Of a DNA stretch of 64,000 nucleotides, positions 1-64,000 are shown one piece after another. The notes below the pieces were generated by a model. That model had not been told where the DNA came from, made no database searches, and saw only the letters and a program-made list of their open reading frames with translations. Where the stretch lies: the NCBI GenBank assembly GCA_017499595.2, contig CM039004.1, positions 372,001 through 436,000 of the forward strand, written 5' to 3'. How positions within the stretch are numbered: the first letter of the stretch is position 1; the number at the start of each line of letters is the position of its first letter. This stretch comes from Psilocybe cubensis (Eukaryota). The position numbers and the translations under genes are program-made.

Positions 1-241
1 TGGGGTTCCTTGCAAGCCGTCCTGCATCTCTTCTCACTGTTGTCAGAGTTGTTGACACAATCAGTCAATGTGTATACAGTAAAATGAGCGGGGATATATC
101 CGAGACCCCATTCCAAGTGGCAATTAACCTGCCAAAAAAGTCGGCTTTATGGTAAACCGTGGAAAAAGTGAGGCGAAAACTGTGATTCAATCAAAGAAGG
201 AATAAATGGATTACAACGTCCAACAGGTGGTCAACATATTT

Positions 242-614
242 TTAAATTATACAGCAAGGCCCGCAACAAAACAATGCTGCCCAGCAACCCAATAAACTTG
301 ACGATTCGCGTCGGTTAAAGACTCGTTCAGCAGCAAAGGACACTGGGTAACTTACCAGGCACAACATGATTCGCATGCGCCCTTGTCTTCCTTAACGGGT
401 CGCTCCTGGACCACTATCATAGGTTGTTGATTGGGACCATAATATGCTGGTGTGTTTGGATAATACGGTTGTTGAGCTTGCGCCTCGGGATATGGGGCGT
501 TTACTGCAGATGATGAACATCAAGTGGTGTGCTGAGGCATGCGGACCACCTACCATATCCTGGGTAAACTGCATCTGGCCGATCAACTGGCACGTTGTCG
601 GTGTGTTTGCCCAT
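242..614 (-). CDS. CYSTM-type (cysteine-rich transmembrane module) small tail-anchored protein, 87 aa, 3 exons (614-554, 503-356, 296-242)
   Basis: Manual splicing over two GT-AG introns gives MGKHTDNVPVDRPDAVYPGYVNAPYPEAQAQQPYYPNTPAYYGPNQQPMIVVQERPVKEDKGACESCCACLLGCWAALFCCGPCCII*. A P/Y/Q-rich N-terminus with a Cys-rich hydrophobic C-terminus is the CYSTM architecture. Not in the ORF track. Confidence 0.85.
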
Positions 615-907
615 CGTAACTGTAAGAAATCTAATGGAATGTAAATTACGGATTGATACGAGGTTGACAGGAATCCATCCTCACCGGGAATTAAGCTTCA
701 AGTACGTGGTATACGGAAGGAATGGTGAAACGGGTGTCATAAAACTGTTTCAGGTTTCAAGGTTAAATAGAGTGACGCTCCAGCGCATGACTATGAAGTG
801 AACACAATTGTTTCACAAAAAAACGCGGGTGATGGGATAAGCAGTGGACGACAAAAGAATGTATATCTGAGGTATAAAAAGCAATGAAAGAGGATTTGAA
901 CAGAATT

Positions 908-1940
908 TCAGTTGACTATGATTGTGCCTTTTTTCCTGCCAAATCCCCAGGTTGATGGAGATAGGATTCGATCGATGAACGAAAGATGTTTATACGGCCT
1001 GGAGGGATCCTATTCGACAAAAAATGATATGAATCAGTGTGAACGGTGAATATGAAAACACATTTACGCACAATGACTCGCATAGTTTGCCCGGCTGGGG
1101 GAACTACAACGTAACCCCCTTTGCCACCGCTTATTGGAACAACTATTGGAAGGTTTTGTGAAGGCTGAACCACTGTGGGCCCGTGGTGTGACGGATGGAT
1201 TGTCGCATACTGCTGTCCTGAATCATAGTAACGATTGGAATTCCTCGAGGAAAAGGTATCGGTTGAGTGTGATCGACTTGAGTATGACCCATCGGATCCG
1301 TCTCTGTCGTACGAATAAGAACGAGAACGACGTCGTCTGCGACGCGAGTAATTGTCCGCACTTGTTGGGACTTGGATAGGTGGACCTGTGTACGTGTTGG
1401 TCGGTCCGATAGAGTATGCTTCCGGAATTGCCGGGTTGTATGGTTGCGAGAGTGTTCTACCATTCTGGTATGAAGGGTGCCTCGAGGGGATGCCCTCGTA
1501 ATGCTCCTCTAGTGGTGGTATATCATTGGGATCCATATAACGGCCATTTATCGAAGCTTGTTGCTGTGATGGAAAATGGTTGGAGTATGGACCTGAATGG
1601 TGTGAGATCTGTCTAGTACCATGGTGGTTGTCGTAGAGCTGAGGAAGTTGTCGTCGGCCGCGTCGATAGTCGGAAGACGTTTGTCCAAAAGCATTGTGGA
1701 CACGACCCCTTCCGTATTCTGGATTCACGATATTAAGTTGATCTGAGGATAAATTATGGGAGCTTGCGCCACCCCAGCTGGGGGCGCGGCTGTGGTTCGA
1801 CCTGTAGCTCCCAATAGCTGGCGGAGCGAATCCGTATTCTGTCATGAGGAAGAGCAAAAGTTAAGATGTAGTAAACTATGAATCCTTCGTTCCTATAGAA
1901 CTTGAGAAACGCTACCTTGTGTTATAGGCATGTGAACCAT
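908..1940 (-). CDS. Hypothetical Ser/Arg/Pro/Tyr-rich low-complexity protein (3 exons)
   Basis: Large ORF 916-1857, plus an inferred first exon (MVHMPITQ, 1940-1916) and a last exon ending ...WGFGRKKGTIIVN* at 908. Contains an RS-rich tract and a VVPISGGKGGYVVVPP segment. Confidence 0.65.
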
Positions 1941-2447
1941 GACATGTCCAATACGCAGGCCTCGAGGACTCCTCGAGTTGGCTCTGCGACAATAGCATCA
2001 AATAGTAGCTAATGTAGTTTTTGAAACTATGAAAATGGTAGTCATGTCCTATTTCAGGTACATCCATTTTTGTATGCCTTGTATAGCCTTGGATGAGATA
2101 CACCGCAACAGAAAAATGCACATCACGAACGTTAATCGTGGATGAAGGGGTTCAAGAGCTTGATATCAACAGGCGGTTGCCGACGATCGCCGCTTTCGCG
2201 TGGAATCGCCAATCAATTACGTAACACGTGGGATAAAGGAGTAAGCTCCGCTGTGACGGTTCGTTCACGACTAACCATGGCTGGCCTGGGTTAGGGTCCC
2301 AGAGTGACGGGTGGTCAGGAAGTAACGTGGCATAGGTTAATGGGACAGATTAGTCCAACGGTTGCGCGTGGTGCAATTCCCGCGTGTTCCATTTTACCCG
2401 TGATGTTACATCCGCTCCAAACCATGCCCAACGGTTTTTAGGCCCCA

Positions 2448-2605
2448 TGTCGCTCAACTACTGTTTCAATGAAGTCAGATAGAACGCTTAGCTATTAGCT
2501 TAATATTTCTACTCAAGTTGACAATTTTGGTGGTAAATCCAGCGACTTGCTAGCGACTTCTAATGTTTTTGATTACAACTTGAAGTACCACCGGCAAGCC
2601 GCGCG
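2448..2605 (+). repeat. Dispersed ~160-bp repeat, copy A (inverted relative to copy B at 16473-16641)
   Basis: tgtcgctcaactactgtttcaatgaagtcagatagaacgcttagctattagcttaa...ggcaagccgcgcg is largely the reverse complement of 16473-16641. Confidence 0.9.
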
Positions 2606-2761
2606 CGGACATTGAACGTTCACTCACGTGACCGTGTTTCAAAAATTCAAACAAAGCGGTTACGCGAGCACCATCTTGTACCGTTCTTTCACCAAGGTTC
2701 CACTGCGTGGGGAGCCCATAACGCTTTTGGTTCTTATTTCTTGGGATAACGCTCTTTGATC

Positions 2762-5700
2762 ATGTCAATAAATCATATCGAAACCAATTCGTCAAGACTG
2801 AAACCGAATGAAGCAAAACCAAAGCTATTTTCTATGAATCCAAATCGAGGGTTGCTCGAAAATATACGGATGAATAAACAATCCGAATTAACTAGCAATA
2901 AATCACCTCTTGATATGAATAGAGGCTCGAAGATGATTTCTCTGACCTCACTTTTATCTGAACCTCGTAGAATCTCAACACCAGTCGTTCCTCAACGACG
3001 TGGAGAAGCAAGGACGAATGGTGAGAATGAAATTTAACCTTTTAACTCATTACTGACGAATGTGGACCGCATGTAGTCCCCTCTTCGCCACATTACATGT
3101 CTTCCATGTCACCAGACCGCGCATATACTCAACCTAACTTGCTCAACCGACCCATTGAAAGTTTAGAGCTGAACTCCTACCATCAGAACGTGCAGACTCC
3201 CTGCAAGGAAGTAGGCAGATTAGAGCCATGTAGCCCTGCAGTGCGTGACAATGTGCATAGACAATTCCTTTTAGCATAACCTCTGCCAGCTGTCTGATCT
3301 CCATACCGGAACCACGGATCTCGAGGCGCTGTACAACGAAATCGACAGAAAGAACCTCATGTATAACCAGTCTTCTCGAGCACTTGGGCTCTGTCGATCG
3401 AAACTTGAGGCGGCGCGACGTCAAAGCGAGGCTGATGCGTCCGAACTGAAATCTTTGCGGCAGTCACTCGCAGCATTGAGGGAAAGGTTGGCGGTCAAAG
3501 AAACCGAACTCACATCTGCCACTGGCTACCTTTCAGAGACCAAGTCTGCTCTAGCGGAAATCTCAGAAAAACATTCTTCTTTAAAGGAAGAGCTTGCGGA
3601 AGAGAAAGCGGCGAAACAGAAATTGGAAATAGGTACAGGAATGTTGAAGTCCGGCATGGCCAAGCTGTCGACTTCGTAAGTGCTTCCACCATGCTTCAGA
3701 GCCGGCGCTGAATAACAATAATTATGTAGGTACTCCGAGCTGGCGGAATCATTTCGAGAATTGAAGGTCGCTTATGACTCTTCACAGAAACAACTCACAG
3801 AGCTCGTAGTCGACGCAGGGGAGACAAAAAGGCTGGCTCAGGGTGGCCTGGAAGGCAACTTCTATGCACTGCTCCCTGAAGTGGAAAGCTCAATTATTAT
3901 TTAGCGTTATCACCCCTGTTGGACGAAGAAACGATGACTATTCGTTCAGCGGAAACAAAAAATCTGCTCGCGGAACTGTCCAAAGATTTGGCTTCATGTA
4001 TGCGCTTGCGACATCAATTTTTTTCTCCAGCTCTTACCGGTTCTCAGCCAATCAAGTCAATGATATGCTTCGGGACAAATTGCACCACATGGGGTCACAA
4101 ATATGTGAAGCTCAAGAGCGCATCAAGGAGTTGGAAGAAGAAAAACGTGGGGCGTTAAAGGATATCGTTGCCGCACAGCACGAGGAACGACGTCATTTCG
4201 AAAAGCTGATGGTTGTTGGTAAGTGGATTAACCATTTCGATGAGTTCTCCTCTCACCTTTCTTTTGCGCACAGAGGAATCGCTAGCTCAGCTATCCCAGA
4301 AATTAGCTGTCCGTGAAAAGGAGACTATTGATGCACTTGCCAGCTCGACTTCCTTCCAGACAAAATTAGAGTCGTCAATGTTGTTGTATGAATGGATTGC
4401 GTTGATATATGAACATCGCTAATCTTTCCTTAGGGTGGAAAATACTCAAAAAGCACGAGAGTCGCTGGAGTTGGAGCTACATACGTTGCGTTCTGAGAGG
4501 GATACGTATGATCGCTTCCTTTCCCTTCTCTCCAATCTGGATACGCTGGTAACAAAGTATCGACTGTAGGCTTGCTTCAAATCTCTTAGACCTTCAAAAC
4601 ACGATCAGCATACGGGAAAAAGACCTTGCAACCGCTAAAGTGGAACTGACTGCGCTTGCCGAATCGAAGGCCGAACTACGAGCACTGTAAGAACCAAGCG
4701 ATGACTTACCACAGTTTTATTACATACCACCGATTGACAGGCTTGCTGAATCGAAGAAAGATCTATCAGAGAAGATCGTTGAACTGCAAAACAGAGATCC
4801 GTAGGTTGATGAGCCTATTTTCAGCTTTCTCTGATGACACCCTTTTCCGCCAGAAACATCGACCTACAAAATCAGATTTGTTCATTGCAGACCGAAGTAC
4901 AGCTTCTGCAAACGACCTTACGCGAGTAAGCTCTTTCTTTGATGCTAATGTACATGTATAATTGACGCATACCCAAGGCTCCGAGGCACAGAAACCGTTT
5001 TGCAAAAGAATATCACTGAAGCTGAAAAGGCTAATGCACAACTGTCAGTGATATATTCCTATATGTCGCATTTGTACTGATGCTTTTGGCTTGTCATTAG
5101 GCTCGAACGCAATCAGCAATTACAAGAATCTCTTCGGAAGTCACAGCTCGAATCAGATGCTCGAGTGCCCCTGGAGTTAATGAACGAGAAAACTAATATT
5201 CTGAACAACCAAGTTTCGGCTTTGAAACAGGAGATAAAGGAGCTAACACTAGAAGTGCGAGATCACGAGAAGGCGAAATCTGAACTGTGAGCGAAAATTC
5301 TGAGCATTTCTGCACCTATGATGACCATAAAAGTGTTTATCGGAACCGAACTCTGCAAGAATCGCTTGAAAGATCGACCTCCGAGTTTACCGGGGTGAAG
5401 GAGATCCATACCAAGTGAGAAATTGTTCGACTTGAGTATCACTTCTCCTTTCAACTATCACTATCAGGTTGACTGCAGAAACAAACGAGTTGAAGGTGAA
5501 GACCTTGTAATCGGCTACAAATTTGCGTATTGAGCCTTTTTAGGAGCGCCTGAATGTCCAGAGTGGGGAGTTATTCCGATGTAAGCAAGAATGTGCGATC
5601 GCGAAGGTTGGTGTTTCTGTTCCTTGTAGCTTCATTTCTCCCCTCAGCAGCATATAGGAACGTCAAATATCACTGGAGAAGCAATTATCTTTGACAGAGT

Positions 5701-6940
5701 CCTCTTTGAAGCAAATGGAGAGCGGGCGTGATTCAGTCGTCAATGCATTAGAAACCCGCGTTGAAGATTTGAAAGTCAAACTTGATCAAGTTACAGCGGA
5801 ACTTATGGATCGGACTAGAGAGCTGGCTGCCCAATCGGAATCGTTGAGCGGAACTGAGGCGAGGCACCAATTAGAAACTGATCGAATGATAGAGGATTTG
5901 GAGCAAAGGATTTTGCAGCACGTTAAATCGGCCAATGAAATTGTGTCTAGGTATAGGGACGGGAATTTGGTAGGTTTATTCAAACTTTATCTGTAGACAT
6001 TAATTTCTCTCGCCACATAGACCGATGTGGAGAAGGAGTTGGTGGGTGTAGTCTTACGCCAAGCAGAACATATACACGCCGAAGAGGTTGTCAAGAAAGA
6101 TAACGAGTTACACAGGGTAGGCAATAGTCGTTTACCGAAAGACTAAACCTTAATTTTGTCGTTTCTATAGCGGCAGCGGGTGGTAGAAGACCTCAAAATA
6201 AAGATAGCTGAATCGCAAAAGACGATTGCACGACTCCTCAAAGAAAAGGCAAAAGAATTGCCGCCTGATTCGGGCAACAAGTCAATTTTTGGTTTCAAAG
6301 CTTGGGTTTCTTCTAGCCCTGCAGATGCAGTAAACTTGTGTTATACTTTCTTCTGGTGCTTCTGCTCAACTCTTATTTTCAGCATGATGCCGCTAAAGGA
6401 GACAAAAATGGTCGCGACCATGGGAAAATGCCTTCGCCAGTCGCTCCTTCTCCCACGTCCAATCCTATTCCGCTCCCTCAGAATCCCGTGCCTACTAGCC
6501 ACCATACGGCCCCAAGTGTCAACGCACGACATGTCAATGTGGACTCCGAGGATGACACTCCTCTTTCTGAGTTGAGCTCTATCTCACAAGATTCGGCGCC
6601 CGCTATGGCATCCGGTCAAAAACGTATCCATTCACGGCCACCTTCGGCATTGGATGAACCGAACCCAGCGAAGAGGCGCACGGCGAGTGTCGTTGATGTT
6701 CTTTTAATTCTGTCTTGACGTTATCTCTCCTTCCTTATGCTAGAAGATTACAATTGCGCCTTCCAAACCCGCACTTGGTCAATCAGCCGCCACTACATCC
6801 ACGAACAACAAGAAGGTATTCCATTGTAATTTGCATATTTTTGCTCCTCGCCTTTTTTTGATAAGCATTTCTGCAACGCCCAGGCACCTGCTCTGGATAC
6901 TAGTATCAGTACCAAATCAAAGGCAAAGAAAAGGAAGTAA
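2762..6940 (+). CDS. Large multi-exon coiled-coil protein with Ser/Pro-rich head and basic, Ser/Thr-Pro-rich tail
   Basis: Heptad-rich exons (3359-3679, 5691-5996, 6180-) are separated by ~50-60-bp GT-AG introns. The last exon ends ...STKSKAKKRK* at 6940. The internal exon structure is approximate. Confidence 0.75.
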
Positions 6941-7023
6941 ATTCAACGTCGTTTCCACGTCGGGATTTACCGAATACAAGACTGACTTCTACGAAAGATT
7001 CGTATCTTGAACAGATAGTCAAA

Positions 7024-7300
7024 GTGGAACTCAATGTAGAGATTTCTCTTACATTTGGAATAAAATATGAACCTTAAAGTTGTCTTATACATTAAGTACC
7101 AGATCAAGGCGTCAGAATGAACTCCAGTGTGAGTGGAAATCAAAAGTTTTTCCAGTTAACATACGAGCATTTCCTACAGTTTGATTTCCACTCAAACTGG
7201 AGTTCATTCTGACACCTTGATCTGTTACTTAATGTATAAGACAACTTCAAGGTTCATCTTTTATTCAAAATGTAAGAGAAATTTCTACGTGGAGTTCTAC
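7024..7300. mobile_element. Foldback/MITE-like element 1 (~121-bp inverted arms, ~35-nt spacer)
   Basis: 7024-7144 (gtggaactcaatgtagagatttctcttacatt...gagtggaaatcaaa) is an imperfect reverse complement of 7180-7300. A related copy lies at 43581-44213. Confidence 0.85.
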
Positions 7301-7325
7301 ACGTCGGGATATTCAGAAAATAGCG

Positions 7326-7662
7326 TTCCCACGAAGTAGGTAATCAAATGTTGCAACATACTGGAAAAATATTGGGGCCGTCCGTGTTCACATTCATTTG
7401 GAATATAATGCTATCAAATATATCAAGTTTTTTACCACATACAAAGGTGCTTTATATTTCAAATTAAAAGGAACACCGTATCAGTAAAATACCTGCCATT
7501 TTACTGATATGGCGTTCCTTTCAATTTGAAATATAAAGCACCTTTGTATGTGGTAAGAAACTTAAAATATTTGCCAGCATTATATTTCAAACAAATGTGA
7601 AAGACAGATGGTCCAATATATTTCAAGTATGTTGTAACATTTGATTACCTACTTTGTGGGAA
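7326..7662. mobile_element. Foldback/MITE-like element 2 (~165-bp inverted arms, 7-nt loop)
   Basis: 7326-7490 (ttcccacgaagtaggtaatcaaatgttgcaacatac...tatcagtaaaat), loop acctgcc, then 7498-7662 (attttactgata...ttacctactttgtgggaa). Confidence 0.85.
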
Positions 7663-8498
7663 TTCTGCTCTTTTGTTTTTTGACCCACCCACCGCTCCCT
7701 TTTCTTCAGCACCTGGTATAGCAGGTTGGATTGGGCTCAGTCTCGCCTCAATCACTCTGTTACTAACAGACGCTCTGGTCTTACCCAGCTCTCCTTCAAT
7801 TTCAGACTTTGCTGAAAGATTTGGATCTTCAAATGCGGACCATTGGGTCTAAACTTCAACGTGCATTGCATCCTCACCGGATAATGCTTCGGCGTGTCTG
7901 TCTCTCGACCCAGTCGCGTTGGACGTGTTTCCATCACATGACCGATTACGCCGATCACGTCTCACTCAGCTCGTTACAGAAACAGCTTACATTTAGCTTT
8001 CCGGAAATATTTTCAATATTTCGTAGTCTGCAACTTCTGCCACAAGAGCAAGTTATCTTATCCACGTGTTACTCTAACATCCCGTTCGACAGCCTGTGAC
8101 TCTTCGGACAAATATTGTGCATGTGTGCGCCATCTTTTTTTGCCTGTCGTGCAGATGTTCATGTGGATGAAGCAACCATCGCCGATGCTATCTTTGTTCT
8201 GCCGTCATTACTCAATGGTTGTTGCACTTGCTTTCTTCTGTTATTCAACATTTGAAGTTCTGCAGCGTAATGAAATAAAGGTCAGTCAAGTTTAGTTCCA
8301 CCACTCGAACCAAAAAATCGAGATCACAGGAGCATTATTGACAGGGTTATTATAAATATTCCAAACTGGGACAAATTAGTATGTGTGGGAAGAACTAAGG
8401 CAATACAGTGGTGTTACGCGTCGCGGGGATAAATTCCTTGGGACCCCAAGGTGTGCGATCTGATCGATAACTAGGCCCACAGGTCCACTTTCAATGCA

Positions 8499-11400
8499 AT
8501 GCCAGTGGACACCACCAGGGTAATCTCACCGCGACGGACTCAGAAGAAGCTCACAGAGGAAGAGCTCAAGGACATTGATCGTAAGCGACTTCTAGGTGAG
8601 TCTCGAGCCGTGTAATATGGCGAAAGAAGTCTAACCGACACTCAGGAGAGCTTTCTTGCGCGGAATGTCGACGATTGAAGCTGCGGTGCGACAAAAAATT
8701 ACCATGCGGGTCATGCTTTCGAAGAGGTTGCGAGAGCATTTGTCCTCTCGGTATGTGCTCTTCGTATGACGTAGGACTCAAAGCGCTCGAACCTGTCGTA
8801 TTCTAGGAATTCTGGCAGCGGGCCAAGGGACTCGGTGGGTGTACCTGTCCGCTCCCCGCGGCCCTTCCTCCTTAATCTGAAGGCTTTGGCAGGTTTATTC
8901 TCGCAGATACTCAACAGCTACATGACAAGATCTATGAGATGAGCAATAGAATCCGGCAGCTCGAGGATGCACTTGCCATTCTACAGTCCACAGTGACAGA
9001 CCAAAGACACCCGCTGCTCAGTGACGAATTGCTGAGGATCAAATTTGGATCGGAGGCCATTAACGCTCGTAAAGCATCGGCTGACAATGCCGATGAGGAT
9101 AATTCCACTGCAAAGTCGATCGACGCCCTCGGCACATTGACACTGGGAAGTTCGGGTGAAGTGCAGTACTTTGGGGGTTCGGCGGGGTCAGAGGTACTGT
9201 CTTTTTCACTCCATTTGTCGATCTTTTGCCTAATTGGATGATATCATTCAGACTTTAATGATGGTGTGTTTATTACTCCCATTCTAGTCCGAATCATTCT
9301 TGTTAACTTCTCACAGAGGGCCGGTGAAGAAGTTGAGGGCTCTGAAGACGAGGATAAAGAGGCGAATAGGGAAATGTTTTTCGAAATCGACAAATTAGCC
9401 AATTTATTTCCATTCACGTCTAAAGGGAGACCCAACATGCATGGTTTAGACCTCGTTCAGTCCTTCCTTCCGTCATCCGAACGTGCGTCGCAGCTATGCG
9501 ACTCGTACATTAAACACGCCTCTTTCTTTTTCCGCCCTATCAAAGGAGATGACTTACTCCAAGGCTTATTGCCAGCGATATACAATATCGCCAACGAAAA
9601 CCGTTCGCAAGCAACGGGACAAAGTCAGTCTCAGAGCAGTGGCAGCGAAGAAAAGATTATGAACCCTCATGCTATGGCGACACTTTACTTCATCTTTGCT
9701 CTGGGATGCTTATTGGATTTGACTAGACCTCCATACAGTTCCGAATCTGAACGGTACTACGATCTCGGACGGGCGGCACTGTCTCTCAGATCCGTTTACG
9801 ATAGTCCCAACATGGATTCCGTGCAGGCTATGGGCCTCATGGCGACATATCAGACCCTGGCTGGGAAGAAGTACACCCGGGACAGTGCGGTATGTAAGCC
9901 ACCCATTTTCAGCATCAATGTCATTCTAATATGGTAGCGTGAAGTGGTGCATAATGAGCTTCGCGGCTAAGCTGGCTCAGAGCGTAAGTCTGTGACTTGG
10001 CAGTCGTAATCATATTCTCCGCTGTTAATGCGAACCTCCCACCACTAGATTGGCCTTCGTGAGTGACCTATTTTTAAAACTGACAGAACAACCTTTTATG
10101 ACGTCTTCTTCTATTCGCAGACAGGGATAGTGCACGATGGAATATGGACTCCAGTACTGTTCAGCGTAGAAGGAATCTGTTCTGGGAGGTATTTTCAGCT
10201 GATGTCTCTAATGTAAGTTCCCATCTTTTGGAATGAAGTGACATTGAAAGTATATGTGATTGTCTTACAGAGCCTTGCTATGGGACGACCGCCGGCTATT
10301 CACCTCTCATATGTAGATTGTGAATTCCCACAAGACGATGATGCATCACTCAGCAGTACGGCAGAGCCCGAGGATGGCTGTGAGTTACCTGGCTTGTTCA
10401 ACCGTACTGTGTATGTTAACCCAGCAATACGTTTTAAAAGTCTGGAGAATGAAGCATAAATTTGCCAAAAACATATATAATTCCGTTGCCGATGCTACAC
10501 TGACAGCGAAACCACCCAGTTACAATACTGTTCTTGATCTGGATAGGAAGGTCAGGGAGATATCGTTCCCTGCTTCGTTCAACCCCTACGTGACCCGGGA
10601 TGTTGGTGCAGAAATATTTAATTCCAGTTCGCTGTCTTTGAGAGATTTTTATGCTAGCCAACACCGAACAGTCAGTTGAGTATTTTTCCTATTCTTGTAC
10701 ATTGTCTTTCGTTGAATTTACATATATAATTTAGCGATGCTTTACCTTCACAGGAGCTTCTTTGCACAGGCAATGTTGGATCACCCAACGAACCCTCTTC
10801 TCAGTCCCTTCGCACCGTCGTTCTTGACTGCCTACAGGAGTGCTTCAGTCATCATCAAAGCGACTGCTCATCTATTCGAACGATGTGCGGCTATAGCTAT
10901 GAGATTGTGGTTCTTGATTAATCATACATTTTCCGCTGCTGTACGTTCACAAAAAATCAAGGGTCTGCACTAATATAAATTTTCTTTTCTTTATCAGGTC
11001 ATCGTGGGGACAGTAGTAACTCGTTCCCCAAACTCAAATATTGCTTCCATCGCTATGCGTGATTTCAACCTTGCACTGTCATTATTCGAGAAAACGGCGG
11101 CTCAGTCATCCAGAGCTAGGGTTGCTTTGGTATAGGTTATTTGAATCCACTTCATGGAGGTTTCTAACATGTGTAATATCATCTAGGGCGTGCTAACAAA
11201 GCTTCAGGAGAAGGCTAAACGGTCCTATGAGCAGATATCTACCACAGGCCCTATTGAAGGTCCATTCGATAACCCCGAAGACATCGAAGACGACCTCGCA
11301 ATTTTCGGCGGGCAGATGAAGGTCTTGAGCCGAAAGGGAAAAATGAATGCGCATCAGAGATCATCGTCGACGTCAGGGTCGATCACCACACACTCGACCG

Positions 11401-12365
11401 TTAGTTCTCCACAGTCACAATCACCTTCCAGTACGAACGCGTCTCCCAAGTTGGATTCTCAGGCAGCGGCCGTCTTGGGACTTGGTCTAGATTTTCCGGA
11501 TGTGCACCCTTCACTGATAACATATCTAAACCAGGACGCTGTCAGGAGGGCAATGACGCAGGGATCGTTACAGCGGGAAGGGAACGCTCCTCCTACCGTT
11601 AGTCAGGTAAATCCCGAGGCACCTGCTGGTAGCTTTGGGGCAAGTAATGCGACCATCTTGCGTGGTGGTCCTATTCCAGGAGTAGCAGCGCTTCTGGAAG
11701 GAAATTCCATCATTCCAAGGCAGCCTCAGCATATGAACACAAATTCTGATGCACGGCCTTCTTATGATGATTCACGAACCCGCCCTGGAAGCTCGTTTCC
11801 GCAACTTCAACTTCCCCAACAATACAGCGCGGGAGTTGGATTATCAAGGGACTGGACTCAATCATTGGGTGCTGCAAATCCACCGGGAATTTTGAGGTCG
11901 AATCTTTCATCATATACAGACAATACAGTTGCAAGAGGGGCCTTTGATAACAGGGAGTCCACCAACATTCCAGGAAGAAATCAGGGCGGGATTGCATTTT
12001 CGGATTCTCTTCGGTCTGCTTCGAGCGGTTATCCCAGAGAGAATATCTTCCCTTCAACGGCCGATACAAACATGGGTCAAAGCTTTGCTCAGCCTTTCTT
12101 CCAACGTCTAGGGGGTTATATGACTCTTCCAGAGCAGTCCCAATCCTCAGCAGGTTTTAATCCCGCGCTGGACTTAAGCCGAGGTTCAATGCAAGGAGCA
12201 ACGAGCGGAGTAGGCGGAACCTCAATGAGCGCATCTGCAGGCTGGACAGACGATGGAGTCAACTTTGCCGACGCCGTAGAAATGGGGCTTTCCAGTGGGA
12301 GTGGCATGGACGCTGGGTGGATGTCGTTCATGCGAGACTGCGGAATTATGGACATGGATGGATAA
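8499..12365 (+). CDS. Zn(II)2Cys6 binuclear cluster transcription factor with Fungal_trans (middle homology) domain
   Basis: Spliced exon 2 reads CAECRRLKLRCDKKLPCGSCFRRGCESIC. Later exons read IGLHRDSARW...RRRNLFWEV...SLAMGRPPAI. The last exon is low-complexity and ends in an acidic-aromatic GWMSFMRDCG segment. Confidence 0.95.
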
Positions 12366-12769
12366 CATGTCGTTTGCTTGGACATTTCCAAGGGTATTTT
12401 GCACCTGCTTTGTGGTATTAATTTATTCCAGAGCCTGAGGCCTTCAGGCCTGATCAGTGAGCCCAGTAATGTATGTATCTGCGTGTTCTATATCTATTTT
12501 ACATTTATTACATATCAAAATTATACCTTTCATTGGTCACCGTTGCATCCGACTGAGTTCTACTTCTTGGATAGTCTACAGACTGTGGTGCCGCTTTATT
12601 TAATTATAATACTGAATAGTTGTGATCTATGGTTTTGTTGACATTAAACCGCAATTGTACAGCCTGCTAACGAGTACCAAGACAACATAGCACAGCCTCA
12701 GAAAGGGTTAAAGGGCGGGCCATCACATCACAAGTTAACAATTCATTATTCTGACGATCATCAACTCCA

Positions 12770-14208
12770 ATGGAGGTCATCGCAGCTGCCACAACAGTCT
12801 GTGCTCTATGCAAGAGCATTGTGCAATGGATCGACCAACTAGTGCAAAAGGAGCAGCTTTTGACCCAGATATCGTCGAGCGTAATGCAGCTATATCACAT
12901 TCTCAAGCCATTCTCCTCTGAATCATTCAAAGGAAAGGGTGAGGCTGAATTGTCGCAGGCAATCCTGGCAGTAGGCGATGCATTGCAGAGAACAAAAGAG
13001 CACCTTGTCGTATGGAAGTATAAGAAGGCAAAACGCATCATGGCTTTTGTCAACCCTGGATCCCAAATTCAGCAGTTGCAGGAAGACCAGAAGCATATCA
13101 ACAACCAGCTCATCATCTTGCTCACAGCCATGGCTGCAGTTGGCTACTTCCGCGATCACTCGAACGATTCGCAAGGGACATCCAGCAGCATAGAGTCGCC
13201 TAGCTTCTCGGATGTATCCACAAAAACCTTGGTTCCTCAGATGGAAGAAATGGGCGATGGAGATGCGAAGGCGTTCTGGAGGGATTACATTGGCGTTAAG
13301 GTTCTGAGAAATCTTCACTCACTTTGAGGAACATACTAATGACAAATTTTGATAGGTCAACTTTGTGACCGTCGATGTTTTTCAGTCTAGATTGCAATCT
13401 TGGTATCAAGAATTCAAAGGCAACATTCCCCAGAGAGCTTCTGAACGCATGATCATGCGATTGGACGAATTCAACTGCGGAGGAATAACACCATATAACC
13501 TTGATTTAGCGTTGGAAGGGAGTACCCTGAAAGAATTTGTTGAAAATTATATCAAAGGTATGTCGCGATATTTTCAATTGTGCTTCAAACTTACAAGATA
13601 TTGGTAAAGGGGAAAAACCGAGGTCATTTCAGTATTCAAGAACCCGCAATACATCTACCAGCACTACTGTCAATGATCAAGCATTACGTGTTCCTCTTCT
13701 GGTCTGGATAGATGATTGTCCAGAGAACAATGTATATGAAGTATCTAAAGCTCGTCTATCTGGAATCATGGTTGTCGAGCTTTCTTCGACCGCCATCGCC
13801 AAGGCTTGGATTGAGGAAAACTTAGGTTTAACTTCAATTTCACTTAGCATGCTAACAACTAATGCATCATATATACTCCCAACAGACTTTTTACTTGACA
13901 ATGATCATCCATCAACTCTTCGATTCATTTCGGACAACGTTCGACTAGAAAGTACTAGTCCTAACTCAGGACCATTTCTAAATCAAACTGCAGGGGAAAA
14001 CTTCCTTCAGTATCTACGTGCGCGGTTCTTTGAGGCCCCTGTCCTTATATACACGGGGGCCAGTGTTGTAACCACACGCTATGTCTGTTCTTATGATGCA
14101 GCGGGATCTACGACCAACCTCGGTACTTGTTTGAGGTATATCCTGGGTCTGGCTTCTGGAGATAGTGATGATACATTTTGGAGAGGGTTTAACGTCAGTA
14201 AATCCTAG
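12770..14208 (+). CDS. Multidomain protein: N-terminal MLKL/Cbl-N-like helical bundle + Cbl-type EF-hand-like domain + CheY-like receiver domain (4 exons)
   Basis: Exons ~12770-13300, 13356-13557, ~13610-13825 and 13886-14208. The N-terminus forms amphipathic helices (MEVIAAATTVCALCKSIVQWIDQL...). The middle reads DAKAFWRDYIGVKVNFVTVDVFQSRL...RLDEFNCGGITPYNLD. The C-terminus reads LLVWIDDCPENN...RFISDNVR...AGENFLQYLR...PVLIYTG. Confidence 0.75.
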
Positions 14209-14569
14209 ATGTTGCAATACTCTGATAGTGTGGCAGTGAAGTCATCATTCAGCAAAGTATCGTCGCCCTTAGACTGCCGTCGCCCATTTGTATGCTCTGA
14301 CAACAGCGTCGAAGGTCAAAGGCAAGCATTTAATCACGGGTATGGTAGACTATAAGTAGCATATTATAATGTCGATTCATTTTTCTTTTAGCCCAATTTA
14401 CAGTTCTAACAACAGTGCTCTTCGCATCAAGGCATGTGCAGAGAGAGAGACAGCTGTGGGAATCGGGCGGGTAAAGGGGTACCTTGGGTCTAGTGCTGTG
14501 ACTCATCTTTTCTGACTCCCACGCACACTCTTACCCAGTTCATCATCCTCTGCGAGCTTGCTTTACACC

Positions 14570-16437
14570 ATGCGGAACAAGGCTGAGCTCAGTCCCTATC
14601 CCCGAGACCAATATCAGCACTGCATCCCAAGATTCATTCTACGAAATTTTTTGGAAGGACCTCGTAGCTTCATGTATGTTGTAAAACTAAAATTTCTTGG
14701 AGCAATGACTGCTGAAGACACAGCTGATCTGCATCTATTGCTACCAGTACAAAACGTGATCGACTCAAGTTGTTTCGCAAAATAAAAAAGAAAGGGGAAG
14801 AGCATGATACCGAACGGATATCGTTCTATCACATACCTTCAGGTATGCTGTACAATCGGCCAATAGCGAAGGTGTATGGATCCACAAATCTCTACCGCGA
14901 CTTCTCAAACCCCATAGACGTTGACCACCTGGAACGTCAATTTTCAAAGCTAGAGCAAGAAGCTTCGCTAGCAATAAAGGCCATATATCGTGGGATCCAT
15001 CAACAAATGTTTACTTTATCACGGAAAGAGCTTGCTACGGTGCGAAAGTTCATTTTTCTGATGCACTTTCGCAACGATGCGGTTTCATCGACCTATTTCC
15101 ACGAGAACAATCCTACCAATGCACCTCTCGTTGACTGGATTAGAAAATACAAAGAGACTCGACAGCTCAAAACCGACGTCGACGTTTGGAAGGATGGTCT
15201 AAAATACTACCTCAATACTCCACATCACGAGATAGTCGCAACCGGAGAGCGACTCCGGGAAAGGTACGGGGAATTCAGGCTCCAAGAGATGCTGAGGAAA
15301 CGACTCGACCCAGACATCGAGGAATGGTATGCCATTGACTACGAAAGTCTTGCGAATTACTTCTTCCTCGGTGTCTGGGAAGCGGCGGACGACTCTGACT
15401 TTGTGTTAAGTGGGAATGGATTTGGGCTATGGGAGGGGTTGATATATGGAAGTCCGGGGGCCCATAGACTTTATGTCGTGAGCCCCCGGATCGTCATCGT
15501 TCTTCGCCGGACCTTCCTCCACCAACCACACTCTAATGACCCTTCTATCCTTTACAGCTGTCTTGCTGATATCCCCATTATGCCTCCGAACATCAACTAC
15601 GCAGACCCCAGTGCTTTTGAAAATCTCGACGACAGCGATCCGACACTTTTGAGGAATATACGCGACGCATATCGATGCTCAGAGCAGGCCCAGAAGGACC
15701 AATTTACGTTCAGAATTACCAAGCTATCGAAAGCTCAGACATACGCCGTCAATGAGGTAACAATGATGAACGCTAATCTTCATCCCGAGGGCTCTCTCAC
15801 CTTCGCCTCTCCTGCAGCAATGCTCGACACACTCCAGTTATATATGGCCTCTCACAACACATTTCTTGGTGGGAAAAGAAGATTATTTATGCCACTTGTG
15901 CAACAGTTGGTTGGGCTCTGCTGCCAGGATTCTTCCCCAACCACTCAGGCGACGCTAGATTTTCCTTGGCACGCTGACACAGACGCTGATCGACAGCTAC
16001 ACATGTTCTTACGCTTCATAGTTGCCAATTCCGTTTCATTCCCTTCTTCATATAATCGTGCATACATTATCTATCATATGTCAACCGACATCCCCTCCCT
16101 TTCCAATCCAGTGTCAAGTAAAATCCGGGAGATTCAGAGAGAAGCGGTTCAAGCTCTCCGGCATATCCTTGATCCACCCCTTCTTCCCTGCGCCAAATCA
16201 GACTCTTCTCTTTCCCCGCGAAATATTGTGGAAACTCTACCCAACGACGAATCAGAGTTATTCTTCTCGTTAGTTGGCCATCAGATGAACCACCTGCAGG
16301 TTGGCAAATACACCAACGACATTCTGGCCAATATTATCTATGAGGCTTCAATTATTGGAGTCACTCATTGGATTGCTAATAATAGGCCTGACGTGCTCTT
16401 TGAACTGGTAGGAAATTGGGCCACTGTAGTAGCCTAA
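14570..16437 (+). CDS. DUF4238 domain protein (~600 aa, one intron 14674-14747)
   Basis: N-terminal QHCIPRFILRNF, then NLYRD, LERQFSKLE..AS, RKFIFLMHFR, FVLSGNG and VVSPRIVIVL. These match the DUF4238 motif pattern as I recall it (H.IP.F.L..F ... E..FS..E ... F..SD.P ... P.SP). Confidence 0.8.
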
Positions 16438-16472
16438 AAAATCAAATCCATTTCTTTGCAACTTTAACTCCC

Positions 16473-16641
16473 CGCGCGGCTTGCCAGTGGCACTTTTGAT
16501 CAAACAAAATTAGAAATCGCTTGCAAGTCGCTGGGAGGTTATTACATTGGATTTAACACCAGAATTGTCAACTTGAGTAGAAAAATTAAGCTAATAGCTA
16601 AGCGTTGTATCTGACTTCATTGAAATAGTAGTTGAGCGACA
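16473..16641 (-). repeat. Dispersed ~165-bp repeat, copy B (inverted relative to 2448-2605)
   Basis: cgcgcggcttgcc...aattaagctaatagctaagcgttgtatctgacttcattgaaatagtagttgagcgaca. It begins about 35 bp after the DUF4238 stop codon. Confidence 0.9.
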
Positions 16642-16891
16642 GAGCGAGTGAACCTTGAAGATTCCTAAACGCGATCACGTGCCATATTTACAATGCCCGC
16701 CACGAACTCCGGCCATCTTACGTTGATCGGTTTGCACTGAGGGGGCCAACATAGCTTCAACTCCCAATTGTCCCAGGCGCCCAATCCACACTTGTTATAC
16801 CTATTCATATCTATATCTACACTACTGTCTTTTCCAAATACTCGGCGGGTCCCCTATTTTCTTTTTTCCTCCTTTTCGCTCGCTCGGTAGT

Positions 16892-19438
16892 ATGAGACGG
16901 CATTTCTACGTCATCACCTTGACATTGCGATTTGCGCTCGCTCAATCGCCAACAACTATTGCTGCTCCAGGTCAACCCACGCATAAAGGCGAAACTGGGA
17001 AATTCGAACTGCTCGACAACAGCATAGTCAGTGCCCAGCAGGTGAATCTCGAATAACATTCTTGAACGATATCTATGGCTATTTATCATCGAATTGGTCG
17101 TATAACGCTTCAGCTATTTCTAGGGCGAGTCGATAAGGTGTATCTCATTGACAAAGTGGAGAATAACCCCAACCAAATCAACGGCCACCCGGCCTGGGCA
17201 TCAGGTATGTAGTACCCACCCGCCCTATTCCACACGTCCGGTCGACCCCAAATCTTATATGGTACATCAGAATACCGACTCTCAGATAATCGTCAAAGGG
17301 CACTGGACATCCCTACAAACACATTTTGCGCGGTAGGGTCCCCATCGCCTTTTCTATACAATTCTGACTTCGTTTAGGGCGGCAGCGTGCTTGGAAACGG
17401 AACGTGGATTAACGTCGGTGGCAATCAGGCAGTAACGAGTGGAGGAAATCCTGCAGCGACACAGGATGGGAGATCGGGGCCTTACATGGACGCAGATGGA
17501 CGTAGAATGTGTGTACGTCAACGGCGGATTTACAATTTTTGCTGAATTTCTTGTCTAGGATTCGGTCGGTTCAACGACCAAATTATCAAGAATTATTTGT
17601 GATATCTCTTTTTTAGCTTGCTGAATCCCTGCGACGGAGATGACTGTAGCTGGACTACGTCAGGATACCAGTCCGAGCAACGCTGGTACCCTACTTTGTG
17701 AGCATTTTCAATTCACTCCTATTTCAAGGACCAATACACCGATCAAGAGAAACTCTGGAAGACGGTAGCGTTATAATTGTAAGCACAATCAACTTTTTGT
17801 TGTTCAAATCCCCTCTTTACAACATGTATAGATTGGCGGAAGCAAAAACGGGGGATATCTCAACGATGCGGGTCAAACGAACCCAACATACGAATTCTTT
17901 CCCCCATCAGGACCCGCCATCCGCTCCAATTTCCTCGAAAACACCCTACCCGCCAACTTGTATCCCCTCACTTGGCTCCTTCCATCCGGTAAACTTCTCG
18001 TGCAGGCCATGCGGTCTACAATATTGCTAGATCACAAGACCAAGGTGGAAACACCACTGGACGACATGCCTGATGCCGTCCGAACGTATCCTGCGAGCGC
18101 TGGGACGGTCATGATGCCATTGACGCCCGCCAACAACTGGACGGCGACGATCATGTTCTGCGGCGGCTCTGATGTGCCTACAGACCAGTGCGTTACAGGT
18201 GGGTACAATCTCAATATTCTAACCCTTTACTTTGGAATTGTAGGTGGGCCTCGCCAAAGTTTGTCCCTATATCTCAGGCGGCTGCCACGTCCTGCGTGAA
18301 GATTGCCCCTGACGTGTCTGGGACATATGTCAACGACGATCCACTTCCAGAGCGCAGGTCCATGGCAAGCTTGATTCTGCTCCCAGATGGCAAGATATTA
18401 TGTCTCAACGGCGCAAAGACAGGTACGGTTTGTGTTGGCTGACACGGTGTATGCTGATGATACTTAGGAACTGCGGGCTACGGAACGACGTCATGGTCAA
18501 TTGGCCAGTCCTACGCCGACGACCCAGTCCTTCTCCCAGTGTTATACAACCCGGATGCCGCTGCAGGAAGTCGGTGGTCCAGCAACGGACTGTCTCCAAG
18601 CACCGTGCCCAGGATGTATCATTCCTCTGCAACCCTCCTCCCCGACGGTTTGTCTGCACTATTCCTTCAGTCTCTCTACACTCAACCTTTCCAACTACAG
18701 GGTCAGTGTTCGTATCAGGATCGAACCCCAACGCCGACTACGCCTCTGCCTCTGATGTCCTATTCCCAACTGAATATCGCACTGAACGGTTTTATCCCCC
18801 ATATTACAACGAGAGGCGGCCACAACCTAAAGGGCTTATAAACAAGCTCTCTTACGGAGGCCCTCCTTTTGAAGTTGTACTCGACGCTGACGATCTGTTC
18901 AAGGACGTTCAAAATGTTGACTCTGCAAGAGTGGTCGTTATCCGCACCGGTTTCTCGACGCACGCCATCGTGAGCCCTATTTCTTCAACTCTTTCTTTCG
19001 TCATTTGCGATTAATACTTGTCAGAACATGGGCCAAAGAATGATAGTCCTCCAATCGACGTACTCCGGGTTTAGCAACACAACCGCAGTCCTACACGTCT
19101 CACAAATGCCGCCTAACCCGGCGATATTCCCTCCTGGACCCGCATGGATGTTCCTCGTCGTCAAGGGTATTCCCTCAGTCGGCGTGCAGGTTATGGTGGG
19201 CTCAGGCAACATCGAGACGCAGAATATTCTGCCTATCGCTTCTCTCCCCGATGCGATGATATATCGCGCTGATGATACGACCTCGAGCTCGTCTGGTGCG
19301 TCTTCTACGAGTTCTGCGACAGATGGTCAGAGTCAGAAGACTAGTTCTGCTGTGAGATTGGATTGTTGGCTCGCTCTGCGCTGTCTGTCTTTGTGGTCTG
19401 TGGCTCTGCTGAGTCTGTCTCTGTTGCTCCGGGGCTAG
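16892..19438 (+). CDS. Copper-radical oxidase (glyoxal oxidase family, CAZy AA5_1, CRO2-like), secreted, probably GPI-anchored
   Basis: Signal-like MRRHFYVITLTLRFALA. Motifs TNTFCA, QRWYPT, LYPLTWLLPSG, RTYPAS, PRMYHSSATLLPDG, GFSTHA and PPNPAIFPPGPA. Ser/Thr-rich stalk followed by a hydrophobic C-terminus. Confidence 0.93.
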
Positions 19439-20170
19439 AAAATTTGTCTCTCTGCTGGCTTGTGATTCTGGGGCTTGGACTATGTGATAGTTTATACCGA
19501 TTTGTATTAGTATGTGAGGCTAAACGACGATCTTTACCTTTCCCTCGAAGTCAGTTATGTATTCCGTGTGCATCTAAACAAGCATTAACGAACCATTTTA
19601 TACTTGAATTCAATAGTAAATGCCTTGATCTTGTTGAACATTACTGTATGTCACCATATTCATATCAGTGGGACTAAAAGGAACTCTCTATGGAAGGTCA
19701 AAATAGCTATGCGCCCGACAGACAAAGTGCATCCTCCATAGGGTGGACTTGGAAGGATGATCTATGTATAGGGGTTCAATCGAAGGCGTTCTAAAAATAG
19801 CCATTGCCAGTTGTAGCGAATTGATGCATACGAATACCTAAATGAACTGGAATATAATAAGTGGAGGTTAATCTCATTTGCTCTTTTACACACACTACCA
19901 CGATGATTCCCAAGCGCTTCAAGGGATGAATCGATGACCAGCAGAACAGCATAAAATTGCCCAGACCATCAAAACGTAACACGAGGCTTTACCCAAGCTT
20001 TACCGACAAATACGCAGGCAGGCATGCACCTGCAGCACGTGTCGGTGCACTCTCACCCCAACCACCCTCATCCAGCTCAGTGCCTCCAGATAATCTGATA
20101 CACCTCGCCTCTTCAGACTGGACTAGGAAGCGATACCAACCACCACCTAATACATTCTTTCCATCTATTT

Positions 20171-20913
20171 ATGCCAGTGGGAGACCAGAGCGCAGAGGAA
20201 CACTATCACTGCTACCTTGCCTCGCAGCGCCGAGTCGAACGATGGGTGCAACGGACCGATAAAGAGCTGCGGGCAGCTATGGCTGGATCTGCAGTGCAGA
20301 TGCCCGGTGCGAAAGGAAAAGCGGTTGTGAGGAGCGAGGAGAAGAGGAGCCAGGATGTGCAATTGGGAGATAAAGATCTGGTGCCAGCTGAGCCGCCCCG
20401 CGAGGAGGTACTGCCCCAGCGGGAACGGCATCACGAGGAACATAGTCGTCCGAGTCGAAGGAGGTCCGAACGGACATTGTCCACGCCGTCCAACAAGCGC
20501 CCTACGTCTTCCGAAGAGCTCTTACAGCACAGTCGCAGTCGCTCGCGGCCGTCATCCGGATCCAAGAAGACTAAAACGAGTCATGTGTCAGGAGGAAGAA
20601 GTTCTCAACCTCACCCTACCAAGTCTAGCGCCCGTCATGGATATGGACATAGTCATACACACCATCGTCGAGAATCTGTGTATTCCAATCCTGACATAAC
20701 ACTGTCCTCGTACCTCCCATACGGCGTGCTACCACTCCTGTATGCCATCACAGGTTCACCTGCGCTATCTATCGTTGCTGCAATCATTTTGCTCGCATTG
20801 TACCTTTACGTGGACTTTGGTGTAAGCTACGTTCTCAAACACATAAACTACATTCTCAATTTTTTATTCAGACACCAGCCACGAAGAAGAAATCTTCATC
20901 GTCGTCGTCATGA
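20171..20913 (+). CDS. Hypothetical Ser/Arg/His-rich protein with C-terminal transmembrane segment(s)
   Basis: 252-aa ORF with a hydrophobic stretch YLPYGVLPLLYAITGSPALSIVAAIILLALYLYV. A probable short terminal intron (~20822-20871) makes the 3' end approximate. Confidence 0.6.
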
Positions 20914-21300
20914 CTTGGCATTTTTGTGAGCGCTCCGTTAGGGGTCCGCATTATAACTGTGCCCGCAATGAGCTCCAACAATCTACGACTACCACGACTC
21001 TACGCCCCAGACATACGTAGCTACTGACTTATCTTGCTGTCATGACCTTTGCTTTCAGCTGTTAGAAAAAAAAACCACATCCATCGCATTGCATACCCGG
21101 CTATTCGCATAGAAATTACCTATCTACATACACATACTTCTTGCATACGGAATCTGTTACAACTATTACCGCTACCCACATACCCTGCAAATAAAAGCCT
21201 CTTTAACAAAGTTCAAACTATCCATCTGACGCCGAGGGCAGTACAGACATGTGTCGTTTCGGTTCGTGGGTTCATAACTATCAGCTCATGATCAGTTCGA

Positions 21301-21700
21301 CAGATCGACAAAATGGGCAGAATAAAAAATCAGTATCCAGGAAAACGATAGAAAACTGAAATAGAAAAATACGAAACATAGACATGCTCCAAGCTACGCT
21401 ATAGTATGTTAAGTCGCAACGAAACGAAAAATGCAATGTACAACACACCACATCATCCTGCAAGCCTAACGAAAAGCAAAGTGATATGTACTCAAGGTGA
21501 GCTCTCCGGACCATATTTCAGCAAATCGACAAAATGCATAAAATAGAAAATTAGTATACAAGAAACGAAAAAAACAGGCAAAACCGAAACATACTCCAAG
21601 CTACGCTACGATGTAAGATCTAATAAATACAACGAAAAACAAAAGGTGCACAGCACACCATCACCATCACCTCCCACAGGCCTAGCCAAAGGGCGAGCAG
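21301..21700. repeat. Diverged ~220-bp A-rich tandem duplication between convergent genes
   Basis: atcgacaaaatg...ctccaagctacgcta...cacacca...gccta occurs at ~21304-21470 and again at ~21525-21685. Confidence 0.6.
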
Positions 21701-21991
21701 GGGTGATCAGTGATCGATGCACAGTGCACATGAAAAAGGCTGACGAAAACAAAATCTACATACTCGAAAACAATGGGGCATATGGGTAACGGGTAGCTGG
21801 TAAGGTAGGCAGGCAGGCAGGCAGGCGGGAAAATGTAGGGGGTAAGGTAAGTAAAACCGCCTAAGATATTATGTATAAACTACTTTCAAAAGGTGGGATG
21901 GGCCGAGAGGTGGTCAACAGCTTACTGTATTCCAACCACAACAGCACTTCCCAATCCAACGTCCAACATACACATTCCACCCACAACACAT

Positions 21992-24900
21992 TCACTCATC
22001 ATCTTCAAAGCGCAATATCTGGGCGTCCTCGTCTATAGGCACATTTCTGTACCCCCTCCTTGAGCGGAACAGATGCGTGTCAGCGCGGGAGACGACCCAT
22101 TCCCATGCGATACCCGCCAACCCGATGATAAACCACGGCACAGACGCGAGCGTAGCCAACACACCCGTGTCGCCGCCATAAGCAGGTCTCGAGTCGCCCG
22201 GCAGCCGGATTGTTCTGTAAATGGGAAAAAGGTTTGGGTGGTTAGCTTCAAGTGTTTATGTGCGCCTCTCCTTAAAAGGCACACTCACCCCCTCGCGAGC
22301 CCGCTCTTGCGATAATAATAATACGCCACCAACGCCGTGAATCCAAACGGCAAGAGCAACATCAAGAACCAGAACCATCCGCCCTTGGACTTGAACCCAG
22401 GACACACATGCTCAGCACCGCGATCAGGCCGGTATCCATCCACACAACTCGAAAACGGAATCTTGCGGTATGGCGTACGCTCGTACCAGAAATCTTCGCC
22501 GTTCGAGCACGAGTCGTCGTCTGGTAGAGGTGTTGTACCGGGCACAAGCACACATTCATCGTTGGCGTTTTTGACGTAGTTGAATTCACTGTGCATTATG
22601 AGGGGTTTAATACTATATTTTAAAGATTGTTGGTGGATATGTAAGAGACTGACCATTCAAAGTCGACCTTTGTGCAAGCGCATGGCTCGACGGTACGCTC
22701 TGCGGCTTTGGGCTGATTGCCGACTACACAATTTGCATCACGTACGCGACGGTGGTACAAAGTCTGCAACAAGTGAGTCAACATGTATGAATTCACCGAA
22801 AAAGCAACAGTCCTCGCACCTGTCGCCCAAAGAGACATTGCTCCGGTCTTTCCTCGCTGGGACTCCAAAGCTCAAAGTCATCATGTCCAGGATCCTCAAT
22901 GTTCATAACACCTACGAGGATGCAGCATCAACCATCAAAACCTATACAACCGACAAGAAAAAAAAGCTCACATTGCTTCAAAGTCAACGACGAAAAATCG
23001 ATATGCACAACCGCCGTACCAGACGTCTTCAACATCTCACCCATCAAAATGAATTTTCTACTTGTATCCTCGGGGACCGTGACAATCTTCCTCACGCGCA
23101 TTTTCTCCTCGCTGAACTTGTACTGACGCCAATTCAGACCTTCGTCTGTGCTAAACAGCACAAAGTCGACAGGTTCTTCGTCGTTGGCTAAGACGAGGAT
23201 CGAACCAGAATCTCCGAATTCCCAGAGGTGCGCGTCTTTGTGTACTTCTTGCCAGGTGAACCCGCCGTCTCGGCTTAGGAACGTGTCACTCTCGGTATAA
23301 GGTGCCAGGGACTCGCCGACGTTGCCGACGGCCATGACGAGACCTGGAATGGAGGGGCTACTATAGGACGCTCGAGGGTCGTTGCGTTCGGTATATCCAT
23401 GGATGTGAAGTTGACATTTCTGAATGAAAAATGAGGAAAAAAGGGAAGATGTGAAACAACGAAAAGCACTCACTGTCCCTGAACAAGGATACTCTCGTCC
23501 CTGAGAATCATGGAGTGGCGGGTTCAAAGGCGTCCAGGTACTTCCTGTAAATCACAGTCAAATTACATTCCTATAGCGCCAGACTCTACTAGACTCACCA
23601 TCGTTATGGGTGATTCGACTCTGGATGACCTTCTTCCCAGATATCTTAGCTTCGTCAGGGTTTGCCACGACATTGATCAAAGCAATTCCATCCAAACCAA
23701 TGAGCTTTTCGAAATCAACATAACCGTTCCTATCCCTATTGACGTTCTCGATTGATATCCCAAAGTATGTCCCGTTCGAATTGGACTTGAGGATGGTACC
23801 CCATAGAGGCGCGGGCGCTTCTGATATGGTCATATGCAGGAAGAGTGCATTGGTGCTGGATTCGAGGACTGTGTAGGCCTGTAGTACATTGAAGATATAA
23901 TTCAGAAAAAAATGTTTTCATAGCGAACTTTTTTAAAATGCACTTACGTGAGTCTCTGGGTTCAAGTTCGGCGGGAATTGACCTGAAGCGAAATGAGCAC
24001 CGTCTAGAGAAACCTGCAGGCCAAGCGACCTCTTCTCCGTGTTCATCTACTTCGCCGTTGTAATCTTACCCCACAATCAAGAACACAAAAGCAAGACGCA
24101 CCTCTGCAACAATCAAAAACTCTGAAAACTTGGCATAGCCCACAACCCAATCAAACATCTTCTTCCTCCCTCCCTCCCTATAAAAGTCCCGCCCAACCAC
24201 AAGCTCCAGCGGACTCCTTCCCTCCAGTGTCCTCTGACTGCCCTTCTTATCCCTATAACTCTCGCACAGAATCTCGCTCGGATCCGCATCCAACTCTCTG
24301 TCCTTTGCAAAAGCACAATTCCGAACATAACCATCAATAATCGTCCATGAATGACCATTGTCACGACTGTACTGTGCCTCTGCGTGGCAGTTAAGACTGT
24401 TGCCGTCGCAGTCACGATTGCCTGTCCAGATGAGATACTCCGATTGTGGATGGAAGGAGATGACTTGGTTCGGGAATGGGCTGGGCGGTGTGGGCGCCTC
24501 GCGCGGGAACCAGTTCTTGCCTGTGTCGGTGGTGTAATAAAAGGTGCGGGTGTCAGTGATGAGGTAAGCGCGGTCCGTCGAGTACTTGTGGTGGTAAAAT
24601 GCGTAGAATTTGACGTCGGGGAAGAGCTGTCGGAACGAGTAGCCTTCGTTGCTGGATTGCCAGATCGTGTGGTCATTCAACCGGACCAGAATGGTCTACA
24701 CGGAATAGGGGCGAGATGAGTTTTGGCGAGGACAGAAACGCATAGCTGAATTACCTGAGATCCCTTGAAATAAGCGTGCTGCACAATCTGACTATGGAAC
24801 TGATGCTGTAATCGGAGTTAGAATCCATACACTCCATATGAAATCATTGACTAACGGATGTATGAGTTATCTCCCCTTCGGCAGGCTGAGCTTTTGATCG

Positions 24901-27377
24901 ATATATGTTAGGTCAAAGAAACCAAACTTGAATTCGGATATAGCAGCATACCTAACGAGCATGGTTTCTTTATTCTCTCGCCCTTTTCCACTCCTCCTTC
25001 GCACGTATTTCCAGGGATCTTCCTATAACCAGACGATCCCATATAAGTTGATTCGGGACCTCCAGCACACTCGCCTGCTGGAATCGGCTCTGGTCCGGCT
25101 GGTTCGCACTTGCCATTAACCTTGACAAAGTTGTAGTCACTAGAAATGATCAAACCTTTTCAGCTTATACACCCTTCAACGGGATAGAAAGCATAAGCTT
25201 ACCACTCGTAGTCCGCGTCAGTACATTTGCAGTTCTCTTCGTGTGTAACGGGATCCTTGAACTTTTCTCCAACGTAACAATTCGCATCAACCTTTCTCCG
25301 TTTGTACCATTGCTATTTTATTCAGATAATAACTCAGCCACCTGGCTTCGAAATGAACGCAAATTAACTACGCACCTTGTGCCCCATCAAACATTCAGAA
25401 TCGTGTGGTCTCGCAAACCATTTCTCGTAGTCATCATTGCCGCACTTCCTTCCCCTGGTCTTTGCAAAGTCTAGATAGACAACCACAACCCTGCCGATAT
25501 CCCCTTTTTGGTCATTTTTGGAGACTGATCCTAGAAGAAGAAACTTTTGTGAAGTTGAATCGGGCAAGGTGACGAGTGCACGAGCTGTAAGTCGGACGCC
25601 AATGTTGTATTTTTGCCTGTGAGAATAGGATGACGGTCAGAACAACAAGATATAATACAAGATATATTACACGTACCATGATTTGCCCAGGTCCAGAGAA
25701 TATTTGACCTCATCCGTCGGATCCTCGTCGTCAACCATAACCAAAATACTGCCCAAATCCCCAAACTCGTACTTATGCGCACCCTTGCTGACCATTTTCC
25801 ACGACACTCCGCCGTCCGTACTCAAGAACGTGTCAGAATCCGTATAGGGCAACAAGCTCTCTCCGACGCTACCTACACCCATCACAAATCCAGGAGCAGG
25901 AGAGGAGAAGATGCGTCCGAAATTGTGTGGCGCGGTGACGGAGTGTAAGTGCAACGAGCAGTGATCAGGATCCGACGTGTCACATCCAATCTTCTTTCCG
26001 TCAACGTCCTCCTTCGGTGGAGCAAGTGGTGTCCATTGTCGTCCATCGTTGAAGGTGATGAGCGACCTCAAACGTTTCGGCGAACCCCGACCTTCGACCT
26101 CCTGCGCATTCGAAACTATATTCGCCAGCCCAATACCCTCAACTCCATATATCTTCTCAAAATCAACGAAGCCCGCATCGTTGCGGTTGGTGTCTTTGAG
26201 ACTCTCCACGAAGAATGTCCCGTTTGAGTTGCTGACGAACAGCGTGCCGATCGAATTCCGTTCTTGGAGCTTGACGTCAACGGCGAGGGAATGCGTGGTC
26301 GATTCCAACATGGTGTATGCATTCTCGCGAAGCGTGGCCGAGGACGCGTGTGGAAATTGCGCTTTGGCCCATGTTTTCGTGTCGACGGTGACGTACAACA
26401 ACATTTCCCCCGTCGACGCTGCTGAGAGGTCCTTCAACGCGACGACGGCATATTGGGAAACTATTGCGAATGCTATCACGCCTTTCGCATTCTTTCCAAT
26501 ACCCAGATCCTCCACATTCTTCTCGCTTTTGAAAAAGTCGGTGCTGGAGTAGAGACGGCTGGAGGAGAGATCGTGTGAGCTGGATGTTGATTCTGAGTCG
26601 AACGCAACGCAGTAAATGAGGTCTTCATGTGCTTCGTGCTTGAAATCTTTCGTGCTGTGCGCAAACTGACAGTGGCTAACGTCTTTGAGGAGAGGTTTGA
26701 CGTCGTCCGTGAATGCTTCTTTCGTGTAGAATGTCTGTATCCATTGAGTGCAAACGCAATTGAATGATAAGTATCTAAACATACCTCGTCGTGGCACCTA
26801 GCGCCCCAGCCTTGACGGTCGCATTGCGATCCTTGATAAAGAATATACCCATACTTGCTGGGATCGGAATGGAAGGATAAAGGACGAGGGACGAGTGCTG
26901 GTGGCAATGGGACGTCAAAAGGACGCCATGTTTTGCCTCGGTCTTGAGTGCGGTAGTGTGTTTTGCCGTCCGTCAGTGCAAATGCCTGAACAACTGTTTA
27001 GAGACTGGTCTATTGGACAATACTTGAAGTCTTACATATCGGTTGTCTGTAGGATGCTCGAAGACCATAGAAACTCTCCCGCTTGGTATGCCTTCGGCAG
27101 TCTTCCAACTTTTTCCCTCATCCAAAGACACATACACGTCACCTTGCATTGAATCATGGTATATAACCGACTGTGAGGTATTAAAAGATAGTTCACAACG
27201 TGCAGAGAAGACCAAGACCCTTACCTCTGTGTCATCAAAGAAGAACATCCTAGCGGGTAGATTGCTGAAAGAGCTTATAGTATGATCTGGCTGAGACTGT
27301 CCGGCAACAAATACTGTTGAGAGCGAGAGAAGCAGAGCACGACATAGCGCTGCAGCGCCATTTCGTCTCCTGGTCAT
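21992..27377 (-). CDS. PEP1: Vacuolar protein sorting receptor Vps10 (two sortilin/Vps10 domains, one TM helix, cytosolic tail)
   Basis: Signal peptide [26 protein letters not shown]. Duplicated BNR/Asp-box and 10CC motifs ([66 protein letters not shown]). TM segment [22 protein letters not shown]. Ends ...[11 protein letters not shown]. Confidence 0.96.
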
Positions 27378-28015
27378 GTTTGGGTTGCTCGTGGTGGTGT
27401 GGGACAAGCCCTGCTCGTTGTCGTAGCCCTCGGCTGCGGGGGACGTGACGAATATTTCACAGCCACAATGGCGACTACTGTTTATGGACTAATCTCCTTT
27501 TGATCTAGTCCTGGCTGGCGGAAACTTAACTTATGCTTAAAAGCGACCCCAGTTCAATTGCATTGATCTCGAAACTTGAACTAGGTGAGTATTAGATAGT
27601 GAGAGATATGAAAGCAGTTTAAAATTTGTGCAAAATTCGATTTCAGACTGTTTGAGGCATCAAATGAAAGGTTCACTGCGGCAACACTGCGGACCTCAAC
27701 GGCCAAAAAATTGACGACGCTATCGAGTAGGCCATTAGTAGAAATAGTGGCAATGGTATTACATAGTTGACAGTTCCATGAAGTTCTGAGGCAAATGACA
27801 CCTTCAATGTTTTGACACCACTGTAGTTTCCCAGACTCTTTGGCGGACAACGCGGGCTGGGAGAATGTGATTCTTCCTAACAGTTAATCAAATCGAAGGT
27901 GTAATAACTCTGATATTTTATCTTTCTCACAAATTTCATTCAGACGACCGTATACTTCTTGAGTATGAGACGAAATCCAAATATTCAGACATGACCCTCA
28001 GATACTCATGGTCCG

Positions 28016-30169
28016 TCACACAGGGATAAATTCAATCAACCCTGCCTCCCCCGAATCCCATAATTTCTCAAACTTGAATCCTGAATGGACCCTATATTAA
28101 TGTAAGGTCATTAACTGTTTAATTAAGATAATCTAGGTACGCACCCAAGAGTGATAAATTCTTGCAGTGTACGCTCCTGTGCGTTATGCAAAATCATCAT
28201 ATTCAAGTCTTGGTTGTATTTCCGGATTCGAGAAACCCCGTAGTTCGCCAAAAGGGGTTCCGGCGCCTACAGTAGAAAGATAGGCGGGTTTAATGTTTAT
28301 GCAAGGGAGTGATGATGCGTACATACCTCATCTTTTGCCTCTGTCTTTGCACTAGAATCCCTCACTGCGTGTTCAATAACGAATTCATCTGTAGACCAAC
28401 GCTTGAGACATTTTAATTTTTTAGAACAACAAAAAGCCGGTTACGAATGAGGAGGCGACTATTAGCGCCCATTGCCTTGCGAACATTTTTTAGGATAGCG
28501 AGGCATTCTGCGTTCGGCCAGTCATGACTTTACAGTATTCGTTAATTCAAAATGTTAATTCGGTGACAATAAATATGGCTTACAGAATGTGCCTCAACTA
28601 TCAATATATCGACGTTAAGCATGTGTGTTTGAATTGACTAAATCTGTTGCTCACATAGTACAGATCACAGTTAGAAACTGGTTGACCAGAAAAGAAGTCA
28701 AGCTCTTCAAATCGAATGCGCTGGTTCTCGATTGCCTCCGGGCACTCTGTCGCCCAATGCTGGACAATGATATTTAACACTTTTATATGAAATCATTCTG
28801 TGAGGAATGCTGCACATACATCCTTTCCTTGTTGTATCACGGCGGGCAAGTCTTGCAGTACAACCTTGATTTTCGGAAATTTCTTTATGAGGCCAAGAGT
28901 GGCATGACCGTTGCCTCCACCAACATCGCAAATAACCGTGTCTTGAGGTACATTTTCCCAATCATACACTATTTAACAGAGGTCAATCAGTTCCTAGAAC
29001 CGGTATACGACAGTAATAATCGGGATTTGAAAATACCTATAGGCAGCATAGATTTCCCAGTGACCTCACCCCATCCAACCATAGTCTGCGCAAATCGCTG
29101 TATAAGGTGAGTGAGCCTCCATAGTCACGGAAATTCCCCGGATAGAAAGTCACCGCAGCGCAGGTCTACAAGCTTAACTTACATCGTTGACTTTCTTCCC
29201 AATCGGCTATATATATGTAGAAGTTTGTTAGATTATCGTCCTTAATTAAACTGACGTTGAAGCGCTCACAGTTTTGTAGAAGCCAAAAAAGGAGACGCCG
29301 TGCACACGTTGAAAGGGAGAATCATCGGCTGATGTTGAGTGGCCTGCTTTAGGGTCTCCGAGTGTATCGGCCAGATATGCACCAGCTTTGAAACATTCGT
29401 CTGTCCTAAAAGACGAGAGCATCTTGAGTGATGGGAATGAGATGATCGATGTACTGATAAAACATACATTGTGCCGACCAAGCTAGACACTGGGTTGTTA
29501 GAGACGAGTTGCATACTCAAACGGTTATTGGAGAAAATATCCGGTTTGACTAGATAAAGGATAGATAACATAAGGTCTATAATAAATAGAACAAAATCTA
29601 ACCTCTTACCTTCGTCGAAAACATGTTTTGTAGCCAGAAGCCGTAGTATACGACCCAGTTTACCGGAATCCAGCCCAGAGGCGCTCGCCAGATCATTGAC
29701 ATGCAAACCTTCAGGTTTCCCTAACAATAAATCCGCAATCTTTGCATTTGTTACTACAAGTAAACATGCCGGCTCCTCGTACTAGAAAAGTAAAAGCTCA
29801 GCGCTCAGCTTCGAGATCCTTTTCACGGCAATAATTCATGACACACCGCGTATGCTTTCTTTATGAACCAGCAAAGGCGTCAGCGCGATGCCAAATTTTG
29901 ATGGAAAACAAAATGTCATTTACGTTGGTCATCGTATGCCCGGGGTTTGTCACAGTAAAGGTTAACTGTGCGCATGCCGCCTCGACAATCTGAACAGCCT
30001 TAGAAAGTGTCTCCGAAACCAGATGCGGGGCATCAAAGGGCCCTTGCTCGGTCGAATGCAAAGAGGGTACTGTATGTCCTGCTTTAGTGTACTCGTTCAC
30101 AATATCCTGCACTGCTGAGGCGATCAGCTGAGAAAGGGCTGTGATTTCGGAGGTTCCGTTGGGTGCCAT
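28016..30169 (-). CDS. SAM-dependent O-methyltransferase (Methyltransf_2/COMT-like with N-terminal dimerisation region)
   Basis: Spliced motifs KLGRILRLLATKHVF, FSNNRLS, VICDVGGGNG, VVLQDLP, DFFSGQPV, LRHILHDWP, RLLIHEFV and AQERTLQEF. Ends ...GLIEFIPV* at 28016. Confidence 0.93.
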
Positions 30170-31078
30170 TGTAGCTTGGTCTTTGAGTCAGGAAGATTCT
30201 CCAATGGTCTTGCTAGCTTCCGGAATTGAAAAAGAAAAAACAAAGAGGGCTCAACCCTTATACTTACCCCGCCGTTCCTTCTAACCTCCTCCCACATTTG
30301 GAAAAATCCTTTTGCCTTAAACGAGCGTTGGAACCCCGGGCGTCCTCACTAGGTTTCTGACTTTGTTCGCCATACGATCCGACTCCGATTGATAGGAATA
30401 AAATCAGCAATATGAATCGGTTTGCCACACCTTTTACTCACGGTGGTCGTTCGATTCCCAACGATTTATAACTACTATTCTAGCAATCATGATGCACCCT
30501 TTGAGTGAGTATCAAGATCCAGTGGTGCCTCGACAAACTTTTGCGTTTTCTCTCGTTTAATTATAACTGTGAGAGATATAAAGTTCGAATCGGTGGTTTT
30601 CTAATCACAATAGCATCACTTTTTTGCTGTAAGCGTGGTGGGAGTCGAACGACAACAGTAGATGTACGAACCCTGGTTCTAATCAGGCTGTCAATCAGCA
30701 ATTGACCCGGTCCGAGACAAAACTTGTGATGCTTATCGAATACAAAGTCATGCCAGTTATTCGCAGAAGCTCAGTCAAGTTCCCTGCAATTGAAAATTAA
30801 CTGCCGTCGACCGCATGCTCGCGTGTATTATTGCGTGGGTATTACGTTGAAAAGCCGAAGTCGCCAACAACATCCGACTACAGGTTGACCCAAGAAACGG
30901 TGTCGCACTTGCTTCACACAGAGATGAACCTATTGACAGACATCCACAAGGAATTGTGACACTTACAAACTTACTAGGACATGACTCTACTGATACTAAG
31001 ACCTGTATTTGGGGGATATAAGAGTTGACGTTGAATGATTTACATACAGCGTGTTGCAAGTGCATCAACAATAACAGC

Positions 31079-33648
<2,570 letters not shown>

Positions 33649-34478
33649 CTGAGATTTCAGTATACCACATACTTTACGTGGTAGTAATAGACACTTCAAA
33701 AATTTTACACACCATCTATATCCATCTCCAAGGTGGACCGATTCTTGCAGCGTGATCAGCGGACTTGAGGTGTCGATTTGTCGCGCACTGCCCAAAGGCT
33801 CATGTTTATAATGCCAACGCTCTCCAAAAAGAGGCGGAATACCGAACGACATAAATCGATTGGTAAATCGTATCTTAAACGTTTTCTGTGTACTCAGAAC
33901 TTATAGAAGGGAAGGGTTGAAGCTGAAGGACCACTGGGTACGGAGAGAAGAACATCATAACATGTGCAAATTATTTATTTAATTTTTACATTTAGCAAAT
34001 ATTGCATAATATCTAGGCAGGGTAATACGTAATATACACACTTATTAACAATTGAAATAATAATGGAAATGCCTCGTCCACGCTCATCCTAGGACATCCC
34101 TGGGACATCCTTTACCTCCTTTTACTACAGGCGCTTGACGAGCGCTAAAACTCTCAATAATCTGGAATATCCTCATCGAATCGAATTATCCCTTTGTCCT
34201 CCTGAATGTAACTCCGAGGTCTATTATGTGCCAAGGGAATAGGTCAGTCTCCGACTCCAGTGCCAAGTTCCTTGACCACTGTTCAAGCAACGCCGGCCTA
34301 GCCTTCCGACTGTTCTTCAGTTTCTTGACCTTGGTGTTTTACGACATTGATCGCAGTCACCATGCATATATGGCTGTGGGCCAAGCTCACTCCGTCATTT
34401 TTCTTTCCCGTTTACTTCCAACGTCTCCACCTTTCGTATACCCCTACAACACTCTACGTTCTTTAACCAAACCTGTGA

Positions 34479-36941
<2,463 letters not shown>

Positions 36942-38767
36942 CTGCTTCTCTAATGATGATAGGTCTCAACTATAGTAACATATTAATCCCCTATCTATAT
37001 ATGAGAATGTCAATGGACAATGGACAATGGACAGATAATATAATGAACTAATTTGATTATTTTTGCGATCCGCCATCCGATGAGTTGGAATATCCAAATT
37101 GAATACACATCTCCCTTGTTTACAGTGACACAGAACATCCGTGAGCGGTGTACATTCTTTGTGTGGGATGGCCACTGTAATGGGCGATCCAGATTCAGAG
37201 TGATAAGAGAAGACTTTCCTTGATAACCCCGGTTGTAGTGTTCATTGTTCAATAGCAAGTCCCGGCTGCTGTATTAATAACGTTATACTTATGACGTGGG
37301 AGTAATACTTGTGTACATTTGTTACCTCCGGCGCTTCAGTATACCGGCCACGCCAACGACTGGGTGATACCGCTAAGATATACGTTTTCCATTGGTTATC
37401 CCTCGGTTCTCCGCCGCACGATGCATTTTGTAAGTGTGAGAATAAAAATGTTCATGCTATAGTGATTCTCAAGCCTTGTTGTCAATCTAATCATGCTTGA
37501 GAATTGCAATGAGTAGATGTGTGTATGTACCCTGAGCTATGATAATGCCTGATCTTTGTTCAAGAGATTTTCAAAATGTCAGTCAACGAAAGTGCCTGCA
37601 GATGAACTCAGGAAGGTCAAACTTAATATTCTCATTCAACCACTTCTTTTAATGACCATCTTACACACGGAATTGTTTTATACTAAAAATTATGTTTGAT
37701 GCACTGAAGCCTCAGTCAGTGTGGAATTTGATGCTATATTCAGAATCGTAGTCATCCTCCCACGAAGTGCATCTAAATCTGCGCCATCGGCACCAGAAAG
37801 ATCTAATCTATGGCGTTTTGTGCACAGGCTTACCAGTCGTATGTTACAAAATTCGCCGGCGAGATAATGGAAGCCTCACCAGCGTAAAAAGGGCCTCTCA
37901 CCTAGTTGTGAGAATATTCAAAAGTGGACATGTAGTAGTATATATCGAACAATTCCCGACCAGAACAGTGGTGCCAGTGGCAATACTTTCCCCATATAAG
38001 CAAGGTGTACGAATTCTTCAGCATACGAACGAGGAGAGATATCTTCACAAAGCTAAATTCAGCAACCCTCTTATCGATTTGAAGCTAGTGAATGTCAGCT
38101 ACCAGACACTGCTTCGAAGAAGGTATGTCTGGTTTGGAAAGCTATAACATACTGCCTCGGCCTGAATTGGTGTTACATTAAAATATGATGTATTTACCAA
38201 CAACAGCGGTCTTAAAATCCTCTACGGCTTTTCTTTTCTTTGAAATATGATGGATTGCCATTAACCACAAAATTCGTCCTACCCGTCCAGAATTTTAGTA
38301 CTATGCAAATTGCATTCACTAGAGATTCGAACCTAGCTTGATGGCTATCTGAGAATACTTTGATGAAGACTATGCATAGTAAAAACGACAAAATCTACAC
38401 TAGATCACAAAAAATCATTCATATAGTGGTCTATGTTCATAAACGTAGATAAATTTTATACGCCCCAAGTTTAAGAAGGCGGCGCTTATTTTGAGCACGA
38501 AGGTCTTTTTAGACCGCACGCACCAAATGCGGGGCCCCTATGTTTAGTGTTATTTTGGCATACATCACGTGAGGAGCAAAAAATTCGAAATGCTTTCCTC
38601 TCTCCCTTGGATGTGACAAGCGCCACGGCTTTCGTATTCCCCTCTCCTCCACAAGTCGAAAGTCCATTTATACTTCCTCTTCACCGATATTTGACCGGGA
38701 CTCGGCGTCTGAGGATATATATCATCTCTAAACCATAATTTGACCCATTCAATACTCTTCAAACACG

Positions 38768-39941
38768 ATGTCTTCAACGCCTTCACGAGCGGCGATTGCG
38801 AAGGAAGTTAGCAAACCCAGTCCGTGGTTGCATTTCGTGGCTGGAGGGTACGTGTGGACGCGTTTCTGTATTGTGTGAAGGACTACTTACTTGATGCATT
38901 CGGTAGTCTTGGCGGAATGTGCGGCGCTATCGTGACGAGTCCTTTTGACGTCGTCAAAACGCGACTGCAGTCAGACCTGTTCCGCCAGAAGCACCCAGCG
39001 ATAGGTGTGGTCGGTGGGTCTGGCAGCGTTGTGATGGGCGCGCCACGGCCGACAAATCTGTTGTTCCACTTTGTCGAAACGGGTTACATTATTCGGTACG
39101 TTCACGTGTCGTTGTTATCTCTACATGCCCCACCCGCTCACTGTTACTGACGCTGGTGTAATACAGGGACATCTACCGCGAAGAGTCCTTTCGCGCCCTG
39201 TTTAAGGGTTTAGGACCTACGCTCGTTGGTGTTATCCCTGCGCGCTCCATCAACTTTTTCACATACGGCAACGGGAAACGCATCATCGCCGACAAGTTCA
39301 ACAATGGGCAGGAAAACAGCTGGGTGCATCTCTCCGCTGCCGCCGTGGCAGGCATCGCTACTGGCACAGCAACGAACCCCATCTGGGTCGTCAAGACCCG
39401 TCTACAACTCGCGCAGGGCGACAAGAAGGTTCTCGGGGGCAGCTGGCTATGTATCACGAAAATTTTCCGAGAGGAAGGGATTCGAGGGTTTTACAAGGGA
39501 CTGAGTGCGAGCTATCTAGGCGTGACGGAGGGCACCATTCAATGGGTATTGTATGAACGATTGAAGAAGCTGAACGCGAATTTGGATGGGCATGGTCCGG
39601 TTTCGCAATGGGCAGGTATGCTGGGCAGCGCGGGGACGGCGAAGATGGTAGCCAGTCTCATCACTTATCCGCATGAGGTGTGTATTTTTTCTGCTGCATC
39701 CTATCTTCTTGCCATACTCACAATGCGCGGTTAGGTTCTGCGGACGCGGCTTCGGCAGCCAAGTGTCAACGGCGTGATCAAGTATACTGGGCTTTGGCAG
39801 ACTCTGCGGCTCGTTATTGCGGAAGAAGGCGCGCGGACACTGTACAGTGGGCTGAGTGCGCACTTGATGCGTGTTGTGCCCAACGCAGCGGTTATGTTCT
39901 TCATCTATGAGGGCCTCATCAGCTGGAGCACCAAACACTGA
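38768..39941 (+). CDS. RIM2: Mitochondrial carrier, pyrimidine-nucleotide carrier Rim2/SLC25A33-36-like
   Basis: WLHFVAGGLGGMCGAIVTSPFDVVKTRLQS, GPTLVGVIPARSINFFTYGNGK, TNPIWVVKTRLQL, GLSASYLGVTEGTIQWVLYE, TYPHEVLRTRLRQ and HLMRVVPNAAVMF. Confidence 0.9.
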
Positions 39942-41517
39942 TGACTCCGCCAATTTTACACCATCCGTGATACCTTCCCGCATGTGCCGAGGCTGACACA
40001 CTGGTATTGCCGGTCTACGTTTGCGTGTTTCTATCTTCCACCTTGCACCCTGCACGCTCCATGCTATCTGCACATCATATTGACTATCCCCACTCGCTCA
40101 TAATCATACCCCTACGACCTTGCATTTTCCCCGAATCTACCATGTACAACTAGGCCCATCTCACTCTAAAAAGTACCCATTAGCTCTGGTTAGGCGTTAT
40201 ATCTATCGCTGTCGCCTATGGGATCAATAATCTTCAGTCCATCTGCACCTGCATCCACGCTGCGTACAACGGGAGTACGAACGGCCATGGAAGCTGCAAT
40301 CTGCAGTGGCTGTATACCATTCGCCTACCTCAGACACTCAGCTGCATTAGGTGCTACTTGCACGCCCATCACTTAATAACGCATCACCGACATATGAAGC
40401 CTCCCACCCCTACTGTTCACTGCCCGACATTAGACACCCGACATGTATTTATCCTTACCCACCCTCGGAGCTTCAGCCCCCACTTGTAGTTATACTTTAC
40501 ATATTTTACATTACTGACTTGCTTGCACGCTTGCTTTCCGCCCTGCCGTTTCTCATTATTTGTCTACTACTTTCGTTGATTATATAGATTGCAATGATAT
40601 GCAATTAATTATACTGCCCGTCGTTGTCTTCGTTCTATGCTATACATACATCCATATATACACTAGTTGGTTACTTTATATTTATGACTTGGTGTACATT
40701 TCTTGATAACCTCGCTTCTTAGATTTTTGAGATGAGGACGGGATGTGATGAAAGTTTCTCCACCCCGCCAATTTTCCCTCAACTAGTCGGACCCGTTGCA
40801 TTTTGTTATCTATCTGTGCCAATAGGGCAATTCGTGTCCATTTCTTTCAGGCTGAATTGCTTTCTGATGGAAATGACGCCATAGCTCTGTTGGTCTGTTT
40901 CGCCATTCTTTTCTTCTGGATAACATCATGAATTACATTCTGATGCAGTTTCTATAAACTGGCATGACCTCGGCCCCTAACTGGTATTTTCTTGCTAGTG
41001 ACTCGATGATGATCAAGGCCCAACGTTTGCTTCTTGGATCCATCATACGCTGAGTGGCGTACTTGCAGCAGAGCAATGGCGTCAAAGTTCTCTTCGCATC
41101 ACTTTCGACTTTGCTCTTTTCTTTCACGGTACCACTATAAACTCTATAATTAGCATTGCTATCATTTGCTCATATTCTGTCTAGTTGGAAGTCTAGTGTT
41201 GAGCTTAGCCAAATTCATGACTGATACCTAATGCCCTTCTCCATAACTATCATGGGATCCATCAAAGATTGAGGAGCATCTGTTCGATGTTAGCCTCTCG
41301 GAATCGAGCCTAAGAAATGGCATGTTTTTCCTGCTTTGATTTAGTGGGATGTTCATGCGATTAATGGCGAACAACGGTATTGCACGGGCAAGCAAAAAAA
41401 TAGCTCCTGCTGGGAGATCGCAGGTATAAAAGGCTGGGAAAATGAAGCATCCAACGGCAGTTGTATCTTACCCCATCTCAGCTCAACATCCCTATTTAAA
41501 CACCAAAGTACCCACAA

Positions 41518-42201
41518 ATGCGATCCATCACCGTCATAATCATCGCAGCTATGGCGCTTGGCGCTTCTGCACAAATTTTGGGGTATGCCTCGTTCATTAA
41601 CTCGAACTGTGAACGCACGTTTAACACTAAATGATGTTGTTTTATTGCAGCAATCTCGCTCAGGCGGCCGGTCAACTCGCTGGCAATCTAAACCTTGGTG
41701 GCCTTGTAAATGGTGCAGGTAATGCTGCAGGTACACTTGACATCGGCCCCCGTGCTGCTGAAGTGTACGTTCATAACTCTTAACCAGTATAAAGCGTGTG
41801 TATTCTGACCTATATATTGTGCGATCGCAGTGGGTCCGATCTGGTACAGGATGCAGCACCAGGCAGTGGACAAGTTGGAAGCCTTGTCTCGGGTGCAGGA
41901 CAGGTTGGGGGAAGGGTTGGCATTATGCGCCGAGCAGAGGAGGAGTACGTCCATGCACTGTTACTCGTTAACCTTGTACTGACTTTTATCGCAGTGACGT
42001 GGTTCAAGAGGGCAGTGGACAGGTTGGAAGCCTTGTCTCGGGTGCAGGACAGGCTGGGGGCAGGGTTGGCATTATGCGCCGAGCAGAGGAGGAGTACGTC
42101 CATGTACTGTTACTCGTTAACCTTGTACTGACTTTTATCGTAGTGACGTGGTTCAAGAGCGCGATGAAAACATGCGCTCTGCGAAATTCAAACGCGTTTA
42201 A
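41518..42201 (+). CDS. Secreted Gly-rich repeat-peptide precursor (KEX2-processed repeat protein-like), 149 aa, 5 exons
   Basis: Exons 41518-41582, 41651-41764, 41831-41944, 41995-42093 and 42144-42201, all with phase-2 GT-AG introns. Product: MRSITVIIIAAMALGASAQILGNLAQAAGQLAGNLNLGGLVNGAGNAAGTLDIGPRAAEVGSDLVQDAAPGSGQVGSLVSGAGQVGGRVGIMRRAEEDDVVQEGSGQVGSLVSGAGQAGGRVGIMRRAEEDDVVQERDENMRSAKFKRV*. TATA-like tatttaaa at ~41493. Confidence 0.85.
41862..42159 (+). repeat. Near-perfect 2 x 149-bp tandem duplication (99-bp coding + 50-bp intron unit)
   Basis: ggcagtggacaagttggaagcc...gtggttcaagag at 41862-42010 is repeated at 42011-42159 with only a few substitutions. Confidence 0.95.
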
Positions 42202-42689
42202 GAAGCCATTAGGATTAGCTTGCCTTGAATTATTTTGCAGAGGATATGATGTACCATTCGTTTTCAGAGAATTCTACAAATTAATGCTTGCTATTGAAAC
42301 GCACGACTGGTACCTGGTCCAGTATAGTTGTTCGGTGCATGAGATATTAGTACTTTGAAAACCTTTGTGTAATAAAACGAGTACCTTCGAAGTGATTGGG
42401 CGAGGTTTCTCCCCGCTCAAGAAATGAACGTTGGCAATGAACAGCGCCTCTTACTGCCACAATAAAATATATCAGTCTTGGCTGACATTAAAATTTAGCC
42501 TGTAATGGCGATAGTCGCCTGTTAGCCTCCAGGATGTGATCCAAGGTTGCGTGCTTTATAGCTTCAGAAGACAGTAGACGAACGATTTTAATAGAAAGTG
42601 TCTCACGCCAATATCCCACGTCAGCCGCGAGTGTTTGACAAAATTAACAAACATCGTTGCCACCGCCCAGTGACCATCTCTTCCACTCA

Positions 42690-43478
42690 ATGCCAAGTTT
42701 CATCGCGAGGTGAGTAAAGCAGTCAGCAATACGTCGGTGGTCATGACGCAACAGTTGAACCAGATACATCATACTGCCCCTGATATTGGCTGTCATAGTG
42801 ATATCTTGCGAGACCGAAACGCTACAGGCTCTGCAAGGCAAACAGACGTACGTCAAGGGCGAGAGTGGAGCTGGACATGGCCAGCCACAAAACGCCTTTG
42901 ATGTAAATGATATAGGAGGCGGAAATCAGGCACAGGGCAGTACCCGTGTATCAGGACAGCTTTCAGGGAAAGAGATCAGCTTGAACCTATGCTCAGATCC
43001 ACCCCGGGGACAATGCGACTTTTACAGAGAATGCCTCGAATCCAAGTTCCATTGCGGGCCCAAAGGTTACCCTCTGGGATACGGGGAGAAATATTGCGAA
43101 AAATTTGTAGCAGGACAGGACAAGCTTTCCCCAGCTGGCCAGAAGTGGATGATGGACACGATGCAGTGCTTGCAGCGTGTTCTTGTTCCTGACGCGACGG
43201 AGTCTGAGGCCGACAACCGCAAACCTGGCGAGCTGGACCACAGTGATACAAAATCTGCCCGTGAATCCACTGATACAGGATCTAATAACAACAAGAGATG
43301 TGATGCTTTAAAACAGAAGGCATTTGACTCACATTCGGAGTGCTACCTTGCCAATGGCTTGTGTTCGCTGAGTGGGAGGGATTGGGTGGAAATAGTAGAG
43401 ATCATTGGGATAAAAACCTTATTCGACAGTTGGGCGGCGATAAAAGAGACTATTGAAGCAGCAGAAGGATGTATCTAG
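42690..43478 (+). CDS. Secreted stanniocalcin-like Cys-rich protein (exons 42690-42709, 42764-43478)
   Basis: Splicing yields the signal peptide MPSFIARYIILPLILAVIVISCET. The Cys pattern CDFYRECLE..HCGPKGYPLGYGEKYCEKF...GQKWMMDTMQCLQRVL...CDALKQKAFDSHSECYLANGLC resembles stanniocalcin-family proteins. Confidence 0.75.
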
Positions 43479-43580
43479 TTGACACTAGCTGTACTTGCAG
43501 ACCTGTACAAGTCAATAGTTTACAAATATGAGACTCACTTCTATGAAAGGCCGGTATATTGAGCAGATACTGATAGCAAG

Positions 43581-44213
43581 CAGATAGTCAAAGTGGAACT
43601 GAACGTAGAATATTCTATTATATTTTCAACAGAAGATAAACTTTGTACAGATTAAGTACCAGATTAAGATGTCGGAATGAACTCCAGTTTCATTTCCACT
43701 CGAACTGTACTTAGGAAATGCTCGTGTGTTAACCGGAAGACAAAATACGAGGAATTCAAGAGGAATTCTTCCAGTTAAAGTAAAAAAACACGCTGCAACT
43801 TTCTTAGTCAGGTCATGAACTAGTAGCGTAATTATCTACCTGGGTTATCTAGAAATCATTAATCAATCTTTTATATACCAAGGCCAAAATCAAAATATAG
43901 GACTGATTTCTAGTTAAATCAGACAGGTAATTATGCTGCATTTCTTTTTTGAATCTGTTTATTATCGTGCAATGTTGTGTTTATAAAAGAAGAAAATGGT
44001 GGAAGAATATGAATGGAAGAATTATCAAGAAGGATCATGTAATATATGATATAGGTGTGGTTGTTTCTTATTCTAGTCACAGATTAGGATCTAAGTTGTC
44101 ATCTTCAGAAGGAAGAACCTCTTGTATTTACTATTTTGTCTTCCATCTATTATACGAGCATTTTTTACAGTTTGATTTTTACTCAAATTGGTGGTTCATT
44201 CTGACACCTTGAT
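43581..44213. mobile_element. Degenerate copy of the foldback element 1 family, right arm interrupted by a ~370-bp insertion that itself contains a palindrome (~43826-43938)
   Basis: cagatagtcaaagtggaact...attaagtaccagat...gaatgaactccagt matches 7012-7128. ttccagttaa (~43770) and atacgagcatt...ttcattctgacaccttgat (~44152-44213) match the contiguous 7150-7221. Confidence 0.75.
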
Positions 44214-46206
44214 TAATGGTTGGAAATTGACACAAAAATGAAGAAAAGAGGGAGATATTCACTCTGCTTGTTTTTACATCCAACCTTCAGGAAAATGACT
44301 CAAAGCGACTTGCGAGTAGCTACGCATCATTGCAAACGTACAGTTCGGAAAGTATCGCGTGAAACGACTCGAAAATCTAAAAGTTTCGCGCTGACGCGCG
44401 CCTGTGCCCGTGATATATTGCGCAAAATGTTCCCGTCGCTTCCCTGTTTAATATAACACTTCCAAACTATGCTATTAACTGGCCATAAAGGGCTGCGACG
44501 AGCAGAATTTTGGTATGGATTACTAACGTGATCAACTGACCTACAGATTCAAATTCCCGTTTCTTGCATCCTGACACAGAGTTTTTCCCAAATCTTTTTA
44601 AATAGTAAAGTGTAGATTGTACGTAGGTATATAAATATGCAAAAATATTATGAAAATGATGCTAGGAAAGGTGTTAAACTTGATGATCTTCCGCCATCCA
44701 TCAAGCTAACATGGCATAAAATGCCAATTTTGTCTTGTCCACTTATGCTATCAACACAGAAATTGGTACACATCTTTAGTACAGTATTAACTTACTGTCT
44801 GCAAAGTTTCATTTCCTAAATCCAGTTCCTTGATTTTCCAGATGCCAAACGATGGAAATAGTGACATCTTGTAAAGTCACATTGATGTGTTTAAACTCCG
44901 TCTGAAACGCGTCGCGTCCTGTGTAATTGACGGCAACTTACTTAGATAAAAAAATTTCACCCCTACGTCGATGCAACTTACGCACATTTGTCTTATTATA
45001 CATGCTACTCTTGGAACTTTTACATACATTTACTTTTAAACATACATGCTAGCATTTGTAGTCTTAACCTTTTTTTTCTATGTACATAGTGTCTACTAGG
45101 AAGTTTAATAACTGGTTTATACTCTTTCTTAGACTGAAAAGTGCAGTATACGAAGATACAAAAACGCCCTGATTGTACGTGTGCCGTCTGAGCTTGAAAT
45201 CGGCACCGTGACTACGTGTGACGAAAAATTTGAATCTCTATGATTTTGGGTCCTTGCTGCCGCGGAAATGCGCCTGTTCCTCAACCGTTTGTGCTACGGG
45301 CGTAAAATTGAAATGAAAGGAGTGTATATGCTGTACTAGTATTGTGCAAAGTTTCAAGCAAGGATGGTGAGTGTACGTTCTGTAATTTACAACTTTGTTT
45401 AAATATTTGAATCTTCCTGATCGAGATAGTACTAGTTTCCGTGATTTTGCGGTCTTCAAGTTATATTTCCTCTCAGTAAAATTCATTGTCCGTGTAAATT
45501 TATCGAGTTTAATTTTATAATTACTCAAATCCAATTGCTCATTTCTATCGACATGAAAATGGCTATACTCAGTAAGCAAGGCTATCTAAACTCCGATAGG
45601 AGCCGATAATTCGGCACCCATTAAATCACAACTTAAGTACATAATCTTTAAAATTATAATAGGAGTTACTTATCACGGCAATTCGGCACATAGAACCCCT
45701 TTAAATTTCCGGCCCCCCCTTGTTCCTAAAATAAACTTCCTGATGGATGAGTCAGTTGCACGCTTGACCTGGGCCCCGACTCGAACTTTTCTTCAGACTT
45801 TTATCAACAACGCTGTCCTTCACAAAAATAACATCGAAATGGTTAAATGTCAATGTCTACATCATGTAGTGCCTAATTATACCACTCGCATGCAGCTCTG
45901 GGAAGGTTTCAAGTCTCGAACGGGCATCGATCCCCTCTTCATGTACTAGGTAGTCCTGGATCCCCTTGGACCAACCTTGGGCCTAACTCAAGACTTCCAG
46001 CCTTTAATGGCGTCCGTAGCCGTTGTCATGGATCAGTCATGCTTGTCCATATGAAATTCTTTTTGGTGCCAAGCGAGTGGAGTCGCCCCTCCATAAGTAT
46101 ACTCCAGTACCCCTCGGCGTAATTCCAATAATTTCTTTCTTCAACCACCACTCTCTACCCACCACTCTGACGAAAAGTAATACAGGTTTTCCCTGGTTAA
46201 CGAGCC

Positions 46207-48706
46207 ATGTTATCTCTGGGAACTCTTGTGTTGTGTCTTTCATCTATTTCTCTTTCAAGTCTCGTCCATGCATCCCCTGCGCATGAACCTCACTCTCATT
46301 TTAACCGCAATTTCCACAAACGAAACTACGTGACGCCAGACCAACGTTCCTCTTCTTATGACTATGTGATTATAGGAGGTGGACTGGCTGGCCTGGTGCT
46401 CGCCTCACGACTCTCTGAAGACTCGTCGAAAACTGTTCTTGTGCTGGAAGCTGGACCCAATGGAGATGCAGTTCCGACCAAACTCAGTACGTGATCAGTG
46501 CCTTATATCTCTGCTTTACAATCTCATTGATTTCCCCAAGATGTACCATCTTCGACGTACTATGATTCTTTGCTAGGGTCTGCACCTTATGATTGGGTGT
46601 ATAAGACGGTACCTCAACCGAATGCCGGGAACAGGAATCTAGCGTTGCCTCGAGGAAAAGTACGTCGCGAATCTATTTCAATTGCAAATGTCAGTTGACA
46701 AATTTTTTTAGGTTCTTGGAGGATCCTCAGCCGTGAATGGTATGTACCTCGTGCGGCCTGCGAAGAGCGAGGTAGACGCCTGGAGTACCCTCATCGCCCC
46801 TAACGACAAGACGGCCGCGGAAACTTGGAACTGGGACAATTTCTTCCCTGCTCTGAAAGAATTCGAAATTTTCACGCCCCCGCTCCCCGACGTCCAAAGT
46901 GTCGCGGGGATGAAGTACGACCCGGCTAGCCATGGAACAAGCGGAAAAGTCCACGCAACATACCCTGCTTAGTATGTCGGCCATTCCCTTCCGTTTAATT
47001 CTACGCTGTGTTTGACGATGCATGTTTCATAGCATGGTGCCCATCTCCAGCACGTGGTTGCCCTCCCTCGCAGGTGCGGGGATCCCAACGTCCCCCGACA
47101 CATACTCTGGAAACAATCTCGGCGGAATGTTCGCCTTGACTGCAGAGAACCCGTCAAACTGGACCCGTTCGTATTCCAAATCGGCCTATATCGATCCCCT
47201 CCCACCTCGCTCGAATCTGCACATCATCACCGATGCGACTGTGGAAAAGATCGTCTTTGCCGATAATGTAGTTGAGGGAGACCGCGTAGCAAGTGCCGTG
47301 CAATTCTCCACCGGAGCGGGAACCCCTGTCTTGTCCGTCAATGTGAACAAAGAGGCCATCCTTTGTGGAGGGACGTACGGAAGTCCGCATGTTCTCCTGT
47401 TGAGCGGTGTGGGGCCGAAGGATGTCTTGGACGGTGCCAAGGTACCAGTACAAAACGAACTCCCTGGCGTCGGGCAGCACTTGTCAGATCACTTGGTATG
47501 TTTCAGAACTTTTTGTCAACTCTTCGCCAGACTTACCGCGAGTTTAGTCTACTGGTGTTGCTTTCACAGCTACCGTAGACACCCAAGGTTCAATCAAGAC
47601 TTCTGGCACCTCATTCTCTGTAAGAGTCATCCTTTTTCACCGCTACTTGGTCTAAACTGTATCTGTCTTGTTCTACCAGCAATCAGTCGAGTTCAACTCC
47701 TTCGTGAACAGCGGTATCGCCTATGTCAATGGTTCCCGCCTTTTCAATGGCGACGCTAACTTCGCCGCGTTCCTGGATGGAATCAACGGCGCCTTGGATT
47801 CTTCCGCTTCGACTCTTGTCCCCAGTCAATACTCCCCTGTCGTTGAAGGGTATAAGACCGTTTACAAGACGGTCGCCAGCAACACCTACCCGACTACCGG
47901 ATTGATCGAGATCCTCTTCAGCATCAACTCACCAGGCGTTGTGAACATCCAGGTTGGACTCCAACAACCCCTCAGGTACGCCATTGTGTTTACATTCTCT
48001 TGTAAAATATTCTGAAGTAATTCTAGTCGCGGACGCGTCTACATCACCTCCCCATCCGTATACGATCCTCCCCTCATTGATCCTCAGTACTTCTCCCACC
48101 CCGCCGATATCACGGTGATGCGCCAGGCTATCAGACTCGTCCGCGAGATCGCCCAGCAAGCCCCTCTCAGTGACTCGCTGGCTGGTGAAGTGAGACCTGG
48201 TGCTGATGTCAACTCAGATGAGGACATTGAAAATTTCCTGCGGGGTGCCGTCGGCACTGAGTACCACCCTGCTGGAGGATGCGCTATGCTTCCCAAGGAC
48301 CAGGGCGGTGTCGTTGATGCCAAACTGAAGGTATATGGGCTATCGAACGTCCGCGTTGTCGACGCGTCTGTCTTCCCTGTCACCTTCTCCGCACACGTAC
48401 GTATATCTCCAGTTCGATTTGAAAAAGAATGTGTTGTTGACCGTCTTGTTTTTTTTTTACTTCCCTTAGTTGATGACGCCCACATACGCTCTTGCTGAGG
48501 TCGCTGCTGATATCATTATCAACGGGAACAAACCTACAAATACTGGTTCCGCCAACAATGGTTCAACCTCCGGTACTTCCAAGCCAGGTTCAACGACATC
48601 GGGCACACCAGATTCTGGAGCCTCCAAAACAGGAGCTGCCGTTGGCCTCGTATCATCATCCTGGCTCGGTCTCTTCGTACCGCTTCTCGCAGCTTTCCTG
48701 CTCTGA
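46207..48706 (+). CDS. GMC oxidoreductase (CAZy AA3_2), secreted, Ser/Thr stalk + GPI-like C-terminus; paralog 2
   Basis: [56 protein letters not shown] (shared with paralog 1), [19 protein letters not shown] and [16 protein letters not shown]. Confidence 0.95.
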
Positions 48707-49340
48707 TGATCGAACGGCCAATTCCGTTCGTATTCCGCTCCCCTTCATGCTATGATTATCCCTCCCCTCGCTTCGCTTTCACTCCCACCCCTACTCTCAC
48801 GGACAAATGTTGATTATTAGTTTCGACTTATTCCTTCATGCCAACCGTTATGGCATAGGACATAATAGTCTTTGTCGTTCTTTTCTCTTCCATTCGTTTA
48901 TTCATCGGATCTTCGTTCGGTTTTTTTACGATACATCTTACGGAATGGGATTTCAGACGGACTGCGCCAGCGCCTCCGACGACCCCGTTCTTCTTTCCCG
49001 CTTCTCATCTACCTGCATGGACTCGATTTAACTCACACACCCTCAGCGGCGCGACGCGAGCTTCTGAACGAAGCTCTGCACCCCTTGCTTTATGTACATA
49101 CATATCTTACTTTAACCCACTCACACGGACTCGGACTCGTTATGTAGCCGCTTTAATGTACTTTCAAAGCTTTCCTATATCCTTGTAGCAACCACGCATT
49201 TCGCCTGTAGATGGAAATATCATTCGGATCGTAATCATCTCGTACAGTATAGGCGAATGAAGTACAACGCGGTTATATAACGGACTCTCTGGCATTCGGC
49301 TGAAATTTCCATGTTTGTCAACACCTGAACATAACGTGTT

Positions 49341-51841
49341 TTATTTTCCAAAGCAAGGAAGCCACTCGTCCAACGCCAACTGGAAAAGACCCAGCCCCGT
49401 AAAGAATGGCTCCTGAGAAACGGGGCTGTAGAATCCTACAGTCTTAAAATCGCTGTGGTTGTCATCTGGAACAAGGAGCACACGCATGTCGGACACATGC
49501 ACCATGTTGTCGTATGTGATACCGAAAAATGTGGATGCGGAGGAGGACTCGGATAAAGGTTTGTTGCATCTGCATTAAATTTGAATGAATGAATGAACGA
49601 TTTGAATTTTATGTATTAGCATGATGCTTTTATTGCTGAGATTTGGATTGTGATGGACTTACGCAGGGATGATTGGTGAAGGTGTTCGTTTTGGAGAGTT
49701 GGATTCGATCGAAGCTAGCCCCATCGTTCTCCAAGGATCGACTGAAGACGAACGATTAAATTAATCAGCGTTAGTCATTGACGACGGTGATTTCGGGTGA
49801 AGTCCGAGGTACAGAAAGTAAGTGAGTAAGTGGCGTGCGTACTCACATTCTCCATTGGAAAACATAACGTTAGAGGGATTCATATTCCACCCGCCGTACT
49901 TATTCACATTTTGGACTTGAGGCGACGCAGGCAACCCCTTCCCGAAAGTCTGATTACACTGTTCCTGGAAAAGTTCAAGCGACAAAAAAGAGGTTTCAAT
50001 GGACAGAGGGTTGTTGGAATCCCCTCGTTGATAATAACCTACCAAGTAAATATACGGGATCAGAAAAAAAGAAAACAGGATCATGATTACTGGAATGAAA
50101 AAAAAAATCAAGGAGGAAGGGGGGCTTACCGTATTCTGAACAATACTGCCACATCCATGACCTGTCCTGCACGGGGTCATCCGCATTTCCAGGGATAGAA
50201 TCGTAGTCTATCTCAGCAATTGCGGTCAAAAAGGACTTGAATGCGGTATCAACACCGAATTGGGCAACAAGCCCCGACTCAAACGCAGCGCTTGTACCAT
50301 TCTGCGTTTCTAGGATGTTGCAGAATGGGAGTAAAGACGCTTTGAAGCCATAGTACTGGAATACCATGTCAGAAGCTTTGAAGGTTGTGATTTTATTGCC
50401 TTTTAGTACTTACTTGATAAAAGTCCAAGGGATCCATGAGAATGGAAGCTGCGTCGACGTTGCTCGTGTCCTTTGCAATCTGTAAAGTCAACCCAGCCGC
50501 CCCAGTCGTATTCCCTCCCGGCCCACTCAATCTAGCCTTCAACAGATCAAACTTCATGTTAACAATATCAGTCTCATTCCCTCCCTTGAGCGTATCATCA
50601 ACATGTCTATATCCGCCAATCAGCAGAAATATATCACAGAAAACCACGCGAAAGGACCCACCGGGTAACAGCGACCCAATCCGCCGAGCAATTCCTAGTC
50701 AAACTGCGCTCTGCCGCCTTATAATAACTGGACATGTCAACCTGCGCCTGGACCGGTGCAGACGACGCCCACGACGCGAAAATCGTGTCTGGATTGCGGA
50801 TTCTCATCAAAGCTGAGCGGATGCCTGGGTACGACCCGCCGAGCATTATCCATGGTGTGGTACTCGGATGGACGGGGAATTTTTGCAGTGGGGGAGGTGG
50901 TGGTGGTGGTGGTGATGATGGTGGGACAGTTGACGCGTTTGAGAATGGGGCAGCTTTGACCTTTTGACCTGGGAAGGAGTTAGCGAAGAAGACGATATCT
51001 TCAAGTGCCTGTTCCGTGTTCAGAAATTGCCATTGCTCCACTGTTGTATTTTCCTACAGCCGAGGGTTTGATAAATGAGTACATTAAAAGTTACTGGGAT
51101 TGTATTAGCAAGAAGTTACGTCGACTGACATTGACTGGGAACGGAAGCGACTTTCCATAAAACCGATGTTCCCACAGAATCGCGAGGCCGTTGTACCGCT
51201 TCGCCAATCTCATCACAGCGGAAAGGCCATGGAACTCCTGTGTAAGGGGTAAGAGTACTGTCAGTACAGTAGGTCCTGTCACTTTTCGGTAGAAAGCCGC
51301 TGTAATAGCACCTGCAGGTAATAAGGGACCAAAGGCTCTGCATCTTGTTCTCCCGAATCGAACACTTCATAATCAAGTTCAAGTTGCGAAATTCAGACAA
51401 CCATAAGATTCAGGAAAGCGTCATTTTCAGCTATGGGATGGATACGTACAGAACACCGGACCACCCTCTTTCCAATACGTCGCATTCACCCAAAACCTAT
51501 TCTGGAACGTCTCCGAGGACGGAGATCCATGCCCAAAATGATCAACAGGTAACTAGAACAAGAAAAAGCAATTTCAATTTTTCAAACCCGACGTCTGAAC
51601 ATCTTTTTAAACCATATAAACTTTGACAATATGTACTTACAGCTATAAATTCTGCCTCATTGATAACAGGTGGTTGATCGTGCGGTTTTGCCAGGTTCTG
51701 ATCCTGACGAATACCAATGCCGATACTAGGTGCTCTGAGAGGAATCTGCGGGCCATGCAATCCAACACTTGACCGAGCGAAAACTGTAACCTGGACCCCC
51801 AGCGCCAGGAGCGCGAGCCTGAATATAACACCCGAAATCAT
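49341..51841 (-). CDS. Secreted serine peptidase family S28 (prolyl carboxypeptidase/DPP7-like)
   Basis: Signal peptide. Motifs WEHRFYGKSLP, FLNTEQALEDI..FA, PWIMLGGSYPG (catalytic Ser), SSAPV, RSWMWQYCSEYG, NVMFSNGE.DPW (Asp) and VHVSD (His). Ends LDEWLPCFGK*. Confidence 0.92.
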
Positions 51842-52202
51842 TCTGCTGTCTAGTAGCTTAGACTCTGGAGTGCCAGTAAATGTGAACAAGTGCGAAGTAA
51901 TGAAAAACAGAAACCAGAAAACTCACACCCATCGTTTTCTCTTCGCTATCATATTATACCCCAGCAACGCATTCGAAGAACAAGCCATATGACTCGCGAC
52001 GTGTTATTTTGAGACTTGAATCGACAGCCGGATCGTGGTTCAGGACTGATAAGTTATCTTGAACTCACTCGGTCCGTCAGAAGAGCTTCTGCGTCACAGA
52101 GAGAAGAATTGTTGCCCATTGCCTATATATACCACGGTTGTGATAAAAGAAGGTAAGAAAATATCAACGCAAGGAAGGAGAGAAAGCAAAAAGCAAAAAG
52201 AC

Positions 52203-52276
52203 TGGCCAACGTGGGGATCGAACCCAAGACCTTCGCGTTATTAGCACGACGCTCTAACCAACTGAGCTAGTCGGCC
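52203..52276 (-). tRNA. tRNA-Ile (anticodon AAT), intronless
   Basis: The reverse complement GGCCGACTAGCTCAGTTGGTTAGAGCGTCGTGCTAATAACGCGAAGGTCTTGGGTTCGATCCCCACGTTGGCCA folds as a cloverleaf with A and B boxes. It is followed by T-rich Pol III terminator runs. Confidence 0.97.
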
Positions 52277-52625
52277 ATGCAACGTGTTGCAATGTTACGT
52301 TACGTAACGCTAAAGGGAGGGGAGCGGAACGAGGAAAAAAGACGAGTTAGAAAGCTGAGGTAGGATGAGATGAGATGAGATGAAAAAGAAAAGTACTCCG
52401 AGCCGAGAAAGTCGCGTAAGGCAAGCAAAGCGCCAAACGCGCTACGCACTCTTCCGTAGGTTTCCCATAATCTCACTACCCCGCTCCGAGTCTACAGTAA
52501 GCATTCTATATACACTACAAATACACATCGCAAGTACCTTCACAATTGCGAACTAATTTTTTACTTGTTTAATCCGAGCGTGAAGTTAGAATTAGCTTCA
52601 GCTTCAGAATTTGGAGGGCTACTGC

Positions 52626-53764
52626 TTAACCCTCATCCATTGTCTCCCCGCCTTCTCCGTCTTCGTCGCCTTCCCCATCTTCGCCGCCGTCTTCTTCTTG
52701 TGATCCGGACCACCACGCGACGGGTCCCAGACCCTGCTCCGCAATTGAACACTGCAAAAAACAACCATAAACTCTACCACACCACCAACTAAAGAAATAA
52801 AAAATTGAAGTAAATACTCACACAAACCAGGTACGGAGCCCGTCCTCCAGTTCCTGAACCCTCCTTACCAACACCTGCAAAGACGCCATCCACAGCCCTC
52901 GGCGGGCCCGGCTCGAAATCACAAAACTCGTCACTTTCCACACGCACACGCACGACTTCGCCTTGGTCGATGTACATCCGCGAGGAGAGGGGTGTGTCAA
53001 GGAGCTCGGTGGCGGTTGTCAGTGGTGAGTCGGGGATCCAGAAGTGTGCGCGTTCATTTGGGTCGCTGGGGTAAGTGAGTCAATGAAATGGTGTGAGAAA
53101 GCAAAAAGCTTACAATGCGGTGGGTTGTGGGAGGTATGACGCGGGGATATACATGTCATCGAAGAATCCGAGGGTGACTATAGTGCGACCCGATATGCAA
53201 CGCGAATACGAAGATGAAAATAAATGTGATTCCGATTCCGAGGTACGTTGCGGTTGGGACAGAACATGGGTAACGGAGTAAGTCGGTATGGGGATACGAA
53301 TGTGAAAGTAATGTAACGCAAAGTAAGTGTGAGTCATCCAGACTAGACGAAACGAGACTCACCGCGAATGCCGTCCTCGTCCGACGACTTGACTTTGCCA
53401 ATGAGCACTTCACTCGTGAAAGGTCTAAACACGACTAGACGAAAAACAACTGCATGCCATTTCATTCAATGCAATTCATTTAACTGAACACGGACACGCA
53501 CCTTTATACCACAATAGCCCATCTCCATACCTGACTTTCCCTTCTCCCGCCTGAGAGAGGTCGAAGACGCAGATGCACAGGCCGACGGTGTGTAGCACGC
53601 GGTTCGCGTATTTCTTGTTCAGTGCGGCGATGAGTGCGTCGGCCGGTGGTGCCCCAAAGGTAGAGGGGTGTAGCGGAATGGTGTCCTGTTGGGAGAAAAA
53701 CATGTTGAATATAGGTCCAACAGGCTAAAAGGATGCCCACCTTTACCACAGAAAGACAAAACAT
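52626..53764 (-). CDS. RPC25: RNA polymerase III subunit Rpc25 (RPC8/POLR3H)
   Basis: MFCLSVVKDTIPLHP...LNKKYANRVLHTVGLCICVFD...GDG...FRLVVFRPF.SEVLIGKV...LGFFDDMYIP...GEVVRVRVE...EQGLGPVAWW, then an acidic tail. Confidence 0.93.
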
Positions 53765-54921
53765 CGCTATTCTTGCGAGGCTTTCAACGTTTGTGTCAGT
53801 CTGGTATAGGTTATAAGGGAGTCCTGTAGCTTCAAGCTTTAAGTAGATGGGCAGCTTATGAGTTCATAAGAACGCCCTAGTGATCAGGTAAGGATGATAG
53901 TCTTGACAAGCAGAATGTAAAGGTCGATAAGATTTAGCAGGATCTAAGTTTCTTTTTGGATTCACGGTCAATTTTTGGTTCCGCTCTAAATCACGTGTTA
54001 AAGTATAACTCTCGTCACACTTTAGTCACATTGCCATTTCAAACTCAGACGGAATAAAGCGAACATGGGCCCCGCAGTGCGCTTTACGTACTAACTAGTC
54101 AGGATGTATATAATTTATTATTGGAGTTCTAATCTAGACAATTGCGACAGCAGTTCAATTACAATATGAATAATACGATATGAATAATACAATATGAATA
54201 TGAATATTCAGGCTCCGACATGAACGCGGCGACACTTAGGTAACGGCAATTCCCGCATCCGGTCGGATTCTTCTGTCAATCAGCGGACATCGTTCATTCA
54301 TTCGTACAGTCACGACGACATCGACCACAGACTTCCGTTTTGTGTTCCTACTATCTCGAACCGTTTGTAACATTCGGAAAGGTACGTTTTTTAACCTGCA
54401 CTTTATTTTGGAAAAGCAGGTATCGGTTGACCGACTGATTAGAAGTTTACAGGTCTGAAGGGGCACACTATCCAATTTACATTCACATCAACGCTAACGC
54501 TAACGTCGACCATACCACTACCAATACGACAATAGCTACGATCGCTACTATCTCTGACGTCTCATTGTGACCCGATAAACTCAACAAAACGACTGTAAGT
54601 TCAGTCAAAACTTCACCTATATCCCATCATGCTATTTTGTAAACTTTCTAATTAACCTTTTGTAGGACAGTATCTTTCCTGGAAGGTATTTACCCGGCCG
54701 ATTGGTATTTCCAAGAGCGCTCTGACCTATCTAACGAACGGCGTACGGTTTAGAAAACGGGAGACACAGAACAAGGATAGATTTGGAACGGGATTAGGAA
54801 CGAAAAAATTGAACAGGCAGAACAGAACAGACAGTATGTTGCATTCCGATTCACTCCGTGTATTCAGAACACGCTCGATTCAAAGGGAGGCAGCACACAT
54901 ATAATATTGTCGTCGTTCTTA

Positions 54922-57900
54922 ATGCAGTCTTCATCCCACTCGAGCTCGAGCTCAAATCCACGTATGGACTCCACCAGCTCGAGTTCAACGTCTCACTCGC
55001 ACTTGACTTCACCAAATGATACAGACATGCCATCTGACTCTCATCATCACCACCATCACCGGCATCGACAGCATCAACATCGTCACCACCACCACCACCA
55101 ACATACGGCGAACGACCCACGCGGGGATGCAAGTGTGCCTTCTTCTTCAGCAGTAGCTGCAACGGAAACAGCGAGGCCTCGAGACCAAGTCAAACGGCGC
55201 AGACGGCCAACGATATCGAATACCCCTCCATCTACGCTTACATCGACGACAGCGGCAGCCGCTAATTTAGAAACGAACGAACTCCCAGCACAGCATCCGA
55301 ACAACATCCTAATTGAAGACCCGCGGCGCGCATATCTCACCGCTGTCCTCGCAGCGTGCACACAATCAGAGCTACGTTTCCTCTTGCACGCTATCCCACC
55401 GCTTCTCACATCTGCCACCGAGTCTGCATCTCTGCAAACGCTTCCACCAGCACCTCCGACAGATCCGTTCACGCGCCTCCCACCCGAGCTCGCGCTGCAC
55501 ATCCTCTCTCTCACATACTGCGCACGCACTGTCACGCGCGCGACGCGCGTATCCAGGCGGTGGTACCGACTCGCGAGGGACGAGAGCGTGTGGCGGGTGA
55601 TGTGTGCTGTGTATGGGTTTGGTGGGTTCGAAGGCGCGCGCGGGGTATGGGAGGTTAGAGAGGGTAAGAAGCGGGAGCGAGAACGGCTGAGAGCGAGCAG
55701 GGAGGTGGAAAAGGAGAGGAAGGTCGAGGAGGAAATTGATGATGAGGAGGAAGAGGATGGCGAAAAGCTGTATGCGAAAATTAAAGCTGAGGAGGACGAG
55801 AAAAAGGGGAAGAAAAGACCTCATCATACAGAACATGTTAGCGCGTATACGTACCGCCGGCACTTCAAGTGCACGTATATCCTCAGTGCGTTGCATTCTT
55901 GTCTACTTCCCTTTTTTTCTTGTTTTCTTGTTTTGGTTTGGTTTGTGCTATCTGTTTTAGGGCCGGGAAAGAGATCACCAGAATCGGCGATGTACGACTT
56001 ATGTCACCAGGATTTTATAGTGATCCACCGGAGGTGGTTGATGAAGCGTCTCGTTAACATCATCCAACAAATCCAAACTGGCGCAGTTTCGCTCCACGAA
56101 ATCGAGTGTCGTCGCATGCTCTCCAAGATGAATTTAGGAACGACTCCTCATCATGTTCCAATGTTGTCATGATGGAGATGCTCATCCTACCATGGCTTCC
56201 TGCCAGAATGGTTTGATGGCGCCTATGAGTTTGGATACTGACGGCAAACTTTGACGACTTGTGGGCTCTGTCTTAACTTCTACCTTTTACATTTTACATT
56301 TCTATTCATTCTACCATCAATTTTTACCTCATTTTATTTATTTCAACTAACTTAAATACACAGGATCGAACTGGGAACGCGGCGGACACATCCTCAAAAC
56401 ACACGCGCTGCCCATCCTCACACCCTCACCCACACCTTCACCGTCCCTTGGACCCTCTTCGTCCTCCCACGCACACACCCATGCACATGCACACCTCCCA
56501 CCAAGTTCTGACTCAGGGACCGTCACAGCGCTCGCGCTCGACCGTGACTGGATCGTCGTTGGGTTCGCCAACGCGCTCGTGCGCGTGTATTCGGCAAGTA
56601 AAGGTGTGCTGTGCCGCACACTTGTAGGGCATAAGGCGGGGGTGTGGTGTGTATGTTTGGTTGGTGCTGGTGGGGTAGGAGACGGGGAAGGAGACGGAGA
56701 CGGGACTAGGAATGGAGATGGGGAGAAGGAGGTGCGGGAGGAAGAGGCACATGCGAGACACCACTCTGTGCCGACGCGTCGTCGCCGCTCGTCGGTATCT
56801 GTGTCTGTGTCTAAGCATTCCAAGCCGAAGAAAGAACATACGCACGCGCACGTTCATGGTCATGGACATCACCTCAAAGACTCGGCGTCAACAGCTTCAG
56901 CTTCAACATCATTATCGACGTCGGCATCCACATCCACATTGGGCCTATCGAAGGTGTCCAAGCTTACACTGTTCGACGGCGATGCGGATCCGAAGGGTAA
57001 GGGCAAGAGTAAGGATAACAGTAAGGGTGTGGATCGTAGTAAGAGCAAGAGCAGGAGCGCGCATGAGTTCAGGTTGTATTTGACCTCGAATTCAGACGCG
57101 GCCGCGGAGGAGGGAGAAAGAGAAGGGGGAGATCGAAAAAGCAAAGGAAAGGGGAAATTGAAAGAGCAAGAACATGCCAAAGACAGTACATCCAGCCTTG
57201 ACCGGACAACAGCCAGGAGCAAAACGAAGGTCAGTACACGGGACTCGGAGAGCGACAGCGCGTACCGCTCTGAAACTCGTGCACGGGCTCGCACGCAGCC
57301 GAGACTTCATAGCTCAGGTGGAACAAGCGGAACGGGCGTGATATCGCCTGCGATGCAACGCGCGTTGGGGTTGACGGATGTAGATGGGAGCAGTAGTGAG
57401 AGCGGTAGTAGCAGCAGCAGTGGCGAAGAGGAAGAGGAAGAGGATGACGATACAGAGGGTGAGATAACACGAGACGAAGAAGAAGAAGAGGAGGCTATGG
57501 CCTCTGCACCGCTGCTACGCCACGAGCGCAGAGGACAGGCTGAGGGCGAGGGTGAAGGTGAAGATGAAGTATACCCTACCTCTGCGCCCCCGTGGACATC
57601 CAGCAAACACCCATCGCGCCATAAGCGCCGGCACCGCGAGCGCCACGACCACGACCGGAATCATCGCCACAGGCGCTCGAGACGTGCCTCAACGTACGCT
57701 TTGCATGCGGACCCTGACCACAGCCAACAAAATTGGCGCGACTTTGGGGCGACAGGGGCACCAGATACCAGTGACACTATGGGCACCGGTACGGGCGCGA
57801 CGCGCGGATGGGGTCAGCCGCACGCATTGGTCGTGAGCGGGGGATGCGACAAGGTGGTGAAAGTGTGGGATGTCGTGTCTGGGTGCGTCAAGTTTTCTTG

Positions 57901-59358
57901 TGTTATTGCTCTTTGCTTTTCTATTGTTTAAACTCACAACCCGCTATCTGTTCTCCATTACGCACACATAGGCAATGTATATATACGCTGCACGGTCACC
58001 GATCCACGATCCGCGCGATGCGTATGGTGGATGGGACACCGCTCGCTATCACCGCGTCGCGCGACGGTACAATGCGCGTCTGGGACGTGCGCCGTGGGTG
58101 TGCGGTGCGGGTGCTGGAAGGTCATGAGGATAGCGTGAGGTGTTTGGAGGTCGCGATTGATTTTGTTATGGCTGATGATGGGGATGATGGTGGGGTCGAT
58201 GGGGAAAATGAGAGAGGGGATGGAGGAGGAGGGGAGAAAAAGAAGGTGAGGGTGAGGGCGGTGAGTGGGAGCTACGATCGTACATTAAGGGTGCGTGCTG
58301 TTCAACGCTTTTCACGTCATATTTTAGACTTTTCTTATATTCATTGGATGTATGTGGATGGGTTGCTGATGCTTTGTCCTCATTTTTGGTTTATAGCTAT
58401 GGGACATTAGCACAGGCAAGTGCATCCATGTTCTTCGTGGGCATCTCCACCAGGTGTACTGCGTCGCGTTCGACGGCGTGCGTATCGCGTCCGGTGGGCT
58501 CGATACAACGATTCGGATATGGAATGCAGAGACAGGGTGCGTTTCTTAGTCTTTCTTTCTTACTCGCCTTTGTGTCTCTCTTGCTCTGCCCTTACCTTAC
58601 GCCCCAGTCAATGTACGGCACTGCTGCAAGGCCACACCGCCCTCGTGTGTGAGCTTCGGCTCGTTTCTTCTCCCCCTCCCCCTCCGTCTCTGCCGAGAAA
58701 GCAAGCACATTCACAGCCGCTCCTCATCAGCGCCTCAGCAGCGGGCGCACTCATAGCGTTCGACCTCGGGACGTTGCGCGCACGGTACACGCTTCCAGGC
58801 GCGCATCGTGGGTCTGTAACTGCGCTGCAGGTGGTGGAGGTGCATCCACCTTGGATGCCTGCTTCGTCGTCGGTGTCGGACTCGGACTTGGAGCTTGGCG
58901 GCTTGGATTCGAGTTTGGCTGCTCCGTCTGCAACTGCACCTATAGAAATTGAGCAAGAACAAGGTCAAATTGATGACCATAATCCCTCGCACAACTCATT
59001 GCATCCATATCTCCTCACCGCAGGAACTGATGGCCTCGCGCAGCTTTTCTGCCTGCAAACAGGAGAGTTTATCCGCGTTCTCAGCGGCGATGGTGCTCCT
59101 GGGGGTGGTAGTGGTGGTAGGAGTGCCAGTGGTATTGGAAGTCATCTCAGTACTGGTGGTAATGGAAGCAATGGAGACAATGGTGGTAGAGGCAACAGGG
59201 GCGCTGCTCAAAACGATACGGTGTGGAAGGCAGGCGCTGGTGGCGGGACGGGCGCGGAGACTTGTGCGATCATGTGTCGGCGTGGTACGAAGACGGTCGT
59301 GGAGATTTGGGGTATGGGTGTTAAGGCTGAACGGGTAGCGAGGACAGGGAGGGGCTAA
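54922..59358 (+). CDS. F-box/WD40 protein (Cdc4/Fbw7-like SCF substrate adaptor) with large low-complexity insertions
   Basis: F-box [16 protein letters not shown]...[18 protein letters not shown] blades [57 protein letters not shown] and [14 protein letters not shown]. Confidence 0.9.
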
Positions 59359-60081
59359 AGGAGATGGAGGAGGAATGCATCGAATTATTCATGGCTTTTG
59401 GCATGTTCTGCATTCAGCTTTTCAATATGACACTCATGCAACTTGAAGTTGTATTTCTGTTAGCGGAACGGCTGAATTCCAACTTTCAGGTCTCCCGCGT
59501 GCGCAACCCGCAGCTACGCTGTAAATGGCCGCCGCGTTCGCGAATAGTCACCGGTAGTGCTTGAAAGTGTATGGTCATTGTCGTGTCACCTATCCCAGGC
59601 TTGCCAGTAATGGAGTAAGTCGAGTAAGTCTGGTCTAAGCAAGTAAGAACTCAGCTGAACTCAGGTCATACTACAACGGTTCTCTTCGCTTCATGACCAA
59701 TGGTTAGCCTGCCAGGCCGTAGGAAAGGTGACCGAGATATCTAATCCTGCTGGCACTTAAGGTCTGTACCGATTTTGCATACGACAAATGCCCCCATATA
59801 TGCCCATGCGCCTGACACTAGAATTGCAAGTTGCGCTACCTGGGTGACCTAGAATAAGTGCTGAGTACGTCCGAGAAGTGTTGTTGACGTTGTATCGCAG
59901 CTTCGAGTGTCGAGAATCGAGTCTGCTCGGACTGTCCCGTAGCAGCTTCACGCCAAGAATGCCTTGTTCCGCGACGATAATAATATTCCTCGCCGTTGGA
60001 ATGAACTACGTACGACAAATGGTGATCTAACAGTAATGGGAATAGCTGCTATGACTTGTATCGGAGGCATGCAGGTGCCGG

Positions 60082-60089
60082 TATAAAAG
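60082..60089 (+). promoter_or_regulatory. TATA box of Cys-rich secreted gene copy 1 (conserved at ~62075 in copy 2)
   Basis: ggtataaaaggcgaaaaaaa is present ~80-95 bp upstream of both ATGs. Confidence 0.6.
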
Positions 60090-60161
60090 GCGAAAAAAAC
60101 CGTGCAGAGTTTAGCGACAACCACTAAACTTGATTTTCCACTTCAGGATTATCTCCTAAAT

Positions 60162-60734
60162 ATGCGTTCAAATTTGTTCCCCATGCGCATCCTCTCTGCC
60201 GTTGTATTAAGCGCTGCGTTCCTTGCATCTGCGCATATGACAGAAACCCAGGATGTAAACTCACCAGCGTAAATACATCGCAAGGTTAGGCTGTCTATAC
60301 TATAGCTCACAATCTGCCCCCGCAGTGCTCACGCAGTCGCTGGAAACAACGATATCGACAGCGCCACCGACGAACACACGCTGCACTCCGCGAAGTTCCA
60401 CCACGACATACAAGCAGCACAAAGATGTCCTGAGGGACTCACACAATGCCTCCAAGACTGCAACCGGTTCGACCCTACCAGCCATCAAGACGGCGAGACG
60501 GGTGCGTGGCTCGGGTGCCGTGCCTCCTGTAGCTTGCTCTGCACCCCAGAGCGAGGGGGCTGCTACAAAGGGTACTGCTGGGCCGGATGCGCGACCGGAT
60601 TCCCCCTCTTTGAGGGATATGAGTGGTGCTACACGACGAAGAGCTACAGCCAGAGCTATCAGTATGTTACGTGCCGCAGCGATGCTGAGTGTAATGTCAC
60701 TTGGAAGTGCGCGGGGCCGTGCGCCGCGTTTTAA
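60162..60734 (+). CDS. Small secreted 14-Cys protein with Tha p 2-like C-terminal domain, copy 1 (171 aa; intron 60269-60325)
   Basis: Signal peptide MRSNLFPMRILSAVVLSAAFLASA. Mature region CPEGLTQCLQDC...CRASCSLLC...GGCYKGYCWAGC...EWCYTTKSYSQSYQYVTCRSDAECNVTWKCAGPCAAF. Confidence 0.88.
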
Positions 60735-61450
60735 AAGAATAATTGGGTAACATTTGGGCGTGAATGGAAACGGTATATTGTAACTTTTTATTGTGTCTTG
60801 GTCAAATTTTTCTTGAATATTGCATATAAAAACAATTTTGTCAAATGACTTGGAACTGCGCGCTTGCCACCAGTTAGGGGTATGACACCATCATGTGACT
60901 TACGCGTCTAGACCTGTTCCCACGATATATGACACAGTGTCTTTTCCGGCGAGAGTTTGAAAGTACTCTTTGTTTGAGGACGTCTTGTAGCCTCAAAATC
61001 TAGGCCGCCCGGGTGCATCAAATTAGCCGATCAGTTTGGATACTATAATACAATCGCATGCATGTCCCAACCCCTCTGCGCTCCCTCCCCCTGTATCCCG
61101 GCACCTAATGGGACGCCTACGAGATCAAGAAACTCATTATTGCTGCACATTTGATTTGGTGAAGACCATCTCTTTTACTATAGTAATTGGTTTTTCCAAA
61201 GAACCTGGTCATTAATCGGTCAAATTGCCTGTTTATATTATGATACTATTAACCTAGTTGTCATGATCCACAAAGTGAAGGTAGTTGGCCAGATAGTTAT
61301 ATGTAGTAGTATACCAAACACATTACGACGTAACATGGAGATATAGAATCCTTTTTGAGAAAACCGATAGAAAGGTTTCTAGAGGATAAATCGATACAAT
61401 GTTAGCAACTTTGTTGAACAATCACTATTTCACCTTGAGTTAGATTGAGA

Positions 61451-62994
61451 TACTCATGCCACTTGAAGTTGTATTTGTGTTAGCGGAACGGTTGAAAGGT
61501 TGAAAGTGATCATTTTTTAGCCTTCAACATGGTCGTGTTTGCGAATAGTGACCGGTAGTTGTTGAAATCGAACTGCCTTCGATGTGTCACATTATCCTAG
61601 GCCTGCCAGTAATGAAGTAAGTCTGGTCTAAGAAAGTAAGAAATCAGCTGAGCTCAGGTCATAACTCAAAGGTTCTCTTCGCTTCATAACCAATGGTAAC
61701 CAATGGTCAGCCTGCCAGGACGCAGGCAAGGTGGCCAAGATATCTGGAACCTAAATTCTATATCGATATTCCAGACGGCAGAGAACCTACATATGTCCCT
61801 GCGCCTGACACTAGAATCGCAGGTCGCGCTACCCGGGTGACCTAGAATAAGTGCTGAGCCCGCCCGAGAAGTGTTGGTGACGTTGAATCGCAGCTTCCAA
61901 TGTCGAAAATCGAATCTGTTCGGATTGTTCCGTAGCAGCTTCGAGCCAAGAATTCCTTGTTCCGCCATGATAATGATAGTCCTGACCGTTGGCTCAAACT
62001 ACGTACGACAAATACTGATCTAACGGTAATGAGAATATCTGCTATGATTTGTCTCGGAGGCGTGAAGTTGCAGGTATAAAAGGCGAAAAAAAAACGGGCA
62101 GAGTGCAGCAAACAGCTTCGCTTGCTTTCTACCTCACCACTCCTCTGTTAAATTGAAGCAATTGACACTATGCGCGCAACTTTCTTCTCCATGCGTATTG
62201 TCTCTGCCATTGTTTTGAGCGCCGGGCTCCTTGCATCTGCACACACCATGGAATCCCAGGAAACAAGCTCACAAGCGTATGTACATTGCAAGATTATTTC
62301 TTTGGCACCTATATCTCACAATCCGCCCCACAGTGCTCACTCCATCGCCGGAAACAGCGACATGAACGGTGTAACTGACGAACACACACTACACTCCGCC
62401 AAGTTCCGTCGCGACACACAGGCAGCACAGAGCTGCCCCGAGGGACTTTCGCAGTGCCTTATCGGATGTAGCCAGTTTGACCCTACCAACTATCAGGACG
62501 GCGACTCCGGGGCGTGGGCAGGATGCCGTGCCTCCTGCAGCTTGCTTTGCAGCCCGGCGCGCGGGGGCTGCTACAAAGGATACTGTTGGGCCGGATGCGC
62601 CACTGGAGTCCCTCTCGTTGAGGGATCCGAGTGGTGCTATACGACGAAGAGCTACAGTCAGAGTTATCAATATGTTGGGTGCCACAGCGATGCTGAGTGC
62701 AATGTCAATTGGAAGTGCGCGGGGCCGTGCGCCGCGTTTTGAAAGAGTAATTGGGGAACAGTGGGGCGCGTGTGAGAAGGGTTTTGTCACTTTATGTCGT
62801 GAATGGGTAAAATTGGCTCTGAAAAACTGTGTGTAAAAACAAAAATGTAACAAAGTATTGAATTTTGTCAAACAAGGACTGCTGAATGCTTTGCGCGCTT
62901 GCCACCAGTTAGGGGTATGACACCGTCATGTGACTTACGCGTCTAGCCCTGTTCCCACGGTTTGCGACATGTATCTTCCCGCCGAGAGTTCGAA
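61451..62994 (+). repeat. Segmental duplication, copy 2
   Basis: Colinear with 59431-60961 in both non-coding and coding parts. Confidence 0.92.
62170..62742 (+). CDS. Small secreted 14-Cys protein with Tha p 2-like C-terminal domain, copy 2 (171 aa if the 57-bp intron 62277-62333 is spliced)
   Basis: Paralog of 60162-60734 with the same intron position and all 14 Cys. KFRR dibasic site before the Cys-rich region. Confidence 0.88.
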   Translation: MRATFFSMRIVSAIVLSAGLLASAHTMESQETSSQAYVHCKIISLAPISHNPPHSAHSIAGNSDMNGVTDEHTLHSAKFRRDTQAAQSCPEGLSQCLIGCSQFDPTNYQDGDSGAWAGCRASCSLLCSPARGGCYKGYCWAGCATGVPLVEGSEWCYTTKSYSQSYQYVGCHSDAECNVNWKCAGPCAAF

Positions 62995-63790
62995 TAGTGC
63001 CGACTTGGTGGCCGAATAAGCGCCAAGGTACCTCCAGGGTACCTCCCCCTGTCATTGTTCCCTTCCGCCATGGCTCTTATCAAATATGCGAATAATCGCG
63101 CGCACCCGTCTTTCCCAGTGTCGACGAGACGCCGTCGATCCTCCCGCCTGTGCCCTTTTAGACCATCTGTTGCACGGCGTACTTGTAGCAAAGAAACGGT
63201 CCCCTGAGGCTGACGCGCACAACTTTGTCCCAGGCTTTCTTGTCATCTAGTCAGCATAGCGCATCGCGTAACTATCCGAGATAAGCCATCTTATAATTGC
63301 AGCAATTCTAGACGGCATTAGCTCACGGTTTATCAGGCCATTTTTATGGCAACCCCAACATTCGCTACCATCTGACATGTTACGGATAATCAGTTACGCG
63401 TCGATGCCTCGATGCAGCAGACCGGTCTCAAACAGCAAGCAAGTATTACGTGTCCGACGTGCACTTATGACAGACGTTTACAAACACAGGGGGAGCACTC
63501 ACAACGTCGAAGCCACCAAGGTCCTCCACGCTTCTATTTACCAGTTCTACCACCTCTTTCTCCACCGATACGTCCCCAGGGACCACCACCGCCCTGCACC
63601 TGATTCTTTCCACAATCTCCGAGCTCACTCCCTCTATCTGCATTTGGTTGGAGGGAAGGTCGTTTATGCCGAGGTCGTAGTCGTCAGTAGCAATGTTGTA
63701 GCTCGGCCGATCCCGCGCGCGGCACCTGTGACGACTGCCACCCGCGGGCACGCGAGGTGTTGTCTCAGCGGGAATCGGAACGCCTGGTCT
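62995..63790 (-). pseudogene. Short-chain dehydrogenase/reductase (acetoin/diacetyl reductase-like) pseudogene
   Basis: RVAVVTGAARGIGRA, frameshift, then IATDDYDLGINDLPS...GDVSVEKEV..LV..SVEDLGGFDV, then MVANVGV with an apparent further frameshift, then RGPFLCYKYAVQQMV*KGTGGRI (in-frame stop), then GAYSATKS (YxxxK). Homology is lost at ~62995. The 5' limit is approximate. Confidence 0.85.
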
Positions 63791-64000
63791 TGAAATCCCG
63801 CGTAAGCCGAGCGTGATTGTAGTAGAAATCATCGCCCTGGTTCCTGAAGGTAGGCTAGCTCTTGGATATAAGGCAAAACGGGCGCGATAAATATATTTAT
63901 CATCATCATTAATGCTTTGCTTCTATGCAGGGCGTCTGTGCGATACTTATTACAATCGCGGGGACGCAAAACCAGTTGGAATTAAACGAAATCATCCCTC

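Follow-up and report, generated by a model that had tools for sequence, protein, structure and literature searches.

The window, by which we mean the whole 64,000-nucleotide stretch of Psilocybe cubensis DNA analysed here, carries on its forward strand a gene of four exons whose reading frame opens with an ATG at 12770 and closes with a stop codon ending at 14208. Joined, the exons give 423 codons and a single terminal stop (Table 1). The product is 69.5% identical over residues 1-418 to P0005, a 416-aa "hypothetical protein" of Psilocybe cyanescens that is its closest named homologue, and the gene is the only copy of its family within the window. Contigs assembled from public sequencing runs bear directly on the exon structure. 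Two abutting contigs of run X1 together span 12755-14328 with exactly the three predicted introns missing, and a contig of run X2 also lacks intron 3; contigs of the runs X3 (13332-14691) and X4 (13332-14557) are unbroken, with the introns kept. The joint over intron 1 was mapped at 13298/13354 and fits equally well two places to the right, which corresponds to GT..AG ends at 13301-13355, and the acceptor chosen for intron 2 matches the "GEKP" present in the homologue P0009. X1 and X2 are labeled "RNA?" by the tool's guess, with no listed run having RNA recorded as its source; we read them as spliced transcripts because the missing pieces have GT..AG ends and because X3 and X4 retain them. The gene is transcribed and spliced as modelled. 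A gene encoding a DUF4238 protein follows on the same strand, and the rest of the window is ordinary, with genes for glyoxal oxidase, Vps10, GMC oxidoreductases, F-box and WD40 proteins. The window is not an obvious immune island.

Table 1. Positions in the window of the gene, its exons and introns, the predicted domains and motifs of its product, and the neighboring gene
Feature	Position	Strand	Basis or remark
Whole coding region; 423-aa MLKL_N-like / EF-hand / receiver-like protein	12770..14208	+	Reading frames, join, X1 contigs
Exon 1 (residues 1-177)	12770..13300	+	Translation; contig joint
Intron 1, 55 nt, GT..AG	13301..13355	+	Skipped in X1 contig
Exon 2	13356..13557	+	Translation; contigs
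Intron 2, 52 nt, GT..AG	13558..13609	+	Skipped in X1 contig
Exon 3	13610..13825	+	Translation; contigs
Intron 3, 60 nt, GT..AG	13826..13885	+	Missing from X1 and X2 contigs; kept in those of X3 and X4
Exon 4, stop codon included	13886..14208	+	Translation; contigs
Predicted MLKL_N-like four-helix bundle (residues 1-133)	12770..13168	+	P0005 model and Pfam matches in the family
Predicted Cbl_N2-like EF-hand pair (residues 159-247)	13244..13617	+	Spans introns 1 and 2
EF-hand-like loop LDEFNCGGITPYN (residues 213-225), degenerate Ca2+ ligands	13461..13499	+	Loop alignment
Predicted receiver-like (βα)5 domain (residues 268-418)	13678..14190	+	Spans intron 3
WIDD, Asp pair at end of strand 1 (D279, D280)	13705..13716	+	Model, conservation, motif check
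ISDN, Asp at end of strand 3 (D333), phospho-acceptor position of receivers	13927..13938	+	Model, conservation, motif check
DUF4238 gene, two exons, intron 14674-14747	14570..16437	+	PF14022 E 1.6e-19; X2 contig skips 74 nt, GT..AG

The protein belongs to a large family. When 1.84 billion representatives were searched with a profile, 436 clusters matched at E<=1e-3; 241 of these reach E<=1e-10, and 91 reach E<=1e-30. All named members come from Agaricomycetes (Psilocybe, Galerina with three genes, Agrocybe, Gymnopilus, Flammula, Collybia, Amanita, Mycena, Marasmius, Jaapia, Obba and Bondarzewia), all are annotated as "hypothetical" or "uncharacterized", and only one of them, P0127, has a precomputed Pfam domain. 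The family is invisible to current annotation because two of its three domains have no Pfam model. The suggestion in the original prediction that the protein is undescribed agrees with these annotations and with full-text literature searches, which found no description of an MLKL-type bundle combined with a Cbl-type EF-hand and a receiver. When HMMs for the three parts were run on 157 sequences, 53 had the N-terminal domain, the EF-hand part and the C-terminal domain in that order, and 13 more had the matching order with split or doubled matches; the remainder were mostly fragments, duplications of the C-terminal domain and TIR- or ART-like cases. The named proteins of Mycena and Marasmius have two or three C-terminal domains in tandem. 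A TIR_2 domain is found at the N terminus of P0127 (E 3.6e-9) and P0115, and an ART-like region of about 300-450 residues at the C terminus of P0038, P0082, P0123 and P0186. The latter assignment draws on a Pfam ART match at E 0.054 and on 20 of 30 Atlas matches falling in ART/ADPrib_exo_Tox clusters (score 0.95); a profile of the ART fusions found no chain among PDB sequences. By eye, an Arg / Ser-Thr / Glu-x-Glu pattern can be seen in the ART-like region.

Family genes also occur side by side in metagenome contigs: L002 has four copies in tandem, and L003, L004, L005 and L009 have a pair each. In L002 and L003, the last family copy is followed by a DUF4238 gene whose product is 60% identical to that of the window, and P0034 is a merged gene model that joins a DUF4238 protein (50% identical to the window's) to a family member. 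The DUF4238-adjacent loci also share the window's glyoxal-oxidase gene, so the adjacency may partly reflect plain synteny among related agarics. In one preprint, a bacterial DUF4238 protein is reported to confer strong resistance to phage T7 (10.1101/2021.01.21.427644). PADLOC returned no match for the window's DUF4238 protein, P0005 or P0038, and for P0127 only weak TIR matches. We consider the DUF4238 neighbor a possible partner of the family protein. Fusion of relatives to TIR or ART-like domains, tandem amplification and the nearby DUF4238 gene all fit a role in conflict or defense without proving it.

The fold assignments rest on an AlphaFold2 model of P0005, the 69.5% identical homologue, rather than of the window's own protein. 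An input of 4 sequences gave a pLDDT of 45 and was replaced by an input of 120 family sequences, from which the model reached a pLDDT of 89.6 and a pTM of 0.85 and showed three packed domains; these two values make the packing between the domains confident. The first domain is a bundle of four long helices (2-23, 29-50, 58-87 and 96-137), residues 166-245 form an EF-hand-like part of five helices, and the last domain is an α/β fold with parallel strands at 269-273, 293-297, 323-327, 363-366 and 383-386, a helix after each, and a hairpin at 331-343. The original prediction had read this order of domains from the letters of the DNA, and neither of the structural outcomes that it named as counting against it, an N terminus other than a four-helix bundle and a C terminus other than a (βα)5 fold, appears in the P0005 model. 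The short motifs that it quoted are all present in the window's protein (DAKAFW at 165-170, WIDD at 277-280, ISDN at 331-334, IYTG at 371-374 and AAGST at 388-392). Whole-protein searches were less informative: Foldseek with the P0005 model found nothing in the PDB at E<=0.001 (best 6.2e-3), a full-length profile of four homologues had 0 matches among PDB sequences, and the ESM Atlas gave no usable match for P0005.

The modelled N-terminal bundle superposes on the executioner domain of MLKL with an rmsd of 2.2 Å, the alignment beginning at residue 4-5. Sequence matches in the family point the same way, and the MLKL-type bundle of the original prediction is borne out by both. Pfam MLKL_N (PF22215) is found in 4 of 120 family members at E<=0.01, and in the full-length member P0048 the match, at 38.4 bits for residues 8-136, exceeds the cut-off of 27; a family profile built from 4 sequences finds P0048 at E 6.8e-57 across positions 1-397. 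Sub-threshold matches to MLKL_N or PigL_N (HeLo-like N) fall in the matching register in P0017, P0059, P0062, P0130, P0158, P0076, P0103, P0074, P0045 and P0141, those to PigL_N in P0074, P0045, P0141 and P0059 lying at the extreme N terminus. The N-terminal domain of P0062 in turn aligns with that of the window's protein by BLASTP at E 1e-5. Exon 1 of the window and P0005 have no Pfam MLKL_N match. Pfam searches with the four exon translations of the window turned up nothing but noise, namely DUF6719 and a SapB_1 match that, at E 0.0013, falls short of the SapB_1 cut-off; those with P0005, P0009, P0010 and P0011 gave nothing useful, and an N-terminal-only profile found no MLKL or Cbl chain among PDB sequences, its matches being designed helical repeats at E 0.08. 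Relying on the model and on the matches of its relatives, we place the predicted N-terminal domain in the MLKL_N/HeLo-like superfamily (PF22215, PF17111), with the window sequence itself below the Pfam threshold. By homology to the members of that superfamily, the bundle may disrupt membranes or kill cells.

The second part of the protein had been likened to the EF-hand of Cbl, and the parallel survives in a modest form. Five positions of this part are strongly conserved across 79 sequences (F170 97%, W171 98%, G176 93%, D215 98% and G220 97%). The best Pfam Cbl_N2 (PF02761) match, in P0071, covers the D-x-x-x-F-W...G segment with 21.2 bits against a cut-off of 22 (E 4.5e-4), and P0115 matches at E 0.027. 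When EF segments were searched in isolation, 6 of 19 matched Cbl_N2 at E<=1, the best at 0.0013; exon 2 of the window has no Cbl_N2 match, and no tested member reaches the 22-bit cut-off. A profile built from the 19 segments reaches c-Cbl in the PDB at E 0.0037 (profile positions 3-31), the Cbl entry 6bk5_A at 0.033 (4-65) and Cbl-b at 0.06-0.1, and its second half (37-72) finds ordinary EF-hand proteins. Likeness to the solved Cbl EF-hand in both sequence and fold is modest but coherent; against it, the structural fit is loose and the best 50 structural matches listed for the P0005 model include no Cbl chain. The proposal that Ca2+ gates the protein fares differently. The canonical Ca2+ ligands of an EF loop stand at positions 1, 3, 5 and 12. 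In the family, Asp fills position 1 in 77 of 78 sequences, Gly fills position 6 in 75 of 77, and Val or Ile fills position 8 in 73 of 77; Tyr or Phe stands at position 3 in 45 of 77. Position 12 has Ser, Asn, Thr or Arg, and neither Asp nor Glu belongs to the six residues commonest there. Because the ligand positions are degenerate, canonical Ca2+ binding is not expected under the textbook ligand rule, and the EF-hand pair is probably Ca2+ independent. We have dropped Ca2+ gating as the loop ligands are absent.

A bundle followed by a Cbl-type EF-hand could also be read as a non-lethal scaffold or adaptor, that is, as a rigid platform resembling the Cbl TKB in which the receiver-like domain replaces SH2 and the bundle never reaches membranes. 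Several results weigh against this. The bundle alone fits MLKL far more closely than the two domains together fit Cbl, for which the rmsd is 4.6 Å. Its sequence signature is that of MLKL_N, with no Pfam Cbl_N match in 120 family members at E<=0.01, and no Cbl chain is among the best 50 structural matches listed when the P0005 model was compared by VIA with 48,161 representative chains (lowest Z 10.9). Moreover, the TIR and ART-like fusions and the tandem amplification are more in keeping with conflict genes than with an adaptor of housekeeping function. We regard the scaffold as an unlikely explanation, although the most probable of the alternatives that we weighed.

The C-terminal domain was predicted to be a receiver, and its modelled (βα)5 fold agrees. 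In the VIA structural search, which aligned the P0005 model to the representative chains without prefiltering and gave its best 50 matches with a Z of at least 10.9, receivers make up 46 of those best 50, and receivers lead both structural searches. In the model, D274/D275 follow the strand at 269-273 and D328 follows the strand at 323-327; each is 87% conserved (82-89 sequences), the receiver Asp positions being assigned through predicted secondary structure, not residue-level superposition. The window's protein retains all three Asp residues of this triad. Of 98 near-complete C-terminal domains, 86 are a first or only copy, and 69 of these have the full triad; among the 12 later copies that arose by duplication, only 3 do. 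Strand 4 is followed, at position 367, by Cys in 39, Thr in 31 and Ala in 12 of 84 sequences, the window copy having Thr, and positions 385-387 read Ser-Thr-Thr/Ser. At the position of the receiver Lys, Thr (17 of 82) and Ser (15 of 82) are commonest, and Lys is outside the three commonest residues. The original prediction had remarked on the missing Lys; the window's protein indeed has none after its last strand, nor does any of the 28 sequence rows listed have one after strand 5. A further set of residues, R331, E333, N343, A346-G347 and R355, is 82-97% conserved and specific to the family; to our knowledge, these are not receiver features. A classical phosphoryl switch is doubtful because there is no Lys and because the Thr/Ser position after strand 4 is variable. 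The C-terminal domain, as modelled, is best called a receiver-like domain or pseudo-receiver with a conserved acidic pocket.

These observations bear on two other readings of the protein. The first is that of a true His-Asp phosphorelay output, in which the Asp after strand 3 would be phosphorylated by Ypd1 and hybrid histidine kinases and the family would represent a fifth class of fungal response regulator; named classes include Ssk1, Skn7 and Rim15. Against it stand the lacking Lys, the unconserved Thr position and the family-specific Arg, Glu, Asn, Ala-Gly and Arg residues, which are not known as receiver features. Sequence searches also speak against it: Pfam Response_reg (PF00072) is not matched at E<=10 by the window pieces or four homologues, or at E<=0.01 by 120 family members, and a C-terminal-only profile retrieved no receiver chain from the PDB, its one match being due to chance. 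We consider a phosphorelay output improbable. The second reading makes the C-terminal domain an enzyme, either an Asp-nucleophile phosphatase or phosphotransferase or a hydrolase of nucleotides or NAD derivatives, which the bundle and the EF-hand part would localize or regulate. The polar residues S299/T300, D274/D275, D328, R331, E333, N343, E348, R355 and S385, all conserved and crowded along the C-terminal edge of the sheet, would be in keeping with an active site of this kind, as would the fusion of relatives to NAD-using TIR and ART-like domains. However, the top structural neighbors are all signaling receivers, and the retention of duplicated copies despite loss of the Asp triad suits a regulatory or structural module, so that we hold an enzyme to be slightly less probable still than a phosphorelay output. 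Finally, that the locus is a chance open reading frame, a pseudogene or an annotation artefact, for which one could cite the lack of Pfam matches in the window's own pieces, is refuted by the intact frame with its single stop, the matching spliced contigs, the 436 related cluster representatives and the high-confidence fold.

We favor reading the protein as an MLKL-type effector that inhibits itself and is under the control of a pseudo-receiver, and we give this reading a probability of roughly one half. It is the most economical account of the architecture, in which release at the receiver-like pocket would be analogous to the pseudokinase switch of MLKL. In our model, a cytosolic protein would hold its MLKL/HeLo executioner bundle packed against the Cbl-type EF-hand pair and the divergent receiver-like domain, and we infer that, packed in this way, it is autoinhibited. 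The site that senses a signal would be the conserved acidic pocket, made up of the Asp-Asp pair that follows strand 1, the Asp that follows strand 3 and the Arg, Glu, Asn and Ala-Gly-Glu residues peculiar to the family. Candidates for the signal are a phosphoryl group, a metal-bound phospho-ligand or a small messenger of the nucleotide type. Its binding would alter the grip of the module on the bundle, and the freed bundle could then oligomerize and attack membranes, leading to NLR-independent regulated cell death or defense. We speculate that such a protein would serve in immunity.

Were this mechanism to operate as outlined, a bundle wired through a Cbl-type EF-hand to a receiver-like domain would amount to a new form of executioner control. 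It would also be a compact and testable switch, with three Asp residues and one truncatable domain. The EF-hand pair would be the first of the Cbl_N2 type that we could trace outside Cbl proteins and would bear on the origin of the Cbl TKB; if the pairing of bundle and EF-hand is homologous to that in Cbl, then the substrate-recognition module of Cbl shares ancestry with a cell-death module. If the reading is true, the DUF4238 neighbor and those relatives that carry TIR or ART-like domains would mark a fungal defense pathway that uses NAD-derived or phospho signals, as bacteria do. The broadest form of the proposal is that Agaricomycetes carry unrecognized NLR-independent executioners of the MLKL type, with a switch like the Cbl TKB in which a phosphoryl- or messenger-sensing pseudo-receiver sits in the place of SH2. 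In that full form, we put it forward only tentatively and think it rather unlikely.

Regulated cell death by MLKL/HeLo-type domains is common to animals, plants, fungi and bacteria. MLKL, the executioner of animal necroptosis, is regulated by a pseudokinase that acts via brace helices. In the protein described here, the regulator would instead be an EF-hand pair with a receiver-like domain, and we know of no RIPK3-type activator for the mushroom family. With HET-S, HELLP and the N termini of NLRs (HeLo, HeLo-like and BaMLKL), the family has in common a superfamily of membrane-targeting bundles, here in a basidiomycete host. According to the main text of Wojciechowski et al. 2022 (PMC9815663), bundles of the HeLo/MLKL/RPW8/Bell kind expel their N-terminal helix and target membranes after oligomerization, HeLo/MLKL-type domains are the commonest effectors of fungal NLRs, and the fungal bundles are known as heads of NLRs or as amyloid-triggered partners. 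The known fungal HeLo and BaMLKL forms are fused to NACHT or NB-ARC NLRs or end in a C-terminal amyloid motif. The mushroom family differs from fungal NLRs in that Pfam found no NOD domain in the 120 members scanned. The extra N-terminal helix of BaMLKL, termed "hG" in the main text of PMC9815663, is not needed here, as the alignment with MLKL starts at the very beginning of the protein. The words "Cbl", "receiver", "CheY", "EF-hand" and "DUF4238" do not occur in that main text, the supplementary tables of which might list such proteins.

The two remaining comparisons concern the regulatory half of the protein. CheY-like receivers (PF00072), represented in fungi by Sln1, Ssk1 and Skn7, share with the C-terminal domain the (βα)5 fold and the positions of the Asp triad and differ in the Lys. 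The TKB of Cbl consists of a four-helix bundle, an EF-hand and an SH2 domain (Pfam Cbl_N, Cbl_N2 and Cbl_N3), whereas the third domain of the mushroom protein has a receiver fold; the mushroom protein also differs from Cbl in having neither RING nor linker and in an EF loop devoid of Ca2+ ligands. Membership of the Cbl family was rejected since the third element is not SH2. The component folds are known from other systems, and it is their wiring, together with the presence of a Cbl-type EF-hand outside Cbl, that appears to be new.

Tandem copies of the family gene are found in five metagenome contigs, comprising the arrays of L002 and L003 (see the table) and two copies each in L004, L005 and L009. 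The array copies share only ~50% identity with the window protein, which suggests from sequence comparison that they are old or fast-diverging duplicates. Four contigs, L002, L004, L005 and additionally L008, show synteny between the glyoxal-oxidase gene and the family gene. In all four, the glyoxal-oxidase gene lies on the opposite side of the family gene from that in the window, and this change of flank points to local rearrangement between species.

Neighbouring genes in the window and tandem family arrays in metagenome contigs
Feature	Location	Strand	Remarks
DUF4238 gene, two exons	window 14570-16437	+	directly downstream of family gene
Glyoxal-oxidase gene	window 16892-19261	+	Glyoxal_oxid_N, E 5e-16
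Tandem family array, four copies	L002 1682-11355		metagenome contig
Tandem family array, two copies	L003 699-4189		metagenome contig

Duplication also extends to domains within single proteins. Members from Mycena and relatives (P0181, P0184, P0045, P0185) carry two or three receiver-like domains, and in the later copies the Asp triad (Asp-Asp after strand 1 and Asp after strand 3) is exchanged, e.g., for Ala-Thr-Gln. Because these copies retain the Arg, Gly-Glu, Arg and Ser-Thr-Thr positions, the domain may have a second conserved surface with a structural or contact role. Other relatives carry additional domains: an NAD:arginine ADP-ribosyltransferase-like (ART-like) domain forms the C-terminal 300-450 residues, after the receiver-like domain, in P0038, P0082, P0123 and P0186, and an N-terminal TIR domain precedes the bundle in P0115 and P0127. 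ART-like and TIR domains are each an NAD-using type.

Contigs from public sequencing runs X3 and X4 carry a number of single-nucleotide differences within exon 1 of the family gene. One X4 contig lacks 6 nt at window position 13668; the difference is in frame, falls within the linker that joins the EF-hand to the receiver-like domain, and appears to be a polymorphism between strains or alleles.

A contig from run X2 confirms the intron of the DUF4238 gene (14674-14747), and adjacency of this gene to the family gene recurs in L002, in L003 and in the merged protein P0034. At window 15240-15376, summed contig depth rises ~6- to 9-fold in the DNA-type runs (657 versus ~70 in X3 and 145 versus ~25 in X4). 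Together with loose X3/X4 contig ends at 15261 and 15360, this jump suggests that a ~100-nt segment within the DUF4238 gene is multi-copy in the genome. A bacterial member of the DUF4238 family is known as an anti-T7 defence gene (10.1101/2021.01.21.427644).

Follow-up and report, generated by a model that had tools for sequence, protein, structure and literature searches.

Two old, tandemly duplicated Psilocybe cubensis genes encode putatively secreted relatives of the moth allergen Tha p 2

Structure of the gene pair

The window, meaning the whole 64-kb stretch of Psilocybe cubensis DNA that was analysed, carries two intact, tandemly duplicated genes on the + strand, gene 1 at 60162-60734 and gene 2 at 62170-62742. 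These are the only two copies within the window. Exon 1 of gene 1 (60162..60268) holds the ATG at 60162, a signal-peptide-like stretch and the start of a linker. It is followed by a 57-nt phase 2 intron (60269..60325, GTAAAT..CCGCAG) and by exon 2 (60326..60734, translation P0001), which ends in a TAA stop; the splice junction is also present in the public model of this gene, P0005. Exon 1 of gene 2 (62170..62276) likewise holds the ATG at 62170 and a signal-peptide-like stretch, followed by a 57-nt intron (62277..62333, GTATGT..CCACAG) and by exon 2 (62334..62742, translation P0002), which ends in a TGA stop. Both introns are of the GT..AG type and are equal in length and phase. Each spliced CDS is 516 nt long and encodes 171 aa. 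Of the 14 Cys in each product, 6 belong to an upstream module and 8 to a C-terminal domain.

The genes lie in two tandem units on the + strand, each composed of a promoter, a gene and a 3' flank (59429..60990 and 61449..62994). The units share the direct-repeat families D1-D6, spaced 1993-2035 nt apart, and their upstream flanks are 76-82% identical. An TATAAAAG box is found 80 nt upstream of the gene 1 ATG (60082..60089, + strand), within repeat D1, which is 85% identical between the units. The box is conserved in unit 2, 95 nt upstream of the gene 2 ATG (62075..62082, + strand). Both boxes, read from the sequence, were taken as conserved TATA boxes.

In the public record gene 1 is represented by P0005, a frame-shifted model from which the Tha p 2 domain described below is missing. 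Its aberrant part is the +1 reading of the identical DNA, and therefore the fault is in the model and not in the gene. For gene 2, no public protein was found in the protein sources searched. Both are real, intact genes. With one gene mis-modelled and the other missing from the public record, proteome-based censuses undercount small genes of this kind. Two sequencing runs guessed to be RNA gave only 33-44-nt matches to the gene 1/gene 2 stretch, and the loose ends of these matches indicate that they belong to other paralogs.

Protein architecture and predicted structure

The 171-aa pre-protein opens with a signal-peptide-like start, continues through an acidic linker into the 6-Cys module and closes with the C-terminal 8-Cys domain. 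Judged by eye, the start is a hydrophobic stretch of ~24 aa ending in an Ala-x-Ala site, and the products of both genes are probably secreted. The acidic linker comprises ~10 residues from exon 1 and 32 residues from exon 2. The 6-Cys module was delimited with alignment A2 and a module HMM in both genes (60426..60542 in gene 1, P0001 residues 34-72, and 62434..62550 in gene 2), and in gene 1 with AF2 helices as well. Its Cys pattern is C-x6-C-x3-C ... C-x3-C-x3-C. AF2 places helices at P0001 residues 38-46 and 57-71, and the module is accordingly predicted to form a helical hairpin stapled by paired C-x3-C motifs. The Tha p 2-type 8-Cys domain occupies 60555..60731 in gene 1 (P0001 residues 77-135), as located by searches, a domain HMM and AF2, and 62563..62739 in gene 2, as located by exon-2 comparison and the domain HMM. 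In P0001 the AF2 pLDDT is ~90 or more across most of this domain, which appears β-rich, compact and disulfide-locked. A first-pass annotation of this DNA had described two paralogs ending in a characteristic 8-Cys motif preceded by a separate 6-Cys module, and both parts are indeed found in both genes at the positions it gave.

Neither window protein matched a Pfam family at E ≤ 1, and Tha p 2 itself matched none at E ≤ 0.01. Known chitin-binding modules, CBM14 (peritrophin-A) and CBM18 (hevein), were likewise without a Pfam match at E ≤ 1 in both window proteins, which makes membership in a known carbohydrate-binding module family less likely and leaves glycan binding as such unaffected. A Foldseek search of the PDB produced nothing at E ≤ 0.001 with either the full model or the domain-only model. 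In a wide VIA-align search the full model matched only through its helical hairpin (residues 33-73), at Z ≤ 4.1. The domain-only model reached a best Z of 2.8, to single β-propeller blades, with 9/48,161 chains at Z ≥ 2; such low scores are no proof of a new fold. The best ESM Atlas score for P0001 (0.82), to 'IDI-2' clusters of Ascomycota, was below a meaningful level.

Two known designs resemble parts of the protein. Plant α-hairpinins such as nigellin, luffin P1 and BWI-2c have a paired C-x3-C motif and a two-helix hairpin, like the predicted N-terminal module. No sequence similarity was found between the two, the N-terminal module has a third Cys pair, and the structural scores of the four hairpinin-type entries obtained (Jug r 2 leader, nigellin-1.1, luffin P1 and BWI-2c, all at Z 3.5-3.9) are no better than those of unrelated helical hairpins. 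This likeness is more probably a resemblance of design than membership. The C-terminal domain had a single sequence match in the PDB, to fibronectin type II, in which a Trp-Cys-x-Thr-Thr ... Tyr-x-x-Cys stretch brings three Cys into register. This match is not significant (E 0.12 with the single protein and 0.19 with the profile), and neither fold search of the domain returned a fibronectin type II entry. A fibronectin type II domain contains two disulfides, and the alignment disagrees with the connectivity that PMC11335235 predicts for Tha p 2.

Homology to the moth allergen Tha p 2

An exhaustive sequence search, of the kind proposed by the first-pass annotation, covered 1.84 billion representative proteins and matched a protein named 'Allergenic protein Tha p 2' from Thaumetopoea processionea (P0054, UniRef A0A0K2W8M0) at E 2.6e-15; the likeness that the annotation had pointed out is real. 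Pairwise, 36/58 residues (62%) of the C-terminal domain are identical to P0054 (E 9e-23), and with a profile as query P0054 is found at E 3.5e-19. Among the motifs in common is one stretch of eight identical residues. By these measures the C-terminal 8-Cys domain is a true homolog of Tha p 2.

Tha p 2 is also a small protein with a signal peptide, and its domain is likewise C-terminal. Of its 10 Cys, 8 are kept in register in the mushroom proteins. Of the extra pair, one Cys lies upstream of the domain and the other precedes the conserved Trp by two residues; the two are modelled as a C1-C8 disulfide (PMC11335235). The mushroom proteins lack both, the first and eighth Cys of the moth protein, as do Folsomia and other fungal members, and this gap is better read as a subtype difference than as exclusion from the family. 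A further difference is the 6-Cys helical-hairpin module, which the mushroom proteins carry at the corresponding position and which is absent from Tha p 2 and from all animal-labelled members.

In the available text of two sources the function of Tha p 2 is given as unknown (PMC11335235; PMC13532929). The first of these describes it as a component of defensive urticating setae, states that it is exclusive to Thaumetopoea and reports no recognised InterPro domain. By title, the papers found to mention 'Tha p 2' all deal with caterpillars or zootoxins. No mention of 'ACYPI50196' was found, and a literature search combining Psilocybe cubensis with small secreted or cysteine-rich proteins gave nothing relevant among the matches listed.

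Setal location and IgE binding are known for the moth protein only, and the likeness of the mushroom proteins to it is one of sequence. Identity of 62% with a clinically relevant allergen, including an eight-residue identical run, bears on people who grow or handle these mushrooms. A likeness of that order usually counts as grounds for testing IgE cross-reactivity.

Distribution of the family and the two-module fungal subtype

The search of 1.84 billion proteins identified at least 221 representative clusters (50% identity) at E ≤ 1e-3, and the domain HMM detected the domain in 253/254 fetched proteins. Members of the family are scattered among fungi, among insects, springtails and mites, and among rotifers, with one further occurrence in an amoebozoan transcriptome. 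The named fungal carriers are three agarics, one member of the Pezizales, four Mortierellaceae species and one of the Mucorales. The named animal carriers are three moths, three Sciaroidea flies, four aphids, a mirid, the springtail Folsomia, an oribatid mite and the bdelloid Rotaria. The earlier statement that known relatives are mostly from arthropods thus holds among the named relatives. The breadth of the family contrasts with the restriction to Thaumetopoea stated in the available text of PMC11335235: Tha p 2 is one member of a wide, unnamed domain family, which merits a family model and a solved structure. In prokaryotes, 74 pattern matches to one peptide pattern were obtained in genome contigs and 0 were confirmed by tblastn.

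The 6-Cys module is common to the agarics, one Pezizales-labelled protein, Mortierellomycota and unnamed proteins, and was found in no animal-labelled protein. The module HMM scored the window proteins at E 2.8e-21 and 2.6e-20, values that are partly circular as both were in the training set, and it gave no match below E 1 in any fetched protein outside the two-module subtype. A metagenome scan with alignment A1 identified 13 loci, one of them (L002) with two modules. On sequence grounds, the gene pair belongs to a fungal subtype that combines the 6-Cys hairpin with the Tha p 2 domain.

Among agarics, the species with named relatives are P. cubensis, P. cyanescens and Gymnopilus dilepis, which represent two families of Agaricineae in the NCBI taxonomy. 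One P. cubensis paralog (P0003, 230 aa) already carries the automatic database name 'Allergen Tha p 2', and the gene pair therefore joins a known, uncharacterised family. P0003, from the same or a very close species, has the same two-module core and shares 63% identity with gene 1 across 93% of the query. It comes from another locus, as the window has two copies only. It differs from the window genes by an N-terminal extension of ~100 aa that contains a two-Cys motif and a linker rich in Gly, Ser and Val, and this extension is common to the Gymnopilus and Kalaharituber-labelled proteins. Contamination by an agaric was considered as a source of the Kalaharituber-labelled protein and rejected; its identity to agaric proteins is only 46-55%, and it is therefore not a close contaminant. 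The available text of the Kalaharituber genome paper mentions no contamination of that genome (PMC7898904).

In a different phylum, the Mortierellomycota, proteins of 121-129 aa from Podila humilis (P0006), Linnemannia elongata (P0047), L. gamsii (P0050) and Mortierella alpina (P0056) have the same order of signal, 6-Cys module and 8-Cys domain. Gene 1 and the Podila protein share 55% identity across 79% of the query. These proteins lack the acidic linker and some have an extra Cys in the first module.

Age of the duplication and selection

The exon-2 products of the two genes are 79% identical (106/135). Over exon 2 the pair has a dS of 0.77, a dN of 0.11 and a dN/dS of 0.14. Values of dN/dS are similar in the linker, the N-terminal module and the C-terminal module, with no part evolving faster. 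The duplicates are old and under purifying selection; at this dS they do not fit the earlier description of the copies as recently duplicated.

A secreted binding module or a defence effector

The pair looks like old resident fungal genes. The explanation that we favour, and consider probable, is that these are old two-module genes held under strong constraint that encode a secreted binding module.

The nature of the module is the more tentative part. The Tha p 2-type domain may work as an autonomous module that binds a conserved, non-protein ligand outside the cell. It lies within 8 aa of the C-terminus in 233/253 family proteins, and 1 residue before the end in the window proteins. Within the family it is fused to a PLL-type β-propeller lectin, a BSP peptidase, saposin and cystatin. 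It is 21% aromatic and near neutral (family median pI 6.4), unlike cationic membrane-active peptides. As neither Pfam nor the fold searches give a carbohydrate-binding family, ligand binding is argued from composition, position and fusion partners. These same properties also fit a stable toxin or inhibitor. Fungi, arthropods and rotifers all make chitin, and since all three have the family, chitin would be the obvious glycan candidate. The mushroom might then secrete a stable small protein to the hyphal surface or the surroundings, for wall protection or defence.

The proteins could instead be defence effectors, that is, secreted, protease-resistant toxins, inhibitors or antimicrobials directed against fungivores or competing microbes. 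We consider this unlikely, while noting that it has several points in its favor. The founding member comes from defensive urticating setae (PMC11335235, available part). The N-terminal module has the paired C-x3-C helical-hairpin layout of the plant α-hairpinins, members of which appear among its structural matches, but these matches are tied with generic helical hairpins. Dibasic sites occur upstream of the domain in 65/204 proteins compared to 24/204 after shuffling, an excess that suggests pro-peptide processing as in many toxins; gene 1, however, has no dibasic site ahead of its modules. The cystatin and saposin fusions and the presence of several paralogs per genome also fit this reading. 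The near-neutral domain and a dN/dS of 0.14 spread evenly over the protein do not, and the latter is unlike arms-race effectors.

Constraint and transfer between kingdoms

The first-pass annotation attributed the high identity between kingdoms to horizontal transfer or strong constraint. The median domain identity between the window proteins and named animals is 0.60, and between one animal order and another it is 0.55. This flat profile supports the second part of the proposal: the insect-mushroom identity probably reflects strong constraint on a compact, disulfide-locked domain rather than a recent transfer.

Phylogenetic trees were less informative. An IQ-TREE analysis of 74 rows x 58 columns is largely a polytomy in which the agaric and Mortierellomycota rows form no clades. 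One starred clade (98/89) joins Podila, Mortierella alpina, Lichtheimia (Mucorales) and the fungus gnat Pseudolycoriella. FastTree places the agaric core next to Linnemannia with an SH-like support of 95. The two-module tree (103 columns) is mostly unresolved, and a single clade of all 14 two-module proteins was not rejected (AU p 0.30). No donor or direction was drawn from the 58-column or 103-column trees. A broad vertical distribution across fungi with a congruent tree, which the annotation had held would speak against transfer, is not the picture obtained; the named fungal proteins are patchily distributed and the trees are poorly resolved. The patchy fungal range also fits a history in which the agaric lineage acquired the gene from another fungus.

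Given such trees, older transfers between kingdoms may have taken place. There may have been several among the eukaryotes of soil and litter (early-diverging fungi, agarics, springtails, mites, gall midges, fungus gnats, aphids and rotifers); the donor of the agaric genes would then have been Mortierellomycota-like, and at least some animal genes would be of fungal origin. We regard this history, too, as unlikely rather than far-fetched. It agrees with the scatter of named carriers over fungi, arthropods, rotifers and an amoebozoan transcriptome, and with the 98/89 clade. Pseudolycoriella has fusions of the domain to a PLL-type propeller and to a BSP peptidase, and the nearest clusters of this propeller are mostly bacterial. 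Several of the carrier animal groups are known to have received foreign genes. Against it, 58 columns are too few for deep branches, most family members are unnamed, and the amoebozoan match comes from a transcriptome and may be contamination. The same pattern is explained by an ancient origin with many losses or by annotation misses, of which the two window genes are themselves examples.

A further and rather improbable reading combines both themes: the domain would be a portable extracellular binding module whose small, disulfide-rich fold has not been described before. It would have passed horizontally, and probably repeatedly, between fungi and small animals living on or among them (springtails, oribatid mites, fungus gnats, gall midges, aphids and bdelloid rotifers). 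If true, the processionary-moth protein, a major human allergen, and the Psilocybe secreted proteins have a common fungal ancestry and may share IgE epitopes. The scattered range and the lectin, peptidase, cystatin and saposin fusions make the family a tractable case for the spread of a module among soil eukaryotes.

Residence in the fungal genome

On a transfer reading of the kind raised by the annotation, Tha p 2 would have passed recently from an arthropod to the mushroom lineage and then undergone a recent duplication. The 62% identity over 58 aa between mushroom and moth, the predominance of arthropods among named relatives and the restriction of named agaric relatives to three species are what such a transfer would leave. 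Five observations make it very unlikely: the dS of 0.77 between the duplicates; the presence of paralogs or relatives in P. cubensis, P. cyanescens and Gymnopilus, across two families; the 6-Cys module and the absence of the arthropod-type Cys pair, both common to Mortierellomycota and not to insects; an identity between kingdoms equal to that among animal orders; and a CDS composition without anomaly (GC 0.57 in the gene pair, 0.52-0.575 in neighbouring fungal genes).

An artefact (arthropod contamination, mis-assembly or dead pseudogenes) is scarcely credible, as the faulty gene 1 model and the missing gene 2 protein that would speak for it are outweighed by the explanation of the former as a +1 reading, by intact frames with a dN/dS of 0.14, by ordinary fungal genes flanking the pair on one 64-kb stretch and by the recurrence of both genes in other runs.

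The favoured reading, that of old resident fungal genes, is in keeping with this setting. Neighbours of the pair include an F-box/WD40 gene, an S28 peptidase, GMC oxidoreductases and Vps10, among others; no psilocybin-pathway-like domains were found among the long ORFs of the window. In two further runs with the same species label, contigs cover both genes with ~2% differences and run into the flanks. One contig of 8491 nt extends from upstream of position 59400 through gene 1, and another of 2051 nt spans 60709-62738.

A tandem pair of Tha p 2 family genes

The window contains a tandem duplication of ~2.0 kb, with repeat families spaced 1993-2035 nt. Both units lie on the + strand, unit 1 (~59429-60990) holding gene 1 and unit 2 (~61449-62994) holding gene 2; no further copy was found within the 64-kb window. 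Gene 1 starts with an ATG at 60162, its exon 1 runs to 60268, the intron spans 60269-60325, and exon 2 ends with TAA at 60732-60734. The corresponding positions in gene 2 are ATG 62170, exon 1 to 62276, intron 62277-62333, and exon 2 to TGA at 62740-62742. Each gene has a single 57 nt intron (GT..AG in gene 1) and a spliced frame of 516 nt, which encodes 171 residues with 14 cysteines. The TATAAAAG box is located 80 nt 5' of the gene 1 ATG and 95 nt 5' of the gene 2 ATG. The exon-2 products are 79% identical.

Both products consist of four parts. The hydrophobic N-terminus ends in an Ala-x-Ala site and was read by eye as a putative signal peptide. An acidic, poorly modelled linker follows, then a 6-Cys module (C-x6-C-x3-C ... 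C-x3-C-x3-C) and a C-terminal 8-Cys domain. The first-pass annotation had quoted an 8-Cys motif, which is present exactly in the C-terminal domain of both products, and had noted the separate 6-Cys module, which was found ahead of it in both.

A likeness of the C-terminal domain to Tha p 2, the setal allergen of processionary moths, had been proposed in the first-pass annotation and was verified by search. Searched exhaustively with HMMER, 1.84 billion representatives yielded 221 proteins at E <= 1e-3, of which 60 reached E <= 1e-10. Among the matches was P0054 (UniRef A0A0K2W8M0; E 2.6e-15), named 'Allergenic protein Tha p 2' from Thaumetopoea processionea in a separate search. Pairwise comparison with P0054 gave 36/58 identical residues (E 9e-23), eight of them in one uninterrupted run. 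A domain HMM was positive for 253/254 of the proteins collected, the sole exception being P0005. The assignment of the window proteins to the Tha p 2 family is sound, and is already implicit in the automatic database name, 'Allergen Tha p 2', of the P. cubensis paralog P0003 (63% identical). No Pfam model for the domain was found when the window proteins and Tha p 2 itself were checked. The literature searched mentions the family in caterpillar papers only, and one paper states that Tha p 2 occurs only in Thaumetopoea and that InterPro cannot classify it (PMC11335235).

Distribution of the domain

Carriers were compiled from named proteins, a minority of the family, and their lineages were checked. 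The fungi are Psilocybe cubensis, P. cyanescens, Gymnopilus dilepis, Podila humilis, Linnemannia elongata, L. gamsii, Mortierella alpina and Lichtheimia ornata, plus, by label only, Kalaharituber pfeilii (Pezizales). The animals include moths (Thaumetopoea, Eumeta, Helicoverpa), flies (the gall midges Sitodiplosis and Contarinia and the fungus gnat Pseudolycoriella), bugs (four aphid genera and the mirid Apolygus), the springtail Folsomia, the oribatid mite Medioppia and the bdelloid Rotaria. One transcriptome of the amoebozoan Paradermamoeba also contains the domain. Scanning prokaryotic genomes with one peptide pattern yielded no confirmed relative. A wide, patchy, unnamed domain family lies behind a clinically relevant allergen, and IgE cross-reactivity of the mushroom proteins is possible.

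In two metagenome loci, L010 (2813-3177) and L013 (3785-4286), the domain is split over two frames after about HMM position 17. The split marks an intron inside the domain, where the window genes have none.

Predicted structure

AlphaFold2 modelled exon 2 from a 120-row alignment with a mean pLDDT of 75, predicting a disordered linker, two helices (38-46 and 57-71) for the 6-Cys module and a beta-rich C-terminal domain. The domain-only model had a pLDDT of 84.5 and three main strands. Foldseek found no match to the full or the domain-only model. With the full model, VIA-align matched the helical hairpin alone (Z <= 4.1); the rows include four alpha-hairpinin-type entries, tied with unrelated hairpins. 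With the domain alone, the best match (Z 2.8) was to single propeller blades. PDB sequence matches were non-significant and limited to fibronectin type II modules. The predicted fold, for which no match could be assigned, may or may not be new and is itself of interest.

A putative extracellular binding module

The domain is C-terminal in 233/253 proteins. Aromatic residues make up 21% of it in gene 1, and it is near neutral (family median pI 6.4). Fusions place it behind a PLL-type beta-propeller lectin, a BSP peptidase, saposin B and cystatin, in P0091 and P0178 (both Pseudolycoriella hygida), P0152 (Folsomia candida) and P0086 (metagenome). Dibasic sites precede it in 65/204 proteins, compared with 24/204 after shuffling. 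Between gene 1 and gene 2, dN/dS is the same across the linker, N-module and C-module: purifying selection is uniform. From these features, we consider it plausible, though short of probable, that the domain works as a self-contained and very stable extracellular module that binds a conserved ligand. Chitin or some other glycan would be the leading candidate, given that fungi, arthropods and rotifers all have chitin. The first-pass annotation had suggested a defence role; a toxin, inhibitor or antimicrobial is possible but somewhat less likely, and could coexist with binding.

Atlas clusters nearest the PLL-type propeller are mostly bacterial.

Origin of the mushroom genes

FastTree, applied to the full set of 248 usable domains, places the agaric core (6 rows) beside Linnemannia and two unnamed proteins with an SH-like support of 95. 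IQ-TREE was run on 74/248 rows, comprising all 30 labelled and 44 hand-picked unlabelled proteins, and 58 columns. The resulting tree was largely a polytomy; one clade with 98/89 support brings together Podila, Mortierella alpina, Lichtheimia, the fungus gnat and unnamed rows. The AU test did not reject the grouping of the 14 proteins with both modules in one clade (p 0.30), and their tree from 103 columns was likewise without resolution. These results thus fit a single fungal subtype, and also older fungus-animal exchanges, for which the trees give no direction.

A recent arthropod-to-mushroom transfer of a Tha p 2-type gene is not supported. Both genes are embedded among ordinary fungal genes (F-box/WD40, S28 peptidase, GMC oxidoreductases, Vps10, mitochondrial carrier) with the same GC content. 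Both genes recur, with ~2% differences, in contigs from two other runs that share the species label; these contigs extend into the flanks and break only at the stretch where both 3' ends are identical. The 6-Cys module aligns with Mortierellomycota and other agaric proteins. Its HMM matched no animal-labelled or other protein outside those with both modules; 1/13 metagenome loci has it. Most insect-labelled (moth, midge, aphid) and rotifer members have an extra Cys pair, which the fungal proteins and Folsomia lack. Finally, the window's domains are no more similar to those of named animals (median identity 0.60, range 0.48-0.67) than animal orders are to one another (median 0.55, maximum 0.69) or than the window is to Mortierellomycota/Mucorales (median 0.57). 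Such a flat profile is expected when a small disulfide-locked domain is under strong constraint, and is uninformative on recency. Of the initial alternatives, transfer or strong constraint, the latter is supported. The age of the duplicates also argues against a recent transfer. The duplication, initially called recent, is not: exon 2 has a dS of 0.77, a dN of 0.11 and a dN/dS of 0.14.

Identity is 76-82% between the upstream non-coding flanks (59429-60161 and 61449-62171) and 82% between the coding exons. The third position differs in 57/172 codons, and the NG86 estimate of synonymous divergence is 0.48 per site. Judged by these values, the promoters look more conserved than synonymous sites.

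Public annotation, further paralogs and neighbors

P0005 (UniRef A0A8H8CIL6_PSICU) is the public model of gene 1 (60162-60734). It begins at the second Met and shares the first intron, but beyond its residue 88 it reads that DNA in the +1 frame, losing the entire Tha p 2 domain. The defect is a spurious splice in the model, gene 1 itself being sound. Gene 2 (62170-62742) seems unannotated in every source, because a search of 5.8 billion clusters returned no protein ~79% identical to gene 1.

Further contigs from the other runs that share the species label match just 60621-60664 and 62566-62598 and then diverge, pointing to two or more additional paralogs elsewhere in that genome. One sits on a 124-kb contig. 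In two runs guessed to be RNA, paralog contigs occur at contig depths of 271 and 38. In P0003, P0004, P0045, P0048 and P0059 (columns 150-200 of the alignment that includes the N-module), an additional N-terminal two-Cys motif (Cys ... Trp-x-Trp ... Cys) precedes a low-complexity linker. This set comprises the Kalaharituber-labelled protein and several members of agaric type; the window genes lack the motif.

The downstream neighbor (63446-63922, - strand) begins with a Thr-Gly-x3-Gly-x-Gly stretch typical of short-chain dehydrogenases; the ORF piece tested had no Pfam match. Elsewhere in the window, a 569-aa open frame (14728-16434, + strand) matches DUF4238 (E 1.6e-20).
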